Positions 1-64,000 of a stretch of DNA of 64,000 nt are shown here, one piece after another. Made by a program: the position numbers and the translations under genes. The first letter of the stretch is position 1, and every line of letters begins with the position of its first letter. Below the pieces are notes generated by a model. It saw only the letters and a list, made by a program, of their open reading frames with translations, ran no database searches and was not told where the DNA came from. Source of the DNA: Octopus sinensis (lineage: Eukaryota); NCBI RefSeq assembly GCF_006345805.1, contig NC_043001.1:94984001-95048000 (forward strand), read 5' to 3'.

Positions 1-138
1 TATTTCGCAGAAAACAGTATTTGGAAAATTAAAGTATAAAGAAATATTTAGTAGGCTGAAATGATACACGTTTAACGATGTCAAAATAATCAACTGTTGG
101 TATTAGACTCTGACGTAGAAGGTAAGAATAACACCCAC

Positions 139-192
139 TTTGCTAAATCTGGAATCGACACACAATTTGCTAAATCTGGAATCGACACACAA
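139..192. repeat. 27-bp tandem duplication (2 copies)
   Basis: TTTGCTAAATCTGGAATCGACACACAA at 139-165 and 166-192. Confidence 0.9.
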
Positions 193-303
193 TATGCTCA
201 ATTCAGGATATAACATATTCCAATATTTAATTAAAAGGAATACACACAGTTTGATTCCATTTGATCATAACTTGGTTGAATAGAGTTTATGTAGTCCTAA
301 ATA

Positions 304-858
304 TTGGGTTATCCGGAAAGTTCGTGCCGATTTATAGTAGCTTATATTTCGACTTAATTTAGAATATGGTTGGGTCCGTAAAATAGGATTTCACTACACC
401 TTCATTTAGAGCACAGTTTAAGTATCTTTTCGTGGAAAAAGGTTTATGTTCCTATAACCTGTGTTAATTCTTAAAATGGAAGATAAAAAAATCCATTTCC
501 GGCACTTCATACTTTGGGAACCAGACAAAAATTGCTTCAGCTCGGCTGGGATGTATTACCTCACACTCCATATTCACCAGATATTGCTCCTTCGGATTTC
601 CACTTATTCAGGTCTTTGCAGAATAGTCTTAATGGTAAAAATTTTAATTTCTTGGATGATGCAAAAGATACCTTGATGAATTCTTTGCCATGAAACTACC
701 TCAATTCTTGGAGGAGGATAATTCCAAATTAAAGAAAAGATGAAGACGCATAGTGCAACAAAATGGTTCATATTTGGTTGATTAAAAATATAATGGCAAT
801 TATATATTGACCTTTTTCTTTCCTTTAAAAATCGGCACGAACTTTCCGGACAACCCAA
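304..858 (+). mobile_element. Internally deleted mariner element (mellifera-subfamily-like), non-autonomous
   Basis: 30-bp TIRs (TTGGGTTATCCGGAAAGTTCGTGCCGATTT / AAATCGGCACGAACTTTCCGGACAACCCAA) flanked by TA on both sides. N-terminus MEDKKIHFRHFIL is fused to the C-terminal motif YSPDIAPSDFHLFRSLQNSL. Confidence 0.92.
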
Positions 859-2039
859 TATAAAGAGCAAAATTTGTTTTTCATACATATGTCATAGGAG
901 CCTAGATTATTCCTACAATCATATACTTTTGTCATGCGCCGGAGACAAAGCCTCTTCACAATTACAGCTACTGAATTTTATTCCAATAAAGATTATTCTA
1001 TTGGCTAAATCATATTACAGCTATTTTGATGAATACCTTATATTTTTGCTCCAATATTCTTCGAGTATTTCTCGTGATGACATTATCATATGATCATGCG
1101 GATAATATTAAAATCACACAGTGAAGATCATATACTCTTAATATATGTCTAGCCTTTAGATACGCCTGCTATAAAATCCAAGTCCATGACGCATGAAAAC
1201 TAGGGGTATTCTAATAGATACGAAGACCAATGTCATTTTGTTAAATCTGCAATTGACACACAATGTGATCAATTCATGATATATCATATTCGAATACTTA
1301 ATTAAGTTTTGCTCCTTTCCTATTTCTCCAGTCTTTTCATTTGGTACATAACACCAGTTAGAATGTTTGTTCTTAATATGTTCTATGGATCTTTTCTGTA
1401 TATGACTCAGAGTTTCCAACAATTATACCTAATGAAGCGATGATAAATCAGTATATGCCAGGCATGAGTAGGAGAAAATAAAACAAGCATTGTAGTTTTT
1501 TGAAATATAATAATAATGATAGTAAAGGAAGATGGTACTTTTAAAGAAACCAATATCTGTACAGATCGGTCCAAGAGTTGCTAACAGAGTGGCGCACAAA
1601 GAAAGTAGATACTTTTCTGCTAAGAAGAGCAAATCCAGAATCCTACAGCATCATAGACTGCTACGCTTATACACGCAACTCTATTTTATCTTGCAGAAAC
1701 TAACATTTACTGCAATGTCATATTTTGTATGTTGATGGATTTAATGTTGCCAAATTATGTTATAATTCTGACAGACAAAAGGCTGGATCATTGTGCAGTA
1801 GTGTATTGTTGCATTGATATTTAGGGATTTAATAGTGAGGAATTAGAAGATCCTTTATTAATATCTGCATGGAGTGAATAGTTAAAAGGGTAAAAAGGAA
1901 AAAAAACTATTTCACGTCGGTCATGAGTCAAAATGGGATTTCAAATATAAAGTCAACCTCAGAGGCACATTCCGAAAAAGGTTGTTTATGGATACCAGCC
2001 TTCCTTCTCTACGCCACCTCCATTACAGCTTCGCACTAG

Positions 2040-2150
2040 TGGCATAACAACTCATTTCTACAGCTGAAGAAAGAGAAACAACGTGAAATAAAGTGTCTTG
2101 CTCAAGAACAGATCTGAAACCTGGTCCGAGAATGAAAATTACTACATAAT
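2040..2150 (-). mobile_element. Degenerate SINE fragment related to 25980-26315
   Basis: CAACTCATTTCTACAGCTGA...AACGTGAAATAAAGTGTCTTGCTCAAGAACA is the reverse complement of the SINE core at about 26055-26120. Confidence 0.7.
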
Positions 2151-2590
2151 GATTTTGAGTCGGGCGCTGTGCCAGGTGAAAAGACATTTGACAATTCAGT
2201 ACGTGGCATGAGATATGTAGTGGCTGATAAACACCTTGCTTCGAATCCTGGGCAAATCAATATTAGCACACGTATAGCAGACGACAAACAACTCTAATAT
2301 TTCCCAAGCAGGAAATATAAAGTTCTTCAATAACTGTATTTGATATGGTAATAGCTGAAGATTACCCGAGATGAGAAATAATTTCTATGTATGTGAATTC
2401 AAATCTTTTCTCTGCATATTTACTTCAGATCTCTCCTTTTAACAGATCTCTCTTATGAGACAAATATACCGAAATAAAGTATCGTACTTTATTATTTGCT
2501 GGTGAAGCATTTCCCCAAGCTCTATGTACATGTGCAGCTATAGAACTTAAAATCTGCATTTCAAAAAGAAACTGCAATTAATTTGGAAAC

Positions 2591-2664
2591 ACGCTTATCC
2601 GAACATGTAGCTGTCACATATTTACATACGCTTATCCGAACATGTAGCTGTCACATATTTACAT
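2591..2664. repeat. 37-bp perfect tandem duplication
   Basis: ACGCTTATCCGAACATGTAGCTGTCACATATTTACAT twice, followed by a GGAT/GATA microsatellite. Confidence 0.9.
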
Positions 2665-3499
2665 ATATGGATGGACGGATGGATGGAAAGATGGATGGAT
2701 GGATAGATAGATAGATGATAGATATGTGAATAAAGATGTGTGTGTGTAATTTCTCCCGAGGTACCAAAAATTCGAGACAATATTTCTTAGAATTTAATGG
2801 CCTCACATTTGTGTTTTTTTTCAGCACAAGGTAGGCATTCATATACCAACTCGATATCTACAGAGTCTAAAGGGAGGAAAAAACGACCGTTTGTGATTCG
2901 AATTTAGAAATACTATGATTCGTAATTTTAGAAAAAAAGCATATTTCTAGCCATAGTGAATAACAAACCTTTGATGTTTATCGGTGGGCTTAAGATATTA
3001 AGAAACAAAGATTGCAAGTTTACAAATGACAAAATCTATAAAATGAAGAGCAAAAATGAAATAAACATTTTAAAACCATAAAAAAGATATGTTATACAAA
3101 ATATTAGATATAATGTAGACAATTCTATTAAGGGTACCATAATACTTCTATGCTGGGAACAACGTAAAAACAGGTGAAGGAAATAGCGCATACATTCAAG
3201 GCAATAATTACGGAAGAAGAAAGGAAAATAGAAAGATAGAAATACAGAAGTAACGAAACCATTGAAGAGTAAGTGAAGGAAAGAAAAGAAGAAAAGTAAC
3301 TCGGTACGTAACGAAGAAATAATAAAGGAAAGAGAACAAAGTTATAGGGGAATAAATGAGCGAAGAAACACCTGAGTGAAGCGACAATGAAAAAGAATGA
3401 ATTATAAAAAAATGCATTGAAGAGAATAAGTAAATATAAATCCTTATTCTTTAGGAGAACCTTTGCCAAGTCAAGAGTTTTCTCTTTTTCTTGTCCCAA

Positions 3500-3730
3500 T
3501 TCTCAGGGTCAATAAATTAAGTACCATCTACGCGCTAGGGTCGATATAATCGACATAAACCGTTTGTCTCTCCCTCTTTGTCTCCTCTGTGTTTAGCTCA
3601 TTGTGGGTAGTAAAGAAATAGGTATTTCGTCTGTCTGTGTCTTCTGAGTTCAAATTAAGCTGAGGTCGACTTTGCCTTTTGTCCTTTCAGGGTCGATAAA
3701 TTAAGTACCACATGCGTTCTGGGTCGATTG
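3500..3730 (+). mobile_element. SINE-derived fragments (two tandem partial units)
   Basis: Repeated GGGTCGATAAATTAAGTACCA..GGGTCGAT and TCGACTTTGCCTTT motifs. Related decayed pieces lie on the minus strand near 7950-8130, 8280-8400 and 32300-32435. Confidence 0.6.
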
Positions 3731-5259
3731 GGAGGGGACCCTGTACCTAGTGTAAAACACAATATATGTATGCTTATGTATGTATCTACATAATGATTTC
3801 ATATTTATATTTACCCATTTATGTAATATGAAAATCATTTAAGTTATACACGACAATACTTATGTTTATGAATGTCAGAATATAGTTATTCACTTGTAGC
3901 AAATACAAGTTCTGTTTCAGCAATAAATATAGAAACAATTAAACATGAAGTAGGAAAATATTTATAAATCTACTTACACCAATTCACTTACGAAAGGGAC
4001 GAATCTTAATTTGATACTATAATAAAAAATGAATTTATTTCATCAATTATATTCTTTGAAGAGTAGTGTATGTGTAAAATTGTTAATTAATATTTGAAAG
4101 AATACTTACTTTGTAATAAACTTATTGCGCTACTTGAATTGTCTCCTTACATATATTTCGATATGATACAAGCATAAACTTGTGGCTTCTTCACTTAAGT
4201 ATTTTTCGAAATAAATTTACTATGCCATTCTCTAACAGTTTGAATGTATTCCGATTTAGTCATCATCATGCATGTTATTTAAAATCCACATGCACTAGTT
4301 ACTTTTCTATATTAAGCGCAAGTGCTTTCCCAAAATCTCTGATTAATTGAAAATTCATTTGTCAAAATTATTCCATCATACGTATATCCGTCGCATGATA
4401 TATTCTTTGAAAGTCAAACATGTCTATATATTAATCAAAGAATATTTGAAATGCTAGCTGGATTTTCTATGTAATTCATTGGTAAAATATATTAGCGACA
4501 TGTCAATATATATATATCGAGAGGTAATATTTGTCTCCTCTTAAACGATGTTGCTCTCTTAGAACATACATTACTACAGCAGTTACTACGAGAGAAACTC
4601 TCTCACTGGCTTTTTGGCAAACGTCCACGTGTTTAAATTTCTTAAGCGTTGGAGATTCAAATCGCTAAAAAATAGTGAAAAGTGAAGATTTATCCATCAC
4701 TACTTCTAGTGCTGACACCACCAGATCATGTGATCTCGACGTTGTTTTATCATGTCAATGATGGACACTCGATCTCAAGAGACAGCAGTGATTCATCTCA
4801 ATGCCAGCGATGAATAGATTCACAGTGTCAGGACAGGCGCTGGTGTTGTCATTAGCTACTTATCTTAAGTAGAGCAGACATATGTCCTCCACACAGCGGT
4901 ATAAATATGAGTGCATTTTGCACCAAAGGAAAGAAGACGCGTGTTTCTCTCATGGTAACGGTAAAATTTACATCCAAGTACGACTAAATAAATACTTCCC
5001 TGAGATTTATTCATATTTGAAGCACGACATTTTGATAAGCATGAGATAATAAAGGAAGACTTACGATGTAAGAGGCGGGCTGTAAAATACAACAAAAATA
5101 ACAATATGTCAATATAAAAGAACGCCACATGAAAGTATGAATACATGAATTACATGAGAGTTTGCGGTTGTTTGTGTGTGTATGTATGTGTTTGTGTGTG
5201 TGTGTGTCTCTCTCTGTTTGTGTGTGTGTTTATGTACGATTGCGTGCGCGGATGTGTGT

Positions 5260-5380
5260 AATTATTGTCAGTTTGTTTCTTGTTAACACAACGTTTCGGT
5301 AGACATGCGCTCCAGGCTTCATCAGGTGTTCTAGGGAAATTTGGAACCTGGGTTCTAATTTCTAAGGTTTTTTCGACGTT

Positions 5381-5381
<1 letters not shown>
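5260..5381 (-). mobile_element. Penelope-like terminal repeat unit with hammerhead motif (copy A)
   Basis: Inverted homologue of 7130-7260. Minus strand reads AACAC-CTGATGA-...-GAAAC-GTT-GTGTT. Confidence 0.7.
5285..5330 (-). ncRNA. Minimal type I hammerhead ribozyme motif (core intact, stem II decayed)
   Basis: Stem I AACAC/GTGTT, CUGAUGA and GAAA boxes, loopless palindromic stem III (AACGTT), GUU triplet. Confidence 0.6.
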
Positions 5382-5820
<439 letters not shown>

Positions 5821-6301
5821 GTCTTTGCACAGCCTCTAACGCTGGAAATGTATTACAGTGTCTGCTGATCACTACCAATGAACTAAGGTAACATTTCATA
5901 TTTTTCGAGCGCCGTCCGGAGAGCGGTGCTGCTTTCTACAAGTGCTCCACCCTTATGGCAACCACTATTTGTTCCATATACATCCAAGATTTTTATTCAC
6001 TGTTCCTAGGTCTCCGACAATTATTGGTAACATGTCATATCAATCGACATTTCTTTCTTCTTTATTGCATATCTTGTTGTCAGCTGGGCATACTATATCT
6101 CTGATCCAGCATAGTTTGGTTTCTTTCTAAATTAAGACTATGTCTGGTTTCCTATTATGTATCTCATAGACGCATTGGATAATAAAATCCCACAGGATCT
6201 TTGCAATATCGTTTTCGAGTTCTGGTGGTACCAATATTTTGCTCCGTCAAGTCCATTCATGTTGAAAAGTGTCCAATGGAGAGACTTGATACAATTGTCG
6301 G
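5821..6301 (-). mobile_element. Decayed 3' end of a Dong/R4-type LINE (RLE domain plus 3' UTR)
   Basis: Minus-strand remnants SDNCIKSLHW..KYWYHQ, ETKLCWIRDIVCPADNKI and LPIIVGDLGTV match R4 RLE motifs. Ends in (AAT)n on its own strand. Confidence 0.75.
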
Positions 6302-6320
6302 AATAATAATAATAATAATG

Positions 6321-6392
<72 letters not shown>

Positions 6393-6395
<3 letters not shown>

Positions 6396-7023
6396 CCCTG
6401 ATGCAGTACCATGCCCTGATGCAGTACCATGCCCTGATGCAGTACCATGCCCTGATGCAGTAATAATGCCCTGATGCAATACCAGGCAGTGGCTCTCATG
6501 GCTTCTGATCTTAACTAATTGGAAGTGTTATCATCTACATTGTTTTGTCTTGGTATAAAAGATGGGCTACAGCAAATATTCTGCTCAATACCACAGATTT
6601 GCTTGTCAGTTGTTTGACCTTAACCAGTTGAACATGTCCCTTAGTGGCTGACGATATGTGCATCTCTGATCACGAGCAGAAGTAGCGGGGGAGCATCATA
6701 GACATGTGTTGAGAGGGATTCTTTGGGGTTTGAATAGTTCACCTCTGGAAACATGGGTGGTTCTTTCAACATCCTTAAACAACGCTTATTTAGGGACCTT
6801 TTGAGCGGGATGGTGCTACTCAACCTGAAGAAAATTCTAACTGGGCCCCACCTGCAAGGTCATGTGCTGTTTATCATGATATGAGATCACCATGTCGCGC
6901 ACATATGGTTGTGATGCATGTGCCTGGTGTACCTTTATCAGACGGGTAGTCATAATGGGTATATTGGGCTTCGTATATTTTACCCCAGTGTCACTTTGAT
7001 GGCATGCACTGCTCTCTCACTCA
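6393..7023. mobile_element. ~630-bp non-coding interspersed element embedded in (AAT)n (copy 1)
   Basis: Highly similar to 61223-61659, flanked by (AAT)n on both sides, same right end CTCTCTCACTC. The left-end 18-mer is repeated about 5 times. Confidence 0.85.
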
Positions 7024-7129
7024 ATAATAATAATAATAATAATAACAACAACAACAACGAAAACAATAATAATAATAATAAAATTAATAATAATAGTAAT
7101 AATCATAATCATAATAATAATAGCAACAA

Positions 7130-7260
7130 CATCGTAAAAATACCTTAGGAATGTAAGGTCTTTCCCCAAGACACCTCATAAACGCTGGAGTGTATACCAG
7201 CCGAAACGTTGTGTTAACAACAATCAATATGAGGACAATTATTCGCCAAATGTAAATGAT
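7130..7260 (+). mobile_element. Penelope-like terminal repeat unit with hammerhead motif (copy B)
   Basis: GACAC-CTCATAA-AC-GCTGG-AGTGTATA-CCAGC-C-GAAAC-GTT-GTGTT at 7170-7215. Stem II is intact and the core is mutated. Confidence 0.65.
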
Positions 7261-7469
7261 ATAAATACTGTACATTTCTGAACATATTGAAACAGAAACA
7301 AATGGTATGCAGAAGAGAGAATCAATGAGAAAAAGAAATATGTTTACAGGTATTAAACTCATAGTTTTATAGTTCTCGGGTAAAATGGCGTTGTAGAATG
7401 TAACTTTCGAATGTAGAGAGGTAGAACAATTATCCGAAATGATTATATTCGACAATTCAGTGTCCTGAT

Positions 7470-7819
7470 GTTCGTACAGAACCAAAGTTATATTTTGCTG
7501 AACTCATTTCCATACAAGGAAAAAAAACTTCAAATCGGACCATGTTAGAACAAAAAATAACTTACATCAAAAAGGTGCTTTTTTTTCTATGAAAATCCCT
7601 ATTTTGTACAAATTCTTGACTGCTGTGTCGCCATTTTTCGATATATTTCAACCAGAAAAATGTTAATTTAAAGAGAATAACAAGTTACCTAATGCAAAAG
7701 TTTTACATTTCAAAAAAGATTGAAACTATGCCAAACCTTGGTTAACGCGACATCAAAGTCTGCCGTTTTAAGTGCAACTAAGAAACAAACCCGAGCAACG
7801 CCTGGCTATACTGCTAGTA
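7470..7819 (-). mobile_element. Helitron/Helentron-like non-autonomous element fragment
   Basis: Minus-strand end TACTAGCAGTATAGCCAGGCGTTGCTCGGGTTT with a subterminal stem. Same terminal motif as 26316. Left boundary uncertain. Confidence 0.5.
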
Positions 7820-8549
7820 TTATATATAAAAAAAGAAATACTCACATTAAGCTGTTATCGCTGTAAGAAAAACAATGAAATTCCAGTATCAAATATAGTT
7901 GTATATCACATAATAATAATTTTTCTTAAAGTCACATCGCCTCTAAGGTTGGGGGAGGGACTAGTCATTTACATCGGCCTCTACTCCTCTGGTAGTTGTT
8001 TAATCGACAAAGAGAGAATAAAAAGTCAAATTCCATCTCTGGGGAATTTTAACCCGGAATGTTAAGACGAACGAAATGTCGTTAAGCAATTTGTCCTTCG
8101 CAGTAACGATTCAGCCTGCTCATCGACGTATGTAACAAATTTATCGTAAATAATATGACACTATACTTACAGTAAGAAAAGCCTACAGTAATGGCAATAA
8201 TTCTAATGCGAGAGAGATTAAGAATAATAACATAGCAGTGTCAATGATATTCTAATCCTTTCTGCCTGAAATTTTGGGAGAGGTGTCTAGTCAATTTCAT
8301 TGACCCTAATACTATACTGGTACTTATTTTATTAAATTCGAAAGGATGAATGGAAAGTCGACCACCGTAGAATGTAAACTGAGGTAGTAGAGCCGGACGG
8401 AATACCACTAACCTAAAATTACGTTTTGTGAACGAGTAATAGTTCACAAAAGGCGATACATGTGGTTTATATAAAAGAGCATATAAAAGCAGAGAAGCAA
8501 CAACCGTATATATGAACAATGAATAATTTGCCAAACCAAAACGAGACAT

Positions 8550-10250
8550 ACTCATGGCTATCCGAAACAAGCCTAGAAAACCGCGGTGACACCGGCTACT
8601 CGGGCAAGTGTCCTTACTTCATACTTATGTTACAATCCTCGTAACAGGCCCAAACCTTCGGACTATATTTTCAACATAAACACACGTTTCAACAAATTTG
8701 TAGATGTCACCTCTTAATGTTCCATGCTCAATTTTCCATTTGAAATGGTAATTTGATACATTCATGAGATCTTGCCAAAATCTGTCCCTCGTCAGGAGTA
8801 TTAATTTGGTACATTAGACCCCGTTTTCGCCATTATACCGATAATCACATCCTGTCTTTTCGAGCCAAAGGAAGGCTGCTAAACAATCTTGCCGAAGGAC
8901 GCAACCGATAACCGGATCCGTTCTACACGGGACAGGTGTTCGACATAAATCTATAAGGCATCACGAGTACAAAACAAATTCGTCTTTCTGCTTAAATATC
9001 TGGCAAATCCGTTTGACGGTCGGTACGTCTACCAGGACATTGATTTCTGGAAATTATACATCGGCGTTAAGCTAAAATTCCACCAGAAGGGACCAGCTAG
9101 CTAATTCTCGTCGGCCCCCGGGTCCTCCTCCACAACATTGTCGTTCTTGCCCGCCACTAAACATCTATAAAACACCAAAATGGAACTTATAATATCCGTA
9201 TTGCCCGACTGTTAAACGACTGTATGCATTTGGTAACGGGCCCCAAACAGCAGTCTAGACTTGATCCAAAATTGCAAATAAAGAGGAAAAGCTAGGGAAA
9301 AGTGAGTGTAACAAATAGCGAAGGCATACCCGGTCTTCTATTTAGCGTATGTTGATAATAAATATAGATTCTCAGAAGTGAAAGGTGATATTTCCACAGA
9401 ATTAAGAGAAATAGTCACTTCAACTCGTTCAAAATTAGCCAAAGGGGAGTATCGAGATCAACAAAACAGATTGCAATTTGTGCTATGTGTAGAAGGTGAC
9501 GGTAAAAGTGGAAGAATCTACCTATGATATCCTTATCTACTTGTCTGCCAATTATTTTATCTTCAGACTACTTAGGTAGCCCGATCAAGTTGTCACCATC
9601 GACGTCGTCACATTCAAGAAATCAAGTCGGTACTTGTCAGAGACCTGAGGAGGTTGACTGAACCTATGCTGTTTTTGCAATTCCTTCATTATCAGCTAAC
9701 TATACCCAAACGTACCCATCGTCCCAGGGTATTTTCAGATGTCTGAAGAAAGTCGGCTGCCCCACTCACGTCAAAGCATAAACAGGTACTAGATTGCTGG
9801 AACCCTCTCCGTTACTGCTCAAATCCAGAAAAAACTGCCTACCTCTTGTGGGCAAGAAATTGATCTGTTCCATGAGATCTATACTTTCCAACATTCAGCG
9901 CCTCTTCTCAATCCCTGCAGACATGATGATATGGAGATCTTGCATCTGCTGCATACTGGCAGGAGGGCTTGTAAGTGCAATCAGATAGCTCTCTGGTAGC
10001 CATAATATCTATAGGTAGAGATTTGGGGCATTGAGCTTCCAAATCGACCTCGGGCCACGGGTACTGACAAAGATTAATAACAAAATGGACATGCATATTA
10101 AGAGAGGAGGAGACAAGAAAAATTTTATTACCGTCTTCGGAGGAGCAGGTGTTTCCTCTCTTTGGCTATATGTGTATCTCTCCTTTAGTACTTATTTACA
10201 TATTTTGTTTTTGCTCGCATGGGACTCTTTCAATTCCCAGGGATATTCTA
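8550..10250 (-). pseudogene. Highly decayed LINE remnant, probably L1/Tx1-like
   Basis: Relatively GC-rich island with coding-like composition and many stops and frameshifts. Only faint resemblance to endonuclease/RT segments; no intact motif read. Confidence 0.4.
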
Positions 10251-13200
10251 TTTGCAGTTTGTTGCGCGTTACATTCTTAGTTAATATAATCTATATATGT
10301 TTACGGGTGTTAAGTGTAGGTCGGATTTGGTTCAATTAGATAATTTTGCTTATTATTTGCCATCCTTCATTAAGTCTCTGTTTATTGCTATTATTATATC
10401 TTCGGTTTCATCTTTGCGTGATCATGAGCGCAACACTACTTAATCTCCTCCAATTGTTATACTGTTCAAGTATGAAGCTTGAAATGGGTCACATATAATG
10501 GCTGACGTTGTAGGTATATGCATGTCTTCGGAGATTCTAGCAAGTTCCGCATTTGTCTCGGATTTATTGTGAGTAAAAACATTAATTCAGTGCGGCTCTT
10601 CTAAAATTTATCAAGGTTACGAAATGTACAATTATAGCGAAAAGTACGATTATATACAAATCATTTTGAAATCTACAAAAGGTATCAGCAAATTGTTGAA
10701 TCATATACTACAATATTTGATTTTCTTGTGGCGGACGTTCCTAGGCGAGAAGTGGGATGGTCCACATCTACTAACTAGTGGACTTACACAGACAGTAGGG
10801 AAGTCGGTCTATCTATTCGACATGTTAATGTTCCTTCTTCTTTATTTAATCCCTGTAATCAATGTCTTTTTTCAAATATATAGGAAAATGTATTGAAATA
10901 TCTAACCTGATTCGAATTGTCTTCTGCGTGTCAAAAGGATCACTAAAGACTTCGTGAAAACATTTGAATGTTTTCCCAATTGTAACTTGTTCTGAGTATT
11001 TGAAGTCGTAAATCGGAAAAAATAGTAGAATCTTCATATACCTGTAGAAACATTATGGAAATTAATATTAATCTTCTTATACCACATTCCTTTTGCAATT
11101 CCCCCCCCTCCCTATCGACTAATAAATACTACTGAATAGGCAAAAAGCCAGTTTAATCCGATGGCCGAAGCTAAAACTTCCCTCGAGGAGCTACATGAAA
11201 TATATGCTGGAGAAAACGGGAGACTTTATACGATTAACGTTGACTATGAATTGTTTTTGAGAGTGGAAACACAATATAATATGAATGTGAAAATGTTGGT
11301 TAAAAAACCGGCAATAATACTCTGTATAACAAGGCTATATCAAGAATTGAATTAGATCTGCTATAAATATTTAAAACATATGCGAAATTTGTTCTACATC
11401 GCCCAAATTGAACTGAATATGTCGACATAGAGCAGATACGTTTCATTTTACATTTATTCTTACGCCATACTTGTTACCAGATAAAACGTCGGAAAAATTA
11501 AAACAAATATATATGAAATATGTATGACTTAGTCCAACCGGTCCTAATGATCTCGAATTCAAACATTGAGAAGCAATACAAAATGTTGTTTATAGTTTAG
11601 GATGCCAGGATACTACATATATTTAAAGAAAAAGACTAAGTGAAGATTGACCAACATGGACTAGCCATTTTATGTTTGATCAGAGAATTAATATTAGAGA
11701 AAAAAATAACAATGTTCAGAATAAATGCATTTTCTTATTCATATTATTGTGTAACCATTTTGCAAGGAATTGTTTCGCAGAATAAAATATAGTTTCAGAT
11801 TCAATCAATTCGAAATAGCAGATGTTTATTCTTTGACAACTCAAATTCTATTAATGGAGTAGTTTGGATTTTGTAGCATCTCGTCCACCTTTACGCTCTG
11901 ACTTGAAATTCTGTCGACATTGAATACGCATTTCATACTTGCCGGTTGCCAGTAAAACACTGGGGTCGATGTAATCGGATTACCTCCTCTCACACACATT
12001 GACAGCCACCAAATTTCAAATGAATACATAGATTAATTAATTCATTCATTCCAAAGACAGGCATTTACATTTTTGTTAGAAACCTGCTCCTTCCTCAAAG
12101 GCAGTGTTTAAGAAGCGACAAAAAGAACAGAACATATATACAAGCATTGAATATAAGAAAAAATATGTGTGTGTGTTTGTGTGAGTGAGTGTGTGTGTGT
12201 ATGTTTGTGTATGTATGCATATATTCCTATATAGTTAAGAATACATACTGCAGACACAAACACATGCATACATAAACTCACATGCAGTCAGACAATAATG
12301 TCATAAACACTCATCATGTAAATATAAAATAAAATTAAAACTCCACCTACGGTTCGTCCCAAAACTTGTCCATGGATTGAATCATTATCGAACGAGTATA
12401 TAGCAATTTCGCCTTGAAGAGCTTATTGCCGGAACATGTACTCAAACTTAAAAAGTAAAAAGAGATAATGTAATGAATATCTTGGAATAATATTTTGTAT
12501 GAAAGATATAAATTCATACAAATTTTAACGTTCATTTTCTATCCTAATCTGCGTGATATTCAGCATACAACAGTGCGATAATGCCTTAAATATATTTTGA
12601 CAATACAAATGTCAAGACGTAAAAACAAATAGAGTGGTAACAATCTCTCGTCAGGCAGGAAGATCTGCAACTAAATCCTGATTCCTGAGTGCGCTACTAC
12701 TGATATAATCCATATTGAAATCGGAGATTCGTTCATCCCCTGTGCAGTATTTTTCATTCCGTCTGGCCTGGCAAATTGAGCAATCATGGTTCCCACTTTG
12801 CCAGAATAGACAGATATAGGAACCTGCTCTTTACAAGTAAACCTTAGCTAGGACAACACACATACATGCATACAAATATACGCACACACATAATAGCAAC
12901 AAGTGTTAAATATAACTGATCCTCATCTAAAAGACAACACACTTCTATGTGCTTAGGAAAATTACAACCGTATTCTTAATGTTGTATGGTTTCCACTAGT
13001 ATTCCTTTCAATGTAAAAATAAATGAATATTATTTCTTGGACTTTGTTAATGTATAGCTTACATGTAATTAAACACAACGCACCCTGCCATCTTTAATAA
13101 TTATACTGCTTCTTTATAAAAAGGAACCGTTAACTTTAAAACTCGCGTCACTAACGTATATCTATAATATCGCTTAAATTTTTTAGCCTAGCATTTATGT

Positions 13201-15054
13201 GCAGTAAGTATGTTGATTCTTACTTTAATATAACTTCGACTGAGAAATTACAAATTTTTTCTGAGAATAAGTAATCTGTGAAATTTAACATTTACAAACC
13301 TATTAAAATTAAACGATGATATGTTGAAGCATATCTACATAATCTACATATGTCCAACACATACCTTTGCGTTTTAAAGAAAGAGCTGGCAGAACAAATC
13401 TGATGTGACTCTAATCTAGGTGTTTGCATCTATGTATATAAAACGAAAATGCAACCTACCTCATGAAGAAAACTTCCCAAGCGTGTTCCCTGCTCTTAAA
13501 GTTTACGAAAGGAAGGTTTACACCCGGAAGACTGTAAGATAATTAGTATGAGTAGAAATTACGTTAGCTTCGTAGAATGATTAGATATTGTATATATTAC
13601 CAATTTGATGTCAAGAAAAATAAAATAAAAATAAATCTCAGAGCGAGTTATAAACAGTAGCTACAACACCTCGTGACGTATATTTGCCATTTAAATATGG
13701 CTAACACCTAAGGGTGGATGCTACTGTAGTTTGTAGCCCCAGGAGGACACCTCCTCCAGCTGGCCATAGACATAATTTCTGTGTCCTATCAGTGTTTGCA
13801 AAGGGAAGCCATCCTTCCCGTCTTAAACTTATGATACACACGGACTCAAGGTTCTGGTTATTGATCAGTCATCGGCGTGTGACAATCATAGTTGTCGATG
13901 AGATGCAGGTTCCCTTCAAAAACACTTATACTTTTTCCAGTATTGATAGACACTGATATGGAAGAAAAGGAAAAACAAAATAATGTTTAAAGGAACGAAA
14001 CACATGACTTGAAAATGATTGACCGAAGACGTTAAAGCACGTACAAAAATATCATGTGGATTTTGTAACCGATAATCCAATTTCCGACATTTGAGGAGTA
14101 ATCATGTTCAATATATCTATACAACTATCAATATTAAATGTTCAACTTCATATTCAGAGTTATTTTACTTTATCTACGCTTGTGAATATTTAAATTGTTT
14201 TAAAATCACAAATATCTTCTCGCATATTGATATTTTGAAGTTATTTCGTTACCATGATTTTTCGCCAAAACACGCAGACCCTATTTTAAATGGTTTGAAA
14301 ATGATGCAAAATATAGAAAAAAGAATAGGAATAGTGCATATAACCTACATTAACAGGTAATTTTGATGGAAGGATAAACTCTGTAGCACTTTCAAAATGG
14401 AGTGGGTATCATAAAACTAAAAACGTTATTTGGAGGCTTTTTATCAAAAAAGGCATTTCAAATGAAAGAGCTCGGAAAAAATCCATATTGTTTTTATATC
14501 CTTTTAATGGTTTCGGTCATAGGACTGAGGCCATGCTGGAGCACCACACAAATTTTCTATCAGTATTTAACGCCTTATGCTTGGAGGTTATGATTGAGTT
14601 GAACTTTTCTCGGTGTATCCATGGACGATGGGCTGCTCCGGTAATGTCGTTAGGCCTTTATTCAATACGTGCTTTTTATTTTAAGATTTCCATTAGGGAT
14701 TCGTTCTATATTCACATTTCTGATTTGTAGGTTTTGCCTACTTTGAAAACTCGAGGAAGGTATAAATGCTAACATTGAAAACGATTTATTCAAATTACGG
14801 AAATACTTTCAGACAACTGAAAAAAGTCTATTTCGCACCGAAATATTTCTTCAGATTTCATTTTTTTAAATATATCGGATTTCTATGATTCCGCAAAAAC
14901 ATTATACGCAAATATTAATTTTTTTCTGTTCCCCAAATTTTATTTAACGATTATTATAACAATGACCTGTAGAACTCATTCTACGTGTTTACAGAAAATG
15001 TTGCCCTATATCCTATATGTGAGGTAAGGCCTTATCTGAAGACTGTAAGCTTTG

Positions 15055-15101
15055 ATATATATTTGTATATATATATCTGTATATATATATTGATATATAT
15101 T

Positions 15102-15160
<59 letters not shown>

Positions 15161-15643
15161 GTAAATTTAAAAAAATATTTGAATAAAGAAACTGTTTTCA
15201 TTTGAAAAATACAGAACACGTCATAATATGCACATATAACTAACTTTTATCTTTTTGCATATTTCAATTTACGATTACATCACTGTACATAAATCCCTCA
15301 CTAAACAAGGTTTTCGAAACTTGTTTTTGTCTGTACACAAATATATTCTCCCCATTACCGAAAGCTGAACAATTATCACCCTTACCAACAAAAATAACAA
15401 TAATAGCGATAACCAATTACCTCCATGTATTCATCTACTTGTGAAGACATTCACTCGGAATTTCATCACACACAACATGAACAAAATTTCTTCTTAAGAA
15501 AAAATACATATTCAGAAAAGTAAAACATAATATCATGAATAGCGATAGCGAAACCGGTTGATATATTAAAAATTATATTAAAACTATGTAATTGTGCGTA
15601 TTTTCTTATATATTTTCTTATTTCTTATTGTATTTTCTTATTT

Positions 15644-15692
<49 letters not shown>

Positions 15693-15781
15693 TAATATAT
15701 ATATATATATATATGTATGTATATACATATATGTATATGTATATCTATATATATACATATATATACATACATACGTACATA

Positions 15782-15826
<45 letters not shown>

Positions 15827-15930
15827 TATATATAATTATGCATATATATATACACCCACACACACACACACACATGCATATATATATATATAATATATAT
15901 ATATATATGTGTGTGTATGTGTGTGTGTGT
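15055..15930. repeat. (TA)n and compound (TA)/(CA) microsatellites (15055-15158, 15646-15930)
   Basis: Directly visible. Confidence 0.9.
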
Positions 15931-16165
15931 ACTAGGGCTGATTATTGAGTATCTGGAATGTTGCCATGGCAACAAACTGAAACGGGAAAAGTGAAGTCAC
16001 TTGGCCAAACTCTACTCTGCCTGCGCATAAAATTTCAATATTCTAGCCATTTCCGCGTTCTGTAGCAGTGCTTCGATGGCAGGTGTGTATCTTGCGATCA
16101 TCGCCTTGCTAATGACAGAGTATCTGCATCATATTTAGGCAAAAGCTTGTCGATATGTGCAAAAC
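15931..16165 (+). mobile_element. Possible 5' fragment of a mariner-like element
   Basis: Begins TACTAGGGCTGATT after the microsatellite, with a decayed N-terminus-like stretch near 16112-16160. No partner TIR found. Confidence 0.3.
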
Positions 16166-16801
16166 CTTTTCATAGTTATCGATAGATTTAAGCAGATAAC
16201 GTGATGATAATGAACAGAAACTCAACCGTATATAACCTGCATAACTCGCGTATTATAATTTTGTGATTTCTCCTCAAAGCTGTACGAATGGCTGCGATAT
16301 TTTTGTCAGTTGGTCAGTTGGTCCTTCGTAAACGTTTAACAATATCGACATTTTTCGGCCATATTGAAACAGTCACACATTATATCAATTCGACTATCAA
16401 ACGCCACACAACATACATCGAAGTAGTGCAGTAAACAGCGGAAGTAAGCTAGAACGTATACCTTAGTGCGCATGCACAGCAGTATTCAGGGACGATATGT
16501 TCCTATCGGCTTTATTCTACGTTCTTTTGCTTCATTACATTTGCAACTTTCCGTATACGAATTCATCACCCATCATATATATGCCGTCGAATGGAGAAAA
16601 CTTGAAATACTCACAATAGAAAACATGAATGAGTGGTGCAATCATTTCGAATTTAAATTAATGGAGGTCTAAACTTAAAGGAACGAGAGCAGCTATAAGA
16701 GAAATCCAGATGAGCTTATACGGAGAAAGTGACGCGGATAAGCATGCCTAGTCTTTATATAAATACATACAGCAACACACATACACAAACACGCACTCAC
16801 A

Positions 16802-16864
<63 letters not shown>

Positions 16865-17569
16865 TTGTGAGTGTGTGTATGTGTGCGTGCGGGTGTCTTC
16901 GTATTAGTGTGTGTCCATGCTTGTGTATATATATCGAGAGGATCTCCTAATTTTTAGAAGGGATCGAGTCCTGAACATATGTCGTATATCACTGGGGAAA
17001 TTCATTTTCTTTTACATTAGAAACAAATGGGTAATGTGTAGCATCCTTCAGTATTTGGAATTGCACATACTGTATATATTAAAAACAAAATAATACCCAA
17101 CGTTTTGCTAAACAAATTTGAAACGTGGAAACAACGATTCACTCGTACCTAGATGTTTCAAATGGAATATGACAATATACATTGTAAATTAGGCGTACAT
17201 ACCGAAGCTTAGGAGTTATCCGTATTGTACCTGTTACCTCATCTTGTAGAGTTGTTTTGAAGTCATTTTGAATCTCCTCCGCTGTAGTTGAATTCAGTGC
17301 ATTACTGGCATTAAGAAAAAAAGGTCATACATTTTATCCATCATTGCTACAGACACCAGCAGCATAATTAAACAATAATTGCTTTAAACAAAGTATACAT
17401 GGTAGATTGTAATTAGCATTGACAATGATTAGTCACGTACAAAATATAAAACTTAAGTATTTAGAGTAGCAGATATCAAAACCCCACTTTACAATATTCG
17501 TTTAATTTCTATGGATAACGTAAAAATTCATACATATGTACCTAGGTTATGTACCTAGGTTTTAACATC

Positions 17570-18350
17570 ATATACTTCTAGTCACCTTGCGCAGAATATA
17601 CACTGGTCCCAGCGTCCCTGCTACTTTCGGAATTCGGCCTGTAATTCGTCGTCTGTACGTGTGTCGAAGACCTTCTGCTATTAACTGTGAATCTTGACAA
17701 CGGTTTTGAAACGGTGACCTTTGTTCTACATTTGATAGAAGTGAAGAGATGGAAGCCCGAAGGAGATAAATCTTGCAAATAGGACTGGTGAAAAAACGAT
17801 AACATTTTGGTTTTCGTAAGAAACTCACAGGTCAGATGTGGTGAAGAATACAATTCTTTGCACTCCAAAAACACGGTCGATTTCGCCGAATGTCCTCCCT
17901 TCAAAACATCGCAATTGAACCCTCGATTAACAGTTTGGATGAAGGTAGGCTGGATCAAATCTCAATGCACAGTACCACATTTCCAGCTGTGATACTTGCG
18001 GTAGGTTTTTTAGAAGGTTAATTGTCTTCCAGGGATGTTTCCCCGCTTTTGTACTGCACGTGACATTTGAAATATTGCGTAAAACCCATTGCCTGGTGGC
18101 TGTAAGCTTGCCGAAGAATTTCCAATTTCTCTGAAGCAAAATTGTCAAGTTTAATACAAAATTTCACGTTGGCTCTTTGTTCCGTATTCCTTCTCATGGC
18201 AGAATCGCAGACTACTGCATATACGGGACCACATAAGAACAAAGTTCAGAAGTCGGGAAGTAAACACAGTGATGTACGTTGGTTCACGATGGTCACTTCA
18301 ACCTGATGGCGCGAAGTCAGCTACTCCGTGAATATTTTCATACAATCTTG
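17570..18350 (-). mobile_element. Decayed, internally deleted mariner element (irritans-subfamily-like)
   Basis: N-terminus EQRANVKFCIKL..LEILRQAY, SYLQDLSPSGFHLF (the YSPDLAPSDF motif) and C-terminal RWDQCI..QGD. One TIR-like end followed by TA at 18351-18352. Confidence 0.85.
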
Positions 18351-19370
18351 TACAACAGTTAAATTAGAAGTGGGATACATACATTCTGGCGATTGATATG
18401 AAGGGTATGAGTCTGCGAGCTGATGGATAAATGTCAGTTCATTACAACTGTTTCTTACACACTTTTTATAGAAAAATTAAAATATGTAAATTCAAAACAA
18501 CGTAATAGTCGGATGAAACAAAATTCCAAGCGATAGGATATCCCAAGAACACAGTGGAAACATTCCTGAGGTCAGCTGAAGGTGACCGTGAAATAGGAGC
18601 AAGAAGGAAAAAAAGGCTGTTACGGTCATTAGGAGGTGGTGTGAGAATGTTTAATATGACATTCATGGTCCGTGAGACCGGCTAGAGGAAATAAATTGGA
18701 ATTAGCTAAGCTGGTTTATTTCAGATACGGTATAAGATGTGTAGACAATTATAGTGTAATTTATTATACTAGACTAACAAAAGTGTATATTAGGGAATGA
18801 ACTGAAGAAGGGAAAGATAAATGAAAACAAAAAATATCCATAATAAAAACCAATTGAGTGCAGGACGAGAGAGCATCAAGCCCTTGTAAATATTAAAGTT
18901 TGAAGATAAGAGAAGGGAGAGTCAGAGAATTACAATGGAAAGTGGTTGTCTGCAGTGGATCGTAGTAGGTAACACAAATGTTTAGTTCTAGCAATTCTGG
19001 AATGGTAGTGTTTTATACGATTATTTTATTTGGCAGAGAAAAAAGGGGTAGGATGTTGATATAGAGACAAATATGATATTTGGTATAGTGAAATCCAGTT
19101 GTAATAAATGGACGACATTGCCTGGGAAAGGAATTACTACATCTACAAATGGTGTGCCGGGAAATATCGGGTAGTAGTAATATTGTACTAGCCATAAGTT
19201 CAATGAAGGAGTTCGAGGAATAAAAGAGTTATCTAATATATAATATAATAATTAATAAAGGGAGTATACCAGAAGGGTATATATCGAAGTAATCCAGTAG
19301 GTATCAGTTTATTTATTAACTGTTTAGGGTGTTATAGGAGGCGCTAATCCCATTTGATAACGCAGTATAA

Positions 19371-19460
19371 ATTGACAAGTAATATTCGTAGCAACTTTAA
19401 CATGGCTTTCCGTTCGAGCGGAAAGCTATGTTAAAGTGGCTACGAATGTTACTTTTCAAT
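19371..19460. repeat. 90-bp palindrome/hairpin
   Basis: 45-nt arms with 5 mismatches and no spacer, centre CCGTTCGAGCGG. Confidence 0.9.
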
Positions 19461-20809
19461 GTATCTTTTATTTATAAGACTTTTGATAGATTTTATAAAT
19501 ATTATAAATTGCTATTGTATAAATCAGGTAGGCTACCTTAAACCGATAGTCGTGGATAAGATGATTTTATATATACCTTCATTATCGTGTGCAGCGCAAA
19601 TAACCAGCTTGGTGTGAGAACTATTTTCTTAGCGCAATAGACATGAAACTCGATAGTGTGAGTAGGTTGCTATTTCGTGGACTAGATACAATTCAATCGC
19701 AAATGCGTAATACTAGTTCAAATATAATAGTAGAATATCTACATGAAAGTCGCATACCATTCAAAATTATAAACTATTCAAATAATGTTATAATAGTTTA
19801 TAAATGATAAGAGATAGGATGTATAGGAAAAGGAAAATTAAACGACAACAAAGTCGATTAAGTAGATTAATTGACTAAGCGTTTACGTAAAAGCAGTGGT
19901 GTCACTGAAGCTGGTTCGCCGCAGGCCAAGACCTTGAATGTTGGTTATGTAATTTTCTTAAAATATTTAATATTTTGGCTTACTTTGTGGATACATTAAA
20001 GACGAAAATCCAAGTTATTATTAATTAGATTTTGCAGCATAGTCTGCACCGGCATCTGCTGCTGCAGTACGTTTTTTGTGACCCTAATTACCCCTAATTT
20101 CAAATCGAATCGAACGTTGTCATCCTTAAGTCTCCGAATCTTCGTGGCTACATAGGTCCTGCCTGCACTATGAAGTAATTCGAAGAATGATAGTTGGTTA
20201 CAGAGAATGATTTTCTAGTAAAATGACATCATCAAAATTTCCATGTCTTTATCATTGTTCGACTTAATTCACCTTCACCTCTTTTTTGTGTATGTATATA
20301 GATATGTATATATGTGAATGAATACATACACATGTGTGTGTGTGTGTTTGTGTTTCTGTGCGTTTATGTATGAGTAAAATCCAGTGCTTTTGTGTGTGCG
20401 ATTGTGTATGCGTGTATATCTTTAGGTGTGTACTTCTCTCTGTTTAATTTTTCTTTCTCTATATGTTGTGTGCGTGTGGGTCAGGTTTCGTTTCTTAGTT
20501 TTTATGTGGGTATGGTTGTAATTAAACACTCCATATTTAAACAATGTATAACAAACTCTGTTTGTATGTGTATGTGTGTAGATATGTACTTGTATGTACG
20601 TGAACGCATGTGTATGTACGTTCGGTAAACGAACGAAAGTCCTAATAATATTCCGACTGCTTCCAATTTCTCAACATTCTGTATCTCAACGCATACACAC
20701 ACACACAGACAGATACAAACATACACACACAAACTCACACACAAGCACAGGTACACGCTCAAACACACGCACATACACACATACATACTTATATATAAAT
20801 ATTGTGGCT

Positions 20810-21000
20810 CTGTGTTAGTGCTTATATGCCCACCACCGCTTGATAACTGGTGTTCTTGTGTTTACGTTCACGTAACCTAGCGTTTCGCTATAAGAGGCCA
20901 AGAAAGAAATTGGTATCGATCAGTTTGATAAAAATTATTCAAGCCTGTGTCCAGCGTGGTTGCAGTCTGATGACTGAAAATGTTAAAATAACCACTAAAA
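20810..21000 (+). mobile_element. 3' half of a SINE (family of 42644-43058 and 58139-58594)
   Basis: CACCGCTTGATAACTGGTGTT...GTAACCTAGCG...CCAGCGTGGTTGCAGTC..ATGACTGAAA matches the SINE tail. Confidence 0.65.
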
Positions 21001-21150
21001 TACGGGAGTCCCAGAGGAACAGACAGAATTTTGCTTGTATATATGTTTGTTTACGTGTGCATATATATATATATATATATATGCACACGTAAACAAACAC
21101 ATATACTAATTTGTGATATGAGTATGTGTATGCACGTAAGTGTATATATT

Positions 21151-21266
<116 letters not shown>

Positions 21267-22075
21267 AATGTAAAAAAATACAAGCTGGGACAAGAACGCA
21301 AAACATTTAGAAGACGATACGAAAAACACGGATGGGACATTCGAAGCTTTCAATCTTCAGTCAAGAACCGGATCATCTTCGCATAAATACAAGTTAATAT
21401 TTACTCGACATGTTTAGATATATAAAACAATAATTTCCGTAAGCATGTTTCAAAACTATATATGTAGATCGAATGCATTAAAACAATAAGGAAAATTATA
21501 TATTAAATATAAAATGAAAATCATAGTTTACGTACATATGAGAAACAGAGAGAATGAGCAGGAAAAGTATATTTCGCATAGTAATTTTTACTTCTCGTTT
21601 TTCTGTTATTCAAATTTTAAATATCAAATTTTTCAAATCACATTTCTTCATGAAATAACAATCCGTGTCAATGTGGAACAGAAAGACATATGGGTGTGTA
21701 TTAATAGGAAACAGCTCAAATATAATTCACGTGATATACATAAAATGACTAATAATCGTTCTGCTTGACCTGAATGATATTGCATCAAATTTGTGGAAAA
21801 CTTGATATCCTCTACAGTCGTGCACTTACACATACAAACGCACACATACATCCGTGTGCACAGAGAAAAAACATGTACAAGTGGCTAGAGGAAGGTAGGA
21901 GTACATAGCTACTTGCAATGTATATCTGGTGTCTATTTCATCGACAGCCAGTTAGAGGAGGTTTCCTCTTTGAGTTAAATAGGCTGAAGATAATTCGTAC
22001 GGAACAGCGAAGGTGAAGTGGTGACAAGCATTACTTCAGTATACATACACACAGGCACACACACACATACACACA

Positions 22076-22152
<77 letters not shown>

Positions 22153-22438
22153 ATGAGGATGAGATATTGTATATTAATTTAATTAACATCAATTTAAAAC
22201 CAGTGGCCTACATATAGAAAAATCTGAAAACTCAGAAAAATTGTATTACATGCGTATAAGAAGGGATGGCCACTAAGTGGACATCTAATATGCTAGTAAT
22301 AGTTCACCTACGATCTGACCAGAAAGAAAAGAGAAAGTTCTCTAGAAAAATTCAGCAAATAGCAGGTAAGACAAATGAAAATATACAAAATAAAGAATTA
22401 ATCGTAGAAGGGTTTCGTCCACTTAGTGGTCACCCCTT

Positions 22439-22474
<36 letters not shown>

Positions 22475-22477
<3 letters not shown>

Positions 22478-22634
22478 TGTGAAATATTCACGGATCCCTT
22501 TAATTTATATGAATATAAGTGTAAAACCATATATGAATGTTAACATATATATAACAGTATCAATATTAATATTTATATATGGTTTCAAACTTATATTGTA
22601 ATGCGCTAGCAGGACCCGTGAATATTTCACAGTA
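22475..22634. mobile_element. Palindromic MITE-like element
   Basis: TIR CTGTGAAATATTCACGG / CCGTGAATATTTCACAG plus inner arms AATATAAG..AAACCATATAT / ATATATGGTTT..CTTATATT, next to (TA)n. Confidence 0.75.
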
Positions 22635-23889
22635 TGAACCGATTGTGTTGTCCCTAAAAGCCTGAAATGTAGTCTGTGTTGTGTCTGTATCAAAAGACAG
22701 CCTGTATCAAAGATCTGATATTCATTGAAAACTGAAGTAATTTGGAATACAAGGCTATGGGTCAGAGTCAATAGGCAATTCCATTTGCCATATACCTTTT
22801 AATCTAATACTTCTTTGGACAGTATGCACTTCGTGTAAGTTCTCCTTTTCTTTTCCCACGATTATCACTGATCAGATAATTTACGAATCTGTCGCTGACT
22901 AGATAATTTACGAATCTTTCAGAGTACAACATATAACTAACTATGGTCAAATAGAGTTTCAGGCAAGAACAGCCTCACTTTATCAAATGTTTTCTCTACT
23001 GTTTATTAGTAGTCATTGTATATGACAGGCGAACCGGAAAATTGTTTCTTTTTGAAGTTAACGTCAAGTATGGGATGCGCATGCGTTATGTGATAGGCGA
23101 TATGAAAATTAAACTTTAAGTTAAAATAAAAATTTCTTTTCATTATGCACTCACCGTCGCCGCCTGCACCACCACCAACACCACCACCGCCACCATCAAC
23201 ATATCCATCACACTCTTTCTGCCATTCTTCCTTCTTTCTTTCTCTGTCTCTCCTCTCTCTGTCTCTCTTTTTCTCTGTCTCTCTCTCCACACTTTCTGCC
23301 TTTCTTTAATCCCAACATTATAACATCACCCCATAGCTAAAAGTATATTTTTAACACTCCTCCTCTAGCTTCAACTAACATTTTTTTAACCACGTAATAC
23401 ACATTACATTCCTCCTAAAATATGTCATGGACGCTTCTTCCTCCGTCTTTTTCTCTCTCTCTCTCTCTTTTCATTTCTCTCTCTTTCTGCCTCACTCTTC
23501 GCATTCGTCTCTTTTTTCTCTTTCCCACTTTTCTTTCTGCCACTTTTTCTCTTATCACGTGAAATCGTAAACAACGGGTAAGAAACGTCGCGAAAAGACG
23601 TTTTTTTAAATTGAATGAAATTTAGCAGTATATTAGAATGTCGAATGCAATTAAAATGTACTTTTATGGATTTGTGTACATTTCAAGTAATTAAATAATA
23701 TTTTACAGAATAATAGAATTAAGAAAACTTTCATTAAAACCCTTTCTAACATGGCAGAATCCAAAGAGCCTTTAAGGCACATACCGCTTTATGAGTACAA
23801 ACAAGGAAACTCTGCATCCGAGGCAAGACGAAACATACACTCAGTTTAAGGGAACTAATGCTTGAATGAAAGAACAATGCGTGCTTTTG

Positions 23890-23920
<31 letters not shown>

Positions 23921-24059
23921 ATATACTTAGATTGATAGATAGATTTAAAGCACACAAACATACGCACATATATACATACATACATATGTATACTTACCAA
24001 TTGAAACATTTTCAAGCTAGCCTAATTTTTTTTAAATGTATAACATATACAAATACATG

Positions 24060-24089
24060 GATAGATAGATAAATAGATAGATATATAGG

Positions 24090-24187
<98 letters not shown>
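24060..24187. repeat. (GATA)n microsatellite
   Basis: Directly visible. Confidence 0.95.
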
Positions 24188-24734
24188 TTCATATATTTAC
24201 ATATGGATGTTTTATATCCAGTCGAAATATGCATATGCTCACACGCACAAATGCAAATGTGAATGAAGAGCTAATAATCAGGTCAGCGTTATTAAATAAT
24301 TCTATATTTCAGCGTCAAGATATATTTAGGTCGGGTAATTCCAACTAATAATTGAAAAGATAGTAACATTATACTCATGCGCAGGTATATCCGGGTATAC
24401 CACCTGTGTCCTAGCGTGTAGAAAAATTAGTCAATAGACGATATATTATTCATATAAATACAGTGTACATTTAAGCATATAAGAGGTATCCGTCATAGGA
24501 TTCCTTTCACGCTAGAAGGAACAGGTAAAGTTCAAACCACAATTATGGATGAAAACTCGAAGGGATTGAAAAATGAAAACACTTCAAAAAATTTTATTTT
24601 ATTTGCTAAAAAAGTCAGAAACGTGATCGTGAGTGAACGTGTATATGTGTATGTGTATCTGTGTGTCTGTGTAAGCGGGTGTCTGTGTGTACATGTCTAT
24701 TGGTACGTATGTGTGTGTATTTGTGTGTGAGAGC

Positions 24735-25725
24735 ATCATAGCATTTTAGCATCATAATTTTGAAATATCTATAAAGCCATCAAACGCTTATTTTTATTTT
24801 TTATATTTATTAGTTATTAGTGTTTCTTAATGTGTTTTGCTAAAATAGCTGTTTCGTTTCAGATATCATCAAAGAAAAAGGTAATTAAAATTCATTAAAA
24901 TGGCAGATCTACCGGACTTTCAAATACGTCAAACCGCCGGTGCTTGTGTAGCAGGCGCTAGCGTAACGAAAACAGCCGAAATATTTGGTGCATCAAGGAG
25001 TACTGTCTCGAAAGTAAAGTCACTCTTTGAGAGAGAGCGTAAACCTCCTCGTCGAAACTGAGCTGCGGAAGAAAACCAAAACTTTCAGAAAGGGACCATT
25101 AGATTCTTACGCGAATTGTTAGGAAGGATAACAAAACTACAGCTCCCAAAATTACTGCAGAGATTAAAGACCATCTCGAGAACCCAGATTACACAAAGAC
25201 CGTCCACCGGGAGATGCACAAAGCCAGATTTTGCAGGAGTGTTGCAATCAGAAACTAATACTTTTAAATACAAACGTTGCAAAGCGTTTAGACGGGATTG
25301 AAAACCTACAGAATTGGTCCGTAGAGCAGTGGAAGAATGTTATTTTCTCGGACGAGGCAGTCTTCGCCTTGTTTCCGACCACCTGAAGATTGCCTTCTTA
25401 CAACTATTAAACATACAGGAGAATCAATGATGATCTGGGGGGCTATATCTTGGAAATCCGCCGGCCCAATGGTTTCCCTTCATGGCAGAATTAATAGTCA
25501 ATATTATTTAAGCATGCTATTTGATCAAGTTTACCCTATGTTTGCGGAACTGTTTCCGGAAGGAAACGTAACGTTTCAGGATGATAATGCACCACCTCAC
25601 ACAGCTATAGTTGTTACTGAATGGCACCAGGAACATTCTGGTGAAGTTGAACATCTTCTCTGTCCACCACAGTCCCCAGATCTCAATATTATTAAACTTC
25701 TCTGGTAAATTTTAGAAAAACAATC
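24735..25725 (+). mobile_element. Decayed Tc1-like transposon, copy 1
   Basis: Start codon at 24900 (MADLPDFQ..AGASVTKTAEIFGASRSTVSKV, HTH region), then WKNVIFSDE, MIWGAISW, FQDDNAPPHT and PPQSPDLNII, with frameshifts. Confidence 0.9.
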
Positions 25726-25870
25726 TTGTCTGGATTCACTATATACATATATATATATACATACGCACACACGCACACACACACACACATACATACACAT
25801 ATATATATATATACATATATATACATATTTATATATATATACATATATATATACATATATATATATATAC

Positions 25871-25908
<38 letters not shown>

Positions 25909-25979
25909 TATATATATATATTATATTATATATATATATATATATATATACTAGCATTATATATATATATACTAGCAGT

Positions 25980-26315
25980 GAAGGCGCATGGCTCAGTGGT
26001 TAGAGCTTACGATCGTGAGGTTGTGAGCTCGAATCCCGGACCGGGCTGCGTGTTGTGTTCTTGAGCAAGACACTTTATTTCACGTTGCTCCAGTTCACTC
26101 AGCTGTAGAAATGAGTTGCGACGTCACAGGTGCCAAGCTGTATCGACCTTTGTCTTTCCCTTGGATAACACTGGTGGCGTGGAGAGGGGAGGCCGGTATG
26201 CATGGGCGACTACTGGTCTTCCATAAAAGAAAACCTTGCCCAGACTTGTTCCTCAGAGGGTAACTCTCTAGGTGAAAACCCATGGTCACTCATGACCGAA
26301 GGGGGTCTTTACCCT
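25980..26315 (+). mobile_element. Full-length tRNA-derived SINE with 10-bp TSD
   Basis: A box TGGCTCAGTGG, B-box-like GCTCGAATCC. TSD TACTAGCAGT at 25970-25979 and 26316-26325. Confidence 0.88.
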
Positions 26316-27120
26316 TACTAGCAGTATTTCCCGACTCGTGCGCTCGTGCTAAACTTTGGATGAAGTTCAATCAAAATTCAGTTATTTTGGTTTTAAAATC
26401 AAGCATTTAATGCCCTCTATTTTTGCGCTTATGTGTTCCATTTCCCCAATAGGACGTACGTAGAAACGTTTCATGAATTTTTGTTGATCAAATAATTGCA
26501 TTGTTGAATTATTCGTTTAGATCAGTATTTCTCAACGGAAATTTCACGGGAGAGTTTCAGGTAGTCGCTGGCGATGTATCATGATCAAAAATCGGCCTGC
26601 TAAAATTTGGTTAAAGTGATTCAGACTGCAGACTCAACGCAAAATGGTCATATTTAATTCAAAGCGTTAAAAATGTTATGAAAACAATTGGTATGTGGTC
26701 ACAAAGTCCAAACGATTAATACGAAAAAACCCTCCAGGCTACATCCCGAATATTCATTTCTTTGCCGAATTTCTACAATGTTTACGGCGATTCGTTTTTA
26801 TATCTTGATTTTTTTATTTTTCATGCAATTTACGCATGCTTGCACGCGTGGTGAACACAGGTTACGTCAAACAGCTGACTGAGTAAAGTTCACTATTCAA
26901 TGCATGGGATGAGGCCTAAACACATACATTATGACTTTTGCACTTGCGAGATGAATTTCGGAACAGAAATAGCGCCTAAACTTCAAGTGACACATTTTCG
27001 GTGGTTCTACAATTTGTTGGCTAGGAGGAGATGTGCCGGGAAGTTAAAGACACAGACACACACAAACAGATACACACACAGACACATACACACAGATACA
27101 CACACAGACACATAAGTTGA

Positions 27121-27130
<10 letters not shown>
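26316..27130 (+). mobile_element. Helitron/Helentron-like non-autonomous element interrupted at its 5' end by the SINE
   Basis: Starts TACTAGCAGTAT, has a subterminal ACAG/ACAC microsatellite, ends GTTTTATATATA. Confidence 0.55.
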
Positions 27131-27164
<34 letters not shown>

Positions 27165-27640
27165 CAGCACACACATATACACACATATAAACATAGATGT
27201 ATGAATAGTGGAAAATATTCAAGATAGCCTAAAATAATTTACACGTATACACATAAACACATGGACAGATAGATAAACAGATCGATAGATAAATAAATAT
27301 GTATGCATATATTTATATATGGATATTTGTAAGTCCAGTCGAAATATGCATATGTTTGCAATCTGCACGTAAACGTAATAATCAGGTCTGTGCTACTTAG
27401 TAAGTATCCTTTTCAGCGTTATGATATATTTAGGTCGGGTAATTCCAACTAGCAATTGAAATTATGTTAACAATTTCCTCATGCGCAGGTATATCCGGGT
27501 ATATGCAAGGAGAGAGAGAGAGGCGAATGTAAGTTGGAGCGATTGTAGGTGCGTTGTGCAGCGAGGCGTGTATTACTTTTTGTGTGCTCGTAGGTGCATA
27601 TATGTGTGGCGTTCGTGCTTTGTGTACCTAAGTGGGAGTA

Positions 27641-27783
<143 letters not shown>

Positions 27784-27790
27784 ATATTAC

Positions 27791-28039
27791 GTATAGGAAG
27801 AATGGAGCTGAACGAAGATTTAACAAAATTCCTTTATTTTATTTTCGACATATGTTTCGAAGTCTGCAAAGTCCCTAATTCCGAATGAATAAGGAGTCCA
27901 TTATACAGCTTTCTCTTCAGCTGCATAATGGACTCCTTATTCATTCGGAATTAGGGACTTTGCAGACTTCGAAACATATGTCGAAAATAAAATAAAGGAA
28001 TTTTGTTAAATCTTCGTTCAGCTCCATTCTTTCCTATAC
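27791..28039. repeat. Near-perfect inverted repeat (~120-bp arms, 8-bp spacer) derived from a Penelope-like terminal repeat
   Basis: Arms 27791-27910 and 27919-28039 differ by one substitution and one 1-bp indel. Contains GAAACATATGTC. Confidence 0.92.
27841..27920 (-). ncRNA. Hammerhead ribozyme motif with long stem II (5' strand of stem I missing)
   Basis: CTGAAGA-GAAAGCTGTA...TGCAGACTTC-GAAAC-ATAT-GTC-GAAAAT. Palindromic stem III and GUC triplet. Confidence 0.6.
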
Positions 28040-29084
28040 TTAATATATTAAACTTCAAATTTCCGCACTAAGGCACGGATTTTATGCCCTTTGGTCGGAA
28101 CTTCAACCGTGCTTTTTCTGTTGTGAGTTTGCTACCCAGGTATCGGTTATCTTTCGAATTATCCGTAATAAGATAATTCATTTGTCTACTTATATATATA
28201 TATATATACACACACACAGAACCTGGAGCCTTGTGGATGGGAAGCCAGCTTCTTACCACACAGTCAATGCTGCACCTACCGCAGTTACATGCGTCTGTTT
28301 AATATGTATGGGTTGGGCTCATGCTCTGTGTATTGTGTGTGTGCGATGGAGAGAAACCGAAGAATAAAACATGCAAATAGAACTAAAAATGAAAAATACA
28401 TTTAAAACAAATACAAAAAACTTAACCGTGAATATATAAAACAAACATTGAAACGTTAAATTATTAGTTGGAAAATGAATAAAACAAAACATTATAATAA
28501 ATAAAATAAAGAAATAAATGAAACAAATGAAAAAATATATAGAAATAATACAATAAAATAAAATATGTTTAAATGGTGTATGGATGATGACACTGGAAGG
28601 AGGGGTTTGAGTCCGAAAGGTGTTTGAGTTCGTAGGGCAACAATGTAGCGCCTGTGCTATGCCAACTTGGGTGTTGGTGTATATCATGTGTTACAATTTC
28701 ACTTACTTTGGAATTACCATACTGACAACCTGTTATTAGATCTCTATACAGCTATATTTCAACGTAGCACGTCAGAAGATTCCTCGGGGTGATATCGGTT
28801 AGTGAGTGACAAGAACATGGTTAAGTAATTTTCTTCAATATTGATTTCAAATTTTGGCACAAGACAAGTAATTTTGGCGAATCCATAATTGATGTTATAT
28901 AATAGGTTACCTCTGCACAGCTGTGCAGAAAGTATTTCTGACTAATTATTTGTAAAATATATGTTACGTGCTGAAATAATTTCGTTTTGAAATTTTTGAA
29001 AACGTTTCTTACTAACTTATTGATAAGAGAAACGATATTTCGTTCCAAGACTGCTAGAAACAATTAACGTACTTGACCCTGATA

Positions 29085-29942
29085 TAAAGGATCACAAAAG
29101 TACAGCTCCCAAAATTACTGCACAGCTTAAAGACGACCTCGAGGAACCAGTTTCCGCAGAAACTATTTGCCAGGAGCTGGACTAAGCCAGGTTTCACCTG
29201 AAGTCTGCTATTAACATCTACTTTCAAATACAAACGTTGCAAAGCGTTTAGAGAGGATGGAAAACCTACAGAATTGGTCTGTAGAGCAGCGGAAGAATGC
29301 TATATTCTCGGACGAGTCATCCTTTACTTTATTTCCAACCACCGACCGAGTATATGTTTGGAGGCATCCAAAAGAAGCATTTGAACCAGACTGCCTTCTA
29401 TCAACTGTTAAACCTAGAGAAGATTCTGTAATGATCTGGGGACGGGTGCTATATCTTGGAAATCCGCCGGCCCAATGCTTTCCCTTCATGGCAAAATTAA
29501 TAGTCCAGCCTACTTAAGCATGATATTTGAGCAAATTCATCCTATGATTTCGGAACTGTTACCGGAGTGAAGCGCAATCTTTCAGGATGATAATGCACTA
29601 ATTCACTATAATTGCTACTGAATGGCACAAGGAACATTCTAGTCAAGTTGAAAATCTTATCTGGCTACCTCAGTCCACTGATCTCAATATTATTGAACAT
29701 TTATGGTACATTTCAGAAAAATAAGTAAAGATTCGATATCCTCCACCACCATCACTGCAAGAACTGGAGACTGTTTTTGCTGAAGAATGGATGAAAATTT
29801 CTTTGAAAACAATTCAATCTTTGAACGAGTCCCTACCTCGTAGAATTCAAGCTATAATTATTGCCAAAGGCAGTCCTATCCCATATTAAAATAAAATTTG
29901 CTTGAAATTTTAAGACGTTTCCATTGTTTTATCCAACCCCTG
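29085..29942 (+). mobile_element. Decayed Tc1-like (DD34E) transposon, copy 2, 5'-truncated with right TIR
   Basis: NAIFSDESSF, VYVWRHPKEAFEPDCLLSTVK, FQDDNA and PQSTDLNIIEHLW. Ends TTTCCATTGTTTTATCCAACCCCTG followed by TA. Confidence 0.9.
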
Positions 29943-31741
29943 TACATATAGCATGTGTTTCCTTTCCTTAAATGTGTTTAAGTGTCGATGTTGCTTGCCT
30001 CTTTCTTTTCTTAATACGTTTGCTTATATAGTTTTGACTTATAATAAAGTATAAAGTACTACACAAAATAATTCATTATACCTTTATTATTTTCACATGG
30101 AATCAACGCTCGGACAATGAGCTATTACGAAATACGCTGACATGTGATCGTTCTGTAATATTCGATACGCTTTGGAATGAAGAGTAGGTATATTTTATCT
30201 AATTTCATATTCATTGGCAACACGTCTACGGTGTTGAGTTAAATTTTTGATAACAAACACTTAAACACATGAACAATCAATGTTAATATTCACATAGACT
30301 GCATACTTTACGGAAATTAATAAAATAATTAATAAAATAATTTTAAATGCATACCAACTTCGGATTCCACGACTGTACAAGAAGTAATATTGTGTAGCAT
30401 ACCACAAATTATAACTTTTTCTCAGCCAAGAAACAGAAAAGTTACTAGAATTTTAAGTTTAATTATCATCACCCGTTCTACATACTGCATTGTTAAGCGA
30501 TTATGTACGTGTGTCCCAAAATACATTATTAGCAAAAATTTTTCTTTCAAGATTTTGTTTTAGCTTTATCTCTGATATGAGGTGCGTGCGCATATCGGTC
30601 TCGAAGGAAATCAAGTTTTTATGTCTCGTACGAAGTGTACAGAAAATGTTTAAATTTTCTACCATACTGAACAATATGCCACTATTTCTTGTAATGAAAT
30701 ACAAATTGACATAGATTCTACAACAGTAAAGCCGCTGCTTACTAAAGAAAGAGCAGCTAATTTGAGAACCACAAGATGAATGTAGGAACTTAGTCAAGCC
30801 TAGTGACAATAAATTAGGAAACGAAATATTTTCTCATTGTACTCCATAGGAACTGAACTCTGAGATTTACCATTCATGTAATGGTAGGTTACATGTTCTA
30901 TACAAGTACACTACCAGCGGTAAATTTGAAAAATTAGAATGTATAAGCTCGGGGCATATACTGGATTGCCTCATGCCAAAATGTTTAATCTAATTTATTG
31001 CACCTGCTGAAGAAGACGTCGCCTAGCAAATTATTTTATGAAGTATGAAACCATGTTCCAGGATTTAGATGGTAACTGTTTTGTTTTCATTCCGTTCGAC
31101 GTTTTATCCCTAATAGTGGTTTGGAATTTAACTGTTCTGTCTTACGTGCAAGGAGTCCTATGATGGATATTTCTTATGTGTTTAAATGTACATTGTATAT
31201 ATATATATATATATAACAGAAATGTTTTGTTTATAGTAATTAAATATATGTCCTTTACATTTGCCCACTCCGTCTCTGAAACGACATTGAATGGATAGGT
31301 GCACGAGTGTACAATGCATAAAACATTGAAATATTAGGAGAGCCAAGTGGAATCATGTCTTTTACTGAAGGACATAATACGCTTCCGAGAGTGGGAATGG
31401 TCGATTGTCTCCAATACATGACTGGCACATTTTTGATACTCCCTAATCTGTTCAAAAGCACAATAGAACTCAGCGGAATTTCATTTTGGAGAAAGACAAG
31501 ATACTGCAAGCTAGTCACTTTGTTTGTTTTTTGTAATATAGGTTATGGTTACTTAGAATTATGAAAATTATTATTAGTGGCAGTATCAATATTAACTTCA
31601 GCAGCTGAAGTAATAGTAGTAGTTATAGTAGTATCTCAACTTTAAGAAATGAGCCCAATATACACTATGAGTTTCTTTGCCCTAGGAGTCGGGAAGACAC
31701 TCGGCAAGAAATGGAAGAACATTTGAAAGAAGAAAAAGAAA

Positions 31742-31789
<48 letters not shown>

Positions 31790-31791
<2 letters not shown>

Positions 31792-32050
31792 CAGCCCAGC
31801 TAGGAAAACGAAGAAACTGAAGGGCCAATTATGGTGGTGCCCTTTGGAACAATATCAGAAGACATCAAGGGAACATAAAGGAAATTGGAATAGGGTACCC
31901 AGCAGAACTGTGAGAAAAAATTGTTCTCCTTGGCACGGCCAGAGTAATCAGGAAAGTATTAAACAGCTGGAAAGAACGGTCAGCATGTAGGAAGCCGGCA
32001 ATGCATGCAAGACTCGAGGTTCTCCAACAACACCTGAAATAAAAGGAAGA
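31790..32050 (+). mobile_element. 5'-truncated 3' end of a Dong/R4-type LINE downstream of (AAT)n
   Basis: PIMVVPFGTI and KIVLLGTARVIRKVL (RLE C-terminus), preceded by (AAT)n at 31743-31789. Confidence 0.78.
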
Positions 32051-32294
32051 TTTTTTATATGCAGTGTTTAAGTTCCCTATTATTTTTCATTTCAGCTCCT
32101 TGCACCACGTAGCACGATATATATTTAAACGAATAAACATTTCAAAATCACTTTCGAATATTTCGGCAATATATTCATTTTTTCGCATTTTCATCCCACT
32201 TATATATATGTAATATAATTTCTTCTGAAACTTCAAATTTTTTCAGTATGCTACGCTGGATTTAAATTGATATTAATCAAATTGGTATTCAATT

Positions 32295-32708
32295 GGCTCA
32301 ACTGTTAATTATTTAATTGACTCCAAAATGATGAAAAGAGTAATTAACTTCGGCAGAAATTGAACATAAGGTCGGGGGAAATACCGGTAAGCATTTTAGC
32401 CGGCCTGCTAACAATCCTTCCAATAGTCCACCTTAACGTAAGATAATATGCCTCTATATTTTTCTCCTTTCTACTTTTAACCTAAGCTTATATGTATATA
32501 TATATATACATATAAGCTTAGGTTAAAAGTAGAAAGGAGAAAAATATAGAGGCATATTATCTTACGTTAAGGTGGACTATTGGAAGGATTGTTAGCAGGC
32601 CGGCTAAAATGCTTACCGGTATTTCCCCCGACCTTATGTTCAATTTCTGCCGAAGTTAATTACTCTTTTCATCATTTTGGAGTCAATTAAATAATTAACA
32701 GTTGAGCC
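32295..32708. repeat. Perfect 414-bp palindrome centred on (TA)7
   Basis: 207-bp arms with no mismatch seen, axis at 32501/32502. Confidence 0.95.
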
Positions 32709-33279
32709 CTGTTGTTCATGTAATAGTCACAATCCATTTCCCTAACATGCGAACCTGAAGCCGATATTAACTTAGTCTATCTTAGCTTTCCTTAGTAGTT
32801 CATCTAAAATTTGCGCATGTCATAAAGCCCTTTCTGAAGTTGTTGCTAATGGGTTACATTGAGTGACTGCAATAATTCAGCCGCACGATAATTCTATGAT
32901 TTCCTGCTGTTCACGTAGCATTATTTCGATGTAGATATTGGAATATCCTTGTTGGAAGAAATATTTCGTATATAGATATGATTCAGGATTTACAAACTTG
33001 ACTGTGTTAATTTTAAACGTGACATGATGTTTTAAACGTGACAAAATGTTAGCGTTGAAATTTGGTGTGTATATGTGTGATTTTGTGTGTGAAGGCTTGT
33101 CGGTACATATATCCTTCTGCATTATATATATTGTTTCTGTGTGTGAGTTCTTGTATGTTTGTGTGATGGTGTGTGGGGTGTGCGTGCCTATCTGTGTGTG
33201 TATACACACACAAACCGAAATAAAAAATACATGCGTGTGCAAATATATATACATATATATATATATATATAATATATAT

Positions 33280-33316
<37 letters not shown>

Positions 33317-33418
33317 TTGTATATGTATATATGCATTTATTATACATAATTTATAAGAATACATGCGCACATACATAAACGTGAAAGTAAATATATATAT
33401 ATATGTGTACGTATATAT

Positions 33419-33452
<34 letters not shown>

Positions 33453-33790
33453 CGTGTATCAGTATAAATACATGCAAATACATCACCCACACACACACAC
33501 ACACATGCACGCACACATATACACTAACACACGCATATCAGTCATTTCTTAATGCAGAAGAACGATATGCTATTTACATTTACCCATCCTTGAAAACAAT
33601 ACGAAAGACATATATCGTAGAAAATAAAAATTCATCTCTTATTCCTACCTGAATGTAACGTGTGACTTTGAGTAGATTCTCAGCAACGGCAATATAATCC
33701 GTGCAACAATAAATCATAAATATATGAAGTATACATACGCAAAATTGAAACCCTGTGCATTATAAATCAAGACGAATCCCTCTGAATATA

Positions 33791-33844
<54 letters not shown>

Positions 33845-33861
33845 AATACACACACACACAC

Positions 33862-33912
<51 letters not shown>

Positions 33913-35142
33913 CGCATACACATAATTAAATTAAAATCAATTTAAACTACTATCAATACAAAAAGTACTTTCGGAACACATTGAAATTTACGCTCACTGA
34001 AAATAATTTGGGAAACCATTGATCAGAAACAATAATAATAATAAATTAATACAAGGAAATACGTCATACGTGGTTTTAAAATATACTGCTATATCCAAAA
34101 TACATTTGAGGGAATATATTGACACTATCTATTGAAAACAACCCAAATATTCCATGGGAAAAGAGACATATGTAACTCGTTTATATATAACAACAGTTAA
34201 TTTCGTTGAAGAGGAGAGAATACGAAAGAAGTCGATGGGATAAGGAATGCTGGTCATGGACTAAAGTTATTAAAATATTTATAGAATCGAAGGAAAGTGA
34301 ATTCAATTTCTAAAATTTATATCGAGATAAGCGTTAATAAAATATATTGATTATATGAGGTAAACGAAGGAGATACATCAAAAATAACAAGAATGCCCAA
34401 TTTGCACTCCATAGCAATATAAGTGATGGTTGAATACGAAGGGCAATATATTATACAGCAGAATCAACAATGTATTATATTCATTACAAAATATTGTTAT
34501 ACATACTCAAACCCACAAACACTTCCACACAGACACACACACGCACACACTTCAGAATCACAGCACATAAATACACTGCAACACAATTTCTTTTTGGTCC
34601 TGCCCTATTTAACTTTCTTCTGAAAAATCATCAAAGAGGAAAATAAACCCATCAGCTTTAAACGGAATTGGGAAACATTCCTCCAAGGAATACCAGATAA
34701 GCCACAAATACCTGGATACAAATCACTCAACAAGAACTCCCTAGTCGAATAGATCATGATACCACAAAACTTGATTTTAAAGGGATTTAGCAAATCCTTT
34801 CAGGTAGTGATATTAAGTTAGACATGGCATGGACAAATCTTTGGTCGAAACATATCTAATTTAACTAAGTTATATTTAGATTACTTAGGTAACTTAGATA
34901 CATTACGACCAAATATAGTGAATTAAACTTTTAAATAATACATATATGTATATATTATCATTATTATTATTATTATTTTTTTTTTCCTTTTATTTCAGGT
35001 GTTGTTGGAGAACCTCGAGTCTTGCATGCATTGCGGGCTTCCTACATGCTGACCGTTCTTTCCAGCTGTTTAATACTTTCCTGATTACTCTGGCCATGCC
35101 AAGGAGAACAATTTTTTCTCACAGTTCTGTTGGGTACCCTAT

Positions 35143-35682
35143 TCATGTATGTACTGGAAAGTCCCACAGAATGGTTACATTTTCTCCTTCAGTTACAGCC
35201 TCAGGATGGTGATTATACCACTTGTCGGCAGTTTTGATATTGTAATGTCGACTTATTAGCCAGTGGAGATATTGGCCAACTCTGTCATGTCTTAATTTAT
35301 ACTCCACTGGTGCTAAGACTTTACATCCAGAGATTAGGTGGTCCACTGTTTCAATCATGTCGTTGCAGAATCGGCATTTTGGGTCTGCTCCATTTTTCAT
35401 CACATTGGCCTGGTAGTTCCGGGTTAATAGGCTTTGGTCTTGAGCAGCCAGGATGAAACCTTCGCTCTCTGCTTTTAGCCCTGAGCTCCGCAGCCACTGA
35501 TGGGTTTGCTTCTGGTCAACATCAGCTTGTATGCTGCGGGTCACATATTTGCCGTGCAGAGGTTTCTCCTCCCACCTATCAGCCAATTGCTCGTGCGCTT
35601 TTTTCATTGCCATCATTTTCACCTTCTTTGCAACAATAGTTGCCGTACTTCCCTCGGGTTGTTCAGTTTGGGTATCATGCAC
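35143..35682 (-). CDS. Frameshifted continuation: CCHC zinc knuckle and start of RLE
   Basis: WEEKPLHGKY, AAQDQSLLTRNY, CRFCNDMIETVDHLISGC, RHD, ILWDFPVHT, then truncation before the PD-D catalytic motif. Confidence 0.88.
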   Translation of the reverse strand: MHDTQTEQPEGSTATIVAKKVKMMAMKKAHEQLADRWEEKPLHGKYVTRSIQADVDQKQTHQWLRSSGLKAESEGFILAAQDQSLLTRNYQANVMKNGADPKCRFCNDMIETVDHLISGCKVLAPVEYKLRHDRVGQYLHWLISRHYNIKTADKWYNHHPEAVTEGENVTILWDFPVHT

Positions 35683-37520
35683 GAGATCAATGGCAATGTT
35701 TTGCTTTCCTTGATGATAGAATGAAGCTTCTTTCGTCTCTCGTGATTTTCCACGAGCTTTAGCATCCAGTCATTCGATATTTCGAGATATTTGGCCAGTC
35801 CAATTGTGGTTGTTTTGTAAGCTAGTTCAAATTGGATCTGGCCTCGACCTCCTTGGGCTCTGGGAAGGTAAAGGCGATCTACGTCTGCCTTTGGGTGGTG
35901 CATCCTATTACAACTCAGCAGCTTGCGTATTTTTCTATCTATATTCTTTACTTCACTCATATTCCAGTTCAACACATTGTAGCTATAAGTAACAACTGGA
36001 ACTGCTAAGGAATTTATAGCTAACACCTTGTTACGTGCATTTAGTTCAGATTTAAGGACTGCACGAACTCTCCTATAACATTCCTTCCTGATTTTCTCTT
36101 TCATGCTTCCATGCTGAATACCAGAGCCTTCATTTATCCCTAAATATTTGTATGTTTGTTCTTGCTCAAGCTCTCTTATGACTGTGTCAGCACCTAACAC
36201 GACTGAATTTGTGGTCTTCACTTCCCCTTTCTGGAAAGTGGCCTTGGCACACTTCTCAAGTCCAAACTCCATCCCGATGTCATCGCTGAATGCTTTCACG
36301 GTGCGCAATAGGCCTTCAAGTTCATTATTGTCTTTACCATAAAGTTTTAAGTCATCCATATAAAATAGATGGCTTATTTTTTTATTGGCAATTTTATACC
36401 CATACCCTGTTCTGTTTAATTCACTTGTAAGGGGTATTAGGGCTATGCAGAATATTAAAGGTGAAAGTGAGTCACCTTGAAAAATTCCACATTTGATGTT
36501 TATATTTTCTGAGGCAAGTACTCCATTAGAGTGGTATAATTGGAGATTCGTATTCCACAACGACATATTGTGCTTCAGGAAGTTTGAAATCACAGGGGAA
36601 ATTTTGAAGATGTCCAGCGATCTCAAGATCCATGGATGCGGTATACTGTCGAAGGCCTTTTTATAATCAATCCATGCGGTGCTGAGATTTCTGCGCTTGT
36701 TGTGACAGTTCTCAAGGATCATACGATTGATTACCAGTTGATCTTTGCATCCGTAAGAGCCTCGGCGGCACCCTTTTTGTTCAATGGGGAAAATATCGTT
36801 CTTCTCCATGAATGCATATGTTTTCTCCGCCAGGATAGATGTTAGGATTTTATACGTGGTGGATAGACAGGTTATAGGCCGATAGTTTTTTGGAAGGTTG
36901 GTTTCGTTATTCTTTGGGAGTAGGTAAGTAATGCCACTTGCTAACCATTCAGGTGTTTTCTTTGGGTCTCTCATAATTCCATTGAGCAGCTGAAGTAGCT
37001 TACCGTGTGCGCACGGGAGCGATGCGAGCCAGAAATTCGGCACCCTATCTTTACCGGGGGATTTCCAATTATGGGCCTTCGTGAGTGCCTTTCTTAGGTC
37101 TGCTATTGTGATGTCTTCCCATGCTTGTTGTTGTAAATTTTGGTGGGATCCTTCAGTTTGTATAATCCAGTCTGCATTTATGTTGTACGTCTTCTTGTCA
37201 CTCCAAATCCTTTTCCAAAAGTTTTGAACTTCTTCCATGGGAGGGGGGTCTTTAACGGTTACTTTCTCCTTCCCTATTTCTCTGTAGACGTTTTTGGCAT
37301 TGGATGTGAACAGCTTATTTTGCTTGTAAAACTTGTTTCTCTTCTCAAATCTTCGTATTCTTTGGGCTTTTGCTTGGACTTTTTGTTTCAGCGTTTCTTT
37401 TATTGATATCAGTTCTTCTCTTGGTGAGGATCCAAAGTTTCTCTTCATCTTTCTTCCTGTTCTGGATCTTACATCATTTCCACATATTAGTTCATTTAAT
37501 ATTGATATTTCCCCTCTCAT
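35619..37520 (-). CDS. Reverse transcriptase of an R4/Dong LINE (fragment; frame open upstream to ~37590, frameshift near 35700)
   Basis: WKSPGKD, NYRPITCL, EQKGCRRG, WIDYKKAFDSIPH, GIFQGDSLSPLIF, HLFYMDDLKLY, YKYLGI, RLYLPRAQGGRG. Confidence 0.93.
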   Translation of the reverse strand: MRGEISILNELICGNDVRSRTGRKMKRNFGSSPREELISIKETLKQKVQAKAQRIRRFEKRNKFYKQNKLFTSNAKNVYREIGKEKVTVKDPPPMEEVQNFWKRIWSDKKTYNINADWIIQTEGSHQNLQQQAWEDITIADLRKALTKAHNWKSPGKDRVPNFWLASLPCAHGKLLQLLNGIMRDPKKTPEWLASGITYLLPKNNETNLPKNYRPITCLSTTYKILTSILAEKTYAFMEKNDIFPIEQKGCRRGSYGCKDQLVINRMILENCHNKRRNLSTAWIDYKKAFDSIPHPWILRSLDIFKISPVISNFLKHNMSLWNTNLQLYHSNGVLASENINIKCGIFQGDSLSPLIFCIALIPLTSELNRTGYGYKIANKKISHLFYMDDLKLYGKDNNELEGLLRTVKAFSDDIGMEFGLEKCAKATFQKGEVKTTNSVVLGADTVIRELEQEQTYKYLGINEGSGIQHGSMKEKIRKECYRRVRAVLKSELNARNKVLAINSLAVPVVTYSYNVLNWNMSEVKNIDRKIRKLLSCNRMHHPKADVDRLYLPRAQGGRGQIQFELAYKTTTIGLAKYLEISNDWMLKLVENHERRKKLHSIIKESKTLPLISCMIPKLNNPREVRQLLLQRR

Positions 37521-38499
37521 AAATTCAATCTCTTTTTCAATTTTACTTCTCCAGGTTTGATTTCTTCCCAGGTTTTGTTTTCTTTGTTTTCTTCTCTATT
37601 CACAAATAATACAGAACAGCCCTTCAAAATAAGTTAAGAAAATTTACAAATTTACATATCTACGGTTTTCAATCATACATTCGACCAGCTTTTAAAACTT
37701 TGATATCCACAATTGCCTCTGTAAACATCCTTCTTTTTCTTCTCTCTAAAAACATCACGCTTTTCTTTTTTTCTTTTTGTGGACTTACAAAACCCTAAAA
37801 CTTTCTATGAGAATCTGACTTTTCTTTGCTTCCTCCCTGAATATTCAAATATAAATGTAAACATATACTTTTTATTGTGAAAACACACCTGTTCTTCTAA
37901 CTGGACATACAAACATCTCTAGAAAAGTCAACTTCAACCGCCACAATATTACCTTACAGGAAATATACAAACACTTTTTATTGCAATAACACAAACGCAC
38001 GTTGAAAAAAGAAATGATGATGCTACGATTCTCTCTGGTCGAACACAACTTCTCTATTCACAAACAATACAGAACAGCCCTCCCTTAATTTTTCTTAAGC
38101 CTAATAGTAGTAAATATCTGAACTTTTTTTGACCGATAGGACTACACCTAAAGAAGAAAAAAAAAAGACAGTCAGCCAGCCAACCACCAAGCCAGCCAAC
38201 GAGACAGACAGACACTACTGTGATGGTGATAATGATAAAAAAACAAAAATAACAATAATAAGATACTGCTGTGACTACACATAAAACAATATCATTGATG
38301 ACGATGGTGGTGATGGTGATGGTGATGATGATAATGATGACGGTAATGGTGGTGATAATGATGATAGTGATGGTAATGGTGATGATAATAACAATAATAA
38401 GCCGACTACGGCTGCTATAATGGTACGATTATAATTGTAACGGCAATGATGGCCGTCTCCCCCAGAGCCAATCAAAGCTAAAAAATGATAACATTATCG

Positions 38500-39356
38500 T
38501 AGCACCAAAATGTTTTTGGAAACTAAAAGGAAAACTAAATCAGTATACCAAATCGCTTGTCCTATGGTTAATCTGGAAGCGCGTCCCCCAGGGAAGAGCC
38601 AGCCTGGGATCGAAAAGTCATCAACTGGCACAAACTCTTCTCCGAATACGGACATGGATGGTCACTTGAACGGGAAATCCCCCGACTCGAGCCCTCCAAG
38701 TTCACCACCACAACCACCACAGAAAGAAAAATGTAAGCGGAACAAATGGACCCGAGAAGAGTATAAAGAAGTAATATACGCTTATTACTATGCATCTCAA
38801 GAGAGACACACCGCAAACTCTTACAGTATATGGAGAACACGGAATCAAGACAGTAGGCCCTATTTGGACGAGAACAAATTAGCAAATGTGAGGAGGGATA
38901 TCTTTAGAAATAACAGACTCACAGACAGTGAAATAAGCGCGATCAAGCACGCAACGGAAAATGACATAAATATAAGACACAAAGGAAATGAAGAATCAGA
39001 TGAACAGTATAGCCCGCCACGAGGCTTAATTGAAAGACTGCCATCTGACCAAAGTACGCAAAGGCCTGAAGATACAAGAAATTGTATTGTACCTGTTAAA
39101 GATAGCCAGGAAAACAAAAAAAACAACAGTAACTGAAGATCTCGCATTTGCTGAAGAACACAGAGAGTCTATGGCAGAAATGAGGCAGAAAATCCTGAAT
39201 ACGCTTGAAGTTGTAAGACATACAAGTATGAATGATAGAGAACCGCTTCATAAACTCCCAAATACAAACCAAAATAAAAAACAAATCCAAATTGGCAACT
39301 ATGTAACAAATGAAATAATACGAGAATTAAAACCTGATTTTACTGAGTTAAATGAA

Positions 39357-39360
<4 letters not shown>
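38500..39360 (+). pseudogene. N-terminal ORF segment of an R4/Dong LINE (frameshift in the A-run near 39115)
   Basis: KRNKWTREEYKEVIYAYY..YSIWR..LANVRRDIFRNNRLTDSEI and REPLHKL..FTELNEI resemble R4/Dong N-termini. Runs into (ATT)n. Confidence 0.8.
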
Positions 39361-39439
<79 letters not shown>

Positions 39440-39580
39440 CATTATTATTATAATTGTTATTATTACTATCATTATTATTATTATTACTATCATTATTATT
39501 ATTATTACTATTACTATTAATATCATTATTATTATTGTTGTTCTTGTTGTTGTTTTTGTTGTTGTTGTTGTAGTAGTTAG
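39358..39580. repeat. (ATT)n grading into (GTT)n microsatellite
   Basis: Directly visible. Confidence 0.95.
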
Positions 39581-39921
39581 TTCATAAATTCATAAATTGT
39601 ATATTTATGCATCTAGTAGTATACCGGTAAAGGACGTTCATTTTTTCAGCCTTCTTTGATGGAAGCTACGAGAATTTGTATTTGTCTCTACAATTGTTTG
39701 GACCCAACTAACATCGATCCCTCACGAGTGGCTTACTCAAGGTCTTATTTAAGTGTATCCGTCGGTGGAGTGCTGTCGGTGTAGGTGATTATATATAAGA
39801 TGTATATCGTCAAATAACGTTTATTCCGCAAGATTTCTCCTCGGTATGTGTATACAAACCGGAAAATTAGAGGTCACAGCACTAAGAAATATCAGAGGCG
39901 AACATAAATAAATACATTATA

Positions 39922-40303
39922 CAGGGAAAAGAGTATCCAACAATAGCAACATTTTGGAATATCTCTTTATGGCCGCGTTCTAGCCCAGATCTAAACGCTC
40001 TGGATTATGCTATTTGGGGCGTTTTAGAATATGCTACCAATAGAACATCACACAGCAATGTCGACTATCTTAAAGATACTATTAAAGAAGAATGGGAGAA
40101 GTTGTCTCCCGAATATTTAAGGAACACATGTGCAAGTTTCAGGAAGCGTGTGAAGGCAGTTATTGGGAAAGGAGGACACATGGAATAATAACATTTTTCT
40201 CTTATGTAAATTTTCTTGTGGCAAATAAATTCTCATGACATTCAATAAACTAATTAGTCCTACACAATCTTTCAATTCCTGCCTCAAAATATTCCCCACC
40301 CTG
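39922..40303 (+). mobile_element. Deleted Tc1/mariner-superfamily element (DD37D/maT-like), C-terminal remnant
   Basis: WPRSSPDLNALDYAIWGVLE...LKDTIKEEW...CASFRKRVKAVIGKGGHME-stop. Ends TA-CAGGG...CCCTG-TA. Confidence 0.82.
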
Positions 40304-40339
40304 TATATATGTATGTATGCACATAATGCCTGGATGTCA

Positions 40340-40383
<44 letters not shown>

Positions 40384-40721
40384 TAGATAGATATAGATAG
40401 ATAGATAGATAGATAGATATAGATAGATAGGGAGAGAGAGAAAAGAGTGTGCTTATTAAAGGAGATATTCAAAAGTGAACTGCATTCATGCCCTAATCTC
40501 CGACTTATTCCATCATCGATGTATTGTTTCTCTTCGTATGATGTTAACTTTTTTACCACTTCCTTACATCCAACGTAATCTACGAATATCTATTCTTTGA
40601 AAGTCGTTTTTATGGATCGTCCGTCGTTTTCCGACCTGTTTAGGCATCCATATTATAACAATAGCATTTTACGCCACTTGCTGTTCTGGAACATGTATAT
40701 ATACACACAAAATTGTATACG

Positions 40722-40857
<136 letters not shown>

Positions 40858-42643
40858 CTGTATGTGTGTGTGTATATGTATTTATATATATATATGTGTG
40901 TGTGTGAGAGAGAGAGTGTGTGTACAGAAAGAGGGACATATACTGTGCATTCTTAGAACTTTGTTTATCTGTATAAGCGTATATATGTGGGTGAGCAGAT
41001 TCGCACCTGTTGAGTGACATAAAACCGCCTAGAGAGATTTATTAAATAATTCGTTAACAATTGTTAATGGCGCATACGGTAATGTTATGGGAATGTCATC
41101 AATTGATAATTAATTCGAAGCATTCTAAATCAAAAGCTACTCTCTGTATTTATTTACAGTTGAAATATTCTGAATGCATTCATGTCAGTTTGAGGTTATA
41201 TGCACCTGGTATTTAATGAGCCATAAATCGTAACTCTCAATAAATTCATTGCGCATTTATTGCACACATATTTGTTTCAACCAATGCACATTTTCACAGG
41301 ACAGTGTTTGTAATATCAGGGAATACAAAGCATGGTATTATGGAGTTTTATATGAGTATAGAACATCTATCTAAATGTATCATACTGCCTCTAAATGCTA
41401 CACTCGATATAACGTGGATCTAGCAATAAACACTTAATAAGAAGATAACATCTGACATAATGGACTCGTTATAATTTACAATGCATAAAGCATTAGAATA
41501 AGTTTTAACAGCAGCTGGAATCATTACATTAAATGTTAAATATGATTATATATATTTTCCTTAATCTACAGAGTCTGATATATTCACACATATATGGGGA
41601 AGTTATCTTCTTAAACGTAATATAACAACTAAATATCAAGTCAACTGCCATGTCACAATGTTCAAGTATCAATTATTTCCTTTGCAAATGCTTGTGTAAG
41701 GTATTCAAATGCTCAATAAAATATAAATTAACACTTGCAGCCAAGGGGATTTATATGTGTTGGCATTAAATCAGGAGATAGAATATCAAAGCTACTTTTA
41801 CGATTGTGAGGGATGTTGCTATATGGCACAAAAAGGAAATTACCTGCAACATTGCTAAAAACCGACGACGTCGAGAATGTTCAAGCTTATAACTGATCGT
41901 CCATTTTATTTGCTCTTTCCACTCTTTAGAGATAGAAAATTTTAATTTTCTCTAACTATAGCCTCGCATTTGAGTATATGATCAGCGAATATTACCTTGA
42001 AAATCTTCGTTCAATATCTTTTATGTTATTTTCGATAAATCCATGCACCGAAGATGAAGAATAGTTTGTGCTACTGAGAGGACGTGCTTAGTTTTAAACT
42101 CATATATCGTAGGCTTTCATTCTGTTTCAGATTACAACATGAGTATCGATGTTTGTGTCTACAAGACTTCCACCTATAATTAGGCTCATTTAAATGCTTG
42201 ATGTATTTGCAATTTCTTGTTTTGAGATGAATATTTTGGAATAAAATTACCCTGGCTAAACGTATACACTCTGCTAAACGAATGGCTGCAAAAATTTAGT
42301 TTTCTCTTAATAATTATATGTCATTGTGAAAGAAGGAAGAACAATATTGGCTTCTGACCATCATCATCACATTACGTTAGCAACTCGTAAAGCTCTCATG
42401 AAGTTTCACCTGTAAGAATTGAGTTGGAGGCGTCTACAATTCACGTGATTGCATATTTTTATTTCCTCGTCGGCACTCCAATGAGAGAAATATATCGGAA
42501 TTAAGAGTAAAATAATGATCGAAAATTGATTGTGTTTGGACTGGAGTTTGTGTGTGTTTGTAGAGAAAAAATGTTTAGTTTTACGCAATAAGAATGTTTC
42601 TTCATTTTTCTTTTGAGTATTGCATTGGGATTTTACAGATAGA

Positions 42644-43058
42644 TTACTCTTTTACTCTCTTTTACTTGTTTCAGTCATTTGACTGCGGCCATGCTGGAGC
42701 ACCGCCTTTAATCAAGCAACTCGACCCCGGGACTTATTCTTTGTAAGCCCAGTACTTATCCTATCGGTCTCTTTTTGCCGAACCGCTCAGTGACGGGGAC
42801 ATAAACACACTAGCATCGGTTGTCAAGATATGCTAGGGGAACAAACACAGACACACACACGCACACATACATATATATATATATATACATATATACGACA
42901 GGCTTCTTTCAGTTTCCATCTACCAAATCCACTCACAAGGCTTTGGTTGGCCCGAGGCTATAGTAGAAGACACTTGCCCAAGGTGCCACGCAGTGGGACT
43001 GAACCCGGAACCATGTGGTTGGTAAACACGCTACTTACCACACAGCCACTCCTGCGCC
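42644..43058 (-). mobile_element. Full-length tRNA-derived SINE with internal microsatellite
   Basis: Head GGCGCAGGAGTGGCTGTGTGGTAAG (A box) and GGTTCAGTCCC (B box). Tail GACTGAAACAAGTAAAAGAG repeats. Confidence 0.88.
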
Positions 43059-43620
43059 CAGCCCCCAAAACATACAACATTGATGATACAAGAATGTAAT
43101 CTTATATCGACCGTATCTTATCTATGTGTACCACCAAGCTCTCAATGGGAGCAATAACATACCACACTGGTTAGCTCTGGAGCATACAAAATTGATCCCT
43201 AAATGCGAAGCCACCAACATGGCAAAAACCTGTTGCATGCCAGAATGTAAAAGAATTATTTGAATTAAATTATGGTTTGTATAGTAGCGTCCGGCGAATC
43301 TATTTACACATACTTATTTGTTTAAAAAATTAAAATATAGTTTTTAGTATCAAACTATGATAAAGTGATGTAGAGGCCTGATGATTGGGGTTACATTTTA
43401 AGAAAGGTTCCAGCAAAACACGGCGTGGTTAAGAACCGGGAAATGAACTTCCAGTAACACGTGTATCCGAGATATAAGCAGTAAGTATGAAATTAAATTA
43501 AAATTCTGTTATATGTTGGAAGAAGAGGCCTAGTATCTCTAAATGAAAAAAAAAATATTTCCTCATTGAAAATAATTTGAACCCCTGTTATGCCGAATTT
43601 TTATTTCCTAACAAATAAAA

Positions 43621-43688
<68 letters not shown>

Positions 43689-43699
43689 ATCATGCTTAA

Positions 43700-44980
43700 G
43701 ACTCTTCCTCCAGTAACATCATCACTGCACAAGGAGCAGCTGGGAAGAAGGGAGCCTGGGGATGTTAATCGACAAAGTTCCAGCATAGATGGAATCTTGT
43801 TTTAATGTGGCTAGGCTACAAGAAAACCTTTCAATTCATCGTGGACACCCATCATGAAATTAAACACAAAGAGTGACTGTTTTATAACTGATAGCATACA
43901 GTAGCGCAAAGGTATATTCCAAGGTGGCAGCCTCCGTGAGATTTTGCTTATATTTCCTGTAACCCTCGTCTCACTCATGTTGAAGAAGTCTGAAGGATAT
44001 TTCACTGGTTCATAGGGAAACAGAAATACCAACATTACGCACTATTTCTTTGTGGATGACATGAGACTATACGCAAAGAATGTGCATGAGATGAGAAACA
44101 GCGTTGAACAAGTTACAACATTCTCAGAGAACGTGAGATTGGAGTTTGCTCAGGACAAATGTTGTTATATGGTTGTGAAAAGGGGGAAAACTTTGTGGAG
44201 ATAACACCGACGATGTCAACCACATCATAGGCAGTTGTCCGAAAAGGTCATCACGGTATAATCTACCTATGCGACATGGTGTAACTACGACACGTCGGAA
44301 GGATAACCCCAAGGACAAAGAAACAAGAACCCACACTATGGTAGAAGCCATAGCTACTCATAATAAACAAGAGTACTGGTGGAATGTCCTAGTGAAGACC
44401 TTAATAAAATGTAAGCACAGCAGACCTGATATAATTTTTGGGGATAGAGAATAGAAACTGTGGACAGTTGTGGAAATTAGCTGCCCAACGAATATCAACA
44501 TAACGCTGGAGATCAGTGAAACCGAGAATACCTAAGCTGATCAATTGAGAAATCTGTAGTGACTCTGCATATTTCTAGTTTCTACCTGTAATTATTGGGC
44601 CGCTGGGACATGTAACACACTACTAAGTACCAATCTTGATAAATTAGGCTTCTGAAACACAAAACGCTGATTCGAAGACTGCAGCTCCAGTTCATCACTG
44701 GAAGTGTAAAAGTCTGTACCAGTTTCCTGCAATTTATCATTTAAATATATAAGCATGACTAGATAGGCAACTATATGCACAAGAATGTATAAAACAAATT
44801 ATATATTAATATATAAAACAAAATATACATCTCTGCACACATGCATACATATATGCAAATAAAATGCCCTGTTGTTGATGTTGAAATTCCAGTGGAGGAA
44901 ACTTGGATTGGGTTAGAAACTGGTTCATTCTCTAGTAGCAAGGAATCTCGAAATAAAACTAACCAATGACATTCACATAT
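43700..44980 (+). pseudogene. Decayed RLE-type LINE (different family) with RT and RLE remnants and a large internal deletion
   Basis: KGIFQGGSL, HYFFVDDMRLYAKN, LEFAQDKC, then EYWWNVLVKT..KHSRPDII..VVEISCP and IIGPLG. Confidence 0.8.
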
Positions 44981-46964
44981 ACATCTATACGTATATACGA
45001 CTTATCAAATGTTTATCATTTAAGTATACATGACCATGCCTAGACACGTAACTATATACATGAGAATAGATACGTAAAGCAAAATATAAAAATTTGCTCA
45101 TATACACTCATACAAAATTATCCTTTCGATGTTAAAATTCCAATGAATGAGCCTCGGATCTAGGTTAGGATCCTATCTCAATAGACAAGAAGTCTTTCTC
45201 TATTAGCAACAAATCTTGAAATAAAAATGAATAATGACATACATACATGCGTGAGCATGTGTGTGTGTATGCATGTCTGTGTGTGTGTGCGTGTGTGTTT
45301 GTAGTATAAACAAACGTATATGTGATATCAGATGCGTTAATATTATTGCAAAAATCTACTATAGAAGACGATGGATTGCATTCAATAGTGGCGTATCATC
45401 CCACAATGCAAACGAATGTTAAATTAATCCCATTATGACGAAACCTAACAATCATCTTCGTCAATACGATGAAGTGATCCTTTATCAAAACTGTAAGATG
45501 GAATTCAATAATCGATTGAACAGAATTGTTGTTACTCTGAATATTTTCTTTCTCGTTTACGGAGTTATATTAAAACGTGAGAATGTAGCCTGTTTATAGT
45601 AAGATAGAGGTAGTAGACAACGAGTGTGAGTGATCTATTGAGTTACGTGTATAATCTGCTGAATATTATGACAACATAATTGCGAGATATCACCCGACAC
45701 TTCACGGTTACTACGTTATAAAAATACAACTAACGGTAACTTATAAACTCATATAAGTCTAAGGATATTGACTAAATTCACACACACACACACATGTACA
45801 TATAGACATACACCACACTACACTTCCACACACCAACACCCGTGGGAAGATATCAAGATGGAGGAATAGATTAAGTAATGTGAGTGAGATAGAGAAAGAA
45901 GCACAAAAGCTGTAATCTTTTTTTTTCATATGAACCAGGATATAATTTCTTTCTGGCAGATAATGCATTACTCAAAAATTCATGAATATAAATATGGAAA
46001 CAGAAGTTGCATTTCTACAGACTACGTTTATACTTACATTCGTCTTATGTGGACTGTCGCATTTACACGAAGCACACGCTAAAACACACACATGTACGTT
46101 TATGCTTCATTATGCATACGGATACTTGTGCACACACACACACGCGCACATATGCACGCGCGCACACACAGATATTCATAATGTTATTAATGGAGTCAAA
46201 AAAGCGTATAATCACCCATTCTCTCTCCTCTACAATTTGTATGTATTAAACAAGACGTCCATTCGCTGGAAGCACGAAATACTTATGTGTCGTTTACACG
46301 TATATTCATTCAATCGATTTGTGTTAGCCAAGTAGAGTTATTGCCGAAGGCTATTACCAGCTCCTAGTGTAGTAGATAATTTCCACGACTAAGTAAGTAC
46401 TAGATATTGCCAGGCAAAATCCGTGTCATTACAACCAATTTCAACCATAAGATTGTTCGACAGACAAGAACCTAATTAAACTATTATTCGAGAATATGGC
46501 CACTTAAATTGCAACTTAGTGCTAAGTATGTATACATAATGTACCATGGCTAAATGCCATCAGCAATATCTGTGAAAAAAGGAAAAAAAATGTTCCATTG
46601 CACAGTTATTCAGAATTTCCTCTTCGGCTACTAGATGAAAATTGTGCAAAACACTTTAATTATTTTCATAGTAAATCTTAACATTTTTATTGAAAATATA
46701 TACACCATTAAATGGGAACAATTAATTATAGGATAAAGAAAAAATTACCGAAATTCAAACAATAGGAATCGGTTTTGTGACACTAAGCTAGAAAATATCT
46801 AATGTACTGGTTACAGTTTCCTCGAAGTTATAACATATATTTTACAGCAGTCTTTCAATTCTGTATGTCTATGAGACACTCTCAGATTTTCTTAGCATCT
46901 TCATTACACTCTTTTCATTCTATGTATGTATATATATATATATTTATCTTTATCTAGCTATACA

Positions 46965-47202
46965 TACATACACACACACAATGGTATATATGCATGTTTA
47001 TCTAAATATAAGTATATATATATATATATATAATATATATATATATATAATATATGTATGTGTGTGTGTGTGTGTAAGTATATATATATATATACTCGTA
47101 TGTACACACAGACATACACACATACATACATGCATACATACAAACATATGTACATACATACATACATACATACATACATACATAAATACATACATACATA
47201 AA

Positions 47203-47233
<31 letters not shown>

Positions 47234-47245
47234 GTAAATACATAT
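46965..47245. repeat. Compound (TA)/(TG)/(TACA)n microsatellite
   Basis: Directly visible. Confidence 0.9.
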
Positions 47246-48224
47246 GATGCATGTTTTGACACTTGAGTACATTATGCATTTAGATAAAAGTCGAGAAGCG
47301 TCGCAGTAATTTCAGCAATTTGTTGAGATCCTTTGCTGACCACCTATAGCATTTTCCCATCCATTTGTACATTACTGTTAATCCAGTTTTGCCTTAAGAA
47401 ACTCAATTAGCCCGATCTTTACGGATATCCCGCATTTGTGCGAGATATTATGATTAATTTAGTGCGCTGTGAGTTGATGGCGAAGAGTCAAATGGAAGTG
47501 TGACCATTGCCTGTGTTAAATGAAGAACTTTCTGTTCGTCATACTGTTTATTAGATTATAGAGATATTTAGCTAAAAAAAAAAACATGGTATATACACAA
47601 AACGATATGCATAATTTATTTAACCTTCTTTAATAACGAATTCGTAATTTGTGTTTGTATGGAATACAAAGCACCTGTCGCTGATTACAGTTAAATTTGA
47701 AAATAGGATTGAAGCTAATCCGGTTGATATTGTTATAGTTTCCAACAAGATATTTCATATAGTGATCGTAATTACACCATTTCTATCCAGGGAGAAATAA
47801 CTTATTACGTCGAAATATATACGACTAAAAGCAAACGATATTGAAGTGTCAGTCTTTTATATGCGAAAGATTCATATGTAAACATATGTTATTTACTATG
47901 AGGCTAGACTAGTAATTATGTTTCTTTATTCGAGAGCAGTTGAATCGACAAATATTCACTGATGCATCAAGCTTTGTCAGTGATATAACATGTGCTAAAT
48001 AGTTAATATTATCTTTGTGTAGTATATTTGAGGTCAATTTTTCCACTTTGTTTGAGTCGAATACACATGAAACCAAACCTGCGTCCGGCATATATGTCAA
48101 TGTGATCTGTAAGTGCTTATATACGTCGCGTAGATGAACATAAATTGAACTACCGAGATTCAACGTATAACTACCTATTTTATACGTCATTGAATATACT
48201 ATATATATAGTATGTTATATATAT

Positions 48225-48533
48225 TATTTATTCGCCCTTTTTCAAGGATAGCCAGGCTCATGGGCCCTGTTTCCCCTTTTCTATAGCGCATGCGCTCCCC
48301 CAGGCTGGTAGGGACGCCAGTCCATCGCAGTGTTACTCAAGAAACAGGAAGAAAGACTGAGAGAAAGTTGGGGTGAAAGAGCACAACAGGAGTCGCCACC
48401 ACTCCTGCGGGAGCCTCGTGGAACTTTTCGGTGTTTTGGCTCAATAAACACACGCAACACCCGGTCTAGGAATCGAAACTGCGATCCTCCGACCGCGATT
48501 TCGCTGCCCGAACCACTGGGTCATTGCGCCTCC
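48225..48533 (-). mobile_element. tRNA-derived SINE, third head type, with V-domain-like tail
   Basis: Head GGAGGCGCAATGACCCAGTGGTT..GTTTCGATTCC shared with 63146. Tail has CTGCGATGGACTGGCGTCCC. Confidence 0.8.
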
Positions 48534-51362
48534 ACACACACACACACACACACACCACACACACACACACAGACAGACACACACGCACACATATATATAT
48601 ATATAGATTTGAAGATGCTGTCTGGTCCTTTTTGTGTCGTGTCCTGCCCTACAGGTGTTTTATAGTGTTCATATCTGGTGACTGACTTGGCCATGGAAGC
48701 ATTTTAATGCGATACTCATCCAACAAATCTGAAGTCATTTAGCCGTGTGACAAGCAGTCCCTTCGTCTATAAATAAACAGTCTAAAGAGACATTGCTAAA
48801 GTATTTTCCTAAATGAGACAGCAAAATAACGTGGAATATGCTTAATTCGTTTTCAGAGCAGAACATAAACTATCACAAATCACTTTGCTTTCTGTGATTA
48901 TAAATACATCATCAATAAATATTTTAATATATTTTTTAATATATTTTGATATAATTTCTACAAAAAGCACAAGGCCTTTTAGCTAGAATAATATACTTTT
49001 CGTTACTTTTTGCATGAGGATATGAAATACCTGTTATTCTGTAATTATACAAATACTACAAAATGGGGACATTTCGGTTTCATTATATTGTTCTTGGTTA
49101 TAACTTTAGTATGTGGTTAATTTTCTCATCTCCCTTATTTTCTCGCTAGATTCTTCATTTTCTTCTGAATTGCTCATTCGTTCACCTTGCTATTATGTTA
49201 TGTTCATAACTTGGTACCAATTTATTTTTCTCGTGCGGTCCCGCGTAAATCTATAGACATGTGTCACAACAGAAGACGTCTATGTTACTTGTTGTCTTTT
49301 ATATGAATTCTCCTCTTGGCATCGAAAGTGCAATTTTTATTTAAAGGGCAACAATATTAGTTTAAGACTATATAGCTAGTTATATATAGTTTCCATTGTG
49401 TCTACGTTTTCACAAGTGTGGTATCGGCTTTCTACATATAAATGGCAGAAAATAAATAGAAGAGACTACCTACTTCGTTAGTATCTACATATATCTAATG
49501 AGTTTCAAGTGAAGAAGATATCGGATACAGATGAAGTGAGTTTTACTTTCCTAAGGGCATATAATTTTTATGAAAGTTGTGTGAGATAGTAATTGGCGAC
49601 AAGACAGTATTATAGCTTGTAAACATTGTCTGGCACAGGCTGTTCTTATTTAATATTCCAATGTGGTAATACTGACTATATCATTTCCCAGCCATGAGAA
49701 TTTAAAGAAATTGCAGTGGAGTTTTGACGAAAATCGAATGTCGGTGACTCAGTTTCCATCCCTTCAGTTTTAGATCCCCGTTGTTTAATTACGCCATATC
49801 ATTCACTATCGATTTTCAACATAGTTGTCGTAAACAAATATTTAAAACTGTAATTACATATGTCAACACCGATACGAGGTGTCAGTTATAGAGCTAATTT
49901 AATAGATTCTATTGTTTGTGTGCGTGTAGTTTAAACACTTCTAAATGTTGCGTGTCGGGCAATAAATACTTCAATAAATTTCTTTACACACACGTGAGCT
50001 TTTCGGCATACGGTGTAAATACACACAAATGCACATAGACGAAACGAAAACATTTGCAATTATTATAAATTTCCACTCATAAAACCCTACCAGTTGAAGT
50101 AGGTTCGCATTAAATGTATACTTTATTATGTATATCTCGCTTCTTGGTGTAAAATTTTACACGAGCCTGTAGTTATACATAGTGTTTGGACGATAAATTC
50201 TTTCGAAATCAAGGCCATAAAAGTGCAATGATCACAGTGTAATATATGTAAATGTTTACAGTCGTTGATGCCGTTTGCATTCTGGCCACTGATAGATGTT
50301 GCACGTTCATTATTACTTTAAAAGGAGTGGTTTATATTTCTAAACTCATCGTTCCATTCTATTTCAGTATAAATATCTCAGCTGATCGACACATAAAGGT
50401 CAATCAACATTTTAAGCTAATCCTTTTGTAAATGTATATAGTATATGAAGATCAGAAATACCTTTACTAACGCTAGATAATTATTTAATGCTTACTATAC
50501 ATTTAAATAAATGTTTATGCTGTCCACCGAGAAGTAATATCGTGATAAGATTTCAGGTGCAATAGATATTTTTGTAACTAGCAAGTTGTCTGATGGAGGC
50601 AGTCGTTTCTCCATTCATATTAGATGTCGGCTTCCATAACAATATTTATACCATTTGCGTATTTTATTCGCAGAATTTCTAACTCTCCAGATGAAAACAG
50701 CAATCACTAAAATTAAGTATAGTCACAGATAAATTGAATACGATTGATGTAATACTGTCATACATGGCACCAATTCCGTGTAGTTCGCAACCTTTATAAT
50801 TATGCAGATATAGTGTTTTTATGTCCATAGTTACCAAATTGGAAATATAATTACAATAAAAACAATATAATGAAAAAAACAATATTCACAAAATATAGTA
50901 GAGAGAATAAAAGCAACTAAATATCGACAGCTGTATAATGGAATAAATGAAACTCATTAATATGCCATATTATCATAGTTTGTTTATTAATTACAATCAT
51001 GCTGAACGCAAAATTAATAAGACCGTCTCTTTGTTGCCAAGAACTACTCATATCCGTCTACATTTATTTATACGTATGCATGTGTGTGTGTGTGAGAGGG
51101 AGAGGGAGAAAGTATGTGATCTAACCTACACAGACACACACAAAAGAGACATACACTCGAAGGTAGATATTTATAGAGATGATTATGTAAAGAAGCCTTT
51201 AAAAAGGTAATGGAACCCCATTTCAAATCTAAATTTTCAACAAAATTTCCTCATGTATAAAGATCCACTATTGTAAAATACTTCGCTATATCTGCACAGT
51301 TTCATCACGATTATAGGATAATACGTATAGAGAAATACGTACACACACACTGTGTGTCTGTG

Positions 51363-51397
<35 letters not shown>

Positions 51398-52138
51398 TTC
51401 ACACACACACACAAACACACTCACACTGACTCTCTCTTCCAGACACATATACATACCCAAGCAAATATGTATATATTAATAGGTACGATACATGGAATGA
51501 GGAATTAAAACCTAATATTTCGAGTGTTTCTCGGGGGTCACAGACACGGTAGGGCCTGGATGCTACTAATGACACTCAAAGTGGTATCATTAATACCAGT
51601 AACTACTGCGAAGCAGCAGTATTCATGTGTGCGGGACAAAATATATGTATAAACGTATGTATGCATGTGAGTAAGTATATATCTGTGTGTATATGTTTTT
51701 TTCGGGAAGTCAGAGGGTAAGAAAGTATAACTTTCCTTGCAAAAGTTCAAGATCCTTGTTGCCAAAGACGCAAATATGCATATGTAAACCCAGAGAAAGA
51801 GGAAGAGAACAATGACTACTCCTTTAGATGTTGAAATAAACATCCCTGATTTGCCTTGATACGAAATAGCTGTAGAAGGCGGGTGAAATAACAGTAGACC
51901 TAGGGTTATAAATAGAGAACGAATTTAGAGTGGACTGTAGGTATTTGATATCTACTTTTAGTGTATAGGCACTCAAATTCCAGGGCACCTAATGATAATA
52001 ATGTTCTAATTATATACTTAAAAATATACACACACACGCATATATATATATATACACACATACCTACATATATATACATACATACACACACACACATATA
52101 TATATATACATATATAACTACATATATATGTGTATATA

Positions 52139-52187
<49 letters not shown>

Positions 52188-52235
52188 TATACATATATAT
52201 ATGTATATATACATATATATAGGTGTGTATGTGTG

Positions 52236-52549
52236 TATGTTGTATAAAAGATTGTGGGTAATGCCAAAACAACGCGAAGTAAATGCAAGGTAAATCACAA
52301 GGAAACAAATATGTGAATTAAGGTCAACTTAACTGTGTATCCAGTATTTCAGGAGTTATTACCTCATTTTCAAGAAATTGACGAACATTCACATCGGCAA
52401 CATTCTTTAATTTCTTGAAAAGGGGGTCATAACCCGAAATACTGAATACAGTTCAGTCTACATAAATTCACATACCTGTTTTCTTGTAAATTACCTTGCA
52501 TTTGCTTCAAATTGTTTTGGCCTTACCCATGATCTTTTATAAAATATAC
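52236..52549. mobile_element. Long imperfect palindromic MITE-like element
   Basis: Arms TATAAAAGATTGTGGGTAATGCCAAAACAA..AAATGCAAGGTAA..TTTTCAAGAAATT and AATTTCTTGAAAA..TTACCTTGCATTT..TTGTTTTGGCCTTACCCATGATCTTTTATA. Confidence 0.8.
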
Positions 52550-52578
52550 TCTACACAATGCTTCGCAGTAATTATTCC

Positions 52579-52624
<46 letters not shown>

Positions 52625-53020
52625 CGTCTTTTCAGAGAAGAACATATATACTTGTTAATATACAATATCACAATTAATTTTTCACTTTTAACTTTGAATG
52701 ATGAAAAGGTGTTTCTTCAACTGCTGTCTTAGCTGCATTGCACTGTGGTTTTGTCTAGAGTTCCTCAGACAGAATTCTCGCAGCCCCTGATGCAGTCTGT
52801 GATATTGTTGGACAAGATCATCGATGAAGAGACTAGCTGGGTATCCGAGGAGACCGTTTTGGTCATTCTAATTTCTGCTAGATGTGTGAACGATGTCATA
52901 TTTATTGTCGTCATCAGGCGCAGAAGTACTTCAGTCACAGTATTGGGGAAATTGTATAAATACATAGACATAAATCTATACAAACATGCATACATATATG
53001 CATGTATATATAGATAGATG

Positions 53021-53054
<34 letters not shown>

Positions 53055-53359
53055 GAGAGAGACACACTGACACACATATACACACACGCATTAAATAAAC
53101 CATACATACATAAGCGTGTCAATGCATGTGCTTAAGAAAGCAAAAGAGAAAAGAAATATAGCAACGCTATAACATATAAATCTCTATGATATGCACAGTA
53201 GATACCTTGATAAATGTAAAACTCTAATCCTTATTATATAATTAGTGGAAAGATTTGTACTAAAATGCCCATATTTCGCCTGCATATTAGTCTTCTTACT
53301 GTACGTTAATTCATTGATTTCTCAGCGCCAATATATTTCTGATGTCTCTCCGTTTCTTC

Positions 53360-53490
<131 letters not shown>

Positions 53491-54274
53491 TTATATATAT
53501 ATACATAAGTTATCCAGAAAAATATGTCATTGAAGCATTTCCATTATCGGATGGAATGCAGTTTTTCGTTTTAAGTTATAAAATTATATCCTATATAGAT
53601 ATATGTCAGCTAAATGAATACAGGAATTTAATATTTCAGATCATATGTCGTGCTCTGAACCGACGTACTTCAGTTCTATTTTGGGATGATAGGCGTCATA
53701 TTTCAGTTGTATTTGACTGTAATTCACACATGATACGGCGTAGAACAAATGGCATTTATTAAATTGAAAAAGAGAATCTAATGGAATATTAGAAACGACA
53801 ATGCTTAAACGATTTGAAATTCTTGTTAAAATTAATTATGTAGAATTCTAAAAAATGCATATGGGACATTATTTTGGCATGTGTGTGCTATATTGCATTC
53901 GATAAATAGTTACATCGAACTAAACACACACACACAGACATACAGACACACACACATATATATTTACTTATATACGTGCCACCATGTCAGTTGCTTAAAG
54001 ACTGATGCGTTTAAATGAATGGAAGATATATATGTGCGTGTGTGGGTGTGTTCGTGTGTGCACCATGTTGGGCTAAAGTGCATCTGGGTTCACTATGAAA
54101 GAATGATACTAGAGCTGGGATTTCTTGAATGCGTTACTTTCATAACTTCATATTACTGTACAGATATCTGACTGTTCAAAGAAAGCCAAGAGCGTTACTG
54201 CCTCATAGAAAGTGAAGGTCCCAGATTTTGGGGAAGGCATAACAGGTATTCCCAGTATCATATATTCGCGAATA

Positions 54275-54348
<74 letters not shown>

Positions 54349-54526
54349 TATCAGGGTAAGAAAAAATTTAGACATTTTTCTAGCGTGTAGAAAAATTAAT
54401 CAGTAGGCTATATATTATTCATATAAATACAGAAATTTATCCCTAATATTGGTTTGGATTTCGGCTATTCCTTCTAGCGTGACAGGTATAATATGATCGA
54501 TACCTTGTGTGTTTAAATGCACACTG

Positions 54527-54574
<48 letters not shown>

Positions 54575-54599
54575 CATATATGTGCATATACATATATGT

Positions 54600-54780
54600 A
54601 TGAAGTCACATAGCTCAGTGGTTGGCTCACAATCACGAGATAGTGTGTTGTGTGCTTGAGCAAGACACTTTATTTCACGTTTCTCCAGAAATGATTTGCG
54701 ACTTCACTGTTGCCAAACTACGTCATATTTTCCTTTCCCTTGGTGTAGAGAGTGGAGGCTTCTACGCATAAGCAATTGGT
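54600..54780 (+). mobile_element. Degenerate SINE (family of 25980-26315)
   Basis: AGCTCAGTGGTT...CTTGAGCAAGACACTTTATTTCACGTT. Confidence 0.75.
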
Positions 54781-54829
54781 TGTCACTAACACGCAATGAG
54801 AAAAAAGTCCCCTGCAACAATCAAATCCC

Positions 54830-55975
54830 CTACTACACTAGCCTCCACATTTCTATTAACTGCAAAAGGTTTTGGCCCCTCTATCAATGCTCAAAAATGG
54901 AAGGGTCCAGTACATTACGGATTGGGTTGTTAACCATCCACACCACATCCATTTCTTCATTCTTACCGAAATCCACCTAGACTACTTGGTGTTCGAAATG
55001 AAAGTAAGGAATTTCAAAACCATCCACGCGGATCCAGTCGACAGAAGGAAGGGCGGAACTGCTATTTTCCTCCATGATACCTTTTCGGCATATGACCTGG
55101 TAGCGGGTTGGCTTTATAGGCCACCTGAAACACTCATACTACGCTTTAAACAGTGCCCCAGCAGTGCTTTTTTCAACAGTGCCATTCTAATAGCATAATT
55201 ATGATGGGAGATTTTAATGTACTATGTGTTGATTGGTCTAGAAACAGTTCAAAATCATGTGCTCCCACCTCAACTGCTAACAAAGAAGCAGTAGAGTCAC
55301 TTCTCGACTGTATAAATAAGTTTTTCTTGTTCCAACTTATCCTTGCGCCAACGATATATCAGAACCTTTTAAACCTTTTTTAGTTGCCAAACTAACACTT
55401 CTATCAGATCATGACATGGTTCTCTGTAACCTTACATGGTTCTCTGCAACCTGAGATTCACCAGCCGAAAGCTAACCCTAGTGACATCTCTCCAGCCATT
55501 CGTTTCATTCCATAGATCCCTATGATGCTGATTGGGACGCAATCATAAACGAGCTATCACATGCTGGCTTCTCTTTCACATTCACATCCCTCCTCCACAT
55601 CAAAATATCTTGGCAGATCTTTATAGACAATGTCACAAATATATGTGCCATAACACATCCCGCCTTCAACTGTGAAGAAAACAAGTGCAGAATTCACAAA
55701 ACAGAAAACCTACTATTAGAAAAATAAAAAGAACAATAAAAAAATTAACAAAATATAATACTGCCAACAGCCAGAGAGAAATTCGATGGGTATCACCCTG
55801 CCCGAATAAGAAAATAACCCCCAACAAGATACAAAGACCATTAACAATAGCCAAAGAAGAGCTGAGAGGAAATAGGCCATATAGAATATGAAACTAAACT
55901 CCAAATTGTTCTCTTTTGCAAAAAAACACCAGGTGTGTGACTCCAGTATAGAACCTCTAATACTGGCAGAAACCT
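54830..55975 (+). pseudogene. Decayed CR1/L2-group LINE, apurinic endonuclease region
   Basis: Ordered motifs FILTEIHL, DRRKGGTAIF, YRPP, IIMMGDFN..DWS, FLFQLILAPT, SDHDMV, and later NSKLFSFAK. Confidence 0.85.
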
Positions 55976-55989
55976 ATCAAAGCATATAT

Positions 55990-56062
55990 ATGAATATGTA
56001 TGTATGTACGTATGCATGTATGTATGTATGTATGTATGTATGTATGTATGTATGTATGTATG

Positions 56063-56126
<64 letters not shown>

Positions 56127-56212
56127 TGTGTGTGTGTGGTGTCTATATATATATATGTAGGAGGCATGTATATTTATATGTATTTATGTATATGTATATA
56201 TGTGCGTGTGTA

Positions 56213-56280
<68 letters not shown>
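55990..56280. repeat. Compound (TATG)/(TA)/(TG)/(GA) microsatellite
   Basis: Directly visible. Confidence 0.92.
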
Positions 56281-56284
<4 letters not shown>

Positions 56285-56502
56285 ACGGATTACATACATT
56301 TTTGTACACCTTTTAAGAATATACGTAAATTCTGTACATCTTTAGTCCTTCTTTTTGTCTCCCTCATACTTTCTTCTTCCTTTCCTCTGTTCTTTTTCTC
56401 TCTACCCATCTCTCATATTTGTTGGCATTTTCATTCTTCAAGCTATCCACTTTCCTACGTTATCTCCCTTGCAACTTCCCCTTCATCTCTTCTCTTTCGT
56501 TT

Positions 56503-56548
<46 letters not shown>

Positions 56549-57357
56549 GTCTAGTTCCTTCCCTAATTCTTCGATTTCTCCCCCACTTCCGCTCTCTTTT
56601 CCATCCAAGTGACCTGTGTTCGACGAAGCATGACATTTCTTTATTGATAGACTGCCGCCCGTACAGCGCCTCTTATTTTCCTGTCTCCTAACTTTCATGT
56701 GTGTTTGCGCCTCAAGGCTTTTACACCACACGCCAGCTCAACTTGATTCGTCGTTATTAGTCGAAAGACACCTGTTCTTATAATCTTGTTTCTATATATT
56801 AATCATGTAACATTTTCTCCGTTTTCTCGTTCTTTTGTCCGTGTTGTCGTACACATTCGCTTGGTTTCCCCAAAAAATTTAATGACCAGCCAATTCTGAA
56901 CAGTCTCAAATGTAATAGGACGAAAGTGTAATGATAATTTGGAAATTTGATTTATGAATAGAAGGTCATGAATGATCCTTTCTTGCATTTTCCTGTCATT
57001 CATTGTATCGTCTATCTGTCTGTATGTCTTATTGTCATCTCTTACGTTCTTATTCCATTTATGGGATATATATATATATATACATATTATTAAAAGGAAT
57101 TACAACTCCGCCTGTTTTTTTATGTTTTACTCATATTCTTTTTAATATTAATGTAAGAATATATAATATATAATATAAATAGTATATATACTGTAAAATG
57201 AAATGAAGTATTGATTGTCTTATTGAATAGATGAAATATTGAATATCAAACATTAAGAGACTAGTATACTTTCTTGCATTGAAGCAGTCTTCAAGATTCC
57301 AGGTTGTGACAGGATGTTTCAACTGTTATATATATATAATATATATATATATATATA

Positions 57358-57393
<36 letters not shown>

Positions 57394-57934
57394 TGTGTGT
57401 GTATGTATGCTTGTATATATGTGTGTATGTATGTATGTATGTATGTGTTTATGTATCTATGTATCTATGTATGTACTAGACTGAAACAAACTCGCAAACA
57501 TATTACTCATATGCTTTATACTACAAATGATATATTTCTAATCTAAGAAATGTTGCTGCATCTATGTATGCAAATTAATACAGAAATAATCTAAAACAGG
57601 CAATTAATATGCTGGAAACTGATTTCCTATAAAAAAGACTTCCATTTCAATTTATATGCTTTTTAATAATATACAACATCTAAAATTTGTGGAACATTTT
57701 TATCTGGTAAACACGTTTTTTTTGGGGGTTATTTTTTCTTAATTTTGAAAAAATAATTAAAAAAATGTTCTGCATTTAATGTGAGATTCTATGGTAACGA
57801 TTATAATATCGACGATTATTGAATGCATTACATGTAATATATGATACTTGAAGAAATATACGCTTATTGAAATATTCACGGTAAGCGTGTGCTTACGAAT
57901 GTGTGTGTGCAAGTGCGTATGCAGTTATTATATA

Positions 57935-57974
<40 letters not shown>

Positions 57975-58007
57975 TTGTGTGTGTGTATATATATATATAT
58001 ATGTATT

Positions 58008-58038
<31 letters not shown>

Positions 58039-58138
58039 GCGTGTGTGTGTATGCACACGTATGTGTATATATATATATGCATAGAGACAAGTACATATGT
58101 ACTTATATATAGTCAAATACATATATGCCTAGACTAGA

Positions 58139-58359
58139 GGCGCAGGTTTCGCTGTGTGGTAAGTAGCTTGCTTATCAACTACATTGTTCCTGGTTCAGTC
58201 CCACTGCGTGTCACCTTATTCAAGTGTCTTCTACTATACCGTCAGGAGGATCACAGCCTTTTGAGTGGATTTGGTAGAAGGAAACTGAATGAATCCCGTC
58301 GCATATATATACATATATATGTGTGTGTGTGTGTTTGTGTGTGTTTGTGAGTGTGTGTG

Positions 58360-58395
<36 letters not shown>

Positions 58396-58594
58396 CTGTG
58401 TTTTCCCCTCACATCGCTTGACAACTGATGCTGGCGTGTTTATGTCCCCGTCAATTATGTCTGCAAGAGAGATCGATAAAATAAGTACTTCGCTTACAAA
58501 GAATAAGTCCTGTTGTCGATTTGCCCAACTAAAGGCGGTGCTTCAGCATGGCCAGAGTCAAATGACTGAAACAAATAAAAGAATAAAGGAATAA
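58139..58594 (+). mobile_element. tRNA-derived SINE (same family as 42644-43058), more diverged
   Basis: GGCGCAGG..GCTGTGTGGTAAGTAGC..GGTTCAGTCCCACTGCGTG, internal TG repeat, tail AATGACTGAAACAAATAAAAGAAT. Confidence 0.85.
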
Positions 58595-58656
58595 AACCTA
58601 ATTTTGCAGATTGACATGCGTATATACGATATATATATTATATATATTATATATAT

Positions 58657-58723
<67 letters not shown>

Positions 58724-60465
58724 CCGCGTGTGTGTGTGTCTGTAAGTATACATATATATGTATACGTATATATATATATATATATATATAAAACATACCA
58801 AGTTTTAGAGTAATACATATTTTGATACGCTTATCAATGAGACGACAAAATCGACGAGGGAGATGTGAAATACGAAATATTTAAAAAGAAAAACCGAAAT
58901 TTTATGTTCCATATACAATGGAAACCTTGCTGACACGAATGTCGTTTCCTCTAAAAAAAAAAAACACCGCATTTTACTTTCGATGAATAATATATGCATT
59001 TATGGAGATTCTTAACATTTTAACAAGAGAAGAAATCATAATTTATGTGTAATATGAAACACCAAAGACAGAGTTTGTTTACGGTATAGAGATAATAAAA
59101 TCTATTGAACATATAACCTTCATTGATTGTAAGCAAAACGTGTCACAGATTAAGCTCTATTATTAATTCAAAATTTACTTTGAAGATATGAAAAGGAAAT
59201 GGAAATACATCTAAGAATATATTCCCATAAAATACGAATTAATTACGTCAAATTATATGTGATAAAACTCTAAATTGTGTAAGACTTTTAGAATTAAGAA
59301 AGGTAACAGAGGCAGTATACATAACAATTTACTGGCTATACCATAACATTGTCTCGACTCTCACATGAATATGAACTCTGGTGTAGATTTGCATGACGTT
59401 ATTTCCTTCTTCAGGTTTTCTAGCACATACTTCGCATTATTTTCTTTGCCTGCTTGTAAAGAATAATCTTCTGGAGGCCATTATTGTCGGATACTTTCGT
59501 AAAAATATATTTGTTTTATACATTTTGAAGAGTAAAGTCATCACTCACAGTTATACATACACACCTTTAAGGGCAGAGATACATTTATCGTGCATGGCTA
59601 ACCGAGTACCAGATACTCCTTAATTATTCAAAAGAACGTCATTAATATATGTAAGTTCCTCAAGCAAGATGTGTTTATATCTATTTAAGTAAATTAACTT
59701 CTTAAAAATATATGTAATATATGCGATTATAAAAATATGTTCTTAACTGCATTGCAGTTAATTCTCTTCTAAGATTATGGAATCTAAAACATCACAACCT
59801 TACCTTTTCGCAAACGTAAAGGAAATTTTTTGAAATGACATCCTTGCTATGAGTGAGGCTAATATCCAGCACTATATTTGAGATGTTCTTCTCCCCCTAT
59901 AACGGAAACTTGAAAGGAATGACGTGTTTCTTTGACAAACATTATTACATCATTCCATTTACATAAACGGTTTCATTTATATCATTGGCCATGTTGAGAT
60001 GTTTCATCCGGGTACATATGTTTAAAGGTATCAAAAAAAAAAAGAAAAACGTAGAAATAAAACTGTTATACCTTTACGCTATCAGCATTGTAGTTCGGTT
60101 GATATTGCCGACAATAGATAAAGAATACACTACAAAAGTGTTATAAAAATACAAAATAAAAACAGCGTCAGTAACAAATACGTAACTCACAAACGATCTT
60201 TTACGAACCAAATATCAATATTTCCCCCACACTAATTCGAACTGTAAACTATGACTGGGCTTCGAAGGCCAACCTGCAAACTGACGACTACATCACTGCT
60301 ACTAGTTATATGCAATGTTCACATCCATTGTCTTCAAAGAGTATCGTACTCTCACTACGATAAAACCTACATAGTTTCAATACACAAATACATAAGCATA
60401 CCTTCTGATCAGGTAAGTATGCATTGCTACAATTTTAAAAGAGTGAAACATCAATATAAATATAT

Positions 60466-60496
<31 letters not shown>

Positions 60497-60804
60497 TATG
60501 TCCGTTCCCCCCGTCTCGAACATCTTCCCTAACAACACATTCCCGTCATTTGGCTCGCCTGTAACTGTTCCTCGGAATCCTTCCCTGTAAAATAACATAT
60601 GTGTGTGTGTGTGTGTATGCATATAAACCCACGGTCATATGGCGTAGGAGTCAAGTGTGTGGACTACTAGTGCCACAATTCCGTGTTCGATTCCAGGCAT
60701 TGACCTAAATAATAAAATAATAATAATAATAATAATAATATAATAATAATAATAATAATAATATAATAATAATAACGATAATAATAATTATAATGATAAT
60801 AATC

Positions 60805-60835
<31 letters not shown>

Positions 60836-60837
<2 letters not shown>

Positions 60838-61151
60838 GAAACTCTCAAAATACAAAGACCTGGAAATAGAGGTAACTAGAATGTGGAATCTGAAAACAGA
60901 AACAATTCCTATCATAGTAGGTGCATTAGGCATGATAAAAAAGCATTCAGACAAATACATAACAAAAACACCAGGACTTACAAACACATATAACATACAG
61001 AAAATTGCACTACTAGGCACTGCACACATCCTACGCAGAACATTTTCCATACAATAACCATCAGAGCATCACAACAAATCAGAGCACATACCCAAGGCAC
61101 ACAGAGCTGCGCTCGGTAGTGAAGTGAAAGCACGCTATAAAAATAAAACTA

Positions 61152-61157
<6 letters not shown>
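60836..61157 (+). mobile_element. Young 5'-truncated Dong/R4 3' end inserted in (AAT)n
   Basis: Open frame KLSKYKDLEIEVTRMWNLKTETIPIIVGALGMIKK..IQKIALLGTAHILRRTF-stop, then 3' UTR, with (AAT)n on both sides. Confidence 0.92.
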
Positions 61158-61222
<65 letters not shown>

Positions 61223-61659
61223 TCAATAGCACAGATTTGCTTGTCAGTTGTTTGACCTTAACCAGTTGAGCATGTCCCTTAGTGGCTGACGATATGTGCA
61301 TCTCTGATCACGAGCAGAAGTAGTGGGGGAGCATCATAGCCATGTGTTGAGAGGGATTCTTTGGGGTTTGAATAATTCACCTCTGGATACATGGGTGGTT
61401 CTTTCAACATCCTTAAACAACCCTTATTCAGGGACCTTTTGAGCGGGATGGGCTACTCAACCTGAAGAAATTTCTAACTGGGCCCCACCTGCAAGGTCAT
61501 GTGCTGTTTATCTTGATATGAGATCACCATGTCGTGCACATATGGTTGTGATACATGTGCCTGGTGTACCCTTATCAGACGGGTAGTCATGATGGGTATA
61601 TTGGGCTTCGTATATTTTACCCCAGTGTCATTTTGATGGCATGCACTGCTCTCTCACTC
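61223..61659. mobile_element. Non-coding (AAT)n-embedded element, copy 2 (left-truncated)
   Basis: Colinear with 6586-7023 with few substitutions, flanked by (AAT)n. Confidence 0.88.
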
Positions 61660-61693
61660 AATAATAATAATCACAATAATAATAATTATAATG

Positions 61694-61762
<69 letters not shown>

Positions 61763-61763
<1 letters not shown>

Positions 61764-61920
61764 TGCCTTTCCCTTGCATAACATCAGTTGTGTGGAGAAT
61801 GGGGCTCGTATGCATGGACGGCTATTGGTCTTCCTGAAACAAATTTGCTCGTACTTGTGCTACGGAGGATAACTTTCTCGGTGCAATCCCATGGTCATTC
61901 ATGATCGAAGAGGGTCTCCT
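61763..61920 (+). mobile_element. 3' half of a SINE (family of 25980-26315)
   Basis: TTGCCTTTCCCTTG..GTATGCATGG..CCCATGGTCATTCATGATCGAAGAGGGTCT. Confidence 0.75.
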
Positions 61921-61981
<61 letters not shown>

Positions 61982-61999
61982 GTAAGTAAATTGTAACTA

Positions 62000-62185
62000 T
62001 ATATTAGATCGCGCTAGCTACACCTTATTTTCTCTCCTTGTTTCTTTCTGTGTTCCTTTCTGTCGAAGGGCGTAGGCTCGAAACGTTAAATACTTTTTTC
62101 ATTTCTCCAGCGTTATATTAATACATCTGTTTGTCGTATACACCACCTGTCTTCCTCTTTGTTTTTGTAAGGCATTCTCCCCCCC

Positions 62186-62190
<5 letters not shown>
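62000..62190 (+). mobile_element. Penelope-like terminal repeat unit with variant hammerhead motif (62055-62090)
   Basis: TTT-CTGTCGA-A-GGGC-GTAG-GCTC-GAAAC-GTT-AAA, between (TA)n tracts. Confidence 0.55.
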
Positions 62191-62258
<68 letters not shown>

Positions 62259-63074
62259 CATATACACACACGCAATTATATCAAATTATAAAGTTTATGC
62301 CTTCTTTTACATTCATCTATTCATTTTTTTATATTTTCTTATGCTTGGCTATTCGTTGTTAATTAGAGAAATATGTATAAGAATTGTTTTTTTTTCTCTC
62401 CGACATATCACTGACAATATAAGATTTCAAAAGCAATAACATTCCTGACAGCTTTCAAAAACGCAACAACAATGGAACTATTACTAATGAACACACGGTC
62501 ACTTCGAGAAGGTCAGTACTAAAGCAAACTTAATAAAGAAAATAACATATACGAAATGAACACAAACATCCCTATTAATATATAATTATACAAACAAACA
62601 AAGATGTTGCTGATATTGGTAGCATCATTAGCAGAAACAAAACTGTTGTTGAAAAGATTAACCGACGCTGTAATGAATGTATAGAAAAACGGCTTGTTGA
62701 AGATATCGATGAATAAACTAGTGGCAGCAATTTGACGTTTAGAGTTTCATGTAATCATAATATATATTTAATTGGATGTATTTCTTCACCATCTTCTAAG
62801 TATGTTAGCTTTGTTAGAGTAATTGAAAGGAGATTTATTGGCCTAGCCTCATAAATAAATGCTGGCGGAATTATTACATGTCTACTCAGCAATAGGACAT
62901 TCGATGTAAGGAGGCATGAGGAAAAGAACACCCGTTTACACACAGACGTGCACACACGCAGACACATAAGCACACACACAAACACGGACAAACGATAACA
63001 AATATCGTTTAATAGAATAAATGCGCTTACTTACATAATATAACATATACATGTATATAAATATAAATATATGT

Positions 63075-63111
<37 letters not shown>

Positions 63112-63145
63112 AGTGTGTCTGAGTGTGTGTGTGTGTGTGTGTGTG

Positions 63146-63448
63146 TAGGTGCAATGGCCGAGTGGTTAGGGCAGAGAACTCGCGGATTCGATTCCCAGAC
63201 CGGGCGTTGTGAGTGTTTATTGAACGAAAGCACCCAAAAAGTTCCACGAGGCTCAAACAGGGGGCGGTGGCGATACGTGCTGTACTCTTTCGCCACAACT
63301 TTCTCTCACTCTTTCTTCTGTTGGCCTGTTCGCTTAGCCAGCGGGGTGGCGTCATTTGAAGGCTAAATCAATGCGAAGCGCATTGTGACCAGCGATCCAG
63401 CGATGTGTAACGACATCTGATAGCCTGTTCGAACTCGGTGATCAAGTG

Positions 63449-63452
<4 letters not shown>
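63146..63452 (+). mobile_element. tRNA-derived SINE, same head as 48225-48533 but different tail
   Basis: AGGTGCAATGGCCGAGTGGTT..GATTCGATTCC..AAAAGTTCCACGAGGCTC..CAACTTTCTCTCA shared; unrelated after ~63323. Confidence 0.8.
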
Positions 63453-63533
<81 letters not shown>

Positions 63534-63674
63534 TATACATTTATGCACACACGTACATGTATTCAGAGGTGCTTATTGACAAAATATATGTGCGCATAGA
63601 GATATATGTTTATGCGTATGTTTCGACACATATACCTTCATCAGTAATCTAAATATTGTTTCATTTATATTGAG

Positions 63675-63709
<35 letters not shown>

Positions 63710-64000
63710 ATATACATATTTGTAGCCTAATTTATATATTCCCATTTCGTATTGAAAGCACAGTTTGAATTTCAATTGTTTCTTCCTGATTCTTGTAAAA
63801 TATTTTGTGATTCTTCTAAAAACTTTCTTCACGATTCTTGTAAAATTTACTGATTAAAAATATCACTGACTGTTTGGTTCTTAACTCTGAAGTGCATTTG
63901 TTATGCGTTGTATGTTATATCTATGTCTTCAAACATACGAGCTACCGGAAATGCTGATATAGTATGTATCAAATGCTTTTAGCTATTTTATTATTTATTT

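Follow-up and report, generated by a model that had tools for sequence, protein, structure and literature searches.

A non-coding element of (AAT)n tracts in Octopus sinensis and its likely relation to Dong/R4 retrotransposons

Features of the locus

The window analysed is a 64,000-nucleotide stretch of the Octopus sinensis genome (NC_043001.1, positions 94,984,001 to 95,048,000 of the forward strand). Two copies of a short non-coding element were identified in it, one of full length and one truncated at its 5' side, and the features at these two places are as follows.

5821..6301, minus strand: 5'-truncated Dong-C fragment with the RLE end and the 3' UTR, hairpin at 5851-5898, opposite in orientation to copy 1
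6302..6392, plus strand: (AAT)n target tract, 5' of copy 1
6393..6465, plus strand: four tandem 18-nt copies of the 5' end of copy 1 itself
6466..7022, plus strand: copy 1, full-length element of 557 bp, which begins ATGCCCTG and ends CTCACTC, with the same ends in the 30 top loci
6568..6736, plus strand: internal 170-bp segment, common to an inverted-repeat (MITE-like) family of about 500 bp (L113:4650-5150, L033:91-581, L162:4210-4637)
6923..6971, plus strand: predicted hairpin of copy 1, loop GGGTA at 6944-6948, weakened by two private changes
7023..7122, plus strand: (AAT)n tract, 3' of copy 1
60839..61154, plus strand: 5'-truncated Dong-A fragment with the last 72 codons and the 3' UTR, variant hairpin at 61080-61129
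61155..61222, plus strand: (AAT)n between the Dong-A fragment and copy 2
61223..61659, plus strand: copy 2, 5'-truncated, element positions 118 to the end
61560..61608, plus strand: hairpin of copy 2, all 15 model pairs formed (model R2, 19.7 bits, E 0.0032)
61660..61763, plus strand: (AAT)n, 3' of copy 2

Copy 1 and copy 2 were 96.4% identical over 438 bp (6585-7022 and 61223-61659). Both lay between (AAT)n tracts and shared the right end CTCACTC followed by AAT, in agreement with an earlier note on this DNA, which had described two similar copies of one polarity relative to the microsatellite. The same note had put the element at about 630 bp; the element stood, but the length did not, since the unit is 557 bp and the additional 73 bp are repeats of its own 5' end (6393-6465), likely a by-product of integration. 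No credible open reading frame existed in the element, the longest stop-free frame having 59 codons, as the note had also stated. The commonest 5' junction was TAATAA followed by ATGCCC, observed in 20 of 32 full-length ends without duplication. Near-identical sequence was contained in public DNA runs under five organism codes.

Abundance, target and truncation of the element

The two quantities by which the earlier note had proposed to check its idea, the TAA-flanked fraction of the copies and the side on which they are truncated, were measured in 108 pieces of 10 kb (1.08 Mb), taken at round coordinates from 25 large contigs and thus spaced rather than strictly random. Fifteen element copies were present in this sample, which gave an estimate of about 38,000 copies genome-wide (Poisson range about 21,000-62,000). 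The 5' flank was visible in 14 copies, and in 12 of them it was AAT, against 0.43% of random positions; of the 223 matches to a very abundant control SINE (S1), just 20 were preceded by AAT. In addition, a search of the 2.72 Gb genome gave 5,055 candidates, 40 of which were scored, and the 30 best loci all carried AAT on both sides and an identical right end.

Most copies therefore lie in AAT tracts, and the earlier view that the element is found only inside (AAT)n held for those 12 flanks; it failed for the other two, one of which was (ACT)n and another a junction with another SINE, and for the 170-bp piece in the MITE-like family. This piece, element positions about 101-269 alone, was seen within an inverted-repeat element outside AAT at 3 of 18 places in the 1.08 Mb sample. 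In the MITE-like copies it lay directly against one of the inverted arms, on the inner side, and is likely a captured fragment. The junction between the two was a frequent loose end in the public DNA runs X1 and X8.

Truncation of the copies falls on the 5' side. The 3' end was intact in 13 of 15 copies of the sample and the 5' end was full-length in 6 of 14, while 30 intact 3' ends and 18 full 5' ends were counted in a wider set of 38 matches. In non-LTR elements, copies that agree at the 3' end but begin at different points on the 5' side are the outcome of target-primed reverse transcription (TPRT) of plus-strand RNA. The same combination in the element thus points to TPRT of plus-strand element RNA, and the presence of AAT upstream of 5'-truncated copies as well indicates that the tract pre-existed as a target and was not only a tail. 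The pattern is that of TPRT into existing AAT tracts, with the polarity of Dong/R4 LINEs. The copies were about 82% to 99% identical to the element consensus and the subfamily variants were linked, which indicates a long activity reaching recent time.

The tandem repeats at the 5' side span the 5'-most 15-30 nt of the element, with about ten of them at one locus (L187). They were found in 12 of 44 full-length element ends when loci recovered by a duplicated query were included, and in 1 of 38 copies collected independently of such a query; in this unselected set they were rarer than at Dong-A 5' junctions, 10 of 30 of which carried the same kind of duplication. R2 is likewise known for 5' junctions that vary and carry duplications, but what is duplicated in R2 belongs to the target (PMC3774820). 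At four loci (L023, L024, L026 and L016), 2-4 element copies stood head-to-tail with short AAT tracts between them.

Dong families as candidate drivers

Dong elements target TAA repeats (PMC3812793, PMC1635306). The abundance of Dong-R4 in O. vulgaris has been reported, with 51 consensus families, more than were sampled here (PMC13282606). Among the LINE 3' ends of RLE type at the loci of this study, at least 11 families with several copies could be distinguished, each followed by AAT in the polarity of the element. Intact open reading frames of 1,235 aa with RT, CCHC and RLE motifs were revealed in Dong-E (L261, L262), and all of its best PDB matches were R2 proteins; open frames of Dong-B had about 1,270 aa, up to about 1,300 aa. 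The name Dong/R4 is used here on the basis of the RLE architecture, the AAT target and PMC13282606, not of a tree.

A Dong fragment lies one microsatellite tract away from each element copy in the window, as the earlier note had pointed out. This was correct as an observation but carried little as an argument: a Dong piece adjoined 5 of 15 element copies and 33 of 118 other AAT tracts, so there was no enrichment, and such neighbourhood is weak evidence because other tracts have it as well. Across 30 loci, the neighbours beyond the AAT tracts differed from copy to copy. Varied neighbours, together with the lack of closeness to Dong pieces and of homology to the Dong-A, Dong-B and Dong-E stretches, argue that the element is not the UTR of a sampled autonomous element, the reading that the note had set against its own.

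Several further observations were made on the LINEs of these tracts. In one long Dong-E copy of the window (35143-37595, minus strand, and 38492-39136, plus strand), the N-terminal part and the RT part run in opposite directions; the copy is broken in its RLE region and continues from there into the 3' end of family F5. Dong-B (L242-L260) and Dong-E (L211-L240, L261-L262) have long 5' UTRs in which common degenerate GAT/AAT repeats, and some common letters flanking them, could be recognised by eye. Relatives of Dong-E in public assemblies (P0001-P0043) showed 57-67% identity, which is high for a LINE. LINE 3' ends of the opposite (ATT) polarity occurred in the same tracts at L015, L077, L108 and L221.

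A hairpin common to Dong 3' UTRs and predicted in the element

Folding of Dong 3' UTRs gave one recurring hairpin of 48 nt. Its outer stem, 9 bp long, has CC at its end; a 3-nt bulge with A as the last base, an inner stem of 6 bp and a C-[NGGNW]-G loop follow. Three such hairpins were located in Dong 3' UTRs of the window (5851-5898, 31670-31717 and 61080-61129). Nine octopus Dong families could be aligned over it without gaps and with covariation, 74.8% of the cells being paired, a value reached by 0 of 500 shuffles.

The hairpin was also sought in Dong relatives from a metagenome set of 80 loci (L295-L374). A first metagenome scan found nothing. Of the 54 loci then scored, 6 were too short; among the remaining 48, the hairpin had a score of 14 bits or more in the 3' UTRs of 30, compared with 0 of 48 on the antisense. 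Its loop stood mostly 47-73 nt before the AAT tail, and 88 and 143 nt before it in two cases. A first Infernal model (model R1), run on 45 of the 80 loci, placed 24 of 25 matches on the sense strand, nearly all just past the ORF, and 14 of the 15 pairs changed on both sides among 24 distinct matches, in an alignment that was fitted to the model. Thus the 48-nt hairpin is conserved in AAT-tailed Dong-like LINEs of this genome and of unrelated metagenome contigs, and it may deserve an RNA family model of its own.

A hairpin of the same fold is predicted about 80 nt from the 3' end of the element, deviating from that of Dong by a 1-nt insertion, by U instead of G after the conserved A and by a loop farther from the tail than the 47-73 nt of most Dong. 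A log-odds model whose training set was seven Dong families alone gave the element 18.0 bits. None of 700 dinucleotide shuffles was as high, and a single one of 700 genomic windows scored above it, which was itself a Dong-B UTR. For comparison, Dong families scored 14-39 bits when left out in turn, six held-out ends 12-22 bits, and 12 stretches of other repeats at most 8.5 bits. Five ends fell below 1 bit and were missed by this model: Dong-A, at 0.3 bits, and the single ends F12-F15.

The Infernal models were less uniform. Model R1 matched the element hairpin weakly (9-16.6 bits, E from 0.006 to above 1), at a level equalled by a partial noise match in L109; the hairpin of copy 1 was its best match within the element, at 6.2 bits (E 0.45), and that of copy 2 had 10.9 bits (E 0.72). 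A second model (model R2), built from non-host Dong matches, gave 12.5-24.2 bits on element hairpins and 11.9-17.8 bits on Dong-A. In ten random loci it matched seven element copies at 12.6-23.9 bits, and within a single element copy E was 0.005. The hairpin of copy 2 was the second-best match of model R2 in the whole window, while that of copy 1 had none at E of 2 or below. These values are to be read with the motif having been spotted by eye before the models were made, the training set of model R2 having been chosen with model R1, and Infernal E-values being rough. All three subfamily polymorphisms in the element stem are transitions that preserve pairing, which is weak evidence when taken alone.

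Proposed mechanism of insertion

The element is likely a site-specific passenger retroposon of Dong that did not derive from a tRNA. Its link with Dong is drawn from the shared target and polarity, the TPRT-type truncation and the common 3' hairpin. The earlier proposal of a site-specific, non-tRNA retroposon using the R4 RT and RLE is supported in this respect, and that the enzyme in use is the one of Dong is what we infer.

With good confidence, though short of certainty, we propose that plus-strand RNA of the element is bound by Dong protein through the hairpin and inserted into AAT tracts by TPRT. The RNA would end in a few AAT units, and the hairpin would be held by the Dong protein, whose endonuclease would nick a pre-existing AAT/ATT tract. 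Reverse transcription would start at the nick and often stop early, and the last 15-30 nt could be re-copied, giving the tandem duplications at the 5' end. For its 5' end to be fixed, the element must either be transcribed from an internal promoter or have its RNA cleaved at a set site, and our best guess is that transcription starts from an internal promoter of non-tRNA type.

If this is true, driver-passenger pairs would be extended to microsatellite-targeting Dong/R4 LINEs, with about 2-6 x 10^4 copies, and a passenger would be tied to its driver even where no common tail is detectable by BLAST. The conserved 3' hairpin would be a testable candidate for the choice of RNA by Dong proteins, and it bears on R2-type gene-insertion tools and on AAT tracts as landing pads in cephalopod genomes. 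More tentatively, and with somewhat less than even expectation, an RNA unrelated to tRNA, 7SL, 5S or a LINE body might have become an AAT retroposon by means of the roughly 48-nt Dong hairpin, which would then be a portable structural tag, sufficient for any RNA and possibly recognised by several Dong families.

Alternative origins of the element

The mechanism could be the same while the origin differs, with the element being an internally deleted derivative (5' UTR joined to 3' UTR, like an R2 SIDE) of an extinct or unsampled Dong. The Dong-type hairpin in the element agrees with this, and so does the finding that the 3' UTRs of different Dong families are no longer recognisably alike; O. 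vulgaris has more Dong-R4 families than were sampled, 51 according to PMC13282606, and the sampled Dong-B and Dong-E sequence stops short of the true 5' ends. However, alignment of the element ends to UTRs of R4 families, from which the earlier note had looked for a relation, gave no primary-sequence match: none of 27 3' ends adjacent to Dong showed homology (P at best 0.074 against shuffles; a few single ends were not Dong), and there was no match to the bodies of Dong-A, Dong-B and Dong-E, the complete 5' end of Dong-A or the 5' stretches reached in Dong-B and Dong-E. In four public DNA runs, the last 88 nt of the element were not frequently joined to foreign sequence in the 24 loose ends listed, beyond which there were 384 further rows. 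An HDV-like descriptor had 0 matches on either strand of the element, this descriptor being without a positive control in this genome, where its 4-mismatch match in the Dong-A 5' end was equalled by 3 of 30 shuffles. Such an origin is thus rather unlikely in our estimation; if true, the mechanism would be kept and the novelty would be less.

Two candidate signs of relationship were set aside. An alignment of the Dong-C and element 3' ends made by eye was rejected as homology (P 0.074), other element windows having scored higher. Element 5' parts were found fused to internal Dong sequence without AAT at L024/L263, L104 and L195 (Dong by eye in the last), and deletion at Dong 5' junctions explains these three fusions as well as template switching does.

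An ordinary SINE, with a tRNA-derived head decayed past detection and a Dong-derived tail, would have the defined 5' end, the size and the subfamily structure that the element has, and the first 40 nt are faintly like tRNA-Lys (z 1.2). Against 27 genomic tRNAs of six amino-acid types, however, the best P was 0.11, whereas a tRNA-like SINE used as control reached z values up to 7.7. No B-box was present within one substitution and three internal T4 runs were; Rfam gave only noise on both strands of the element, and ARAGORN found 0 tRNA genes in the 64-kb window, so the absence of tRNA boxes reported by the earlier note was confirmed and a decayed tRNA head is improbable. Folding of the whole element was unremarkable (z -0.67 on the plus and +0.93 on the minus strand, local windows reaching only about -2.6).

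It is more doubtful still that another LINE mobilises the element, either an (ATT)n-oriented family of the same tracts or an RTE or CR1 element that only makes the microsatellite tail. A LINE 3' end of ATT polarity is indeed present in these tracts, and RTE, CR1 and Tx1 families are reported as active in O. vulgaris (PMC13282606). In the ATT polarity, though, the fixed end of the element would become its 5' end and the truncations would be 3', the reverse of TPRT, and no similarity to the ATT LINE 3' end was detected on either strand (best E 0.38). LINEs that make only a tail would leave the AAT upstream of truncated copies unexplained, and the RTE 3' region tested was without the hairpin (2.7 bits).

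That the element is a non-autonomous DNA transposon or a derivative of a Helitron aimed at microsatellites, for which the defined ends and the 170-bp piece common to the inverted-repeat element might speak, is hardly credible and largely refuted by the polar truncation, as one-sided truncation and 5' tandem duplications are signatures of retrotransposition, terminal inverted repeats are absent (the window self-BLAST gave no inverted self-match, in line with the earlier note), and the piece in the MITE adjoins the inner edge of an arm like a captured insert.

Comparison with known systems

Taken as a passenger retroposon of Dong, the element appears by analogy to work like EhSINE1 and the R2 SIDEs, while it belongs to neither. 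With Dong elements themselves (Bombyx Dong, DongAg, DongBg and Dong-R4 of O. vulgaris) it shares the target repeat, the polarity, the fixed 3' end, the 5' truncation and the 3' hairpin (PMC3812793, PMC1635306, PMC3774820, PMC13282606), and it differs from them in having no ORF and no detectable homology to the sampled families. Bombyx Dong has an HDV-like ribozyme, whereas none was found in the element.

EhSINE1 of Entamoeba histolytica, the partner of EhLINE1, resembles the element in its length of 500-600 bp, in lacking both an ORF and a clear tRNA head and in having an RLE partner LINE, but is described with about 70 bp of 3' sequence common with its LINE and without targeted insertion (PMC2996970, PMC1635306). 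The element, by contrast, has just a fold and a few bases in common with Dong, and its copies are restricted to one microsatellite. The SIDEs of Drosophila R2 are non-autonomous and site-specific too, depending on an RLE-type LINE that recognises the 3' UTR; they combine a 5' ribozyme with an R2/R1 3' end and sit at rDNA sites (PMC3414825). Unlike them, the element has no ribozyme or parental homology that could be found, and has tens of thousands of dispersed copies.

Bipartite non-autonomous LINEs are likewise ORF-less LINE passengers without a small-RNA head; the clades for which PMC5786205 lists them are RTE, Ingi, Vingi and R2, and R4/Dong does not appear there. The element may be of bipartite origin, though its 5' part resembled neither the 5' end of Dong-A nor the Dong-B and Dong-E stretches reached. 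Neither the element nor the Dong hairpin was described in the titles and abstracts of the literature searched; Repbase, Dfam and the O. vulgaris Zenodo library were outside this search, and the family may already be held in one of them as an unclassified SINE.

Other features of the window

Short AAT-flanked ends of hammerhead-like appearance were seen at 7137-7220 (plus strand) and 5285-5335 (minus strand) of the window and at L048, which we take to resemble minimal hammerheads of the Penelope type; an Rfam scan of 5200-7400 gave no match. Long palindromes were also observed in the window at 32295-32708, where the palindrome is perfect over 414 bp, and at 27782-28048, 52156-52623 and 21037-21106.
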